A model generated the notes under the pieces. That model was not told where the DNA came from. It did not search any database and worked only from the letters and a program-made list of their open reading frames with translations. From positions 1 through 44,112 of the IMG/VR virus record IMGVR_UViG_3300045988_167653: a stretch of DNA of 44,112 bases, one strand, 5' to 3'. The DNA is from a virus. Below are positions 1 through 44,112 of the stretch, piece by piece. The first letter of the stretch is position 1; every line of letters begins with the position of its first letter. Both the position numbers and the translations under genes were made by a program.

Positions 1-99
1 GTTTTTTTTTGTCGCCGAAAAGCCCGTTCTTAATACGGTTTTTATAATGTTTTTGTTCATTTTTTAGTCCTCCTAAATTGCGCGCCCGTCGCGCGTCCA
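1..99. repeat. Terminal direct repeat, copy 1 (identical to 44014-44112); circular-assembly overlap or terminal redundancy
   Basis: Compared base by base: GTTTTTTTTTGTCGCCGAAAAGCCCG...CGTCGCGCGTCCA occurs at both window ends. It carries the SD and minus-strand start codon (58-60) of the gene annotated at 43777-44073. Confidence 0.95.
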
Positions 100-210
100 G
101 TTGTATTCGCAATAGATAATTGCGCGGTCGTTGCGGTTTCCGCTTTTGTTCCAATAGGCGTAGCCCTTGCCGCTCGATAACTCGCCATATTCGGCAAGTT
201 GTAAGCCCAT
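73..210 (-). CDS. Hypothetical small protein (45 aa from ATG 208-210); true start unclear
   Basis: Hand translation: MGLQLAEYGELSSGKGYAYWNKSGNRNDRAIIYCEYNWTRDGRAI, stop TAG 73-75. There is no SD before this ATG. The frame stays open upstream to TAA 247-249, which directly follows an SD-preceded ATG at 256-258. Confidence 0.45.
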   Translation of the reverse strand: MGLQLAEYGELSSGKGYAYWNKSGNRNDRAIIYCEYNWTRDGRAI

Positions 211-283
211 TTTTTCGGCGTTGCGTTCCGCCGCCTTGTATGTCTTTTATTCTTTCATAATCGTGTTATACTCCTTTATTATT

Positions 284-308
284 ACCGAAAAGGGACGCGC
301 CGCGTCCC
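284..308 (-). terminator. Intrinsic terminator-like hairpin inside the leftward operon
   Basis: GGGACGCG-C-CGCGTCCC palindrome at 292-308, followed on the minus strand by TTTTCGG (284-291). It lies just downstream of the stop at 324-326. Confidence 0.55.
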
Positions 309-323
309 GCTCGGCGTGATTTC

Positions 324-449
324 TTAAAAATATAATTTCAATAACTTGTCGAAAGCGTCAACGTCCAGACCGTCGCGTTCTCTTATAATTGCGGTTGCCA
401 TTTCCTCGGTGTAGTCGTCGGGGTCGTCCTCGTCGGGGATGTCGCGCAC
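324..449 (-). CDS. Hypothetical acidic small protein; start codon uncertain (GTG 447-449 or ATG 399-401)
   Basis: Hand translation: ...VRDIPDEDDPDDYTEEMATAIIRERDGLDVDAFDKLLKLYF, stop TAA 324-326. The same frame is open all the way up to the TGA of the upstream gene (567-569). No canonical SD+ATG is present. Confidence 0.35.
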   Translation of the reverse strand: MRDIPDEDDPDDYTEEMATAIIRERDGLDVDAFDKLLKLYF

Positions 450-521
450 GATTTCGCCGTCGCGTATTTGAAAAATTGTATGTAGTACCCCGACGGGGGA
501 AACGCTCCCACCGTCAGACGC

Positions 522-552
522 TCGCGGCCTAAACCCTATTTTTACCCGCCGC
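522..552. repeat. 31-nt repeat, copy 1 (TCGCGGCCTAAACCCTATTTTTACCCGCCGC)
   Basis: Exact match to 1354-1384. In this copy the ends form a 7-bp inverted repeat, TCGCGGC...GCCGCGA (522-553). It sits 14 nt downstream (minus sense) of the stop of CDS 567-1220. Confidence 0.9.
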
Positions 553-566
553 GACGGGTTGCGCGG

Positions 567-1220
567 TCAGGCGCGCCACCCCAAACCCTCAACCGCGATT
601 TCGTTTAATTCGTGCGCTTTTGCGCTCGCCACATCAAACGCTTTGCGCGTTTCGGCGGTAAGTCGCTCTATTTTGTCAAGATATTTTTCGACATTGTCAA
701 TATATTTATAAGGGGCGACGACTTCCGCGACCGCTTCCGCGTGTAGGGTGTTGTTCTCGTCAACGATTTTCGCGCGGTTTTTCGTCCAGATTTCAAGCCC
801 GCGCCCGTATGCCCCGCGCTCGTTAATGTTGATACAATCTTTTTCTTGCGAAAAATAATGAGTAGCGGGGAAATAGAAGGCATAGCCCCTTGCGCGCATT
901 TCGTCGCGGATTTTTTCCGCGGTTTTCTCGCCGTGTTTTTTGCCGTCGTACTTTTTCAGGATTTCCGCAAGTGCCGTCTTGCCCGTTTCGACAAGTATAT
1001 AATTATAATTATTAGTTAGCACTTTTCCGCGTGCGCTTATACGCTCGGCGGCTTTTTTTAACTTTTCAATTTCAAGCGACGCAAGCCCCGCCGCGTCGCG
1101 GTCGTGTGCCTTGTGCGCGGAAATAAAAGCGGTGTTAGCGTTTTCGCGTTCCGCGTCGTTCGCGCGTTTTGCTTCCTGATTTGCTTCAATTTCCTTTTTG
1201 ATGTCTTGTAATGTTTTCAT
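567..1220 (-). CDS. Hypothetical protein, 217 aa, Lys/Glu/Ala-rich N-terminal helical region
   Basis: ORF track entry. AAAGGAGT SD (1226-1233 region) lies 8 nt before the ATG at 1218-1220. No family recognised. Confidence 0.8.
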   Translation of the reverse strand: MKTLQDIKKEIEANQEAKRANDAERENANTAFISAHKAHDRDAAGLASLEIEKLKKAAERISARGKVLTNNYNYILVETGKTALAEILKKYDGKKHGEKTAEKIRDEMRARGYAFYFPATHYFSQEKDCININERGAYGRGLEIWTKNRAKIVDENNTLHAEAVAEVVAPYKYIDNVEKYLDKIERLTAETRKAFDVASAKAHELNEIAVEGLGWRA

Positions 1221-1353
1221 TTCTCAAACTCCTTTGCCCGCGTTTGTCCGCACGGGCGCGGTTTATAATCTATACAACCCGTATACGGCGTTTTTAACGG
1301 TTTTTTACTCCTTCCCCGCGATTTAGTCTTTCGGACGCCCGCGCCCGTCAAGG

Positions 1354-1384
1354 TCGCGGCCTAAACCCTATTTTTACCCGCCGC
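1354..1384. repeat. 31-nt repeat, copy 2
   Basis: Exact match to 522-552. Here it encodes the last 7 codons (AAGKNRV) and the TAG stop (1361-1363) of CDS 1361-1690. Confidence 0.9.
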
Positions 1385-1690
1385 TTCATTTATTTTTTTA
1401 ATGTTTTTAACATCTGTAAAAAAAACATTTCCGCGATCGTCTTTAATCCCGACGCGGGTTGTCCAGCCCTCCCACGGCGACGCCGAGAAGTGCATGCGCG
1501 CCAAATAAAAAACCTCGCCCGTTGTTCCGTGCGGGACTTTTCTCCCCGCGACAACTTCAACGGTTTTGCCGAAAAATTTAAAATGTTCGTCAATTTCGGT
1601 TGCTGCCTGTAGATTGTCGTTTTGCATAGCAAAAAAATATAATTCTCTGTATTCTTTGTCGGAATAACGTTTATTTTTCAACGCTGCCAT
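1361..1690 (-). CDS. Hypothetical protein, 109 aa (first gene of the leftward operon)
   Basis: ORF track 1361-1723, trimmed to the ATG at 1688-1690 because an AAAGGAGT SD precedes it. No family recognised. Confidence 0.75.
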   Translation of the reverse strand: MAALKNKRYSDKEYRELYFFAMQNDNLQAATEIDEHFKFFGKTVEVVAGRKVPHGTTGEVFYLARMHFSASPWEGWTTRVGIKDDRGNVFFTDVKNIKKINEAAGKNRV

Positions 1691-1729
1691 GTTCGCACTC
1701 CTTTTTGGTTTGTGTTTTTTCATGCCTTA

Positions 1730-1758
1730 ATAATACCACGGTTGTGCGTCGTTGTCAA
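1730..1758 (-). promoter_or_regulatory. Sigma70-type leftward early promoter
   Basis: Minus strand reads TTGACA (1758-1753), a 17-nt spacer ending in GTGG, then TATTAT (1735-1730). It is positioned upstream of CDS 1361-1690. Confidence 0.7.
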
Positions 1759-1779
1759 GTGGTTTTGCCATACCAGTTT

Positions 1780-1851
1780 TGATATAATGCCATATCACTA
1801 TTGATATATATCACTTGTATATTTATACATAATATTGTATATTTATACATA
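1780..1851. promoter_or_regulatory. Operator-like palindromes and direct repeats overlapping a rightward TG-extended -10 element
   Basis: TGaTATAAT at 1780-1788. TGATAT-N6-ATATCA at 1780-1797. Perfect 12-bp palindrome TGATATATATCA at 1802-1813. 17-nt direct repeat TTGTATATTTATACATA at 1815-1831 and 1835-1851. Confidence 0.6.
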
Positions 1852-1919
1852 GGCTATAAAGGGAGTTACAAGGCACGGAACGCGGCGCGGCTGCATTCTC
1901 GCCCGTCTTATTTTTTAAT

Positions 1920-2036
1920 GCCTTAATATATGCCCTTATACGCCCTTATTGTTTCGCACTTACTTATATTATTATATTATGCTTGTTATCTATTATTATT
2001 TTTTTGCAAAAAGTAAGTTATATATGTTTTGTTTAT
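1920..2036. repeat. Iteron-like triplet (GCCTTAAT / GCCCTTAT / GCCCTTAT) followed by a very AT-rich tract; origin-like
   Basis: Repeats start at 1920, 1932 and 1942, with about one helical turn of spacing. 1955-2036 is almost entirely A/T. No credible ORF. Confidence 0.4.
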
Positions 2037-2040
2037 CGCA

Positions 2041-2580
2041 TACGCGCGCGGGGTTCGGTCGGTGGGGTGGTTTTTCTGAAATTGTCGGGGCTTGTCGGGT
2101 GGGTTTTCCGCTTAACGGTCGTTTGCTGGACGGTCGGACGGTTTGCGGGCGCGGCGTGGGCGCGTTTTTCCCGTGCTGGCGTGCGGGGGGTGTACCCCTG
2201 CCATTTTCCGCGCGCGACCACTCCCCGTGCGTTTACCCCCTCATAGTGTACGGCGGTGGTATAGGGGAGAACGAGTGGGTGGGGAGAGTGAGTGCGAGAG
2301 CCGTTGTTTATAGCCTAATACATAATATTTTAGTGCATAAATATATATAATATAAGGGGAGTGGGGCAAGGGTTGATTTTGTGGCAAAAGAAAAAGAGCG
2401 GTGAAGTGTTGGTGTGGGCAACAAATCATCACTCTTTCTCAAACGGGGGAAATAATGACTATGGTGATAGTATAAGCGATTTGGTGCGGAAAGTCAAGGG
2501 AAAGTGCGAAAATGTATAAATATTCAAAAAGTGTGGGGAGCGGTTCTAACTATAATTAGCAAATTTGTGGGAAAAAGTGG
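2041..2580 (+). other. Non-coding GC-rich then G-rich/C-poor block carrying a one-strand GTGG array
   Basis: I counted 13 GTGG on the plus strand (2062, 2067, 2099, 2156, 2256, 2275, 2279, 2361, 2391, 2414, 2533, 2567, 2577) against 1 CCAC (2218). Multiple G3-G6 runs. Track ORFs here have non-protein-like composition. Confidence 0.7.
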
Positions 2581-2610
2581 TTGACAGTTTAGTATTTTCA
2601 GATATATAAT
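2581..2610 (+). promoter_or_regulatory. Sigma70-type promoter (P2) abutted upstream by GTGG-N6-GTGG
   Basis: TTGACA 2581-2586, 18-nt spacer, TATAAT 2605-2610. GTGG at 2567 and 2577 lies directly upstream of the -35. Confidence 0.7.
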
Positions 2611-2616
2611 AAAGAT

Positions 2617-2693
2617 AGACATTGGTTGTATTTTGTCCTCCTGTTATATTTTAATTCGGGAAAGGCGGGTTGTGTGAGAGCAGCCCGCTTTTT
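2617..2693 (+). ncRNA. Candidate ~75-nt small RNA or attenuated leader (promoter to intrinsic terminator)
   Basis: Bounded by P2 and the terminator at 2665-2693. No ORF. Contains GUCCUCCU (2635-2642), an anti-SD-like sequence. Confidence 0.4.
2665..2693 (+). terminator. Intrinsic terminator
   Basis: GCGGGTTG (2665-2672) pairs with CAGCCCGC (2681-2688) around an 8-nt loop, followed by TTTTT (2689-2693). Confidence 0.75.
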
Positions 2694-2754
2694 CCACTTA
2701 TTATTTTAATAAGGATTATCTTTGTAGATATTAAAAGAGAGAAAGGTATATATT

Positions 2755-2919
2755 ATGGAAGAATTTAAGGCGGTCGTCGTAACCGACGAAAAAAAGATAA
2801 AGGAAATCAAAAGAGCGTTGTTATCGAGGGAAAGTTCGATTGCGGATATTAAGCCTGCCGCGCCTGATAAGTTGCCCGAAAATGCACAAAAAATGTGGTT
2901 TGGGAAAGTTGACAAATAA
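2755..2919 (+). CDS. Hypothetical small protein, 54 aa
   Basis: Hand translation: MEEFKAVVVTDEKKIKEIKRALLSRESSIADIKPAAPDKLPENAQKMWFGKVDK, TAA 2917-2919. Purine-rich stretch upstream. Below the ORF-track size cutoff. Confidence 0.5.
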   Translation: MEEFKAVVVTDEKKIKEIKRALLSRESSIADIKPAAPDKLPENAQKMWFGKVDK

Positions 2920-3057
2920 TAGCACATAATGATATTATATTTATAGACAAAAGAATAAATAGTTGAGAGCCGAAATCACCCGACAATCACGGGAGCGTGA
3001 GTACACTCTTGACTTTTGGTAAGTTTCGACACGGATTTTCGCTACCGTAGTTCGGAC

Positions 3058-3116
3058 AAAAAGCCCTTGTAAATTGCTGAAAGGCAGTAAGTTTAAGCAG
3101 GGGCTTTAATTTTTTT
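3058..3116 (+). terminator. Terminator-like long hairpin plus T-run
   Basis: AAAGCCC (3059-3066 region) pairs with GGGCTTT (3101-3107), followed by T7 (3110-3116). The loop is large, so the call is tentative. Confidence 0.4.
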
Positions 3117-3147
3117 GAAATTTTTTCTATTTTTTTAAGAAAATCTC

Positions 3148-3176
3148 TTGACAGCGGTGGTCGAAAGTGGTAACAT
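3148..3176 (+). promoter_or_regulatory. Sigma70-type promoter (P3) with GTGG-N6-GTGG in the spacer
   Basis: TTGACA 3148-3153, 17-nt spacer containing GTGG at 3157 and 3167, then TAACAT 3171-3176. Confidence 0.7.
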
Positions 3177-3206
3177 TTGTTTATCAACAGCAGGAGGTCA
3201 TCAAAA

Positions 3207-3428
3207 ATGACTAATAAAGAAAGGCAAAAGAGCCTTGATAAACAAAAGTGGGTAAACAGCGAAGATTTTGGCTATGATTTAAGCGGTAAACTTTTTTATT
3301 GCGACCATTGCAAGTTTCAAACGGAGCGCAATATGGTGAAAAGTTGTATGGCAAGTCAAAAACAGCGTGAAGAAAAGAGCCTTTGCGCCACGGCTTATAA
3401 CAAAATGGTTAGAGGAGGAAATAAATAA
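3207..3428 (+). CDS. Hypothetical small Cys-containing protein, 73 aa
   Basis: ORF track entry trimmed to the ATG at 3207, which has AGGAGG at 3192-3197. Contains CDHC plus two further Cys. Sits directly upstream of the P4/leader/terL unit. Confidence 0.7.
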   Translation: MTNKERQKSLDKQKWVNSEDFGYDLSGKLFYCDHCKFQTERNMVKSCMASQKQREEKSLCATAYNKMVRGGNK

Positions 3429-3574
3429 TGGATAACCTTTTACAATATTCGGGAATGTTGGAACGCTTTGCTTTCTTGTCGCTGCTCCGTTCGGGCGACA
3501 AAATTGTCGGCGAAACGGTTGATTTTACCGATGAGCAAAAAGAAAGGCTTAAAAATTATTCGGAAAATTTATAA
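3428..3574 (+). CDS. Hypothetical small protein, 48 aa
   Basis: Hand translation: MDNLLQYSGMLERFAFLSLLRSGDKIVGETVDFTDEQKERLKNYSENL. TAATG overlap with the previous gene. TAA 3572-3574. Confidence 0.5.
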   Translation: MDNLLQYSGMLERFAFLSLLRSGDKIVGETVDFTDEQKERLKNYSENL

Positions 3575-3580
3575 AACCCG

Positions 3581-3609
3581 TTGACAAAAGTGGACGTTAG
3601 TGGTAATAT
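3581..3609 (+). promoter_or_regulatory. Sigma70-type promoter (P4), same architecture as P3
   Basis: TTGACA 3581-3586, 17-nt spacer with GTGG at 3590 and 3600, then TAATAT 3604-3609. Confidence 0.75.
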
Positions 3610-3615
3610 CAAAGA

Positions 3616-3927
3616 GTAATCAACGTTTACTCCTGACATAAAAACACATTGGTTACTAATTGCGTAGCGAGGTTTAACCTTGCCGCGACCGCGATTGCCG
3701 ACTTATATGGGTTGGTTATGATAAGGTTATCTCGAAAGTTCCCTTATTATGTAAAAACATACTGTCATATAAGCGGTTAGGGCGATGAACCAACCTAATT
3801 GCCCAACTCCTTTGCCTTGTATCAAATAGTGTTGCTTCGGCATTGTTGTTTGTACATCTATAACTCCTTTATGCGGTTTGGGCGACACCGTACAAAAAGT
3901 CGCCCACTCCTTTGTTTTTTTTGCATT
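3616..3927 (+). ncRNA. ~310-nt structured non-coding leader upstream of terL with four ACTCCT (anti-SD-like) motifs
   Basis: No credible ORF. ACTCCT at 3629, 3806, 3863 and 3906 (the last three as ACTCCTTT). Helices by eye: 3709-3717/3788-3795, 3721-3726/3742-3747, and a TTCG-capped hairpin at 3833-3842. Confidence 0.5.
3880..3922 (+). terminator. Terminator-like hairpin plus T8 tract immediately before terL
   Basis: GGGCGAC (3880-3886) pairs with GTCGCCC (3899-3905), followed by ACTCCTTTG and T8 (3915-3922). Confidence 0.55.
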
Positions 3928-5775
3928 ATGAGCGTAGATAATTATGCAAATACAATAAACATTTGTAATAAAGAACTTAATAAGCGACTTAACAAAAAAG
4001 CGTTGTGGGACGATGATGAAACCGTTTCACAACTTTTTGATATTCTTTACACTGCCTATTGGCAACAAATTCATAAAGTTTTAGTGCCACAAGAGAATAA
4101 AACGGCGGAAGCGGAAATCCGCTCCCATATTAGGTGCATTATTTCTAATCACCTATTGCCTTTATATGCCAAAGTGGAAAAATTGAGCAAGATTGCGAAA
4201 AAATCACCCGAAAATACAAAGTTATTGAATAAGTATATGGAACTTTATGATAACTTTTATGCGCTCGCGGCGTTTCGCTCGCTTAAACACTTTGCCCTTT
4301 ATATGGAATTTGATACCGACCCGAAAGATAGGGTGTGGGAAAATGTAATGCCTTGCTTTGAGGGACTTTACTTCTATATAAACAAAATGGTGCTTGACGG
4401 CTCTATAAAACATATATGTAAACAATATCCGACGGGGTTTGGAAAGTCCTTTTCGGACATTGAAGCCATATCTTTTATATTTGGTATAAACCCTATAAAC
4501 AATGATATAATGAAAGTGGTGGGCAACCCCACGCTTGTGTCGGACGTTATGACGGGCATTGTCAATACAATGAGCAGTGCGAGATATGCCAAAGTGTTCC
4601 CGTATTATGCACAATTTAACGGCAAGGAAGAGATTTTTTCCATTTGTAGAGTAAGTCAGGGCAATCAGGGCATTTTAGTAATAAACGGCTCTAAACGCCC
4701 CAAATCATTCCTTTGTTGCGGAAAAGAAACCGCTATTGACGGCGGTCGCTTTAAGTTTAGATTTTATGATGATATTTGTAGGTCAAAAGACAAGGAAAAT
4801 ATCAATGAACACGACAAAGATTGGGCGAGATATAACGATTGTTGGAAAAAGCGTGAGTACGACCAGTATAACTCTTTTGAAATTGCTGGTGGCACTGCCT
4901 ATTCAATTTATGACTTTTTGTCAAGATACAAGGAAAAGTTTGGCGCAAAAAAAGCCGTTCCCGATAATCGTTTTCGGTACACTTATGTGAACGAAAACAC
5001 TCGATTTGTTTCGGTTTCCTGCCCTAAACTTGATTTTGACACCGATGAAAGCACTTATCCCGCAAAATACTCAACGGCGGAAGCAAGGGAAGAGCGCAAT
5101 AGAGATATGCGTACTTTTATGGCAATGGAACAACAATCGCCATTACCGCCAGAGGGAACGCCCTATTATTGGGATAATTTAAGATTATATACGGATTTGC
5201 CCGCAAAAGAGTGCAACGGCGGCACGAGAAGTGATTTTTCGTGGGCGGCACTTGACTTGCCGAGAAAAGGAAACAACTATGCCGCACTTGGCATTTTCTA
5301 TCGGGATAACAAGAGTAAGGACTTTTTTTTCACCGATTGCGTTTATGAAAAGAAACCGCTTGACGGGAAAATCGCCGATAAAGAGTTGTTGGACTATATT
5401 TGTGAAAAAATGGTTTTCCACAAGACAACTAACCTTGTCGTAGAAACAAACACGAACTCAATGATAGTAAGTGAGATAAGGAAAAGGCTTGCCGCGCTTG
5501 GGTGGTCGTGCAATATAATACCGCAATACTCTTATGAGAATAAAGAAGTAAGGATATTTAATACTCAAAGTGCGATTTTGGAGCGTATCCGTTTCCCCGA
5601 CCGCAAAATGTTCCCCGAAAGTTCAAATATGGGGCAACTTATGCGCCACGTTGTTTGCTATGCTTATGACGGCAAAAACGACGACGGAATTGATATGATT
5701 TCGATGTTTGCAAAGGCGTTTGTAAACAATGGCGTGAAAATGGGAGCGATTGAGGTGCTTGAAACTCGCCGATAA
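3928..5775 (+). CDS. terL: Terminase large subunit
   Basis: 615 aa from the ATG at 3928. Walker-A-like YPTGFGKS. Size and position directly upstream of portal fit. The track start at 3799 is a TTG inside the structured leader. No SD precedes 3928. Confidence 0.8.
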   Translation: MSVDNYANTINICNKELNKRLNKKALWDDDETVSQLFDILYTAYWQQIHKVLVPQENKTAEAEIRSHIRCIISNHLLPLYAKVEKLSKIAKKSPENTKLLNKYMELYDNFYALAAFRSLKHFALYMEFDTDPKDRVWENVMPCFEGLYFYINKMVLDGSIKHICKQYPTGFGKSFSDIEAISFIFGINPINNDIMKVVGNPTLVSDVMTGIVNTMSSARYAKVFPYYAQFNGKEEIFSICRVSQGNQGILVINGSKRPKSFLCCGKETAIDGGRFKFRFYDDICRSKDKENINEHDKDWARYNDCWKKREYDQYNSFEIAGGTAYSIYDFLSRYKEKFGAKKAVPDNRFRYTYVNENTRFVSVSCPKLDFDTDESTYPAKYSTAEAREERNRDMRTFMAMEQQSPLPPEGTPYYWDNLRLYTDLPAKECNGGTRSDFSWAALDLPRKGNNYAALGIFYRDNKSKDFFFTDCVYEKKPLDGKIADKELLDYICEKMVFHKTTNLVVETNTNSMIVSEIRKRLAALGWSCNIIPQYSYENKEVRIFNTQSAILERIRFPDRKMFPESSNMGQLMRHVVCYAYDGKNDDGIDMISMFAKAFVNNGVKMGAIEVLETRR

Positions 5776-5801
5776 ATATTACTTTTTTTATTAAAAATAT
5801 G

Positions 5802-5830
5802 TTGACAAATATAAAAAAGGTTTGATAATA
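5802..5830 (+). promoter_or_regulatory. Promoter-like element between terL and portal
   Basis: TTGACA 5802-5807, 17 nt, then TG-ATAATA (5823-5830). The context is AT-rich, so a chance match is possible. Confidence 0.4.
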
Positions 5831-5852
5831 TAAAAATAAGGACACTGCGATT

Positions 5853-6026
5853 ATGGAGAAGTATGTAATTTGCCCTTGCTGCAAACGGGCTGATAAGCCG
5901 CTTGATATTGAAGTTCCCGACGGATTTGAGGTGGACTTTGATATGCGGCACTACACACATAAAACTTTTTGTGATAATTGCCGTAGAGTAATTAAATATA
6001 GTTTTAAGCAAAAACAAAATAACTGA
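5853..6026 (+). CDS. Zinc-ribbon-like small protein, 57 aa
   Basis: Hand translation: MEKYVICPCCKRADKPLDIEVPDGFEVDFDMRHYTHKTFCDNCRRVIKYSFKQKQNN, with CPCC...CDNC. TGA 6024-6026. Confidence 0.5.
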   Translation: MEKYVICPCCKRADKPLDIEVPDGFEVDFDMRHYTHKTFCDNCRRVIKYSFKQKQNN

Positions 6027-6074
6027 TTTCATTTGCGCAGACAGTGGTTTGCGCTATTTCTATTGAGGTATAAC

Positions 6075-7676
6075 GTGCTATTCGATTACGGCGGTATTAA
6101 AAAAATTAAAATCCCCTTTACCAAAGAGGAGTTTTCTGCGTTTACAATAACAGAACTCATTTCGGTATATACGAAATATATGCCGTTTTGTTTGCAAGTT
6201 CATAATCTTAACGTTATCAAAGAAGAATACTTGTATAACTATTTTGTTGGCAAGCAGGATATCCGTGCCAAAAAAAGGGCGTTTCTTGGCGACGACGCAA
6301 CCGATACCGACGCAAATCAGCGTGTTGTTGAAAACCACGCAAATGCACAAGTAACCTTTAAGGTTGACTTTTTAATGGGCGATGAAATGCAATTAACGCA
6401 CAAATCGGACGTTGAGAGCGACGACCTTACCTACCTTGACAATTTCCTTGAAGATAGCGGATTTTTCACTTCTTTCCGTGAAACCAAAAAGATGATGTAT
6501 GCGGTGGGCATTGGCACGACTTATTGTGTTCCCCGCACCGATATTATCGAATATGACGAAAACAATAGAGCGAGATATAGTAAAGAGTACGATAAAGACA
6601 CTATGTCGCCGTTCATTTGTGAAGATGTTGACCCCCGCTATAACTTTGTTGTATATTCTAACTATTATGGCGAAGAACCGCTGTTTTGCGTGAGCGTTAT
6701 CGTTGACGACGCAAATGACAAGTGCGTGTTCCTTATTAACAATGGTAGGTTTACACTTAAATGCGAGGGGTCTTATCTTGGCGCAACTTCCGTGCCTTTT
6801 AGCGGTGATTATTCCATTTCGGAAATCACTAAAAACGCTTTTACTAAACTTCCTATCATTGAACACGCTCGTAATAAAGAGCGTATGGGTATTATTGAAA
6901 CCAACAAGGACTTGCTTGATGTAATCAACCTTATCGTTTCAAATAGTGCCGACGCAATCATTGACACCGTAAACAATATCCTTGTCTTTGAGAATGTGGA
7001 AGTTGACGAGGAAACCGTACAGGCAATGCGTCGTGGTGGCACGATTAAAGTAAAATCTTCGGGCGACCCGAATATGCCGAGCAAGGTTTACACTCTTGAA
7101 GTAAAGATGAACCACTCGGACGTCAATGTATTTTATGAGCAAAGAGTAACCAAAGCGTATGATATAGCGGGCGTGCCTATTGCAAGCGGTGTTACAACCA
7201 CGGGCGGTCAAACGGGCAAGGCAAGACTTCTCGGCGGCGGCTGGGAAAATGCTTATACAAAAATCAAGGGCGATATTATCGGTATGAAAAAAAGCGACTA
7301 TGCTTTGCTGAAACTTATCCTTGATATTTGCCGTACTGTCCCCGACACCAAAGTTGATGAACTTTCGGCAAGCCAAATTGAAATCAAATACAACATCAAC
7401 CCGAATGACGATATTTTGTCCAAAGCGCAAGCGGCGAACAACTTGTACAACATTGGTATGCCGCCCGAAATGATTTTGACCGATACAGGCTTGTCAATGG
7501 ACGCGCACACTGACGGCTTTAAGTGGCAACAATATATCGACCAAAAAGAACAAAAGGAAGCGGAAAAGGCGAAACAAGCACTTGCCGCAACCCAAAAAAT
7601 CGTTGGAAACGGCGACAATAACGACGGACAAAACGATTACAATAAAAACAAAGCGGTTGCAAAGCCGAAAGGCTAA
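6075..7676 (+). CDS. Portal protein
   Basis: About 533 aa ORF directly after terL, with an acidic/Lys-rich C-terminus. GTG 6075 is preferred because GAGG lies 6 nt upstream. The track start is TTG 6033. Confidence 0.7.
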   Translation: MLFDYGGIKKIKIPFTKEEFSAFTITELISVYTKYMPFCLQVHNLNVIKEEYLYNYFVGKQDIRAKKRAFLGDDATDTDANQRVVENHANAQVTFKVDFLMGDEMQLTHKSDVESDDLTYLDNFLEDSGFFTSFRETKKMMYAVGIGTTYCVPRTDIIEYDENNRARYSKEYDKDTMSPFICEDVDPRYNFVVYSNYYGEEPLFCVSVIVDDANDKCVFLINNGRFTLKCEGSYLGATSVPFSGDYSISEITKNAFTKLPIIEHARNKERMGIIETNKDLLDVINLIVSNSADAIIDTVNNILVFENVEVDEETVQAMRRGGTIKVKSSGDPNMPSKVYTLEVKMNHSDVNVFYEQRVTKAYDIAGVPIASGVTTTGGQTGKARLLGGGWENAYTKIKGDIIGMKKSDYALLKLILDICRTVPDTKVDELSASQIEIKYNINPNDDILSKAQAANNLYNIGMPPEMILTDTGLSMDAHTDGFKWQQYIDQKEQKEAEKAKQALAATQKIVGNGDNNDGQNDYNKNKAVAKPKG

Positions 7677-7777
7677 CACATATATAAATTTCTCGACCTT
7701 GCAGAGATATAAATACAAGGCGGTCTATGCGGAGAGCCACTTCGCGTTTACAAATCAAGGCTGACCGACGGAGCATT

Positions 7778-8335
7778 ATGGAACTCAAAGATTTACTCGG
7801 CGAAAATTACAAAGACGGTATGACGATTGAAGAAATCAATACCGCACTCGCAAACAAAAAGTTTGTTGACCTTTCGGGCGGCGGATATGTTTCCATTGAT
7901 AAGTTCAAAGCAACGGAAAAAGTCGCTACCGACGCAAAAGCGGAACTCGAAAAAATAAGGCAAGCGTCTATGTCGGAAGAAGAAAAACGACAAGAAGAAT
8001 GGAACGCTTTGCAAGCGCAGTTGGATATTCTTACCAAAGAAAACCAAAAGAACGCATTTGAGAAGAAACTTTTAGCAAACGGCTATGACGCCGAGGAAAC
8101 ACAACAAATTATGGCGAACCCTGACGACCCTGCGATATATGCACAAATTATGAAAGCCCGCATTGAAAAAACAGTCGCACAAAATAATGCGGAGAACTTG
8201 AAAAATAGCGTGAAATTGCCGCAAGCAAGTCCCGACGGGAAACCTAAAAAACTTACCGATTACTCTATGAGAGAACTTAACGAACTTCGTGATAGTAATC
8301 CCGCACTGTATCGGCAAATCTTAAACCAAAAATAA
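7778..8335 (+). CDS. Scaffolding protein
   Basis: 185 aa, charged and coiled-coil-like (E/K/Q-rich), located between portal and capsid genes. ATG 7778 has GGAG upstream. Confidence 0.65.
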   Translation: MELKDLLGENYKDGMTIEEINTALANKKFVDLSGGGYVSIDKFKATEKVATDAKAELEKIRQASMSEEEKRQEEWNALQAQLDILTKENQKNAFEKKLLANGYDAEETQQIMANPDDPAIYAQIMKARIEKTVAQNNAENLKNSVKLPQASPDGKPKKLTDYSMRELNELRDSNPALYRQILNQK

Positions 8336-8354
8336 TTATTAGGAGAAAACTAAA

Positions 8355-9506
8355 ATGGCAGTTTTTGATAGCAAAATTTTTAACGGTGAAGTATTTGAAA
8401 GATATACGCAGACCGTATCCGACCTGCGTAGGAATGAACTTCTTAAAGCAGGTGTTTTCGTAAACGTTTCGGGCGATATGAGAGCAAGATGTTCCGAACA
8501 AGTTGGCTCGCACATCGTTACCGAACCTATTAAAGGCGCACTCGGCGGTAGCCCCGTAAACTATGACGGCGCAACCGACATCGACGCAAGTTCTCGCTCG
8601 ACCATTTCGCAAAAGAAAGTCATCATCGGTCGTGCAAACGCTTGGAGCGAACTCGACTTTTCGTCCGATATTACGGGCGGCGAAAACTTTTTGCCCCTTG
8701 CAAACGAAGTTGCCCACTATTGGGATAACGTTGACCAAAACACGCTCCTTGCTGAACTCGCGGGCATTTTCGCTATGAGCGACGCGGACGGCAAGAAATT
8801 CGTTGCGGCACACTCGTACGATATTTCGGGTACAACCGACAACAAAGTTGGCGTAACCACGCTCAACACGGCAATTCAGCGTGCGGGCGGCGACAACAAA
8901 AACGCTTTCACCGTTGCAATTATGCACAGTGCGGTCGCCACGAGCCTTGAAAACCAAAACCTTTTGGAATACCTGAAATACACCGACGCAAACGGAGTAC
9001 AGCGCGACCTTTCTCTTGCAACTTGGAACGGCAGAGTTGTCCTTGTTGATGATAATATGCCCGTTGCACCTATTTATACCGCTTCTACCGACACGACCGT
9101 TCAGGCGGGTAAAGTGTACTTCACCAAAGACAGCAGCGGCAACTACACCGTTGTTTCTGCACCCACGGGCAATCCCTCGACTTCGGGCTATTACGAACTT
9201 ACGGGCGCAACCTACACCACTTACATTCTCGGTCGCGGCGCGTTCGAGTATGCCGATGTTGGCGTTGAAGTTCCCTATGAAATGGACAGAGACCCCAAAA
9301 CCAAAGGCGGCAAAACTTTCCTTTACAGCAGACAGCGCAAAATGTTTGCACCGCGCGGCATTTCGTTCACGAAAGACGGCGGCACTTCCCCGACGGACGC
9401 GGATTTGCAAGGTGGCGCGAACTGGGCTATCGCAAAATCGGCTGACGGCACGGTTACTTACCCCCACAGAGCAATTCCTATCGCTCGTATCATTAGCCGC
9501 GGCTAA
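8355..9506 (+). CDS. Major capsid protein
   Basis: 383 aa following the scaffold gene, with a strong SD (AGGAGA). Call is based on size and position. Confidence 0.75.
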   Translation: MAVFDSKIFNGEVFERYTQTVSDLRRNELLKAGVFVNVSGDMRARCSEQVGSHIVTEPIKGALGGSPVNYDGATDIDASSRSTISQKKVIIGRANAWSELDFSSDITGGENFLPLANEVAHYWDNVDQNTLLAELAGIFAMSDADGKKFVAAHSYDISGTTDNKVGVTTLNTAIQRAGGDNKNAFTVAIMHSAVATSLENQNLLEYLKYTDANGVQRDLSLATWNGRVVLVDDNMPVAPIYTASTDTTVQAGKVYFTKDSSGNYTVVSAPTGNPSTSGYYELTGATYTTYILGRGAFEYADVGVEVPYEMDRDPKTKGGKTFLYSRQRKMFAPRGISFTKDGGTSPTDADLQGGANWAIAKSADGTVTYPHRAIPIARIISRG

Positions 9507-9537
9507 TTACTAACAATGAGATTTTAGGAGATAAGAT

Positions 9538-9873
9538 ATGGCAGATATAAATTCACTGGTTGACAATATGAAAGACGAGTTCCAAAACGAACACGATTAT
9601 TTGTCGGAAGATGAAGTCGATAGGCTTTACAATAAAGCACTTGGCATTTATCTTGACATATCTTTCCCCTATGCTCACGAAATCGTGGCAATCCCCGAAA
9701 CTCGTCCCCGTGCGGTCGGCTGGGTGAGAGATTGTATGCAAGAAATCCTTGAAAGGAATGGCGTAAATGCTCGCTCTTACAGCGAAAACGGGCTTTCCAT
9801 TGTTTATGACGCAACTATGATAAGCAATGGTTTAAGGGCAAGGCTTGTCCCATTGGCAGGTGAAGTCAAATGA
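9538..9873 (+). CDS. Head-tail connector (gp6-like) protein, putative
   Basis: 111 aa, first gene after the capsid gene. ATGA overlap with the next gene. Positional call. Confidence 0.5.
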   Translation: MADINSLVDNMKDEFQNEHDYLSEDEVDRLYNKALGIYLDISFPYAHEIVAIPETRPRAVGWVRDCMQEILERNGVNARSYSENGLSIVYDATMISNGLRARLVPLAGEVK

Positions 9874-10247
9874 GATTAGGTAGTTATGTTTGGTGGTGTC
9901 GATATAATGGCGTGAACGAATACGGCTCGCCGTCATATCTTGCACCTATTAAGATAAAAACTTCTTTCAATTACTTTACTTGTCAGCCTATTACCGAGTA
10001 TAATGATATTAAAGTGTTTGGTGAAGATAGTTCTTCCACTTGGAAAGTGATGATACCCGTGGGGATATATGAAAGCAAATTTCCGATTGGCGAAAAAGAC
10101 CTTTTCTATGTGGACGGGGCAATGCCGAACACCAAATCAAAAGACTATGTAAGTGGCGACGGGGCAAATGCCTTTGTTAGCCGCCCACCTACCGTCGTCA
10201 ATAAATTCACAAGAGTTTATTTGTCGGCAAGAACGGAAGAAAAATGA
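9870..10247 (+). CDS. Head closure / head-tail adaptor protein, putative
   Basis: 125 aa, translationally coupled on both sides by ATGA overlaps. Positional call. Confidence 0.45.
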   Translation: MRLGSYVWWCRYNGVNEYGSPSYLAPIKIKTSFNYFTCQPITEYNDIKVFGEDSSSTWKVMIPVGIYESKFPIGEKDLFYVDGAMPNTKSKDYVSGDGANAFVSRPPTVVNKFTRVYLSARTEEK

Positions 10248-10786
10248 TAGACAAACGCGGGCTTCAAAGATTTACAAAAGCGGTACACTATTTGGCAGAT
10301 GACAATGAAGAATATCGCCGAGTGATTGGCGGGGCATTAGCGGACGCGGGACGAAACGTCGCCGATGACGAGTTCCACAAATATCATCTTGAAAACGGTC
10401 AAAAGGTATGGGACACCCCGTATGCGGGGGACTTCACAATTATAGTTGGCTCGCACGAAAGATATACGGGGCGCAACGAAATTACCGCAACAGGCAAGGG
10501 CGTTTACTATGCCGAATTTGGCACGGGCATACTTGGCGAGTTAGGCGATTACAAAGGGAAACTTCCCACCGAAAACCGCACTTTTATCAGCCACGGACAA
10601 ATCCTTTCAACCGACGGCTGGGTGTATAACTATTATCAAAAGTTATATGACAGAGAAGCCGAGCCGTGGAATGGCTTTGCTCCGATTGCAGGGCTTTACA
10701 AGGCTGGCGACTATTTGCGGAAAAATTGTGTTAAAATAGCAAAAGACGCTCTTCGTGGTGTCGGCAAAAGACGCTTTATGCGTTAA
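10244..10786 (+). CDS. Neck / tail-completion protein, putative
   Basis: 180 aa within the connector gene run. Positional call. Confidence 0.4.
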   Translation: MIDKRGLQRFTKAVHYLADDNEEYRRVIGGALADAGRNVADDEFHKYHLENGQKVWDTPYAGDFTIIVGSHERYTGRNEITATGKGVYYAEFGTGILGELGDYKGKLPTENRTFISHGQILSTDGWVYNYYQKLYDREAEPWNGFAPIAGLYKAGDYLRKNCVKIAKDALRGVGKRRFMR

Positions 10787-10795
10787 GGAGAACTT

Positions 10796-11269
10796 ATGGA
10801 CGAATTTCTTAAAGACTTAATTGAGTATATAAATAAAGGACTTCAAGCGGACGGCGGTTTCCCCGCCAAAATTAAAGTCGTTAGAGCATACTCGAAAGAA
10901 ACAAAGATTGAAAGCCCGCAAGTATCTCTTTATGTTATAAGCGATGACGATACGACACGCGCCTCGACCTTTAATGCGGAACACGCAACCGATTATCCCG
11001 TACAATTCTATTGCTATTGGAAAGACGGGATTAAGTATAAGGGAGTGCCTTACGGCGCACAACAAGGTGCGGAATTGCTTGGGAAAAAGGTTTCTAAACT
11101 CTTTGAAGATAAGGAAGCCACGATTGCATATAACAAAAATATAAGACTTGTAAACAAGGTTGGCGGTGCGCCTTTTGGTATGCCCGTGTCAAATGGCTCG
11201 GCGAACTATCAGACCGTGCCGCGCTTTGTTTTTACTGTTATCAAGCCATACTCGGCTATCAATGAGTAA
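10796..11269 (+). CDS. Tail terminator / tail-completion protein, putative
   Basis: 157 aa immediately upstream of the tail tube gene, with an AAGGAGA SD. Confidence 0.4.
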   Translation: MDEFLKDLIEYINKGLQADGGFPAKIKVVRAYSKETKIESPQVSLYVISDDDTTRASTFNAEHATDYPVQFYCYWKDGIKYKGVPYGAQQGAELLGKKVSKLFEDKEATIAYNKNIRLVNKVGGAPFGMPVSNGSANYQTVPRFVFTVIKPYSAINE

Positions 11270-11294
11270 ATAACTTTAAGGAGAATAAAAAACT

Positions 11295-11765
11295 ATGGGA
11301 ATTGCTTTGACCTCTATCGGTATTAAGATTTCCTATGCGACGGAAGTTACCAAAGGTACTCGTCCTGCTACGGGATATACGGTTTTGCCCGACTTAAAAT
11401 CTATCCCCGACTTTAACCCCCAGCCTAACACGGCTGACGCAACGACTTTTGACAATCTCGAATATACGAGTTATGTTAAGTTGCTTAAAGATATTGGCGG
11501 GGCTTTGGAGTTCAACGCGAACCTTACGCAAGATTTGTACGACGCGTGGTCGGTTATGGTTACGGCTCGTAACAATCTCACGGACGGCAAACAAATGTGG
11601 TATTGCGTGGATATTCCGAATTTCGACAAGTCGATTTTCTTCACGGGCGACCCGTCGGAAATGGGTATTCCGTCGGCGGAAGCCAACTCGCTTTTGGAAA
11701 CTTCGGTTTATATCGTTCCCACGAGCGAACCAGTTTTTGCAGACGACCCCACTTACGCCGCATAA
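11295..11765 (+). CDS. Major tail (tube) protein
   Basis: 156 aa directly upstream of the G/T chaperone pair and tape measure gene, with a strong SD. Confidence 0.6.
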   Translation: MGIALTSIGIKISYATEVTKGTRPATGYTVLPDLKSIPDFNPQPNTADATTFDNLEYTSYVKLLKDIGGALEFNANLTQDLYDAWSVMVTARNNLTDGKQMWYCVDIPNFDKSIFFTGDPSEMGIPSAEANSLLETSVYIVPTSEPVFADDPTYAA

Positions 11766-11788
11766 TCACTTGAAATGGAGAAATGTAA

Positions 11789-12097
11789 ATGAGTAAAACT
11801 TCCATTAAAATCACTATTAACAACAAAGAGTATTCCTATGACTTTGCAAAGTTCGGTTTTTATGCCCTTTGCACAGCGGAAAAGGAATACGGACTTAACC
11901 CCCTTGAACTTGAAAACAATCCTATGTCAACCATTCTTTCCTTGTTTGCCTTTGTAGCGGATATGGACGTTGACAAAGCGGGTGCGGAAATCGACGCTCA
12001 CCTTGCAAATGGTGGGTCGTTTGAAGATTTATTCCCCTTGCTTACGGGCTTTCAAGAGTGCAGTTTTTTTCAGTCAATGGGCAAGAGCAAGAAATAA
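11789..12097 (+). CDS. Tail assembly chaperone (gpG-like)
   Basis: 102 aa between the tube and tape measure genes. Contains the slippery T7 run near its 3' end. Confidence 0.7.
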   Translation: MSKTSIKITINNKEYSYDFAKFGFYALCTAEKEYGLNPLELENNPMSTILSLFAFVADMDVDKAGAEIDAHLANGGSFEDLFPLLTGFQECSFFQSMGKSKK

Positions 12098-12516
12098 TCG
12101 GGGATAACCCCACACAAACAAAAAACAAATCCGTGCGAGAGTATGGTAGTTTTTCATCTTGGATAGAGAATGAATTTTTACTGCCATACCTCAAAATCGG
12201 AGGCACTCGGCGAGAATTTTGGGAACTCACCCCACACGATATACAACTTGATTTTAAGGCATATCAAGAGCGTATGGAAGATGAGAGTAATAGAATGGTG
12301 CAAAGTGCGTGGGCAATCGGTCTTTATGTTAGAGCCGCACTTGCTTCCACTCCCGTAATTATGGGATATTCAAAGCACTCACCCCCGAAATACCCCGACT
12401 TGCCCCAAATTAAGAAAAACGACGAAAATTATACCGAGAAAGCAAAAGACGAAGCGTGGGTTGAAAAAGAACGCCAAAGAGCGTGGGACTTTTTTGCAAA
12501 TTTAGGTAAAAAATAA
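12058..12516 (+). CDS. Tail assembly chaperone -1 frame extension (gpT-like; expressed as a G-T fusion from 11789)
   Basis: Its frame is -1 relative to 11789-12097 and overlaps it. It has no SD of its own. This is the canonical arrangement upstream of a tape measure gene. Confidence 0.7.
   Translation: MQFFSVNGQEQEIIGDNPTQTKNKSVREYGSFSSWIENEFLLPYLKIGGTRREFWELTPHDIQLDFKAYQERMEDESNRMVQSAWAIGLYVRAALASTPVIMGYSKHSPPKYPDLPQIKKNDENYTEKAKDEAWVEKERQRAWDFFANLGKK
12064..12070 (+). promoter_or_regulatory. Programmed -1 ribosomal frameshift slippery heptamer T_TTT_TTT
   Basis: Zero-frame codons are AGT TTT TTT CAG. The -1 frame reads TTT TTT TCA and continues into ORF 12058-12516. Confidence 0.7.
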
Positions 12517-12528
12517 ATGAGGTGCTAA

Positions 12529-14448
12529 ATGGCGGATAACAACGAAATTGATAGCCTGAAATTAGGGATAGAAGTTGGCGACCTATCAAGTTCCGATATT
12601 AAAAACATAAAGGACTTATCAAGTAGTTTAGCCGCCCTTGATAAAGTGTTATCTTCTGAGTTTATGAAAAACTTGGAAACTTTGTCGCACTTAAAAATCA
12701 ATGTAAATGTTTCCGAACTTAAACAAGCGGCGAAACAAGTACAAAAAGCGGTTGCCCCTACGTCTGCAAGCGGAACTGTTTTTGGTGGCGACGTTGATAT
12801 TGCAAATATTACAGAAGAAAAGAAGAAACTGCAAAAGTTGATAAAGCAACGCCAACAGGCGATTGACGAAAACCTTGAATATTCTCAAAAAGTTCTTGAT
12901 GATAAACCCGATAACCCTTTATTGTTAAGAGCGAAAGAGTTGCAACAGCAGCAGGACATCGACCTCGCAACCTTGCAATCTTATAGAAAACAGATAAATG
13001 AAGCGCGGAAAAAGCAAAAGGCACTTGAAAATGCTAATTTAAGTGCAACTGCCAAAGATGATAAGTCAAGTGAAGTCAAAAAAGACGTTGAAAAAAATGT
13101 TGTCCAGCCCGAAACCAAAGCCAACGAGCAACAAGAAAAGCATATAAGCCTTTGGGAAAGATTTAAGCAAAAAGTTAAGAGCGTTGGCGAGATTATAAAG
13201 AAACTCGGCGACCGTGAAGATAAAGAAGAAAAGAAGAGCAAGGCTTCGGGTTTTGGCGGAAAACTCGGCAAGGCAATCGTCCGTGTCGCTATTTATCGTG
13301 CAATTCGTGCGGCAATTAAGGGCATTGTTCAAACAATAAGGCAGGGCTTGCAAGCATTTGCGGAGTTTAGCCCGAAGTTTGAGCAGACAATGACGGCGTT
13401 GACTTCGGCGGGACGAAACTTTAAGATGAGTTTCACAGCCGCTTTTGCGCCGATTTTGGAAAGCATTGCCCCCGCACTTATCCAAATTGTAAATTCATTT
13501 ACACAATTAAACAATAAACTTGCGGAAACAATCGCCTACTTAAAAGGCGCGGGCGAGTACACCAAAGTAAACACCGAATATCAAGAGCAATATAATAAGG
13601 CGGTAAACCTTTTGCCCTTTGATAAATTCAATGTTTTACAGCAAAGCAGTTACGGCGGGTTTGAAAAGGCGGCGGTAGATACCGAGAAAATGGCGAAAAA
13701 CGCGCCTAAATTGGAAAAAATCAAGGCGGTCATAACTTCGTTCAAAGAAACACTAAAAGCCGTTGTAGCCGCGCTTGGAAAGGCTTGGGAGTTTATTAAG
13801 TCTATCTTTGGGGAGTACGGCGATGTAATTCTCACCGTTATGAAAGCAAGCCTTAATTTCAGCAAGATGTTATGGCAAGTGCTCGGTTCGTTGCTTGATG
13901 TGGTAAAAGTTATTCTTAATCTTGACTTTTCAAAGAGCATAATATATACTTCGCTAACGCTTCTTTCGGGCGTGCTTACGACGATTGTGGACAATGCTAA
14001 AACCTTTTTGGATATACTTAACTCTATCCTTAATCGTGATTTTTCGGGCTTTGGTGAAAGAGTAAAGAGTTACTTTAACTTTGGCTTTACCAAAAATTTA
14101 TGGGAAAGAAGTCGCAAGGGTGGTTTTATTAAAGATTTCTTGAAATGGAAATTCCATATTGGCTCTTATGCAACGGGCGGACTTCCCGACACAGGCTCAT
14201 TGTTCCTTGCGGGCGAGCGTGGTGCGGAACTTGTAACAAATATTGGCAGCGGTCAATCGGCGGTTATGAATATGCAACAACTGCAACAAGCGATTTATGG
14301 CGGTATGGTTTCGGCACTTTCAACAATGCAACAAGTCGGCGGACACGAAACAGCACAACCTATCACGGTGAAAATCGGCGAAGATACGCTTTTTGAAATC
14401 ACAAGGAAATCGGCAACCCGTAGAGGACTTGACTTTGCAAAGGTATGA
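12529..14448 (+). CDS. Tape measure protein
   Basis: 639 aa. N-terminal half is coiled-coil and Lys/Glu/Gln-rich; middle is hydrophobic and helical. Sits directly after the G/T chaperones. Confidence 0.85.
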   Translation: MADNNEIDSLKLGIEVGDLSSSDIKNIKDLSSSLAALDKVLSSEFMKNLETLSHLKINVNVSELKQAAKQVQKAVAPTSASGTVFGGDVDIANITEEKKKLQKLIKQRQQAIDENLEYSQKVLDDKPDNPLLLRAKELQQQQDIDLATLQSYRKQINEARKKQKALENANLSATAKDDKSSEVKKDVEKNVVQPETKANEQQEKHISLWERFKQKVKSVGEIIKKLGDREDKEEKKSKASGFGGKLGKAIVRVAIYRAIRAAIKGIVQTIRQGLQAFAEFSPKFEQTMTALTSAGRNFKMSFTAAFAPILESIAPALIQIVNSFTQLNNKLAETIAYLKGAGEYTKVNTEYQEQYNKAVNLLPFDKFNVLQQSSYGGFEKAAVDTEKMAKNAPKLEKIKAVITSFKETLKAVVAALGKAWEFIKSIFGEYGDVILTVMKASLNFSKMLWQVLGSLLDVVKVILNLDFSKSIIYTSLTLLSGVLTTIVDNAKTFLDILNSILNRDFSGFGERVKSYFNFGFTKNLWERSRKGGFIKDFLKWKFHIGSYATGGLPDTGSLFLAGERGAELVTNIGSGQSAVMNMQQLQQAIYGGMVSALSTMQQVGGHETAQPITVKIGEDTLFEITRKSATRRGLDFAKV

Positions 14449-14456
14449 GGTAGATT

Positions 14457-15152
14457 ATGGCATTAACGGCTGAACAACTTGCGAGATTGCCGCAAGCGTT
14501 GCAAGACAACTATAATAGAACAAGGCTTGATTTAGTGGAAATAGACGGGGAGAAGTTCTCGTCCTATTCCACTTTTACTTATTATGAGGCAAAAACCTAT
14601 GTGAAAAGCCCCACAAGGTCGCAAACGGGCGCAATGGGCAACCTTAATTCCTATGCAACCTTTGTTACTCCCCGCCTTAAAATATCTTTTAACTATATGG
14701 ATATTGATGTTTATAGGCGACTTATCCAACTTATCAATAGCAAAAACGAGTTTACGGTTACTTGTTATGATGTTGAGAGCGATACAAGGGTAACAAACAA
14801 GATGTATTTTTCGCCTAACGATTATCCCGAAATCTATCAACAAAAACTTAAAGTGCTTGGGCTGCTCAATTATGAGATTGAACTTGTCGGCACAAACAAC
14901 GACCTTGACTATGTTTCGTTGACTTATAATGCAAACACCACCGATACGGTCGCACAAATGCCCACAAGCCGCGAAATTCCGAAAAACACGAATGTTGTTA
15001 TAGGCAATGGCTCAACGCCCACAAGGAGCGGATATGAGTTTGTTAAGTGGGGGACTTCGGCGGACGGCTCGACCTTTAATTACCTAAACGGTGAAGAATA
15101 TCTTATTTATAAGAATACCACTCTTTATGCTATTTGGAGAGCAAGTGTATGA
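14457..15152 (+). CDS. Distal tail protein (Dit-like) with C-terminal Flg_new-like repeat
   Basis: Sits immediately after the tape measure gene. The C-terminus ...PTRSGYEFVKWGTSADGSTFNYLNGEEYLIYKNTTLYAIW matches the GYxFxGW...TLYAxW repeat pattern. Confidence 0.6.
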   Translation: MALTAEQLARLPQALQDNYNRTRLDLVEIDGEKFSSYSTFTYYEAKTYVKSPTRSQTGAMGNLNSYATFVTPRLKISFNYMDIDVYRRLIQLINSKNEFTVTCYDVESDTRVTNKMYFSPNDYPEIYQQKLKVLGLLNYEIELVGTNNDLDYVSLTYNANTTDTVAQMPTSREIPKNTNVVIGNGSTPTRSGYEFVKWGTSADGSTFNYLNGEEYLIYKNTTLYAIWRASV

Positions 15153-16285
15153 TTGAGTATTCGGCAATAATAAAGTCCATAAGCGCGGCAACAAACGAGA
15201 TTTCGGCGGCGACCTATGAACAAGACGGCACTTATCTTGTGCCAAACACAGCGGATATTTTTAGCGTGTGTAATACACAAGCAAATGTTGGTGCAACTCC
15301 GTTTTTGTTAAGTCATAGCAAGTTGGGCGGGGGGCATACTTTTGCGCCTAATAAGGTCGGTTATTCAATAGTAAGCATATATAGCATTTCGGGGACGGGT
15401 GTTTATGATGTGTATATCATTTGTGCCGCTCCCGCACAAGGGCTTACCATTGCATTTGACACCTATAATAACCGCTATCCCGCAAAGAGAAAGTTCGGAA
15501 ACACCACCGCAAGTATATATATTAACGGAAAGTATTTTGATATAGATAGTGCAATTACATATTTTCCTGTTGAAACAAAAACGGCAAGCGTTGGGACGTA
15601 TGAAAACGTGCCTTTGTATCATATAAGTGTAAGTGCGGGTATGGACGACGCAGGCTCAAAAAACGGCAAATATCCCACGATTATCAGCGGCATTAACATA
15701 GGTGTAAGATATGCGGTTGATAAAATAAATATGGTTGATTTGGATATATCTCAAAGCGATAGACCGACAAACAACAAGCCTATTTTCGGCGTTATGTCGG
15801 GAACTGCGTCGCTTAAAGTGAAAGATGACAGCGGAGAGTTGCTTGGATATGTGCAAAACAAGACCATAGGGCGCAATAGCCCCGTTGAGTTTATAATTAA
15901 GAACTCCACAGCAAACAAACAACAAAGTGTCGCTAAAATGCTTATTTCGGACTTAAAATACGATGTAAATAACTTTAACATTGACCTTGAATTGTCCGAC
16001 GGGCTTTTGGAATTGCAAGAAACCGAAAGCAACGAGATTAAAATGAGTACAACGCCGATGACCGCAAGGGCTGTTTTTGAAAGGTTAAAGGCTTATGTAA
16101 CGAAATATGAGTTTGCTATTACGGCAAATGCGGAAACGATAATGTCGTCAACAACGATAAAATACCCGTTTTTGGAGCAATCAAAAGTGTGGGCGGCATT
16201 TGATAAACTTTGCAATCTATGCGGATTGTATATGTATATGGGTGCGGACGGAAAAATCGTCATCGACACGCAACTTCTTTCGTGA
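15149..16285 (+). CDS. Tail-associated (Tal-like) baseplate hub protein, putative
   Basis: 378 aa, ATGA-coupled to the Dit gene. Positional call. No lysin motif seen. Confidence 0.5.
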   Translation: MIEYSAIIKSISAATNEISAATYEQDGTYLVPNTADIFSVCNTQANVGATPFLLSHSKLGGGHTFAPNKVGYSIVSIYSISGTGVYDVYIICAAPAQGLTIAFDTYNNRYPAKRKFGNTTASIYINGKYFDIDSAITYFPVETKTASVGTYENVPLYHISVSAGMDDAGSKNGKYPTIISGINIGVRYAVDKINMVDLDISQSDRPTNNKPIFGVMSGTASLKVKDDSGELLGYVQNKTIGRNSPVEFIIKNSTANKQQSVAKMLISDLKYDVNNFNIDLELSDGLLELQETESNEIKMSTTPMTARAVFERLKAYVTKYEFAITANAETIMSSTTIKYPFLEQSKVWAAFDKLCNLCGLYMYMGADGKIVIDTQLLS

Positions 16286-16287
16286 TT

Positions 16288-17391
16288 ATGGCAATAGTAA
16301 TTAAAGCAAAAAACATATACGGCGATATTGATAATAATAAAATTGTCAATAACGAGATAAGGACTGTAAACTTTTCGGAGAACAATATTGCGGTCGTTTC
16401 CAGCACGTCGGTCGGCAATACGAGTTTTAGCGGATATACAAGTGAAGAATGTACTTATTCGCGTGCGCCATTGACGGCGGAACAACTCACGGCACGAAAC
16501 ACGGGGCTTACGCTTAAAGAAAGGGTGGCTTCTAACACAAAATACCTTGGTCGAGGAGATGACTATTATGTTGCATATTTTCAAGTGAATGTGCCTATTT
16601 CGTCGCCCATTGATTTATCGCAAGCGTTGTCCTTTGATTACAATTACACAACGGGCAGAGGTCGTAAAGGTGGTGGCGGAGATACCAAAACGGGAACAAT
16701 CACGGGAAATGTCGCTCAATATTACAACAACTATGCCGCGTTTAGGAATGTTGGCGTTGGGTTAAAGGACGGCGAACAAGGGTATGCGCCGAAATTTGAG
16801 TTAGGTGTGCTATTAGACGGCACAACTTCTAATAACTTGTCATTGGCTTTTGGGATTATTTATGACTATAACCACACATATCCTTATTCGTCGGAATATA
16901 CGGGATTTACATACATTTATGATAGATATTTGGTACAATCCGTTTCGGCAAGCATTGCGGGACAACAATTTCAAGTATCAAGTGCGCCCGTTTCAATCGG
17001 CACGGGGAACTTCGCACAAAGTTTATCTTATAATGAACTTTATCAAACGGAAACTAAAATAACAATCGGGGAAACCACTGAAAAAATCGGCACTTTTCTC
17101 GCAAATAAAATTATAAATAAGTGGACAAATGGTAAAGAAACTGCTAAACTATTAGTAGAATATGGCGAATATTATGACACTGACGGCAATTTAGTCAAGA
17201 GCGTTGAAAGCAATGACAAGTCAATGATATTCAAAATCGGTGAAGTTGTGCGCCCTTATGTCAACTCGGTTAGTGGCGACACGCCTATGTCGAAAAACAT
17301 TGACGGGACACCAAAAGACTTTTTGATTATTGGGGTAGAGCCTTTCTATGACGGTGCTTGTTGGCAAAGGCTCACTCTTTTAGAATATTGA
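16288..17391 (+). CDS. Tail/baseplate structural protein
   Basis: ORF track entry trimmed to the ATG at 16288, just after the TGA at 16283-16285. 367 aa within the tail module. Confidence 0.55.
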   Translation: MAIVIKAKNIYGDIDNNKIVNNEIRTVNFSENNIAVVSSTSVGNTSFSGYTSEECTYSRAPLTAEQLTARNTGLTLKERVASNTKYLGRGDDYYVAYFQVNVPISSPIDLSQALSFDYNYTTGRGRKGGGGDTKTGTITGNVAQYYNNYAAFRNVGVGLKDGEQGYAPKFELGVLLDGTTSNNLSLAFGIIYDYNHTYPYSSEYTGFTYIYDRYLVQSVSASIAGQQFQVSSAPVSIGTGNFAQSLSYNELYQTETKITIGETTEKIGTFLANKIINKWTNGKETAKLLVEYGEYYDTDGNLVKSVESNDKSMIFKIGEVVRPYVNSVSGDTPMSKNIDGTPKDFLIIGVEPFYDGACWQRLTLLEY

Positions 17392-17398
17392 GGTATTT

Positions 17399-18214
17399 AT
17401 GGCAAATTTTACACCTAAAAAAATAGACACCAGCACAATCAATTCGGGGCAGGAATATGCGGTTGGCGATATGGTTGCACCGAGCGCAATTAACTCACCG
17501 ATTGAAAGTGGCTTGTACACCGAGATTATTGCGGACGGGCTTACGCAAGCCCCCGATATAAGTCAAATCGCAGGGGTTGGCACGCCCACGGTTGAGTTTG
17601 TGGACGGCGCGACCGTCAATGGCGTGAAAACAAAGAAGTTCGCCTTTAAGAATATGCTTGGCGGCGGTAGTGGCATACAACCTTTGCGAATGAGAGATAG
17701 CGAAAGCGGCTCATTTTCCGCCTATAATGGAACAAACGCCTATGACTTGATTTTCGACAAAACCGACTTTGTTGTTGATAGTTCAACGCTTTATAAAGTA
17801 AAGGTAAACACCGCTAAATTTGTTGGCACAAAGTGGACGTGGGCAAATCCAACAGCCACCCCGCCAGATATGTTGACAATAAAGAAAGGCGAGGTATATG
17901 CAATAACGGGTGTTAGGACTATATCAAGTCCATATTCCACAATATATACGCCTATTTTTATGGTCGAGTGGTCAAATAGTAATGTTAAGACAATAGAACT
18001 AACATCATCGTCAAGCGTATCGGGCAATACTTTTTTTACAAGAACTTATTACTTATCAATAAGTGAGTATTCAAGCGATACGGGGTTAGTATATTTGAAA
18101 TGTCGCAATAGTAGCATTACAAAGGGAACTGACGGGGCTATATCATTTAGTGAAACAACCGAAAATATCCCGTATTACTATCGAAAGGTTTTTGATGATA
18201 AAAACCCCCTATAA
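17399..18214 (+). CDS. Tail/baseplate structural protein
   Basis: 271 aa ORF in the tail module, with a GAGG SD. Confidence 0.55.
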   Translation: MANFTPKKIDTSTINSGQEYAVGDMVAPSAINSPIESGLYTEIIADGLTQAPDISQIAGVGTPTVEFVDGATVNGVKTKKFAFKNMLGGGSGIQPLRMRDSESGSFSAYNGTNAYDLIFDKTDFVVDSSTLYKVKVNTAKFVGTKWTWANPTATPPDMLTIKKGEVYAITGVRTISSPYSTIYTPIFMVEWSNSNVKTIELTSSSSVSGNTFFTRTYYLSISEYSSDTGLVYLKCRNSSITKGTDGAISFSETTENIPYYYRKVFDDKNPL

Positions 18215-18229
18215 CATAGGAGAGCATAA

Positions 18230-18616
18230 ATGAACGATATACAAATTGAAACCAAAAACTCACCGTGGTATGAAGATGAAAAGTGGCATTGGTATGTCAA
18301 AAACACTGTATCATTAAGATATAAGTTTGATAATTTAGAAGTTGCCACGGGCGACCGCATTGAAGTGCATTTCTATGACCGCAAGGGCGCGGAAGTGCTT
18401 TCTTACACTTATAACAACTTGGAGCAACAAACAGACCCCGTTTCTGGCACAAAGTTCGTACAAATCATTATTGATATTGACGAAGTGGATAGCGAGAAAC
18501 TTACAAGGGGCGATTATGTGTTCTGTATCACCTATTACGGCAAGGACGAGAACGGCGAAGAGAACATTAAGACCATTTGTGCAAATCAAAATGTTGAGGT
18601 ATTAAGTTGCCACTAA
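18230..18616 (+). CDS. Hypothetical tail-module protein
   Basis: 128 aa ORF with an AGGAGA SD. Confidence 0.55.
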   Translation: MNDIQIETKNSPWYEDEKWHWYVKNTVSLRYKFDNLEVATGDRIEVHFYDRKGAEVLSYTYNNLEQQTDPVSGTKFVQIIIDIDEVDSEKLTRGDYVFCITYYGKDENGEENIKTICANQNVEVLSCH

Positions 18617-19140
18617 TCAATGACGCTAACGATTTCGGCGTAGATGTCTATGTTGATGTCGTTGGGAAAGACAATATAAATGTTGAGATAGGCGCGGACG
18701 GCTCAAAAAAGGACGTAAATGTCAAAATTGAAGAGCCGCAGGGTGCAAGTGTTACCGCCGATGTTTTAGGGCGTAAAAACGCAAATGTGAGCCTTGCCGC
18801 AGACGATACTACTTTATCCGCTTATACGAATTTGAGCGGGGCAGAGCCGCAATATTTCCGCGACCACGTTCTCAATATGAATAACCCGCACCAAACGACG
18901 GCAGAGCAAGTGAAAGCCGTACCGTTGGAGTTGGACGGTTTTGCACGCATTGACCCAACCGCAAACACCAAAGGTTTTCGGCAACAAGCGTTTGTCTATG
19001 TCAATAAGGGAAATCAAGGTTTCCGAATGTCCTTACAAGAGATTAAGGACTTAAACACTAAAATAGTTGACGCAAAGAGCCACAAGAGCGTAAACTCGGC
19101 GGATTTGAGTGTCGGCGATTATATTTATAGCGAAGATTAA
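18607..19140 (+). CDS. Hypothetical tail-module protein (TTG start)
   Basis: 177 aa ORF overlapping the previous gene by 10 nt. Start codon is TTG. Confidence 0.5.
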   Translation: MPLINDANDFGVDVYVDVVGKDNINVEIGADGSKKDVNVKIEEPQGASVTADVLGRKNANVSLAADDTTLSAYTNLSGAEPQYFRDHVLNMNNPHQTTAEQVKAVPLELDGFARIDPTANTKGFRQQAFVYVNKGNQGFRMSLQEIKDLNTKIVDAKSHKSVNSADLSVGDYIYSED

Positions 19141-19151
19141 GGAGATATTTT

Positions 19152-20714
19152 ATGGCTGCTGAAAAAAGAAAAATCCATAGAGTAGTGGACGCACAAGGGA
19201 CACTTGTGCAAGTTTTACCCGAAACGAGTGCGGAACAAGTTACAGTTGCCGATACCGCTAATAATTTCACTTCAACGAATGTCGAGGGTGTCCTTGCTGA
19301 ACTTGCGACAATGGCGCAAACGGGCGGTGTTACGGGCGTTAAGGGCGACGCTGAAACCGAATATCGCAAAGGTAATGTCAATATTACAAAGGCTAATATA
19401 GGACTTGGTAATGTAGATAATACGGCGGACGCAAACAAGGTTGTCAAGGAAGCGAAAAAGACCACGGGCGCAATAAGTGTTTTGGGCAAGGATAGCACAA
19501 ACATTGAAAAGTCCATAACCTTTGACGGCTCGGCGGACAAGGAAGTTACCTTTAATAACGGCGATTTTGTTACAACGCTCACGGGTAGCAATTTGCAAGT
19601 TGCGATTGCGGACAAGGGCTATGCGACGAAAACCTATGTGGACACGCAAGACGGCAAGAAACTTGACAAGACGGGCGGCACGATTACGGGCAGTTTGTCG
19701 GTCAATGGTGGCGTAACGGTTGGCGGAAATCTCACGGTCAACGGCACGACTACCACGATTGATAGCACCACGCTTCAAGTCAAGGATAAGTTGATTGAAG
19801 TTGCCCACGGAAACACCACAAAACTTACAAGCCCCGCTGGTTTGGTCGTACCTAAATACGACGGCACTAATTCAGGTGCGCTTGTCTTTGACGGCGACGG
19901 AATGGCGCAAGTCGGCAAGGTTGTACTTGACGCGGCTGGAAACATTGATACCACAAAGAGCGGACTTCAAACGCTTGCAACCCGCACTAATCTTGTCGGG
20001 GGCAATTTGGTGCAATATGATAGCACTAATAAGACACTTGTAGATAGTGGCAAGAAAGTCGGTGATTTTGCGCTTAAAACCGATATTCCGACCGTTCCTA
20101 CCAACTATGTAACAACGGACACTAAACAAGATATTACGGGCGAAAAAGCCTTTAAGAACACAAACGGTTTAAGCACTAACCGTATTCATAATTTAAGCGG
20201 AAATGCGGTGTATGACTTTGACGGCACTAATGTACGCCTCGGCTCGGTTTCTACTCCCACTCACATTAGGGGCAGTGAAGCGCACCCGAAATACGAAATG
20301 CCGAGTGGCACTGCTGGCGAAACCGTTAAAAAGGACATTGCTCTTGTAGAAGATGTTAAAACCACAAAAGTGGACAATGCTGTATATGCGGATAGTGCTG
20401 GGAAAGTTAAGAACTTTCTTACATTTATGTATTATACTTCCCCAGGGAGTGCGAAACAATTTCAGAATTATAACGGTGAAAAACATTCTACCGTTGAGTT
20501 TGGGTATGATTTCGATGCAATAGAAGACCGCGTCTATCCGAGAGTAATCTTGCGTGACACTGGTGTAACGGCTGGCTCATATTCCGCAGTAACGGTTGAC
20601 GCAAAAGGTCGAGTAACGGCAGGTGGCAAGTCGATTGAGTTTGGTACCATTCTGGGACAGACCACACCGAGTGATGACCTTATGGTCGGCGGACTTTTCT
20701 TTGAATTACAATAA
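19152..20714 (+). CDS. Tail fiber protein
   Basis: 520 aa. Contains GGTITGSLSVNGGVTVGGNLTVNGTTTTIDSTTLQVKDKLIEV and a C-terminal DTGVTAGSYSAVTVDAKGRVTAGG. Both are classic phage fiber repeat motifs. Confidence 0.75.
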   Translation: MAAEKRKIHRVVDAQGTLVQVLPETSAEQVTVADTANNFTSTNVEGVLAELATMAQTGGVTGVKGDAETEYRKGNVNITKANIGLGNVDNTADANKVVKEAKKTTGAISVLGKDSTNIEKSITFDGSADKEVTFNNGDFVTTLTGSNLQVAIADKGYATKTYVDTQDGKKLDKTGGTITGSLSVNGGVTVGGNLTVNGTTTTIDSTTLQVKDKLIEVAHGNTTKLTSPAGLVVPKYDGTNSGALVFDGDGMAQVGKVVLDAAGNIDTTKSGLQTLATRTNLVGGNLVQYDSTNKTLVDSGKKVGDFALKTDIPTVPTNYVTTDTKQDITGEKAFKNTNGLSTNRIHNLSGNAVYDFDGTNVRLGSVSTPTHIRGSEAHPKYEMPSGTAGETVKKDIALVEDVKTTKVDNAVYADSAGKVKNFLTFMYYTSPGSAKQFQNYNGEKHSTVEFGYDFDAIEDRVYPRVILRDTGVTAGSYSAVTVDAKGRVTAGGKSIEFGTILGQTTPSDDLMVGGLFFELQ

Positions 20715-20734
20715 ACAATTAGGGGGTATGCAGT

Positions 20735-21610
20735 ATGGCAACCTATAAACCTATAAGAAAAACGGCGAGCGGCACGGAAGAAATCAAAATTCCGTATGCC
20801 GTTCTTGCCGACCCACCGACAATTCCTGCGGCGGTAACTTCAATAGATGGGTTAAGTGGCGGAACACTTACAAGCCCGCTGACGCTTACTGGCGGGGATA
20901 GTGCAACCGCTTCAAAGATAATTTTATCGTCAAATGGGCAAATAACGGATAGTGGCACTGCAACAATGTTAGGTTTTAGTGGCGGCAACTATATTGTTGG
21001 TAGCGGAAACTACCCGACAACTTTTAGGGGCAGGCAAACAAGACCGACTTGGAATGGAAAAGATTTAGCGTTATATAGCGATATACCCGCTGCTGTAACC
21101 GAAAGTACTGTTTCTGGGTGGGGATTTACTAAAAACACAGGCACAGTTACGTCCGTTGCTGTTAAGATGAATGGCTCGGAAAAAGGCAAGGTTACAAGTT
21201 CGGGAACGATTGATTTAGGAACTGTTTTGACGAATGCGAGTGCGTTTGCCACTTCTGCACAAGGAACAAAAGCCGATAATGCTATGCCAAAATCGGGCGG
21301 TACATTTACAGGAAATATAAGTGTACCCAAAGAACTTGTATTTACTAATACTACTAACCCGTTTATAAGAATGACAACACAAGGTGTTGACTTCTATTTT
21401 CAGTCAACATCTGGTCAATTTGGGCTCGGACCAACGTGGAATAAGGCAACTCATTGGGACTCAGAAGGTAATGTAACATTTCCAACAGTACCAAAGGTTG
21501 GCAGTAGCCCATTAGCGTTGAAATCTGACATTCCAAATACAAGTAATTTTGTCCAGAAATCCGCTTTTTCTCTTTCGGGTACAACATTAACGATAACTAT
21601 TACGGAGTAA
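20735..21610 (+). CDS. Tail fiber / receptor-binding protein 2
   Basis: 291 aa, Gly/Ser/Thr-rich, with SGGTLTSPLTLTG and KSGGTFTGNISV fiber-type motifs. Confidence 0.6.
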   Translation: MATYKPIRKTASGTEEIKIPYAVLADPPTIPAAVTSIDGLSGGTLTSPLTLTGGDSATASKIILSSNGQITDSGTATMLGFSGGNYIVGSGNYPTTFRGRQTRPTWNGKDLALYSDIPAAVTESTVSGWGFTKNTGTVTSVAVKMNGSEKGKVTSSGTIDLGTVLTNASAFATSAQGTKADNAMPKSGGTFTGNISVPKELVFTNTTNPFIRMTTQGVDFYFQSTSGQFGLGPTWNKATHWDSEGNVTFPTVPKVGSSPLALKSDIPNTSNFVQKSAFSLSGTTLTITITE

Positions 21611-21612
21611 TT

Positions 21613-22341
21613 ATGGCATTTAAATACAACGGAGTAGCACCTACGGAGATTATATATAAACATCACGCATATTCAGATAGGAATTTAACAATTTTGAAAT
21701 ATGGAGATACTGCGGTGTGGGGGAAACCGTTTCCATTAACGATTTCTGCTGACAGCAATGTCCTTTTAACTTTGGTGAAACGAGATACATCGCCTAATCA
21801 GCACGCTGCAACCGACGGACAAGAAGCCTACCTTACAAGCGGTTCGCTTATTTATTATGGCGATACAATTATCATATCCGTACGACCGAAATCTGGATAT
21901 AAACTCACCACTTTTTCAATCAATGGTATTAACATTGCAACAGGTCAAACAGATACGGTTACAGACAAAGAAACAGTTACAAGTGCAATCAATGTAATTG
22001 TTAAAACAACAGAGTTACCGTCGTGGCATACGGCTTGGAGTGGCAGTTATACTCTTAAAACACAGGCTATGCTGTTTGGTTTTGCACAGGGAACTCCTAT
22101 TGCGCTTAATAGAACCTATGTTAATCAAGGAAATATGCGTATCACTGGTTATTCTTCGGTAGATACGACAACAAGAACTCAACAGATGACAAAAAATCAA
22201 AGTTATACTACTTGGGGTAGTGCAATAGTGGTACAGGTTGTTGAAACGACAGATAGTAATGCAACGTTTAAGGTATCAAAACAAGACACATCATACGGTT
22301 CAAGGTCATTTACCATAACAAAAATTGAGTATTATTATTAA
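21613..22341 (+). CDS. Hypothetical tail-fiber-associated protein
   Basis: 242 aa ORF directly following the fiber genes. Confidence 0.5.
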   Translation: MAFKYNGVAPTEIIYKHHAYSDRNLTILKYGDTAVWGKPFPLTISADSNVLLTLVKRDTSPNQHAATDGQEAYLTSGSLIYYGDTIIISVRPKSGYKLTTFSINGINIATGQTDTVTDKETVTSAINVIVKTTELPSWHTAWSGSYTLKTQAMLFGFAQGTPIALNRTYVNQGNMRITGYSSVDTTTRTQQMTKNQSYTTWGSAIVVQVVETTDSNATFKVSKQDTSYGSRSFTITKIEYYY

Positions 22342-22350
22342 GGAACAATT

Positions 22351-22623
22351 ATGAACATAGATTTCACTAAATTTGCAGAGCAAAATATGCTCACTTATAA
22401 TGACGACAAGACAAGAGTGTTTGTAAAACCCACGGATAGGCACAATTTTACGGCATATCCACTTGAAGATTTGTCGGGCGTGGTTGCACTAACGCTTGAA
22501 GAATATCTCGGACTTCGCACTAATTACTATCAATTCAACGAGCAACTCACGGGAATTGAAGAATATGTGGCGGAAGAAGAAAGCGCAGACGAAACCGCAC
22601 TTGACGGCGACACCGAAAAATAA
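22351..22623 (+). CDS. Hypothetical protein with acidic C-terminus
   Basis: 90 aa ORF; last gene of the structural run. Confidence 0.5.
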   Translation: MNIDFTKFAEQNMLTYNDDKTRVFVKPTDRHNFTAYPLEDLSGVVALTLEEYLGLRTNYYQFNEQLTGIEEYVAEEESADETALDGDTEK

Positions 22624-22658
22624 ATTAAAAAAATCATTACTTTTTTGGCATAAAGGTG

Positions 22659-22687
22659 TTGACATAACCACTTTTGTGTGATATTCT
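22659..22687 (+). promoter_or_regulatory. Sigma70-type promoter (P5)
   Basis: TTGACA 22659-22664, 17-nt spacer ending in TGTGA, then TATTCT 22682-22687. Confidence 0.55.
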
Positions 22688-22700
22688 TTATTTGATGAGT

Positions 22701-22731
22701 GCGCAGACACCTATGTGTTTGTGCGCTTTTT
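22701..22731 (+). terminator. Terminator/attenuator hairpin between P5 and the next gene
   Basis: GCGCAGACAC-ctat-GTGTTTGTGCGC (a 5-bp plus 4-bp stem with an internal loop), followed by TTTTT (22727-22731). Confidence 0.5.
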
Positions 22732-22745
22732 AATTGAGGGTAAAA

Positions 22746-23618
22746 ATGGATTGGCAAGATAGGGCTGACGAATTTGAAAGCGAAATGAAAGACCAAATGG
22801 CTGACGAAAACAACACTGAAATCGACGAAAACCTTTCGGACGATGAAGTTGTCGAAGAAACGGAGAAAGTGCCGCAAAACGCAAATCTCGCCGTTCCTGA
22901 CGTGCCGAAAGAAGTTGCCTCGTTTACCGACGTTGCGACTGCTCGTATGCAAGAAGATTTTGTTTCGGGCAAGCGTGATGTAAATGAAACGGGCAAGGAA
23001 ATCGTCCACGCGCTTACTCTTGAAAAGTCCGTTGAAGAAACGCGCGAAAACCGCGACTTTTTGGCGGATATTAAAAAGACAAAGCAAGACGAATTAAAAC
23101 TCAACTTTGAGAATAAGGTACTTGAAGAAGAACGCAAGAAGTTAGAGGCAAAACAAAACAAAGCGGAAGCCTTTTATAAGAGTTTCCGTCCCATTTTGGA
23201 ATTTGACTTTTCCAACTTGCGTAAAGTACAAAAGAAGAGAGTTATTAAAGACGGCGAAAAGGCTGACGATATGCGCCGTTTCCGTCGCAAGGACGGCACG
23301 GAATATGTTTATGAGCGGGAACAACCGAAAACCTATGCGGATAGGTCGTACGGCATACCGCTTATGGTGCTTATGTTGTGTATCTTAACATTGCCCTATT
23401 GCCTTGTTACAATAATTCTTTCGATATTTAACGCTGTAAACGAAGTCTTTATGCAAATAGCGAACTTCGGCAAACCCGCACTTGTGATTTGTTCATCGCT
23501 TGCAATTATGGCGATTATTGGCGTAATTGTCTATGTGATTTTGTTGCTTGTGCAAAACTCTTTCGGCGTAACAATATTCCCCGACAAAGCGGCTCTTGAA
23601 CTTTTGAGCCTTTTATAA
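22746..23618 (+). CDS. Membrane protein: acidic coiled-coil N-terminus, C-terminal TM helices
   Basis: ORF track entry trimmed to the ATG at 22746 (GAGGG SD). The C-terminal IPLMVLMLCILTLPYCLVTIILSIF and LVICSSLAIMAIIGVIVYVILLLV segments are hydrophobic. Confidence 0.65.
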   Translation: MDWQDRADEFESEMKDQMADENNTEIDENLSDDEVVEETEKVPQNANLAVPDVPKEVASFTDVATARMQEDFVSGKRDVNETGKEIVHALTLEKSVEETRENRDFLADIKKTKQDELKLNFENKVLEEERKKLEAKQNKAEAFYKSFRPILEFDFSNLRKVQKKRVIKDGEKADDMRRFRRKDGTEYVYEREQPKTYADRSYGIPLMVLMLCILTLPYCLVTIILSIFNAVNEVFMQIANFGKPALVICSSLAIMAIIGVIVYVILLLVQNSFGVTIFPDKAALELLSLL

Positions 23619-23640
23619 TATTAAAAACGGAGTGTAAACT

Positions 23641-24015
23641 ATGTTAAAAGTAAACTCGGAAAAATTACTTGGTGAAATTGCAAGACTGCAAGGCGAAATT
23701 GCGGATAACGACGTACGTGCTTTCAATGAAGCAAAGGCTATCGGCGAACAGCGCGGTTGGAGCGATGTGCTTGTTGGCGCATTTGCGGATATTCTCTTAA
23801 AGGAAGAAGCGGCATTTGATATTTCGGCGAAAAAGAAAACGCTTGATTATCTTATGCTTTTCGTGGAAGAAGTTGCGGACGAACCCGTGGAAGAAGAGGT
23901 TGTTCCCGCCCCCGCTCCCGCAGAAGAAGTTGCTCCCGAAGTCGTTGAGCAGCCCGTTGTTGCGGAAGCCCCCGTACAAGAACCCGCAGAAGCCCCCTAT
24001 ATTCCCGTCTTTTAA
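23641..24015 (+). CDS. Hypothetical protein with Pro/Glu/Val-rich C-terminus
   Basis: 124 aa ORF with a GGAG SD. Confidence 0.6.
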   Translation: MLKVNSEKLLGEIARLQGEIADNDVRAFNEAKAIGEQRGWSDVLVGAFADILLKEEAAFDISAKKKTLDYLMLFVEEVADEPVEEEVVPAPAPAEEVAPEVVEQPVVAEAPVQEPAEAPYIPVF

Positions 24016-24017
24016 TT

Positions 24018-25097
24018 ATGTCAGACGATGAGGTGCTGAAACAAAAGATTGTCCGAAAGGCTCTTGATAATCGAACATTGCTTATTTTGTCGGTTATTGA
24101 CTTGCTTTTCGGCATTGTTTCAATGTGCCTAACTTCGATTGATTGGCAAATTTGCTCGCTTATTGCAAGTTTGTTGTCTTTCGTGATGATACTTAAAATA
24201 CTTGTAGCGTATCGGAGCGACTTGAAATCAAATGTATCGACACTTATTATAAGCATAGCCGATATATTCACAGGTGCGTTATCGGTGGCACTTGCCGTTT
24301 ATGCACTTAAAGCGATTGTCGTTTTGGTTTCATCACTTAAAGTAACAAAGGTAGCGGTGCAAACAAGCAAGGCGGTTAAACTTATGGAAGCGACTAAACC
24401 TTTCGCGGTCAAAACTCTTCCAAAAGTTGGGGCTATTTTTATAGCATTTTGTGCGACAAATATAAACAAAAAAAGAGGTAAAACTATGGCAAAGGAAAAA
24501 GTTGTCAAGGAAAAGAAAGCAAAAAAGCAAAGTGCTTTTGCAATTTACCTTAAAAACAATCCTAAAACGATATGTGGTATTGTTGCTTCGTTTATCGCAA
24601 GTGCAATGTCAGGCGCAGGTGCTTCGTGTGGGATTGTGTATGGTAACGTGCAAATTCCTTTGTGGGCAAGTATCATAATCGGTGTACTCGTGTTTGGCTT
24701 ACTTATGGCAATTCTTTGTTTGGGTTGTGTGAGTGCGGGTTGGGAAAGCCCCATTATGGTGGCTCTTCGTAAAACCGCAAAGGCTCTCGGTTTCGGCAAG
24801 TCCGTTGACCTTGTAGAGCAGGCGTATGCAGAAGCGGAAGCACAAAAAGCAAATGAAGAAGCACAAGCAATCGCAAAAGCGCAAGCCGACCACGATATGT
24901 ATGAAGCGGAATATCGCCGTGAAGTGGCGGACGGCAACTGCCTTGTATCACTTGATGAGTTTATCGAGCAAAAGAAAGCAGAAGCCGAACAAAGACAGCA
25001 AGAACAGGCAAAACTCGAACTTCTTAACGAGTTCCGTGCCGCTGTTGCAAACGGTGCATTTATCGGCAGTTTCGACGATTTTTGCGCTAAAAAATAA
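24018..25097 (+). CDS. Multi-pass membrane protein with C-terminal charged coiled coil
   Basis: 359 aa with at least 5 hydrophobic segments. An internal in-frame ATG at 24486 has an AAGAGGT SD, so a shorter isoform or a separate gene is possible. Confidence 0.6.
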   Translation: MSDDEVLKQKIVRKALDNRTLLILSVIDLLFGIVSMCLTSIDWQICSLIASLLSFVMILKILVAYRSDLKSNVSTLIISIADIFTGALSVALAVYALKAIVVLVSSLKVTKVAVQTSKAVKLMEATKPFAVKTLPKVGAIFIAFCATNINKKRGKTMAKEKVVKEKKAKKQSAFAIYLKNNPKTICGIVASFIASAMSGAGASCGIVYGNVQIPLWASIIIGVLVFGLLMAILCLGCVSAGWESPIMVALRKTAKALGFGKSVDLVEQAYAEAEAQKANEEAQAIAKAQADHDMYEAEYRREVADGNCLVSLDEFIEQKKAEAEQRQQEQAKLELLNEFRAAVANGAFIGSFDDFCAKK

Positions 25098-25112
25098 CAA
25101 AACACAAAGGGT

Positions 25113-25196
25113 ATGAAAATGAAACTCTATAAGATTATGAGTGGATTGTTCATACTCTTAATTTTATGCTTATTGATTGCATATCACGAATTGTAG
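25113..25196 (+). CDS. Single-TM micro-protein, 27 aa
   Basis: Hand translation: MKMKLYKIMSGLFILLILCLLIAYHEL, TAG 25194-25196. AAGGG lies upstream. Confidence 0.35.
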   Translation: MKMKLYKIMSGLFILLILCLLIAYHEL

Positions 25197-25207
25197 GGGG
25201 ATAGGAA

Positions 25208-25813
25208 ATGAACAAAAATGTTATCCGTGCGATGATATACCTTGTGTGCGTTTATCTTTGTGCGTGGTATGTTTTGAAATTTTCCTTTCCCGAACAATTT
25301 GTGCTTAAAATAAACAATCCGAGCATTATAAAATTCGGTCAATATGTTGATAGCCATATCGCGCTTAAACGGTTTTTGAACACGATAACGGCATTTATCA
25401 CTTATTGGCTTTTTTTATGCGCTGTAACGCATAGCCCATACCTTTCCGCTCCGTGGTGTCTAATTTTAATTAGCAATATTCTTATAAGTTTTGCGATTGA
25501 TGTAATAGATACAAACATATCCGCATATTATAGTTTATTGAGTATGGTTGCGCTCGGCGCAATATGGAATTGCAAGGCAAGAGATGTCGGCGTTGTGATT
25601 ATCGTCCACTCGGTATCTCAACTGTTGTCCTTGTCAATCCGTGGGCTTTCGCAATATATAGTAAGTACCGACTATGCAACTTTTCTTTTAATGACAAGCG
25701 AATGTTATTTTTGGCTCTTACTATTATATTTATATTACAATTATGAGGAGGTAGTGGAAAATGGGAGTAGGTTGCCCGCCGTTTTACGGCAAAGACGAAA
25801 AGTTTTACATTGA
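25208..25813 (+). CDS. Multi-pass membrane protein
   Basis: 201 aa with 5-6 hydrophobic segments. Its 3' end overlaps the SD-preceded ORF 25761-25925. Confidence 0.6.
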   Translation: MNKNVIRAMIYLVCVYLCAWYVLKFSFPEQFVLKINNPSIIKFGQYVDSHIALKRFLNTITAFITYWLFLCAVTHSPYLSAPWCLILISNILISFAIDVIDTNISAYYSLLSMVALGAIWNCKARDVGVVIIVHSVSQLLSLSIRGLSQYIVSTDYATFLLMTSECYFWLLLLYLYYNYEEVVENGSRLPAVLRQRRKVLH

Positions 25814-25925
25814 TGAGGCTCTTGACAAGATTGAAATCTTAAAAGAACGTTTCCCCGACGCAATCGACGACTTGTTGTATGTTGCCGAGTGCATTAAGCA
25901 CTTGTCCGATGACACCGAAGAATAA
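25761..25925 (+). CDS. Hypothetical acidic small protein, 54 aa
   Basis: Hand translation: MGVGCPPFYGKDEKFYIDEALDKIEILKERFPDAIDDLLYVAECIKHLSDDTEE. A strong GAGGAGG SD lies 9 nt upstream. Confidence 0.5.
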   Translation: MGVGCPPFYGKDEKFYIDEALDKIEILKERFPDAIDDLLYVAECIKHLSDDTEE

Positions 25926-26499
25926 GTTACAAGTTAAACTATTCTTTAAGCGAAAACTCTGGCAATATCTTCTTGTCGTTGGCTCGGTGGCACTTTGTTG
26001 CTATTTGACGGGAAAATGGTTTGAGGGTATTGCCTTTTGCTTTGCTCATTGTGTGCTTCGGTATCAATTTGCCTATCAATATCATAGTAAGTCGTTTTGT
26101 ATGCAGTTGACGAACTTTATAATATGGACGGCAATCCCGACTTCGCAAACAATCTTTGTCAGCCTTTTGTTTTCTATCCCCCTTGCTTTTTTAGTGTGTT
26201 GGATAGGGAATGAAGAACAAGCAAAGATAGAGGCACTTGCAAGGTATCGGAAACTCAATAAAGAGTATCAAGGGCTTTTGGACGACATATCAAAGCCAAA
26301 GCCTTTTAGCGTTGAAAATTGCACCCGCGATGAAATGATTGACCGTTGCCGCGAAATCGGTCTAAACGCCGAAAACACGGAACTTGCATTAAAGTTTTTC
26401 GTAGAGCGTATCTCACTTTGGGAAATCGCAAAAGACTTAAACATTGAATATGATAGTGCAAATATGAGAAAAAAGCGGCTTAAAAAGAAGTTGCTATGA
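25879..26499 (+). CDS. Membrane-anchored protein with C-terminal sigma70 region-4-like HTH
   Basis: N-terminal 3-4 TM segments. The C-terminal NTELALKFFVERISLWEIAKDLNIEYDSANMRKKRLKKKL resembles sigma region 4.2. Start is uncertain (ATG 25879 or 25909; neither has an SD). Confidence 0.5.
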   Translation: MLPSALSTCPMTPKNKLQVKLFFKRKLWQYLLVVGSVALCCYLTGKWFEGIAFCFAHCVLRYQFAYQYHSKSFCMQLTNFIIWTAIPTSQTIFVSLLFSIPLAFLVCWIGNEEQAKIEALARYRKLNKEYQGLLDDISKPKPFSVENCTRDEMIDRCREIGLNAENTELALKFFVERISLWEIAKDLNIEYDSANMRKKRLKKKLL

Positions 26500-26518
26500 C
26501 AATTTAATAGGTTTTGTA

Positions 26519-26550
26519 CCCCGTTTGTACCCAACAATCGGGGCTTTTTT
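26519..26550 (+). terminator. Intrinsic terminator
   Basis: CCCCG (26519-26523) pairs with CGGGG (26539-26543), followed by CTTTTTT. Confidence 0.65.
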
Positions 26551-26581
26551 ATGGCAAAATTCGTATAGGGGGAAGTGCAAT

Positions 26582-26734
26582 ATGGCAATCGAACTTTACA
26601 ACGAACTTAATGGATTGCAAGTCGAGTTTACGGCAAAACCCGACACTTCTGCTCATTTCGATTTTTCAACGCTTTATCCGAACGACAAGGAAGAAAACGG
26701 CTCGCCCGTTGTTATTATAATCAAGGAGAAATAA
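26582..26734 (+). CDS. Hypothetical small protein, 50 aa
   Basis: ORF track entry trimmed to the ATG at 26582, with a GGGGGAAG purine run upstream. Confidence 0.5.
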   Translation: MAIELYNELNGLQVEFTAKPDTSAHFDFSTLYPNDKEENGSPVVIIIKEK

Positions 26735-26736
26735 CT

Positions 26737-27090
26737 ATGTATGATTTTTACAATCCTTACCAGCAATTTAATCAACAAATGCAAAGACCGCAACCGCCCG
26801 TCCAACAGCCTACCACAAACAAGATTGTCGTTAGCGGCATAGACGAAGTTCGGCAAAGGCAACAGCCCTATAACAGCGATATTCTATATCTTGATAACGA
26901 TAAACCGATTATCTATGAGAAGAAAGTTGACGGCGTAGGGCAATTTGACGTCAAAATCTTTGCTATAACCGAAAAAACGGGCGAGGTCGATACGAAACCC
27001 GAATACGCATTAAAAAGCGATTTGACGGCTATTATGGACGAAATAAAGGCATTAAAGGAGAAAGTCAATGAACCCACTCAATACGTCTAA
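26737..27090 (+). CDS. Hypothetical protein with Gln/Pro-rich N-terminus
   Basis: 117 aa with an AAGGAGA SD. N-terminus reads YNPYQQFNQQMQRPQPPVQQP. Confidence 0.6.
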   Translation: MYDFYNPYQQFNQQMQRPQPPVQQPTTNKIVVSGIDEVRQRQQPYNSDILYLDNDKPIIYEKKVDGVGQFDVKIFAITEKTGEVDTKPEYALKSDLTAIMDEIKALKEKVNEPTQYV

Positions 27091-27286
27091 TGGTTTACCG
27101 CCGCAAATTATGCAAAATATTCAGCAAGTTAAGCGAATTATGCAAATGGGCGATTTTAGGCAAAACCCGCAAATACAACAAGTTATGCAAATGTGTAGGG
27201 GACAAAACCCGAAACTTGTTTTTGAAACAATGTGTAAACAAATGGGGATAAACCCGAATGATATTATAAATGCACTAAAAGGATAG
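27068..27286 (+). CDS. Hypothetical Gln/Met-rich small protein
   Basis: 72 aa with a GGAGAA SD. Overlaps the previous gene by 23 nt. Confidence 0.5.
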   Translation: MNPLNTSNGLPPQIMQNIQQVKRIMQMGDFRQNPQIQQVMQMCRGQNPKLVFETMCKQMGINPNDIINALKG

Positions 27287-27345
27287 AATACTCGACCGAG
27301 CGTACGGCGGTTGTGTAAATAAAATACAAAAAGGAGAAACAAAAA

Positions 27346-27951
27346 ATGGAAAGTGGTATTCAACCAGTAATGAATATGAACCCCGTCGGTGGCGACGGAA
27401 TGTTTGGCGGCGGAGATAATGCGATTTGGCTTTTCGCTCTTTTGATTTTGTTCGGAATGGGCGGCTTTGGCGGCTATGGCTACGGAAGAGGTGTTGATGG
27501 CAGGTGCGCCACGGTCGAGGACTTAAACAACTCGGCAAACTTTACTCGCCTTGAAAGTCAAGTTATGAACAACGGCAACCGCATTGAAAACAAGGCGGAC
27601 GCGGTGTATAGCGGCATTTGCAATCTCGGTTACGAAATGGCGCAACAGTTCAATTCGACCAACTCAAAACTTGCGGAATGTTGCTGCGAGAACCGTTTGG
27701 CAATCGCCAACACGAACGCACATCTCGACCAAATCAATGCGGCAATCAATGCAAACACGACTGCTCAAACCCAAAAAGTGCTTGACGCTATTGCACAGAA
27801 CAAAATTGAAGCGTTGCAAGGTCGCATTAACCAACTTGAATTGCAACAGGCAGTGTCGGGTGTCGTGAGATACCCCTCGACCTTTACGTATTCGGCAGGT
27901 CAGTCGCCGTTTTGCGGGGGCTATTGCGGGTGTGGCAACAATTTGGTTTAA
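27346..27951 (+). CDS. Gly-rich N-terminus / single-TM / coiled-coil protein with Cys-rich C-terminus
   Basis: 201 aa with an AAAGGAGA SD. Contains AIWLFALLILFGMGGFGGYGYGRG, a CCC motif, and a C-terminal FCGGYCGCGNNLV. Confidence 0.65.
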   Translation: MESGIQPVMNMNPVGGDGMFGGGDNAIWLFALLILFGMGGFGGYGYGRGVDGRCATVEDLNNSANFTRLESQVMNNGNRIENKADAVYSGICNLGYEMAQQFNSTNSKLAECCCENRLAIANTNAHLDQINAAINANTTAQTQKVLDAIAQNKIEALQGRINQLELQQAVSGVVRYPSTFTYSAGQSPFCGGYCGCGNNLV

Positions 27952-28049
27952 TGCTTTAACCAACTAAATCACTTTACGCTTGATAGCGTTCCTTGACAAC
28001 GGGGGGAGCGACTATGCTCCCCTTTAACTTACAACAGGAGATTTTTATT

Positions 28050-28499
28050 ATGGCTAATAATCAATATTGTAAAAGCACTTTAAGTGCATACAACAACACA
28101 AGCACGGCTCTTGCCAGCGGCGCACTTATGCCTATCAACAACAATGCACGTATTACAGGCTGCTCGATTTCTCACGTCAGCGGTAGCAATGCGATTAGGC
28201 TCTTGAAAAAAGGCTTGTATTTGGTGGCGTTCAGTGCCTCTGGCTCTTTCACGACAACGGCGGGCGATGTCAGCCTGCAACTTTATCGCAATGGCGTGGC
28301 TGTCCCCACTGGTATAGTAACTCAAACCCCTACGGCAGCAACGGACATTGAAAGTTTTTCAACGGCGACCATAGTGGAAGTTAAGGACGCTTGCCCTTGC
28401 GCAGGTACAGGCACTCAATCAATCGACCTTACCTTTGCCAACACGGGCGTCGCGGCGACTTACACTTACTTTAATGTGTCGGTAGTGAAACTCGCGTAA
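28050..28499 (+). CDS. BclA C-terminal-domain-like (C1q/TNF-like jelly roll) protein, putative
   Basis: 149 aa from the ATG at 28050 (CAGGAG SD). The pattern KKGLYLVAFSASG...LQLYRNGVAVP...VEV...NVSVVKLA recalls the Bacillus BclA C-terminal domain. There is no collagen repeat. This rests on memory, not on a search. Confidence 0.4.
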   Translation: MANNQYCKSTLSAYNNTSTALASGALMPINNNARITGCSISHVSGSNAIRLLKKGLYLVAFSASGSFTTTAGDVSLQLYRNGVAVPTGIVTQTPTAATDIESFSTATIVEVKDACPCAGTGTQSIDLTFANTGVAATYTYFNVSVVKLA

Positions 28500-28690
28500 T
28501 GAATACTCTTTTCGGCGAATTTGGCATTGTTGATATTCTTGTAGTGCTTAACTATCTTGAAACAAGGAAAACAAATAAGAACTTAAAGCGATTACAACGA
28601 TTGCAAATATACGCCCAAGTTTTCGGAGATGACGAATTACACGAAATCTTAAAGGAAATACAAGGATGGAAGAAAAACTCTATGAAGTAA
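28499..28690 (+). CDS. Hypothetical small protein
   Basis: 63 aa, coupled to the previous gene by a TAATG overlap. Confidence 0.5.
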   Translation: MNTLFGEFGIVDILVVLNYLETRKTNKNLKRLQRLQIYAQVFGDDELHEILKEIQGWKKNSMK

Positions 28691-28866
28691 AAGTAGCAAT
28701 TATTGATAGGATAACCAAAGCGGTTAGCGACACATCGGCGAAAATTTTACCCGCCGACTTAAAAACTCTTGCAATCATTGTCTTGCTTTTGTCCATTCAA
28801 AAGGGCGATGAAAAGTACGCCGATTTGATTGCTAAATTCATTACTCAAATACACACGGATATATAA
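28666..28866 (+). CDS. Hypothetical small protein
   Basis: 66 aa ORF overlapping the previous ORF by 25 nt. Confidence 0.45.
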   Translation: MEEKLYEVKVAIIDRITKAVSDTSAKILPADLKTLAIIVLLLSIQKGDEKYADLIAKFITQIHTDI

Positions 28867-28868
28867 TT

Positions 28869-29192
28869 ATGGAAGAACTCGAAAAAATCTATGATTATGT
28901 GGAAGAAGAACTTGCCGACGCTGAAAAATATGCGAAGTGCGCGGCAAAGTCAAAACTTGTAGGGGACACCGATAAACTATCTATCGCAACTAAACTTTCC
29001 GAAGCCGAACTTGAACACGCAAGTATTTGGTACGACTTTATGAGAAATAAAGCGAAAGCAATGCGGTCAATGTACGAAAGCAAAACAGAGCCTATGCCCG
29101 AATACATTGAAATGCGTATTACCGATATGACTGATTACTATATGGAAAAGTCGGCGAAAGTTAGGTATATGCTTGATAGCAACAGGAGATAA
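28869..29192 (+). CDS. Hypothetical helical protein (ferritin-like/CotF-like pattern, weak)
   Basis: 107 aa. EELADAEKY...EAELEHASIWYDF suggests a four-helix-bundle type protein. Low-confidence function. Confidence 0.5.
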   Translation: MEELEKIYDYVEEELADAEKYAKCAAKSKLVGDTDKLSIATKLSEAELEHASIWYDFMRNKAKAMRSMYESKTEPMPEYIEMRITDMTDYYMEKSAKVRYMLDSNRR

Positions 29193-29202
29193 AGGACAAA
29201 AG

Positions 29203-29236
29203 AAAGGGGATAAGCACTTTGCCTACCCCTTTTCTC
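29203..29236. terminator. Bidirectional terminator between convergent units
   Basis: AAAGGGG (29203-29209) pairs with CCCCTTT (26-32 of the 292xx decade), with T-rich flanks on both strands. Confidence 0.6.
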
Positions 29237-29297
29237 TTTATTCTTGTGTCAAGTCGTCCAACTTATCGAACAATTCGTCAATGTACTTTTTAACCTT

Positions 29298-30071
29298 TTA
29301 TAAGTCGTAATCTTCAATGCTTGGCACGCGCCCTAATATATCCAACTGCTCTTTGGTGTATTCCCGCTCGGTGAAGTTCGCTTTGCCTTGCTTTGTTCGT
29401 TGCTCTTTAAGCCCGTTGAACGCCCATTTTCTTATAGCCAAATAGTCGCTCTTTGCTTTGTAGCCCTTGTAGGCTCGGTATTCTCCAAAAAACTCAATCG
29501 CTTTCTCACCGTCGGTCATTCCGATAAGTGTGTTATACTCTTTTTCTGTAAGCAAAACATTCTTATATTGCCCATACTTGTGTTTTGGAGTGGGCGACGA
29601 CGGCTTGTCCGTCGGGCTTTCTTTTTCTACATTTATGTCTTTTTCTTCTATACTATTCTTATCTAACCTATCCTTACCTAACCTATACTGGGTATCCATT
29701 TGGTATCCATTTGGTATACCAAGCGGTAACTTCTCGGTATAAGCACCGTTTTCCTTGACCTGTAATTGCGCCATTTCTTCGGTGTAATTCGTTGGTTTAT
29801 AGCGGTCGTTCCGTATGTAATTGTTTATTCGCCAATGCTTAATTACCACAACTCCGCTCTCGAACGGAATAATGAAAGCCTTTGCGACAAGCAATCTCAT
29901 ATCGTCATCGGCGCACCCTACCATTCGTTGCAGTTTTTTCGGGTTATTGATAAAACCGTCATCGTCCGCCCGCATTGACAAGTGGAAATACAACGCTTGT
30001 GCCGACAAGGGCATATCAAGAAATGCGTCGCTGTCTATTATTGTTTTTGCAAACATTCTTCTTTCTGCCAT
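29298..30071 (-). CDS. Phage replisome organizer / DnaD-like replication protein
   Basis: 257 aa from the ATG at 30069-30071 (AAAGGAG SD). The N-terminus MFAKTIIDSDAFLDMPLSAQALYFHLSMRADDDGFINNPKK...VIKHWRINN matches the replisome-organizer N-terminal pattern. The C-terminal half is DnaD-like. Confidence 0.8.
   Translation of the reverse strand: MAERRMFAKTIIDSDAFLDMPLSAQALYFHLSMRADDDGFINNPKKLQRMVGCADDDMRLLVAKAFIIPFESGVVVIKHWRINNYIRNDRYKPTNYTEEMAQLQVKENGAYTEKLPLGIPNGYQMDTQYRLGKDRLDKNSIEEKDINVEKESPTDKPSSPTPKHKYGQYKNVLLTEKEYNTLIGMTDGEKAIEFFGEYRAYKGYKAKSDYLAIRKWAFNGLKEQRTKQGKANFTEREYTKEQLDILGRVPSIEDYDL
29664..29720. repeat. Short direct repeats inside the replisome-organizer gene (candidate origin iterons)
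   Basis: GGTATCCATTT at 29691 and 29702, then GGTATACC at 29713. (A/T)ACCTA at 29665, 29675 and 29681. Confidence 0.45.
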
Positions 30072-30090
30072 AGGCAATCTCCTTTTATCC

Positions 30091-30142
30091 AATAAAAAAA
30101 CCACTTAAACTTCCCTTAATGTGATGGATAGGGTTGTTTAAG
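30091..30142 (-). terminator. Terminator-like hairpin plus U7 in the 5' leader of the DnaD-like gene
   Basis: In the minus-strand RNA, CTTAAAC (30142-30136) pairs with GTTTAAG (30110-30104), followed by TGGTTTTTTT. The loop is 25 nt. Confidence 0.4.
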
Positions 30143-30214
30143 CGGTTTTGGATAACCGATATTCAGTTTGCCGATACTCAATGCCATCACCCACCGAATA
30201 CCGATTACAAGTCT

Positions 30215-30243
30215 ATTATATGCTTGCTATATGTGTTTGTCAA
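30215..30243 (-). promoter_or_regulatory. Consensus sigma70 promoter for the DnaD-like gene
   Basis: Minus strand reads TTGACA (30243-30238), 17 nt, then TATAAT (30220-30215). Both hexamers are perfect. Confidence 0.75.
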
Positions 30244-30271
30244 GCGGTTTTTGCAAGAAAGTTAAGAAAAA

Positions 30272-30481
30272 TTAAACTTCCCAGCGATGACCGCAATTTT
30301 GGCAAATAGCATATTGTTTGGTTTTACTACCTTTCTTTATAAGTAAAGGAAAGAGAAGTGCGACACCGCAAGTAAAGAAACCGAGAATGAGCCAAAGGCA
30401 AACGCCGAGAACTCCGCGCTTTTTCTGTTCGGCAACAACCTGAACTTTTACATCATCACTTTTGCAATTCGGGCAAATCAT
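30272..30481 (-). CDS. Zinc-ribbon membrane protein (CPNC...CQNC flanking two TM helices)
   Basis: 69 aa ORF with an AGGAGA SD. Confidence 0.7.
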   Translation of the reverse strand: MICPNCKSDDVKVQVVAEQKKRGVLGVCLWLILGFFTCGVALLFPLLIKKGSKTKQYAICQNCGHRWEV

Positions 30482-30517
30482 AACAAATCTCCTAATTTGG
30501 TTTTATTTATAAGAAAA

Positions 30518-30545
30518 TACTACCATAGACCACCTATAAAGTCAA
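30518..30545 (-). promoter_or_regulatory. Sigma70-type leftward promoter
   Basis: Minus strand reads TTGACT (30545-30540), 16 nt, then TAGTAT (30523-30518). Confidence 0.55.
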
Positions 30546-30574
30546 GAAAAAAAAGTATAAAAAACATTATGAAA

Positions 30575-30617
30575 GTGGTCGTAAGTGGTTGACAATCGGA
30601 TAGACAAGTGGTATAAT
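30575..30617 (+). promoter_or_regulatory. Sigma70-type rightward early promoter (P6) with upstream GTGG-N6-GTGG
   Basis: GTGG at 30575 and 30585 abuts TTGACA (30589-30594). The 17-nt spacer ends in GTGG (30608-30611), followed by TATAAT 30612-30617. Confidence 0.75.
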
Positions 30618-30639
30618 GATAAATAGTTGGAGGTTAGAA

Positions 30640-30810
30640 ATGAAAAACTCGAAAGAAAAACAAGAAACGAAAAGAAGTATCAAAATCAGCGAAAGCACTC
30701 ATACCAAAATGAGTAATATTAAGATGTACTATGGAATACCATTTACAAAACAAGTGGATATTGCCATTAAAGACTATTACGACAAAGCAATAAAAGGGCA
30801 ACTGCAATGA
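30640..30810 (+). CDS. Small DNA-binding protein, ribbon-helix-helix-like (putative)
   Basis: 56 aa from the ATG at 30640 (GGAGG SD). KRSIKISESTHTKMSNIK resembles an RHH N-terminal strand-helix. Confidence 0.5.
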   Translation: MKNSKEKQETKRSIKISESTHTKMSNIKMYYGIPFTKQVDIAIKDYYDKAIKGQLQ

Positions 30811-31049
30811 AACGGTTTTATGCTTTTGAGAAAGATAAGCCGCAGAGTTGTAAAGAATGTAATTGTCATAAGTATGTACACGAATTAAAGCCTTGTGATG
30901 TGTGTTGTTCGGTAGTAACGAAATATGCGTGCCTTTTGGACGGTCATTATGATTTTGTGAGTTTTGAAAACACTTATGAAAAATGCCCGATAAAATCACT
31001 CGACAAGGTAATTAAAAAACTTATAAAGGAGAAGAAAAATGTTACTTGA
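30807..31049 (+). CDS. Cys-rich small protein
   Basis: 80 aa with an ATGA overlap to the previous gene. Multiple CxxC-like pairs. Confidence 0.55.
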   Translation: MKRFYAFEKDKPQSCKECNCHKYVHELKPCDVCCSVVTKYACLLDGHYDFVSFENTYEKCPIKSLDKVIKKLIKEKKNVT

Positions 31050-31137
31050 CTGGTTGTTTGGCAGCAAAGATAGCGAAGTCGAAAGAGCGGACGACGAAGT
31101 TTCAATTTTTGAAGATGACGATGACGACGAACTTTGA
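31039..31137 (+). CDS. Acidic micro-protein, 32 aa
   Basis: Hand translation: MLLDWLFGSKDSEVERADDEVSIFEDDDDDEL. An AAAGGAGAAG SD lies 8 nt upstream. Confidence 0.4.
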   Translation: MLLDWLFGSKDSEVERADDEVSIFEDDDDDEL

Positions 31138-31711
31138 CGAAGAAACCCACAAATATACAATAGACGGCATAGAATATCCGAGTGTAACCGAAATTTGCGA
31201 GCCGATTTCTTTCAAGCGATTAGACGCATTATCCAAAAGTTTGCTTGACAGGGCAAAACAACGCGGCACGGAAGTCCACGAACTTTGTGAAACTTATGCG
31301 CTTACAGGCGAAGTCGATGACGAAATGCAGGAAAGCCCATATTTGCCCTATATCGCAAGTTTTGTCGAATGGTATAAAACTTATCGACCAAAAGTGATTT
31401 ACACGGAAAAGGCACTGTTTTCGGCGAAATTAGGGTATTGCGGGAAGTGCGACCTTGTTTGCAAGATTGACGGAAAGATTTTTTTGATTGATTACAAAGC
31501 AACAAGTGTGATTGACAAGAAGTCGTTGTCGGTGCAGTTGGTCGGGTACAAAAACTTACTTGCCGAGTACGGCATAAACACCGAGTGCGAATATGTATTG
31601 CACTTAAAAAAAGACGGATATGTTTTCAAGCCGATAAAACTCGATTATGAGTGGTTTGATATTTTACTTAAACACAATAAAAAATTAAAGGAGAAATATA
31701 ATGGAAAATGA
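31115..31711 (+). CDS. PD-(D/E)XK family exonuclease (RecB/Cas4-like fold, no Cys cluster)
   Basis: 198 aa from the ATG at 31115. Contains GTEVHE...GKCDLVCKIDGKIFLIDYKA (D...D/E-x-K motif). Lies adjacent to the annealing-protein candidate. Confidence 0.6.
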   Translation: MTMTTNFDEETHKYTIDGIEYPSVTEICEPISFKRLDALSKSLLDRAKQRGTEVHELCETYALTGEVDDEMQESPYLPYIASFVEWYKTYRPKVIYTEKALFSAKLGYCGKCDLVCKIDGKIFLIDYKATSVIDKKSLSVQLVGYKNLLAEYGINTECEYVLHLKKDGYVFKPIKLDYEWFDILLKHNKKLKEKYNGK

Positions 31712-32396
31712 CATTATTGTTTATGAAGCACCACAAGTTGATATTAAGTCGTATCGTTCCGATTATTTGGTTTCGATTAACGATAAGCAAGCAAGCCTTA
31801 AAAGAGATGTTGATTTTGGCAAGATAACCCGCAAAGACGGCTCTGCAATCACCAAACGTCCGTGTTTATATAAGGCGGGCGCACACAAAATCTTAACATT
31901 ATTCGGTTTGAGATATACCACCGAAATGGTTAAAGAAGTTGCCGATTTTGAAAAAGGATATTTTTATTATGTTTTCAAGTGTACGGCATATTATGGCGAT
32001 ATGGCAGTAAGGACGGGTTGGGGCTGTGCAAACACGAACGAGAAATCAAGCGGTTTTGCAAGTGCGTATGATGTGGCAAACACGAAACTTAAACTTGCAG
32101 AGAAAAGAGCCGAAGTTGACCTTGCAATTAAACTTGCCGACGCAAGCGGTTGGTTTACACAAGATATTGATGACGAAGATAACGAGCAAAGAGCAAAGGA
32201 AATCTTGTCTGACAACGACCCGATAACCCCGAAACAAATCAAGAGAATTTTTGCGATTGCGGCGAACAATGAGATTACGGCGGAGAAAGCAAAGCAACTT
32301 CTTGTGAGCAAGGGCTATGCGTCCACAAAAGACATCAAGCAAAAAGACTATGACGAAGTTGTTGAATATTTTGAAAAATACAATGAAAACAAATAA
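31701..32396 (+). CDS. Single-strand annealing / recombination protein, putative
   Basis: 231 aa between the exonuclease and the SSB-tip protein. Contains a KAGAHKILTLFGL motif and an acidic segment (DIDDEDNEQ). Family not resolved. Confidence 0.4.
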   Translation: MENDIIVYEAPQVDIKSYRSDYLVSINDKQASLKRDVDFGKITRKDGSAITKRPCLYKAGAHKILTLFGLRYTTEMVKEVADFEKGYFYYVFKCTAYYGDMAVRTGWGCANTNEKSSGFASAYDVANTKLKLAEKRAEVDLAIKLADASGWFTQDIDDEDNEQRAKEILSDNDPITPKQIKRIFAIAANNEITAEKAKQLLVSKGYASTKDIKQKDYDEVVEYFEKYNENK

Positions 32397-32408
32397 GGAG
32401 AAACATAT

Positions 32409-32810
32409 ATGATTTATCTTGTAGAGAAAGGCGAAAACAAAAGTAAGTATGAAATCCGTAAAGCAAAGTACATTGAGAGTTGCAAGTGCAATAAACTCAA
32501 CATACAATACAAAGACAAAGTAACAAACGCTTATGAAGAAGCGACAATCACGATTTGGGGCGAGCAGTTGGCGATTACTCCGCATAATTGGGAAAATAAG
32601 ACCAAAGGCGACGAAATCCAAATCAACAAGGTGTCGGCAATCGGGCTTAACCCCGAATACAAAGGCAAGAGAACTCTTAACATTACAGTTCCGTCCGACG
32701 GTTTTTCGCTCATAAGAGCAAACACAGATAATATCATTTACGGCAACACCGCAACAACCTCTACCGCACCGCAATCTTTTAGCGGAATGGACGAATATTT
32801 ACCTTTTTAA
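32409..32810 (+). CDS. ssDNA-binding-like protein with SSB C-terminal tip
   Basis: 133 aa ending in MDEYLPF, which resembles the SSB acidic tip D-D-D-I-P-F. The N-terminal part is not a canonical SSB sequence. Confidence 0.45.
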   Translation: MIYLVEKGENKSKYEIRKAKYIESCKCNKLNIQYKDKVTNAYEEATITIWGEQLAITPHNWENKTKGDEIQINKVSAIGLNPEYKGKRTLNITVPSDGFSLIRANTDNIIYGNTATTSTAPQSFSGMDEYLPF

Positions 32811-32817
32811 GTGAATA

Positions 32818-33270
32818 ATGGATAAGTTTGTTATTATATCGGACACAAGACAGCAAGAGGGAAAGCACGAAGCAAAACTTGCATATTTTAAGGCACAAGG
32901 TTATAAAGTAGTAAGGACGAAACTTTTTGTCGGCGACTATGCCCGACTTGATAACCAAACGATAGCCATTGACACGAAGAAAGATTTTTTGGAACTCTGC
33001 GGAAACGTCTGCGGAAACCAACACGAAAGGTTTAGGGACGAGTGCAAGCGGGCGAAAGAGTGCGGAATACAACTTATAATTTTAATTGAAGAAATACCAC
33101 CGCACGGAAATTTGTCTGAATGGCACTCCCCCCGAACGAAAGTCAAAGGGGAAACCCTTGCAAAGTGTTTGCGAACAATGCAAGAGCGATACGGTGTTAA
33201 GTTTGGCTTTTGCGACAAGGCAAGCACGGGAAAAATCATTATAAACATACTTAAAGGAGTAGATAAATGA
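32818..33270 (+). CDS. ERCC4-type (XPF/Mus81-like) nuclease, putative junction resolvase
   Basis: 150 aa. ISDTRQ...VGDY...IAIDTKKDFLEL...QLIILIEE matches the ERCC4 pattern DxRE...GDY...ERKxxxD...lliE. Confidence 0.55.
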   Translation: MDKFVIISDTRQQEGKHEAKLAYFKAQGYKVVRTKLFVGDYARLDNQTIAIDTKKDFLELCGNVCGNQHERFRDECKRAKECGIQLIILIEEIPPHGNLSEWHSPRTKVKGETLAKCLRTMQERYGVKFGFCDKASTGKIIINILKGVDK

Positions 33271-33566
33271 AAGTACGACAAGTGGCGGAACTCGTTAAAG
33301 AGATTTTGGAACAGAAACCGAGAGCAAGGGACTGCGATTTTGTCCTTTATGGGTTTGTTCTTAATAAGTACGGGTATTCAATCAATATCCCGTTTGGTGA
33401 ACTTGCGGAAAGAGTAAAGGCGAAAGAACTGCCGAGTATGGAAACGGTCGGGCGCACAAGGCGCAAATGTATGGAACTTTACCCGTCATTGCGTGGTAAG
33501 TCTTATGAGCCGAGAGAAGAAAGACAACTTGAATTTGTCGATTTTGCAAAGGACGGAAGTATATGA
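33267..33566 (+). CDS. Hypothetical protein
   Basis: 99 aa with an AAAGGAGT SD. Confidence 0.6.
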   Translation: MKVRQVAELVKEILEQKPRARDCDFVLYGFVLNKYGYSINIPFGELAERVKAKELPSMETVGRTRRKCMELYPSLRGKSYEPREERQLEFVDFAKDGSI

Positions 33567-33850
33567 AACCCGAAGATTTTATTAAAGAGCAGGAAAAACA
33601 AACAAAAGCGGCGTTGGATTTAGGCACATTATTTGCACTTTTTGCGATAGTTGGGCTTATACTCGACATCGTGCTTGCCACAAAACACGCAAGTTCGGCT
33701 GTGGAAATCGCAAGTTATGTAATTATAGGAATAATATTAGTGCTTGTCGCTTTTTCGTCATTAGCGGCGGTTAGGTCAGCAAAAGCCGATATGAGAACAC
33801 TTAAAGCACTTAAAAAGGCGGTGGAAGAATATGACAAGCAAGCAGAATGA
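33563..33850 (+). CDS. Two-TM membrane protein
   Basis: 95 aa with an ATGA overlap. Has two hydrophobic helices. Confidence 0.55.
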   Translation: MKPEDFIKEQEKQTKAALDLGTLFALFAIVGLILDIVLATKHASSAVEIASYVIIGIILVLVAFSSLAAVRSAKADMRTLKALKKAVEEYDKQAE

Positions 33851-34004
33851 GAAATTACAAGACCTTGTATGTGCAATGATATATAATTGGTTTGGGCTAA
33901 ACATAGGCGAACTTGCCAAAATAGCAAAACCCTCAAAGCGTACTTACATCAATTTCGACGAAATACAAAGGCTTTGCCGAGAAATAGGAGAAGAAAATGA
34001 TTAG
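33831..34004 (+). CDS. Hypothetical small protein, HTH-like, 57 aa
   Basis: Hand translation: MTSKQNEKLQDLVCAMIYNWFGLNIGELAKIAKPSKRTYINFDEIQRLCREIGEEND, TAG 34002-34004. Confidence 0.45.
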   Translation: MTSKQNEKLQDLVCAMIYNWFGLNIGELAKIAKPSKRTYINFDEIQRLCREIGEEND

Positions 34005-34344
34005 TTTATTCAATGAAGATATAATGGCGTTGCGGATTTATACAAGAGCGGTAAAACCCGCCGAAAACGAGTTTATCACCTATCCCGACACGATATGGAA
34101 GAAGATACTTGTATTATATGAAGAAAAGACACCGAACTTTAAGGACACCGTTTTTTCTATTATAGAGTATGAGTTTGAAAACGATAACCATACCGTTTAT
34201 GAAAATAGGACAAAACTTGAAAACCTAACCGATTATATGGACAAGTGCAACAATGCCATTGACGACGGCTTTGAGGAAGTCGAAATTCGCCACTTGCAGG
34301 ACAAACTTGCAGAAGCGTGGTACGGCAAAGAACCAAAGGAATAA
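33997..34344 (+). CDS. Hypothetical protein
   Basis: 115 aa with an AGGAGAAG SD. Confidence 0.6.
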   Translation: MISLFNEDIMALRIYTRAVKPAENEFITYPDTIWKKILVLYEEKTPNFKDTVFSIIEYEFENDNHTVYENRTKLENLTDYMDKCNNAIDDGFEEVEIRHLQDKLAEAWYGKEPKE

Positions 34345-34347
34345 TAT

Positions 34348-35013
34348 ATGTTAGATATTATACAAGATATTGACGAGAATGGCGAACCCGTCCAAATGGA
34401 CGAAATCGACTATAAGATAGACAAAATCAAAAAAGGCACAAGCGAAATGTTTTCAAGGCTTATTGCTGAAAAAACCGCAAACGAAGCCCGCTCTAAACCG
34501 CTTACGGCAAAATACGGCTATCGCCTTGCGACGAAAATTACGGCAGTTATCCACCAACTCGGACTTAAAGACACCGACCATATTATTAGTCTAAATAATG
34601 ACGATATAAGGGGCTATTTCAACGCCTATTCCGACCTTATCGCATTTTACAACGAATACTTTGACTTTCCTGCCAACAAGCAAGATTTTTGCGCCCTAAT
34701 CGGCATAACGGTAAAAGTTTACAATTCGTGGGCGGAAGATGACGATGACGAACGACGGCTGTTGGTGCAATCAATCGACGACTATTTCAACTCACTCGGC
34801 TTTCACGCGGGCGAAGTCGGGAATGTCAACGACAAGGCAACAATGGCGCGAATGAAAATCAAGGACGCGGGGCAAGGGCTTGTGGAAAACAACTTTTCGG
34901 CAACAATCTCGGTTGAAAATAAACTCAATCAAAGTCCGCTTGAACTCCAAAAGCAACTTGAAAGGCTACTCGGCGCAAGTATGACGGCGGAACAAAAAAA
35001 ATTAAAACAATAA
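34348..35013 (+). CDS. Terminase small subunit-like protein (putative)
   Basis: 221 aa. The segment DFCALIGITVKVYNSWAEDDD...GNVNDKATMARMKIKD resembles the HTH plus oligomerisation core of some TerS families. It is not adjacent to terL. Confidence 0.4.
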   Translation: MLDIIQDIDENGEPVQMDEIDYKIDKIKKGTSEMFSRLIAEKTANEARSKPLTAKYGYRLATKITAVIHQLGLKDTDHIISLNNDDIRGYFNAYSDLIAFYNEYFDFPANKQDFCALIGITVKVYNSWAEDDDDERRLLVQSIDDYFNSLGFHAGEVGNVNDKATMARMKIKDAGQGLVENNFSATISVENKLNQSPLELQKQLERLLGASMTAEQKKLKQ

Positions 35014-35024
35014 AATAAAAATGC

Positions 35025-35053
35025 TTGACAACCGCCTCAATAGCGTGTATCAT
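35025..35053 (+). promoter_or_regulatory. Sigma70-type promoter (P7)
   Basis: TTGACA 35025-35030, 17-nt spacer ending in GTG, then TATCAT 35048-35053. Confidence 0.6.
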
Positions 35054-35083
35054 TAAGATATACCAAACGAGGTGGTTTTATTT

Positions 35084-35695
35084 ATGAAACAAATAGAAAG
35101 ACACGGATTAAGGCAATCACAATTATATAAAGTATGGGCGGGCATTAAAGATAGAACAACAAGAGGAAATCATCAAAATAAAAATAATTATAGTAGGCTA
35201 AATATTAAAATGTGCGAAGAATGGCAAAATTCATTTCAAGCCTTTTATGATTGGGCTATTAAAAATGGATATAAGTATGAAAAATTAGCAAATGGTAAGA
35301 ACAAATACTCCATTGATAGAATAGATACTTATGGGGATTATTGCCCAGAAAATTGCAGGTGGGCAACCATTGAGGAACAACAAAACAACACAACAAGGAA
35401 TAGGATTATTGAGTATAATGGAGAAAAGCACACGCTTTCCCAGTGGTGTAAAAAACTTAATATAGACTATTATGTTGTAAATCAAAGGCTACATTACGGG
35501 TGGGAAGTCAAAAGGGCTTTTGAAGAAAGCAACGATAGGAAATCATATTTTGTTTACAATGGTAGGGTGCTTTCAAAGAAAGACATAGCAAAAGAAACGG
35601 GGCTTTCAATATCAAATATAGAGAATAGAATACATAGGGGTTGGGACATAGAAAGGATAATGACACAACCCGCAAGAAAGTTTAAGGAGAAGTAA
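35084..35695 (+). CDS. AP2/HNH-associated-type DNA-binding protein (homing-endonuclease-like accessory)
   Basis: 203 aa from the ATG at 35084. Contains LYKVWAGIKDRT...CEEWQNSFQAFYDWA...IDRIDTYGDYCPENCRWAT..EQQNN plus two GW-containing HTH-like repeats. No clear HNH catalytic motif seen. Confidence 0.5.
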   Translation: MKQIERHGLRQSQLYKVWAGIKDRTTRGNHQNKNNYSRLNIKMCEEWQNSFQAFYDWAIKNGYKYEKLANGKNKYSIDRIDTYGDYCPENCRWATIEEQQNNTTRNRIIEYNGEKHTLSQWCKKLNIDYYVVNQRLHYGWEVKRAFEESNDRKSYFVYNGRVLSKKDIAKETGLSISNIENRIHRGWDIERIMTQPARKFKEK

Positions 35696-35696
35696 G

Positions 35697-36323
35697 ATGT
35701 GCAAAATTTATGGATATGCCAGAGTTTCAACAAGTGAGCGTTCGGCAAAACAAGACTACGAAAGACAAAAATACTTGTTTGAGAAAAGCGGTATAATGTT
35801 TGATAAAATGTTTGAAGAACATATAAGTGGCGGGGTAAAGGGAAATCAAAGAGAGCAATTTAACAAAATGCTTGATATATTAGAGCCTGACGATATTGTT
35901 TGTTTTAGCGAAACATCACGATTTGGAAGAAACTATATTGACTGCTTTGAAATGATAGACCTTATTACCCAAACAAAAAAAGCAACGGTTAAGTTTTTAA
36001 GCAACAATATAGAATTAAAGGGCGGGGAAAAAATGAACCCTTACACGTGGTTGACCGTAAGCAACTTCTTTATAATGGACGAGTTTCTTAAAAGACAAAT
36101 AGGGTACAACACGTCAAACGCTCTTAAAGCCCGAAAAGCGGCGGGAGTGGCACTTGGGCGCAAGAAAAGCGACAACTATGATGAGCAAGTCGCCGAGATT
36201 GAAAAGTGCCTTAAAAACGGATATACGGCGCGAGAGATATGGGAAAACCGAGAAGAACTTGGAATAACCTATGGTCGCTCCCGTGTCTATGAATTAGTAA
36301 AAAACATTGGAGGTAATAAATGA
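35697..36323 (+). CDS. Small serine recombinase (resolvase/invertase family)
   Basis: 208 aa. Contains IYGYARVSTSERS (catalytic Ser), SRFGRN, GVALGRKK and a C-terminal HTH (GYTAREIWENREELGITYGRSRVYELV). Confidence 0.85.
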   Translation: MCKIYGYARVSTSERSAKQDYERQKYLFEKSGIMFDKMFEEHISGGVKGNQREQFNKMLDILEPDDIVCFSETSRFGRNYIDCFEMIDLITQTKKATVKFLSNNIELKGGEKMNPYTWLTVSNFFIMDEFLKRQIGYNTSNALKARKAAGVALGRKKSDNYDEQVAEIEKCLKNGYTAREIWENREELGITYGRSRVYELVKNIGGNK

Positions 36324-36508
36324 AAACAACAAGCGAACTTATGGCAACGATTGCCGAGTGCCACGCAAAAGTTTCGCCTATGATAGCGGACGAGCAATGG
36401 GTGGACAGCGACGGCAACATTTATCAAATTGACAGGTCGCCCACAAATTGGGCAGCGGTCGTTAAGGCAAACAAATTAAAGAAGAAAAGGAGAAAAAGAA
36501 AATGGTAA
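36320..36508 (+). CDS. Hypothetical small protein with basic C-terminus
   Basis: 62 aa with an ATGA overlap and a GGAGG SD. Confidence 0.55.
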   Translation: MKTTSELMATIAECHAKVSPMIADEQWVDSDGNIYQIDRSPTNWAAVVKANKLKKKRRKRKW

Positions 36509-36837
36509 GGAGTACAATATTAACAGACGCGTTCAGTGAGTATAATGGCGACTGCGAAAAGGTGGAACGCCTTGAAGCGATTGAGGACGCAATCGGCGAG
36601 ATTGAAGAATTGGGCTTTGAAACCTACGCAGGGCGCACCCTTGCGAAACTCAAAGAAATGAGAGAGTACTGCAAGGAAGATATTAAGGAAGAAGCCGAAT
36701 TTGAGGGTGTCTGCCCTTATTGCGGAGCGGACTTGGACTACGACGACAGAAGTGACGAATATGTGTGCCACGAATGTGGCTACAACGGCGGATATGTACC
36801 CGACGAAGATAAAATCGACGAAATTTTAAGGAGTTAA
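36502..36837 (+). CDS. Zinc-ribbon protein
   Basis: 111 aa. Contains CPYCGADLDYDDRSDEYVCHECG. Confidence 0.6.
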   Translation: MVRSTILTDAFSEYNGDCEKVERLEAIEDAIGEIEELGFETYAGRTLAKLKEMREYCKEDIKEEAEFEGVCPYCGADLDYDDRSDEYVCHECGYNGGYVPDEDKIDEILRS

Positions 36838-36841
36838 GAAA

Positions 36842-37150
36842 ATGACACAAGATTGGCTTAAAAACTTAAAAGCAGACGACTATGTTTTTATTAGTAGTCG
36901 TAGAGGAAAGAGATTAACAAGAGTACAAAGAATAACTCCGACAGGGCGTGTTATTGTGGATAACATTCAATTTATTGACGGAGTAAATCGCTCGGATAAA
37001 TGGGATATAATGACGTTGGAAGAAGCAACAACAGAAGCCGTTGAAAAATACAAAGCAATACAATTTATCCGCGCCGTAAAATTGGCGATGAACAACACAA
37101 AAATTACCTACAAACAAGCACAAGAAATCAACAAAATCTTGAACTGTTAA
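36842..37150 (+). CDS. Hypothetical protein
   Basis: 102 aa with an AAGGAGT SD. Confidence 0.6.
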   Translation: MTQDWLKNLKADDYVFISSRRGKRLTRVQRITPTGRVIVDNIQFIDGVNRSDKWDIMTLEEATTEAVEKYKAIQFIRAVKLAMNNTKITYKQAQEINKILNC

Positions 37151-37163
37151 AGGAGTACGAAAA

Positions 37164-37541
37164 ATGACTGAAAAAGAACAAATTAAAGAAATGAGAAAAG
37201 AAATCGAGAACGGGTTTCGGAAAGCAGATTGCAGACAACCTTACACGAACGAACCGTATCCTTATTTTGAAACGCAAAAGACCGCAATCGCAGAAGCCTT
37301 GTACAACGCGGGTTATCGAAAAGTTCTGTTTAATACGGAAAACGGCAAAGCAGTTGATGTTTGTCAATACGCTCCGTGGAAGTTGGTAGAGGGATATACA
37401 GAAAGAGAAATCGGGAAAGCGCGCAAGGAAACGGCAAAAGAGATTTTGCAAGAATGGGCAGACGATAACAGTAGTATGGGGCTTGATAATACATTTGTAA
37501 AGAATATCGCTAAAAAATACGGCGTAGAGGTAGAAGAATGA
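37164..37541 (+). CDS. Hypothetical protein
   Basis: 125 aa with an AAAGGAGT SD. Confidence 0.6.
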   Translation: MTEKEQIKEMRKEIENGFRKADCRQPYTNEPYPYFETQKTAIAEALYNAGYRKVLFNTENGKAVDVCQYAPWKLVEGYTEREIGKARKETAKEILQEWADDNSSMGLDNTFVKNIAKKYGVEVEE

Positions 37542-38173
37542 CAGAATATCAAAAAATTGAAACATTGTACAAGTTCGACAATGCAACAAAGACTTACCGC
37601 AAGGAGTTTTTCAATCCGTATGTGGACTATTTGAAAGACAACGAGTGGATTGCGTCAGAGAAAATCGACGGCACGAATGTTCAAGTCGAGTATGACGGTC
37701 ATCGAGTTGCGTTCCACGGCAGAACCGAGCGCACAAATTTCCCGAAAGAGGTTCTCGCTGCGCTCACGGAAAAGTTTGCGGATAGCGAGGTCGTATTCGA
37801 GCAAATGTTTGGCGACAAACCCGTGATTTTGTTTATGGAGTGCTACGGCGGTAAAATTCAAGGCGGTCTATACGGCGGGCAAGAGAGGCTCAGCGGCTTT
37901 GATGTTATGGTCAACGGCACATACCTCGACAAACTCACAATTAAAGAAATCTTCGACAAGTTCGGTGTAGAAACAGTCGAGTTTTTCAAAGTGAACGGCA
38001 TTGACGAGGCGTTGAAAATCGTCAGTAGCAATCCGTTAAGCCCGCACTGCGAAAAAGGAACGACAAGGCAAGAAGGACTGGTATGCGTACCGACGGTCAG
38101 AATTTACGACCATCAAGGCAAGCGCATTATCGTCAAAATTAAAGAACGTGACTTGTTGAAAGTGACGGAGTGA
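37538..38173 (+). CDS. ATP-dependent RNA ligase-like nucleotidyltransferase
   Basis: 211 aa. Motif I is EKIDGTN. FMECYG, FDV and EGLVCVP...VKIK fit motifs III, IV and V of the compact RNA-ligase family. Confidence 0.7.
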   Translation: MTEYQKIETLYKFDNATKTYRKEFFNPYVDYLKDNEWIASEKIDGTNVQVEYDGHRVAFHGRTERTNFPKEVLAALTEKFADSEVVFEQMFGDKPVILFMECYGGKIQGGLYGGQERLSGFDVMVNGTYLDKLTIKEIFDKFGVETVEFFKVNGIDEALKIVSSNPLSPHCEKGTTRQEGLVCVPTVRIYDHQGKRIIVKIKERDLLKVTE

Positions 38174-38185
38174 GGAGAAAACAAA

Positions 38186-38746
38186 ATGAAATCAGTTTTA
38201 ATATCAATTAAGCCGAAATGGTGTGAGAAAATCGCAAGTGGCGAAAAGACAATCGAGGTGCGAAAATCAGCACCACAAGAAGTGCCGTTTAAGGCTTATA
38301 TTTACGAAACGCAAGGAAGAACGGAAACGCCGTGGATAGACGAGGACGGACATTTTATTTACAAAGGTCGGGGGCAAGTAATTGGCGAATTTATCTGCGA
38401 TAAGGTCTATCCGATAAAAAATCAAGGTAGTAGTTTTGTTGTCGCAAACGAAGAACAAGGCGTAACGAACGAAATTGCTGGACAAAGTTGTCTTTATTAT
38501 GACGATATGGTTAGTTATTTTGGCGACAAAGACGGTTACGGCTGGCATATCAGCGAATTAAAGATTTACGACAAACCGAGAGAGTTGAGCGAGTTTGGAC
38601 AAAAATGCGATAATGCAAACGAGATACGTTGTAGGGATTGTCTATTGTTTGAAGAATGGGATAATTGTTGCTCGATTATGTGTAAGCCACTTACTCGTCC
38701 GCCCCAAAGTTGGCAATACGTTGAAGATTTAGGAGAAGAAAAATGA
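38186..38746 (+). CDS. ASCH (PUA-like) domain protein
   Basis: 186 aa. The N-terminus ISIKPKWCEKIASGEKTIEVRK is the typical ASCH start. Confidence 0.6.
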   Translation: MKSVLISIKPKWCEKIASGEKTIEVRKSAPQEVPFKAYIYETQGRTETPWIDEDGHFIYKGRGQVIGEFICDKVYPIKNQGSSFVVANEEQGVTNEIAGQSCLYYDDMVSYFGDKDGYGWHISELKIYDKPRELSEFGQKCDNANEIRCRDCLLFEEWDNCCSIMCKPLTRPPQSWQYVEDLGEEK

Positions 38747-39054
38747 GCAACTATAAGAGATTGACAGAAAGACGAAGTAATTTAATAATTGATAATTGTG
38801 GTAATTGCCCAAATGTCAGAAATCCACAAGGGTGTACAGATGAAGCCTGCTATGAAATCATAAAAAATCGCCTTGCCGAACTTGAAGATAAAATTGAGAA
38901 CGGAACGCTTATATTCATTGACGAACCATTTTGGTCGGAATATCACGACTGTTGGGCAGTTTTCCAAAGAACAGAAGATATAGTACAAACCTGCTATATG
39001 ACCGTAAAACAAGCGGAAGATTATAAAAAAATTAAGGAGATACGGAATGAGTAA
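38743..39054 (+). CDS. Hypothetical Cys-containing protein
   Basis: 103 aa with an ATGA overlap. Confidence 0.55.
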   Translation: MSNYKRLTERRSNLIIDNCGNCPNVRNPQGCTDEACYEIIKNRLAELEDKIENGTLIFIDEPFWSEYHDCWAVFQRTEDIVQTCYMTVKQAEDYKKIKEIRNE

Positions 39055-39457
39055 ATTCGGAGTATTAGAAAAACAATTTGACTATAAAGGTCACGATTGC
39101 GTGTGTGTATTCACAGCCTTGGGCACGCGGAATGGATATGTGTCAGTTGACGACAACAAAGATTTTGAACAGTATGACATTGATTGCCACTGTTATTTGA
39201 GTTTCGGAGCAGCCAGACTTTCCGAAGAATGTAACCCAAAGAAAGACTATTACATCGGATTTGACTGCGCTCATATTTGCGACGGACGCGATTGGAATAT
39301 GGCGTTAAAGTATGGGCTTATAACCGAAAAGCGATATAACGAACTTATGGAAATGGAAATCCAGTTGCCCACGTTTTTGCAACCCGTTAGAAGCCTTGAA
39401 TATGTGGAAAATGAGTGCAGAAAGATTGTTGACCAACTTGAAAAGGAGAATAAATAA
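39047..39457 (+). CDS. Hypothetical conserved phage protein (GYV...GFDCAH motif)
   Basis: 136 aa. RNGYVSV and IGFDCAHICDG motifs recur in Firmicutes phage proteins of unknown function (from memory). Confidence 0.55.
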   Translation: MSKFGVLEKQFDYKGHDCVCVFTALGTRNGYVSVDDNKDFEQYDIDCHCYLSFGAARLSEECNPKKDYYIGFDCAHICDGRDWNMALKYGLITEKRYNELMEMEIQLPTFLQPVRSLEYVENECRKIVDQLEKENK

Positions 39458-39898
39458 ATGAGAGAAATTTTATTTAGAGGCAAACGAGTAGATAATGGCG
39501 AATGGGTTTATGGCTTTCTTGTAGAAGCATTAAATTGTGTTACAGACAAAAATGAAACATTTATAATCGAACAAGACGCAACTTATTTTACCCACGGAGA
39601 GTTTGCTTGTGCAGTTGAAGTTATCCCCGAAACCGTCGGGCAATTCACGGGCATTAAAGACAAGAGCGGCAAGAAGATATTCGAGGGTGATATTGTTAAG
39701 GTAACGATTGGATTGCAAGGTTATCAGTCAACGTATGATTTGGTAAAAGCGGCGTTCAGTTATAAGAGTGTAAATTGTACAGTTAAATATAAGTTAAATG
39801 ATAGCAGAATGGCGGCGTTTTATCCGTTTATAAACCCTAATATAAAAGAAGTTGAAGTAGTCGGCAATATATACGACAATGAGGAGGAGAAAGAATGA
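39458..39898 (+). CDS. YopX-family protein
   Basis: 146 aa. MREILFRGKRVDNGEWVYG...QFTGIKDKSGKKIFEGDIV is the characteristic YopX pattern. Confidence 0.7.
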   Translation: MREILFRGKRVDNGEWVYGFLVEALNCVTDKNETFIIEQDATYFTHGEFACAVEVIPETVGQFTGIKDKSGKKIFEGDIVKVTIGLQGYQSTYDLVKAAFSYKSVNCTVKYKLNDSRMAAFYPFINPNIKEVEVVGNIYDNEEEKE

Positions 39899-40092
39899 TA
39901 AAAGTAATTAAGCACGGACGGAGGGGCTTGACGTTCAAAACGACTTGTGAAGTTTGTGGTTGTGAGTTTACTTACGAATTGTGCGATATAGAGGGGAACA
40001 GTGTTCTATGTCCAGATTGTTGGAGTTGGGTAACCGACAAAAAACGGCAACCCGTAGAGGACTTGACTTTGCAAAATAACGGCGAGGAATAG
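39895..40092 (+). CDS. Zinc-ribbon small protein
   Basis: 65 aa. Contains CEVCGC...CPDC. Confidence 0.55.
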   Translation: MIKVIKHGRRGLTFKTTCEVCGCEFTYELCDIEGNSVLCPDCWSWVTDKKRQPVEDLTLQNNGEE

Positions 40093-40096
40093 AAAA

Positions 40097-40303
40097 ATGA
40101 ATACATATAATAAATGCAAATATGGGAAGTTGTATGACGAAATGATTGAACAACTAAAAGCAGAAAAGGTCAAGTTTTTGGAATTGTTTGACGACACGAG
40201 AAGCGCAGAATACATAATATGCTTTGATATTAGCGGTTTTACTATTGACACAAAAACATCTCGGTTTGTGGGATACTCCGCTGGAAATAGAGAAGATAGG
40301 TGA
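40097..40303 (+). CDS. Hypothetical small protein
   Basis: 68 aa ORF with a GAGGAA SD. Confidence 0.5.
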   Translation: MNTYNKCKYGKLYDEMIEQLKAEKVKFLELFDDTRSAEYIICFDISGFTIDTKTSRFVGYSAGNREDR

Positions 40304-40309
40304 TGGGAA

Positions 40310-40471
40310 ATGGAAATAGAAATTAAGTTTGTTTTAACGGCGAAGGACTATTCAGTGCTGGAAAGTGCGCTTAAAACTTATCCGAAAGATAAAACAATTA
40401 CAAAGTCTTTATTGCAGATAATGGAATATAATTATGGAAGAAAAATTGATAAAAAGCAAAACAAGAGTTAA
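40310..40471 (+). CDS. Hypothetical small protein, 53 aa
   Basis: Hand translation: MEIEIKFVLTAKDYSVLESALKTYPKDKTITKSLLQIMEYNYGRKIDKKQNKS. Overlaps the next ORF by 38 nt. Confidence 0.35.
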   Translation: MEIEIKFVLTAKDYSVLESALKTYPKDKTITKSLLQIMEYNYGRKIDKKQNKS

Positions 40472-40889
40472 AGAGTTTGCGGAAGTTTTCACGCCTAACT
40501 TCATTGTTCGGGATATGTGCGACCTAATACCCGCTGAAATTTGGGAAAACATAGAAAGCACTTTTTTAGAGCCGAGTTGCGGGAATGGAAACTTTATTGT
40601 TGAAATATTAAAACGGAAATATTCACGGTGCAAAACGCCAAAAGACGGGTTAAAAGCACTTGCAAGCGTTGTTGGGATAGATATTCAAGAAGATAATTGC
40701 AAAGAGTGTAGAGAACGATTGTTGGCGCAATTTATGGAGCATTTCCCGACCGCAAACAATATTGCTATTGCCACGGCATATAAAATTTTGCAGAATAACA
40801 TTATTTGCGGGGATAGCCTTAAAATAATGGAAAGTTGGGAAGAAAAAGAACAATTAAGTATATTTGATTTTATAGAAGAACCGAAATGA
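40434..40889 (+). CDS. N6-adenine DNA methyltransferase-like N-terminal (AdoMet-binding) module only
   Basis: 151 aa. EVFTPNFIVRDMCDLIP...FLEPSCGNGNFIVE matches the start plus motif I of gamma-class MTases. No (D/N)PP(Y/F) catalytic motif appears anywhere in the ORF. Confidence 0.5.
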   Translation: MEEKLIKSKTRVKEFAEVFTPNFIVRDMCDLIPAEIWENIESTFLEPSCGNGNFIVEILKRKYSRCKTPKDGLKALASVVGIDIQEDNCKECRERLLAQFMEHFPTANNIAIATAYKILQNNIICGDSLKIMESWEEKEQLSIFDFIEEPK

Positions 40890-41788
40890 AAACACGAGAA
40901 ATCACGGACGAAATTAAAAAGCAAGTAATCGAGTGCTATAACCGTCATTATTCAACAGAAAAAACACTTAACATAATTCCTATAAGCGTATATCAATATT
41001 ATGGGATATTACACGAGGCAAGGGAAAAGGGCGAGTATGTGATACCGCCCCACTCCCCAAAACCAAAGCCGCCGAAACCGCAGAAAGTGCAGAAACAGCA
41101 CGAGTACGATGTGCGCCGATATAATAACCCTAAAACCGCGGAAAACATAGAAAAGACCATTGCAATGCGGGCGGACGGAGTAACTCTCCGAGAAGTCGCA
41201 GAAAGGCTTGGCGTGTCGCTTGGAATGGCAAAATACTATTGGAGTATAGCAATATATAGGGGCGAGAAAAAGACGGGCAGACCGAACAAGTTTGAGCCGA
41301 GCGGCGTTGAGATTGCCAGAATGAGGCAACTATATGCGGGCGGAGCGTCGGTTGCCCAAATAGCCGCAGAAATGGGCGTTTGCGGGACGACAATATATAA
41401 GTACCTGAAAGATAACAAGTGGCGTAGGGCGGCGGTCAGGGATATTCACCGCGAGCGTGTGATATACTTATACCGTTGCGGGTTCTCTTATAGTGATATA
41501 GCCCGCGCAATCGGGCATAGTATAAACTATGTAAGCACATTGTTAGACGGGGAAAAGGAAAGGCGCAAGCCGTGGACGAGCGACGACGAACGGGCTTTGA
41601 TTGCAGCCGTTAAGAGCGGGAAAACCCCCGCCGAGATAGCCCCGCAAATGGGACGGAGCGCAAACACAATATCACAATATATTTACTTGTTGCGGAAAGG
41701 CGGAAAGATACCGCCGAGCCAAAGGGCGATAAACCGCCTTAAAAACGGCGAAAGCACGGCGGACGAACAAGTTATCACCCGAACATAA
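40886..41788 (+). CDS. Protein with five tandem helix-turn-helix modules
   Basis: 300 aa. Repeated pattern x-G-x-S/T-xx-E/D-I-A-xx-hG-h-S-xx-T-h-xxYh: STEKTLNIIPISVYQYY, VTLREVAERLGVSLGMAKYY, ASVAQIAAEMGVCGTTIYKYL, FSYSDIARAIGHSINYVSTLL, KTPAEIAPQMGRSANTISQYI. Confidence 0.6.
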   Translation: MKTREITDEIKKQVIECYNRHYSTEKTLNIIPISVYQYYGILHEAREKGEYVIPPHSPKPKPPKPQKVQKQHEYDVRRYNNPKTAENIEKTIAMRADGVTLREVAERLGVSLGMAKYYWSIAIYRGEKKTGRPNKFEPSGVEIARMRQLYAGGASVAQIAAEMGVCGTTIYKYLKDNKWRRAAVRDIHRERVIYLYRCGFSYSDIARAIGHSINYVSTLLDGEKERRKPWTSDDERALIAAVKSGKTPAEIAPQMGRSANTISQYIYLLRKGGKIPPSQRAINRLKNGESTADEQVITRT

Positions 41789-41835
41789 AAAACCGCCCAC
41801 GGGGAAACCACGGGGCGGGAAAGGGCAAAAAGATA

Positions 41836-41862
41836 CCCACGGCACAAAACCGTGGGCTTTTC
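41836..41862. terminator. Bidirectional intrinsic terminator between convergent operons
   Basis: CCCACGG (41836-41842) pairs with CCGTGGG (41850-41856), with T-runs on both strands. A second GC hairpin, CCGCCC/GGGCGG, lies at 41793-41818. Confidence 0.7.
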
Positions 41863-41863
41863 T

Positions 41864-42421
41864 TTACTTAACTTTACAGGTGCAAAGCATTGTTTTTGCC
41901 GAGCCGTCGGGGGTTTCAATAAAAATATGACGGGTTGCATTGTCGGCGTCAATCGTAATAAGAGCGCGCTTGCCATATCCATAATCTTTAAGCGAGTTAA
42001 GGATTTCAGCGAGCATTTTGGCGTCAATTCCGATTTCAATAGGTTGTTTTGGCGCGTTCGTTGCATAAATGCACTCCCAACCGATATAATCAACGAGATA
42101 GTTCGTTGTTAGGCTTGTTGTGCCGTCGCACATTGTTACGGACTTATTGTCGTTAATCATAAAGTCAACGCGCATTGCGTGCTTGTCGATTTTGACGGGC
42201 TTAACAAAAAAGTCAAACACCTGTTCGTCTTTGGTGATTACGTCGGTTGATGTTACGGTCGCAAGTCGGAAAGCGTCGCAACCGATAGCGGTCGCTTTGT
42301 TTGCCCTAACTTCGATTTTGATATATTGCAGATTTTCGCGCACGCCGTCGGTGTCAAGGCACGCTCCGCAAACTTTGAACATTTTTCTAACATCATTAGC
42401 ATTGATTGATACGATTTTCAT
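41864..42421 (-). CDS. Compact DNA polymerase III beta-clamp-like protein (putative)
   Basis: 185 aa with an AAAGGAGT SD. LQYIKIEVRANKATAIGCDAFRLA resembles DnaN domain I (..L.l.atD..Rla). IGIDAKMLAEILNSL...IFIETP....MLC resembles the DnaN C-terminal FN.kYL.d.L....P....mP segment. Confidence 0.4.
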   Translation of the reverse strand: MKIVSINANDVRKMFKVCGACLDTDGVRENLQYIKIEVRANKATAIGCDAFRLATVTSTDVITKDEQVFDFFVKPVKIDKHAMRVDFMINDNKSVTMCDGTTSLTTNYLVDYIGWECIYATNAPKQPIEIGIDAKMLAEILNSLKDYGYGKRALITIDADNATRHIFIETPDGSAKTMLCTCKVK

Positions 42422-42444
42422 TTTTGTAAACTCCTTTAATTTTA

Positions 42445-42591
42445 TTATTTTTTAAGCACTTCTTCAAGTGTGTAAATGTATTTTTCACGGGTAAATACCA
42501 CCGCTCCGAAAAGGCGAGCAACCGCATAAGCGCGTTTTTTGTCGGTGTAGTCCTTTTGTTTGCCGTTGATAAAAAGTGTGTAGATTGTCAT
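42445..42591 (-). CDS. Hypothetical small protein, 48 aa
   Basis: Hand translation: MTIYTLFINGKQKDYTDKKRAYAVARLFGAVVFTREKYIYTLEEVLKK, with an AGGAGA SD. Confidence 0.5.
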   Translation of the reverse strand: MTIYTLFINGKQKDYTDKKRAYAVARLFGAVVFTREKYIYTLEEVLKK

Positions 42592-42595
42592 TGTC

Positions 42596-43621
42596 TTATT
42601 CTCCTAAAATGTATTGTATGTCGCTTGTTGGTAAGTCGCAGATTTGCACGCGTTGCAGGTCGGGCGAGTTCGGGAGCGACACGAGCGCGTCGCCCTTGCC
42701 GAGCAGGTCAACCGCTTTGGCGCAGTCAAGTATATTGATACTATGCCTTTGACTATTGACCGAAAGGCAGATTTTCGTTTGGCAACCGTATTTGACGGTC
42801 GAATTGATAACTTGTAACACGGGATTTTGTGTCGCTATAATGGCGAACACATTGCAGGCGCGCCCGAGATTGACGACTTTATTCATAAGTGTATCAAGCA
42901 TATCCCGCGCTTCCTTTGTGCCTTGTCGCAGTTGCGCGTATTCGTCGATGACAAGGACGAAAAGCGGAAAGTCGGAAAGGTCGGCTTTTCTCTTGCCTTT
43001 CTCTTGTAAAATCTTGTATCTATTGTCGATTTCGTCGGCGGTTTTGCGGATAAGGCGCAGGGCTTCGTCGAATGTATAGGCGACAGGTTCAATAAGTTGT
43101 GGTAAACGCCCGTCATATATCGAAAACTCCGTGCGTTTCAGGTCAATCATTAAAAAGACGATTTCGGACGGCTTCGCACCGATTGCAAGCGACAGAACAA
43201 GGTTATTGACCGCAACGCTCTTACCGCTCCCAGTCGCACCAGCGACAAGCACCGAAAGGGTGTCCATTATGTTAGCAGTAATAGGTTGATTATCCGTATC
43301 AATGCCGATGAGCATTTCGCCCGCGCACTTGTTGTATGCGTTTCGTCCGAAAGCGAAAAAGTTAGGGAAAGCGCGTTCAGGGTTCGGGATTGTAATTTTC
43401 AAGGTGTTTCCGACGCCCGTATTCGCGTTGTAAGTGATTTTTTGCCCCGTGGCGATTTCCAGTGCGCCGACAGACTTTTTGACCGTTGCAGGCGTGTTTC
43501 CGCCGTCAAGGTGTGCCGTGTATGTTGTGCAGGTGTAGCCCAGAACAGCGGGCGCAACCGTACAGGGCGCGCCGTGTGCCGTCAATGTCGATTGAATAAG
43601 GGTTTCGGGATAGTATTTCAT
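42596..43621 (-). CDS. FtsK/SpoIIIE-family ATPase (motor domain only)
   Basis: 341 aa from the ATG at 43619-43621 (ATGA-coupled, GAGGAGGGG SD). Walker A is VAGATGSGKS, Walker B is LFVLVIDEYAQL, and IIATQNP is present. No TM or gamma domain. Confidence 0.8.
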   Translation of the reverse strand: MKYYPETLIQSTLTAHGAPCTVAPAVLGYTCTTYTAHLDGGNTPATVKKSVGALEIATGQKITYNANTGVGNTLKITIPNPERAFPNFFAFGRNAYNKCAGEMLIGIDTDNQPITANIMDTLSVLVAGATGSGKSVAVNNLVLSLAIGAKPSEIVFLMIDLKRTEFSIYDGRLPQLIEPVAYTFDEALRLIRKTADEIDNRYKILQEKGKRKADLSDFPLFVLVIDEYAQLRQGTKEARDMLDTLMNKVVNLGRACNVFAIIATQNPVLQVINSTVKYGCQTKICLSVNSQRHSINILDCAKAVDLLGKGDALVSLPNSPDLQRVQICDLPTSDIQYILGE

Positions 43622-43770
43622 TTTTCCGCGTTCCCCTCCTCGATAAGTTCCTTTAACTCGATAATGCAATCCCATTGCTTTTTAGTATAGTTTTTATTAT
43701 GCGTGTAAAGAAAGTCGATGATGTATTGTAGTTTCTTTATTTTCATTTCGATTTTTTCATTTTCTATCAT
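43618..43770 (-). CDS. Hypothetical small protein, 50 aa
   Basis: Hand translation: MIENEKIEMKIKKLQYIIDFLYTHNKNYTKKQWDCIIELKELIEEGNAEK, with an AAGGAGT SD. Confidence 0.5.
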   Translation of the reverse strand: MIENEKIEMKIKKLQYIIDFLYTHNKNYTKKQWDCIIELKELIEEGNAEK

Positions 43771-43776
43771 AATATA

Positions 43777-44073
43777 TCACTCCTTAACAATGCCGTATGC
43801 GTCGCCGTGTTCAAAGCGCACTAAAATTTGATAATATGCGGGGTCTTGTATGTTGGCGCGTTTAATTGCTTTTATGTCGTGTATAAGGTCTATGCTGTTT
43901 TGCTTGTTAGTAATATCCCAAAATTGATTTTGGTTACACATAATGCCCACGTTGCCAAAGCCCGCACGAAATATTTTTTCCAGTGGGTACAATCCCCCGA
44001 TAACTTCCTTAATGTTTTTTTTTGTCGCCGAAAAGCCCGTTCTTAATACGGTTTTTATAATGTTTTTGTTCAT
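43777..44073 (-). CDS. Hypothetical protein, 98 aa
   Basis: ORF track entry with an AGGAGGAC SD. Its 5' end lies in the terminal repeat, so its first 60 nt also appear at 1-60. Confidence 0.7.
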   Translation of the reverse strand: MNKNIIKTVLRTGFSATKKNIKEVIGGLYPLEKIFRAGFGNVGIMCNQNQFWDITNKQNSIDLIHDIKAIKRANIQDPAYYQILVRFEHGDAYGIVKE

Positions 44074-44112
44074 TTTTTAGTCCTCCTAAATTGCGCGCCC
44101 GTCGCGCGTCCA
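44014..44112. repeat. Terminal direct repeat, copy 2 (identical to 1-99)
   Basis: Compared base by base with 1-99. Confidence 0.95.

Follow-up and report, generated by a model that had tools for sequence, protein, structure and literature searches.

What does the non-coding stretch between a strong promoter and the packaging genes of a roughly 44-kb human-gut phage encode, and how does it bear on terL, the gene that follows it and that starts without a Shine-Dalgarno (SD) sequence? We addressed this question in a stretch of 44,112 nucleotides, analysed as a whole and referred to below as the window (features in Table 1). Our analysis shows that the stretch preceding terL encodes a real folded leader RNA, which probably controls the timing or the amount of packaging-gene expression.

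The promoter scan scored 10/12 for TTGACA-17-TAATAT, and the near-consensus promoter named in an earlier note on this DNA was confirmed, with the -35 hexamer at 3581-3586, the -10 hexamer at 3604-3609 and a TG at 3601-3602 that makes it an extended -10. Transcription would start near 3616. The -35 hexamer is identical in four lineages, this phage and its relatives L019, L022 and L023, all of which have a TAnnnT -10 at a spacing of 17-18 nt. As far as sequence can tell, the constitutive host-type promoter of the lambda model is thus present directly before the late genes. Within the window, the 42 nt at 3568-3609 are 71% identical to the promoter at 3135-3176. The promoters at 3148 and 3581 have a GTGG..AGTGG spacer repeat in common, no more than a hint of a Q-binding element, and a -10-like TAATCA at 3618-3623 is no more than a hint of a pause element.

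No credible ORF was found in 3575-3930 on either strand, in agreement with the earlier description of about 310 nt free of credible ORFs after the promoter. Among strain variants there are indels of 1 nt at 3753 and of 1-2 nt in the T-run, and in 5 of 19 variants a G>A substitution at 3845 places a stop codon in an 11-aa micro-ORF on the minus strand; for these reasons we regard the stretch as non-coding. On the + strand the entire leader has a folding energy of -89.7 kcal/mol (z = -4.09; 0/100 shuffles as good), the minus strand fold is non-significant (z = -1.70), and 3660-3860 folded alone gives z = -2.98. All six strain substitutions in high-confidence stems (3697, 3720, 3746, 3749, 3766 and 3845) keep + strand pairing via wobble. 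Two of the helices previously picked out by eye were recovered: ATAAGG/CCTTAT is part of a 10-bp helix of 3717-3726 with 3742-3751 (pair probability 0.95), and the small hairpin 3833-3842 has a predicted probability of 0.65, although its TTCG loop varies among strains. The third, GGGTTGGTT with AACCAACC, is complementary yet absent from the MFE structure; it shows no sequence variation and could pair solely as a loop-to-internal-loop tertiary contact.

Comparison with related phages divided this structured leader in two. Its larger part, module 1 (about 230 nt), is restricted to this phage species and lies outside the conserved element: blastn, nhmmer and GTDB 24-mers detected no homologs of it outside the species. 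A blastn search in distant mode of 50,697 phage records returned no leader match, nhmmer of the leader against the relatives matched only in the orf73 coding part, and the GTDB genomes contained neither a TerL relative nor an exact 24-mer from module 1. In its place the relatives show either less leader sequence or tRNA genes ahead of the packaging operon. Within the species, too, the leader shows no special conservation, since the 96-98% identity of same-species relatives over it equals the genome-wide baseline and those that seemed to be "92% TerL" relatives proved to be mosaic recombinants.

Table 1. Features of the leader and its surroundings, in window coordinates.
Feature	Position	Strand	Remarks
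orf73, small ORF	3207-3428	+	four invariant Cys: C32, C35, C47, C60
orf48, small ORF	3428-3574	+	neighbour of the RNA element
Sigma-A/sigma-70-type promoter	3581..3609	+	-35 TTGACA, 17-nt spacer, extended -10 TGgTAATAT
Module 1, species-specific structured domain	3616..3860	+	four hairpins H1-H4; helix probabilities 0.86-0.99
ACUCCU motif copy 1	3629..3634	+	core predicted unpaired
Hairpin H1	3667-3683	+	part of module 1
Long irregular hairpin H2	3697-3777	+	part of module 1
Hairpin H3	3780-3804	+	11-nt loop GAACCAACCUA; part of module 1
ACUCCUUU copy 2	3806..3813	+	single-stranded H3-H4 linker; unpaired probability 0.83-0.99; invariant in 19 strain variants
Hairpin H4	3818-3856	+	part of module 1
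ACUCCUUU copy 3	3863..3870	+	directly 5' of the pseudoknot
H-type pseudoknot, module 2 core	3872..3906	+	predicted by pseudoknot finder and six-lineage covariation
Pseudoknot S1	3872-3877 with 3887-3892	+	core GCGG/CCGU
Pseudoknot S2	3879-3886 with 3899-3906	+	8-bp GC-rich stem; the hairpin of the earlier note
Pseudoknot loops	L1 = U3878; L3 = 3893-3898	+	L3 A-rich (CAAAAA); L2 absent in this register
ACUCCUUU copy 4 (3906-3913), then U-tract UUUGUUUUUUUU (3911-3922)	3906..3922	+	tract length strain-variable
terL, large terminase subunit	3928..5775	+	PF22530, PHROG 38; ATG without SD

The conserved part is at the 3' end of the leader. A hairpin of GGGCGAC (3880-3886) and GTCGCCC (3899-3905) followed by T8 (3915-3922), which had been read as a plain terminator, does exist there, but the comparison favours another structure, in which this hairpin is stem 2 (S2) of a predicted and conserved H-type pseudoknot. 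Our own pseudoknot finder gave 14 bp, a value reached by 0/400 dinucleotide shuffles. Six phage lineages with TerL identities of 51-100% open the packaging operon with the pseudoknot design, its topology in the window being shared with L019, L022, L023, L024 and L015, and covariation supports the H-type strand order S1a-S2a-S1b-S2b with short loops. In alignment A7, which was registered by hand and holds these six lineages only, 64/64 cells pair, with compensatory changes in 10 of the 12 pairs; 0/500 shuffles match this, and slid controls give 40-52% pairing. This alignment uses the 4-bp-core register of S1, in which L1 is UUU and A3887 forms a 1-nt L2. Across lineages S1 has 4-6 bp, L1 is U-rich, S2 has 5-8 bp, L2 has 0-1 nt and L3 is A-rich; G-U pairs occur in both stems, the loop sequences are conserved (UUU, CCAAA/ACAAA), and strain variation is confined to L1, L3 and the terminal pair. 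The pseudoknot descriptor was specific across the 3.0 Mb of compared DNA. Together with its surroundings it makes up a conserved module (3863-3927) that consists of a CU-rich single-stranded motif, the pseudoknot, a pyrimidine/U tract and the operon's first start codon, usually SD-less.

No relevant Rfam 15 match to the leader was obtained at gathering score or at E<=10 (window, L019 and L015). Judged by this comparison the candidate pseudoknot motif is new relative to Rfam 15, and it may be among the candidates of PMC10690425; the earlier suggestion of a new structured RNA class tied to packaging genes gains support from a pseudoknot that is conserved at the operon head and matches no Rfam family. 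An IMG/VR scan for GCAGTTT-gap-CTGCCCAAAA gave 42 matches, which we attribute to chance because none had a complementary S2. As carriers we rejected the TerL family of 636-637 aa (about 50% identity), which has a different upstream arrangement and no leader, and L181-184 (TerL 47-48% identity), which have a tRNA and a different conserved leader.

How would such a leader act? Our best guess, still a tentative one, is leaky attenuation together with the release of a small RNA with CU motifs. The stretch would be the 5' leader of the packaging (late) operon, transcribed rightward from the conserved near-consensus host-type promoter, and S2 with the U-tract would form a leaky or factor-controlled transcription stop that insulates the packaging genes from a promoter usable by host polymerase at any time. 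Stopping would yield transcripts of about 300 nt in the window, or of about 90 nt in L019 and L022, and these would build up as a small RNA showing unpaired CUCC/CCCCC motifs able to pair with SD sequences, and the read-through transcripts would serve as terL mRNA, intrinsically weakly translated because it lacks an SD. The layout of the relatives speaks for such a role, with what can be read as promoter, RNA genes, stop signal and late genes in this order. In several of them tRNA genes lie between the strong promoter and the pseudoknot, and in L024 tRNA-Met ends 2 nt before the pseudoknot; L019 and L022 have about 45-60 nt only from promoter to pseudoknot, and ARAGORN found no tRNA in the window. 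Taken as sequence arrangements, these layouts show the gap to be a putative slot for evolutionary cargo such as tRNAs and other small RNAs. A precedent is offered by Stx phages, whose short terminated PR' transcript is described as the regulatory sRNA StxS (PMC7547250).

Likeness to a terminator is not conserved. The U-tract directly abuts S2 in just 2-3 of the six lineages, L015 and L019 among them. In the window 4 nt (CUCC) separate the two, or a 2-bp extension reaches across a 2x2 internal loop; in L023 CCCC precedes U5, in L024 S2 is not directly followed by a U-tract, and the stem of L022 has 5 bp. Among strains the tract reads T8, T7 or A+T6. A d'Aubenton-Carafa-type score was d = +11.9 for the extended stem of the window and d = +10 for L015, where U7 follows right after S2, and fell below zero in 4/6 lineages; it is weak evidence either way, since two control terminators also scored below zero. 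L019, with U6 right after S2, is terminator-like by eye, and a terminator scan of the window did not list the S2 hairpin. Against the attenuator, conservation of S1 and the loops points to a specific 3D structure with a further role, because a plain terminator needs no S1. In L024 substantial read-through must occur, since pseudoknot and operon lie too close together to accommodate a promoter.

Searches of Pfam, PHROG and PDB folds identified no antiterminator candidate, which also counts against the attenuator. The ORF with cysteines at 3207-3428 had been noted as sitting where Q would sit, a hint that was not upheld. Neither orf73 nor orf48 has a Pfam or PHROG match, and the AF2 model of orf73 (pLDDT 86) has no PDB match at E<1, so that no family or fold identifies orf73 as Q-like or Com-like; its four invariant Cys suggest a small zinc-binding protein. 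Its homologs in other phages lie among early genes (NinB, methylases), away from terL, and L015 and L024, which have the pseudoknot, carry different small ORFs in its place. The parallel to lambda PR'/6S/tR' holds for the layout of promoter, leader and terL, fails for the Q-family gene, and stays as a possible working model.

A close rival of the attenuator, although on balance unlikely, is a translational operator, in which the pseudoknot and the unstructured pyrimidine-rich stretch form the initiation region, and protein or 30S docking sets the use of the SD-less AUG. The rpsO/S15 pseudoknot is a further model for such an element. The TerL N-terminus aligns with those of the relatives from the ATG onward and the 25 nt upstream, CCCACTCCTTTGTTTTTTTTGCATT, contain no SD, as the earlier note had stated, whereas nearly all other genes of the window have AGGAG, GGAG or GAGG. 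The first start codon after the pseudoknot lacks an SD in 4/6 lineages and in 5/6 is separated from the pseudoknot's 3' end by a U/C-rich spacer of 14-26 nt, and the conservation of S1 and loops would fit a recognised 3D shape; the T4 gene 32 operator has a like architecture (PMC535899). These arguments are weakened by L023, where the pseudoknot is 45 nt upstream of the start and an AAGGA SD is present, and by L024 with its GGAG SD. The cistron behind the pseudoknot also varies, being terL in some lineages and a small HTH-like ORF in L015 and L024, which makes a simple autoregulatory loop unlikely. A hairpin of 3911-3929 with 3941-3959 that would occlude the start was rejected as a conserved feature, as it is found just in the window and L019.

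The ACTCCT motifs raise the question whether the leader acts in trans. ACTCCT occurs at 3629, 3806, 3863 and 3906, three copies being ACTCCTTT within 108 nt, as had been reported, and the enrichment of this anti-SD-like motif is real: the window holds 9 copies of ACTCCTTT against 1.5 expected from shuffles (6-fold), three of them clustered in the leader. In the leader, the copies do not vary among strains and are predicted to be single-stranded. At the copy-3 position L023 has the identical motif, L019 has ACCCCCUU and L022 UUCCCCC; relatives carry CCCCC in the same place. A roughly 300-nt RNA with 3-4 unpaired ACUCCUUU could pair with AAAGGAGU-type SDs and shut down translation of some phage genes, notably leftward ones, or of host genes. 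We consider this riboregulator rather improbable. Three leftward genes (567-1220, 1361-1690 and 41864-42421) but only two rightward ones use the exact complement AAAGGAGT as their SD, leader positions 3804-3815 are perfectly complementary over 12 nt to the SD of gene 567-1220, and PMC2790875 and PMC5419742 describe the targeting of SDs by unpaired C-rich motifs. However, any CUCC motif can pair with any SD, which is a problem for specificity, and in L015 and L024 ACUCCC itself forms stem 2b of the pseudoknot and is hence paired. Within the window, the strongest non-self duplex (-31.6 kcal/mol) falls in a CDS, off start codons; we had considered it as the translation initiation region of a gene starting at 41039, but the true start of that gene is 40886. 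The 300-aa multi-HTH protein encoded at 40886-41788 has Terminase_5/HTH matches. Scanning IMG/VR for ACTCCTTT-gap-ACTCCTTT-gap-ACTCCTTT retrieved the same species, unrelated tandem repeats and nothing else.

We give similarly little credence to the idea that the pseudoknot and its flanking CUCYUUU motifs represent a new cis-acting RNA class at packaging-operon heads, unlike the catalogued bacterial leaders. Such an RNA might replace the SD, the pseudoknot bringing 30S subunits or a phage factor to the SD-less first cistron, or parking them there, in an SD-dependent host; or it might be an exonuclease- or Rho-resistant knot that, once tRNA/sRNA cargo has been cut away, sets where the late mRNA begins. 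In addition, module 1, with three 16S-tail-like ACUCCUUU, might be a sponge, a decoy for SDs or for a factor that recognises the 16S 3' tail.

Still less probable is a 5' boundary element, in which the very stable pseudoknot, left at the 5' end of the late mRNA after cargo excision, would block a 5'-to-3' exonuclease (RNase J1-type) or Rho. Models exist in 5' stabilisers and xrRNA-like knots that block exonuclease, and the compact GC-rich coaxial design with its short L2 and A-rich L3, the position next to tRNA-Met in L024 and the slot that holds processed RNAs (tRNAs) in several relatives would all suit such an element. Yet L019 and L022 have nothing to process in their short promoter-pseudoknot gap, and the absence of the SD is left unexplained. 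We think it very unlikely that the leader is a cis-acting processive antitermination RNA (HK022 put / Bacillus EAR-like), its pseudoknot binding polymerase and making it resistant to terminators over the late operon: in L019 and L022 the pseudoknot directly follows the operon promoter, its 3D structure is conserved and the protein searches left the antiterminator role vacant, but there is no Rfam family similarity, and in the window, L024 and L015 the pseudoknot is far from the promoter. Scarcely credible is a function at the DNA level or on the minus strand, be it a terminase-bound pac/cos site with ACTCCTTT repeats or, as the earlier note had considered, minus-strand SDs for micro-ORFs, since in spite of the adjoining terL, 8-mer repeats that are all on one strand and no recognisable terS nearby, pairing is kept via G-U wobble, workable in + strand RNA only, the minus-strand fold falls short of significance, the 11-aa micro-ORF is interrupted as described above, the other micro-ORFs have just 3-8 aa, and related contig ends lie 1-2.4 kb upstream of terL, variable and outside the leader.

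The product of this analysis is a sharply defined RNA motif of about 35 nt with clear covariation, a fixed place where the packaging operon begins, and an SD-less first gene; being small, covarying, fixed in position and paired with that gene, it is directly testable. To our knowledge, the timing and dosing of packaging and head gene expression in gut-Firmicutes tailed phages are largely unknown outside a few model systems. If the element is an attenuator, lambda-style late control would extend to a pseudoknot-based signal without a Q homolog; if it is translational, it would bear on initiation at SD-less starts in SD-dependent bacteria.

Among known systems, lambda PR'/6S/tR'/Q resembles this locus in its strong host-type promoter immediately before late/packaging genes, in its non-coding leader of 90-300 nt closed by a hairpin and U-tract, and in a short transcript that could double as a regulatory RNA. 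Stx phages also hold tRNAs in the late leader, as relatives of this phage do. Unlike lambda, there is no Q-family protein here, the stop signal would be a pseudoknot that is often not terminator-like, and the SD usage suggests a Firmicutes-like, SD-dependent host. RsaE/RoxS and RNAIII, as described in PMC2790875 and PMC5419742, share hairpins parted by unpaired C-rich anti-SD motifs, an own promoter and a 3' hairpin with U-tract; they differ in having UCCC/CCCC, where our RNA has ACUCCUUU and its phage relatives CCCCC, and our RNA is fused to the 5' end of an operon and has no Rfam match. Small H-type riboswitches such as preQ1-I and SAM-II are alike in topology, A-rich L3 and a site directly upstream of a U-tract/start codon. 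However, the covariance models of preQ1-I, preQ1-II and SAM-II gave no match even at the permissive threshold in the three leaders compared with Rfam, no preQ1-I-type ligand pocket is evident given the length ranges of L2 and S2, and no metabolic link is apparent. A survey of the IMG/VR catalogue reported GP20-a/b and 14 candidate motifs that consistently precede a putative large terminase (psiM2_ORF9) (PMC10690425); the TerL studied here belongs to a different Pfam family (PF22530). The GP20-a motif also occurs in this window.

The T4 gene 32 operator shows no sequence relationship to our motif, and the gene downstream here is terL or a small HTH-like ORF, not a ssDNA-binding protein. NMR work on T2/T4 reportedly found an L1 of one to few nt crossing a 7-8-bp S2 and an L3 of 6-7 nt, a geometry similar to that predicted here. 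The T4 pseudoknot is about 40 nt from the AUG, compared with the shorter distance seen here in most lineages, and T4 keeps a normal RBS where our SD is usually missing. The T4 operator consists of a pseudoknot and then an unstructured region that holds the RBS (PMC535899). Both systems place an H-type pseudoknot of about 28-35 nt at the 5' edge of an unstructured pyrimidine/A-U-rich initiation region (PMC535899), and this architecture, a pseudoknot adjoining an unstructured start region, is present in 5/6 of our lineages.

The hairpin before terL, which the earlier note read as a terminator, does lie where it was placed, but it is better described as stem 2 (S2) of a pseudoknot: the loop of a second stem, S1, holds its 5′ arm, and the loop of S2 holds the 3′ arm of S1. 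In the maximal register, with a single U as loop L1, no L2 and CAAAAA as L3, positions 3872-3906 are predicted to form a 14-bp pseudoknot of the classical H type; none of 400 dinucleotide shuffles reached this number of pairs. Knots of the same topology and different sequence were found in three related phage loci (L023, L022 and L019), and a generic pseudoknot search reported the knot also in the more distant L024 and L015, where it precedes the leading small ORF of an operon with the order ORF-ORF-terL. With these two matches the consensus S1a(4)-UUU-S2a(5-8)-S1b-[A/C]CAAA-S2b (a and b, 5′ and 3′ arms) proved predictive. The alignment of the six lineages (A7) takes only the 4-bp core of S1; the window sequence is then GCGG-UUU-GGGCGAC-A-CCGU. 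The covariation for which the earlier note proposed to examine relatives was evident: in this alignment, fitted by hand and comprising six lineages only, standard pairs occupied 64 of 64 cells and compensatory changes 10 of 12 pairs. None of 500 shuffles equalled this pairing, and it fell to 40-52% when the partners were slid by 1-3 columns. The consensus descriptor, built from sequences it later matched, gave a single false positive in 3.0 Mb of related and unrelated DNA and otherwise matched nothing but these leaders. The proposed search with Rfam covariance models matched the knot to no family, preQ1 and SAM-II included, even at E ≤ 10.

Features of the terL leader, its relatives and the surrounding phage genome
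Feature	Locus	Position	Strand	Remarks
Promoter TTGACA-17-TAATAT	window	3581-3609	+	extended −10 TG
S1, maximal register	window	3872-3877 with 3887-3892	+	UGCGGU with ACCGUA
S2, maximal register	window	3879-3886 with 3899-3906	+	UGGGCGAC with GUCGCCCA
Knot	L024			ACGG-UUU-GGGGGUU-CCGU-CCAAA-AACUCCC
Knot	L015			CGAG-UUU-GGGAGU-CUCG-ACAAA-ACUCCC
terL	window	3928-5775	+	PF22530, PHROG 38
42-nt promoter repeat	window	3135-3176; 3568-3609		before orf73; before leader
Promoter and hairpin	window	2581-2695		perfect-consensus TTGACA-18-TATAAT (2581-2610); 16-bp hairpin 2658-2695
Promoter and hairpin	window	2909-3117		TTGACA-18-TATTAT (2909-2938); long GC hairpin and T7, ~3062-3117
tRNA slot	L024	1280-1596		
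tRNA slot	L015	1657-2083		
tRNA slot	L181	2801-2875		
tRNA slot	L183	2516-2905		
tRNA slot	L184	2140-2884		
Other terL leader	L181	2876-3000		
Other terL leader	L183	2906-3000		
Other terL leader	L184	2885-3000		
GP20-a motif (RF02991)	window	7688-7777	+	5′ of gene after portal gene
GP20-a motif	L019	4948-5038		
GP20-a motif	L023	3921-4009		
GP20-a motif	L024	5804-5894		
Pistol ribozyme	window	483-559	−	60.4 bits; gathering score 34.5
SD and 3-codon ORF	window	258-277	−	perfect AAAGGAGT; ATG AAA GAA TAA 11 nt on

All the sequence features that the earlier note listed for the leader were found where it had placed them. The 25 nt 5′ of the terL ATG contain no Shine-Dalgarno sequence (SD), and there is no credible ORF of at least 20 aa in 3575-3930. 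Among 19 distinct strain variants, a 1-nt indel at 3753 breaks the sole 43-aa plus-strand ORF, the T-run carries 1-2-nt indels and 3845 G>A (five variants) turns the fifth codon of the 11-aa micro-ORF on the minus strand into a stop, which shows that the stretch before terL is non-coding. The plus-strand RNA has a predicted fold of −89.7 kcal/mol (z = −4.09); the minus-strand fold is not significant (z = −1.70). Same-species relatives are 96-98% identical across the leader, which is the genome-wide baseline, so they hold little covariation information; all six strain substitutions in high-confidence stems exchange Watson-Crick and wobble pairs and keep the pairing only in plus-strand RNA. The anti-SD-like 8-mer ACTCCTTT occurs nine times in the window (1.5 expected), three of them inside 108 nt of the leader, and genuine SDs outside the leader are marked by this 8-mer or the sequence complementary to it. 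None of the four motif copies in the leader varies among strains. The best non-self complement to leader positions 3799-3822 in the whole window is 41013-41036 (+), with 19 bp including 3 G-U and a duplex of −31.6 kcal/mol (−26.2 for the next site), within the coding sequence of a 300-aa multi-HTH protein (40886-41788; HTH_23, Terminase_5 and Sigma70_r4 hits); this complementarity is probably due to chance.

Comparison by identity of the large terminase (TerL) indicates that the leader is built of two modules that evolve differently. The space before terL is 107 nt in L019-21 (74% TerL identity) and 135 nt in L022 (73%); L023 (65%) has ~215 nt from its own promoter to terL, and in L024 (59%) and L015 (51%) no space separates the upstream ORF from terL. 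The last ~80 nt of the window leader align with the entire leader of L019 and L022, and window positions 3616-3845 have no counterpart outside the phage species among phage records, TerL relatives and GTDB genomes. Between promoter and knot there is no cargo in L019 and L022, ~130 nt in L023 and a 230-nt four-hairpin domain in the window, while L024 carries three tRNA genes, the last (tRNA-Met) ending 2 nt before the knot, and L015 two, further upstream. In L024, L015, L181, L183 and L184, one to three tRNA genes (Thr, Met, Ser, Gln, Ala, Arg, Pro) occupy the slot just 5′ of the packaging operon. L181, L183 and L184 (47-48% TerL identity) have another conserved terL leader in common, (U)AUCUCCYUU-(T/A)TGACAA-AGCGGAAAGACGCUUG..CUCGGACAGACG..ACGCGCAGACG, which again starts with an anti-SD-like CUCC motif.

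A CU-rich motif stands beside the knot or forms S2b in all lineages: ACUCCUUU in the window (both sides of the knot) and L023, ACCUCUUUUG in L015, UCCUCUUUUG in L024; L019 and L022 carry ACCCCCUU or UUCCCCC. A U- or pyrimidine-rich tract lies 3′ of the knot. In five lineages the first AUG of the operon lies 14-26 nt past the knot, and in L023 the distance is 45 nt; in four of the six this start has no SD. S2 and its U-tract are terminator-like in L015 and L019, where U7 and U6, respectively, abut the stem, whereas in the window this requires the pairs G3875-C3910 and G3876-C3909 to lengthen the stem across a 2x2 loop, with UUUGUUUUUUUU then directly 3′. The other three lineages are not terminator-like: L023 has a CCCC spacer, L024 lacks a U-tract next to S2, and the stem of L022 is 5 bp. 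Conservation thus extends to the knot but not to its quality as a terminator. For termination neither S1 nor conserved loop sequences would be needed, which argues that the element is more than a terminator. It may nevertheless attenuate transcription; weak terminators assisted by NusA/NusG are common in Firmicutes.

A strong promoter precedes the knot in all four lineages with readable upstream DNA, with an invariant −35 and a TAnnnT −10 at 17-18 nt in the window, L019, L022 and L023; L024 has a different but similar promoter ~1 kb upstream. The promoters before orf73, a small ORF at 3207-3428, and before the leader share a repeat (71% identity) that includes the spacer GTGG..AGTGGTAA, and the relatives' promoters also carry GTGG just 5′ of the −10; the repeat could be a binding site for a common regulator. 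Two further promoter/short-RNA/terminator units upstream may be additional small RNA genes. The earlier note placed orf73 where lambda Q would sit. It is one of a family of 33 small proteins in which four cysteines are invariant. Neither Pfam nor PHROG gave a hit for orf73, its confident AF2 model (pLDDT 86) has no PDB match, in other phages it lies among early genes (e.g., NinB, DNA methylases), and it is absent from the knot-bearing L015 and L024. We therefore do not assign orf73 to the Q systems, and a functional analogy to Q is at most a possibility.

The window represents approximately the entire ~44 kb genome of a human gut phage that is frequent among the gut assemblies of ENA and Logan, with near-identical contigs of 38-47 kb in many of them; a search of 185,579 GTDB species genomes found no relative. 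Nearly all its genes have strong SDs (AAGGAG, AGGAG or GAGG type), from which we infer an SD-dependent, Firmicutes-like host. An SPP1-type portal gene lies 3′ of terL, followed by a GP20-a RNA motif that is conserved in this phage family. TerL of some same-phage strains (L011, L012, L013, L016; proteins P0005, P0006) carries an intein/homing-endonuclease insertion (PF14890) after ~residue 29 or ~residue 128. The terL segment 4300-5100 is 10-28% diverged from L026/L027 between flanks 97-99% identical, a mosaic that indicates recombination inside the gene. Many related assembled contigs end at variable positions within 1540-2880, and strains of the phage differ most from one another, within this locus, at 1900-2600; 1540-2880 may represent a control region that is hypervariable, or the region of the genome ends. 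The leftward gene cluster has a Pistol self-cleaving ribozyme at its 3′ end, and a perfect SD precedes a three-codon ORF on the minus strand.

As to mechanism, we tentatively favor a leaky or regulated attenuator, which would also release a small RNA carrying the CU motif. A translational operator acting on the SD-less first cistron is a possible, less probable reading. That the RNA is chiefly a trans-acting anti-SD riboregulator seems unlikely, and a role as 5′ boundary or stabilizer once the cargo is processed more unlikely still; an antitermination RNA resembling put or EAR is improbable. A DNA-level site or minus-strand micro-ORFs, the latter named in the earlier note as a refuting alternative, are hardly credible: the pairing depends on wobbles, only one strand folds significantly, and the micro-ORF acquires a stop codon in some strains, all of which contradict this reading. 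Several of these mechanisms could coexist. In the papers examined we found no description of this pseudoknot; a large catalogue (PMC10690425) lists unnamed candidate motifs 5′ of terminase genes, which may include the knot. Promoter-leader-terminator units before late genes are already known, as are pseudoknots in phage translational operators. Rfam 15, however, contains no conserved pseudoknot that is flanked by CUCYUUU motifs and heads a packaging operon with an SD-less start.
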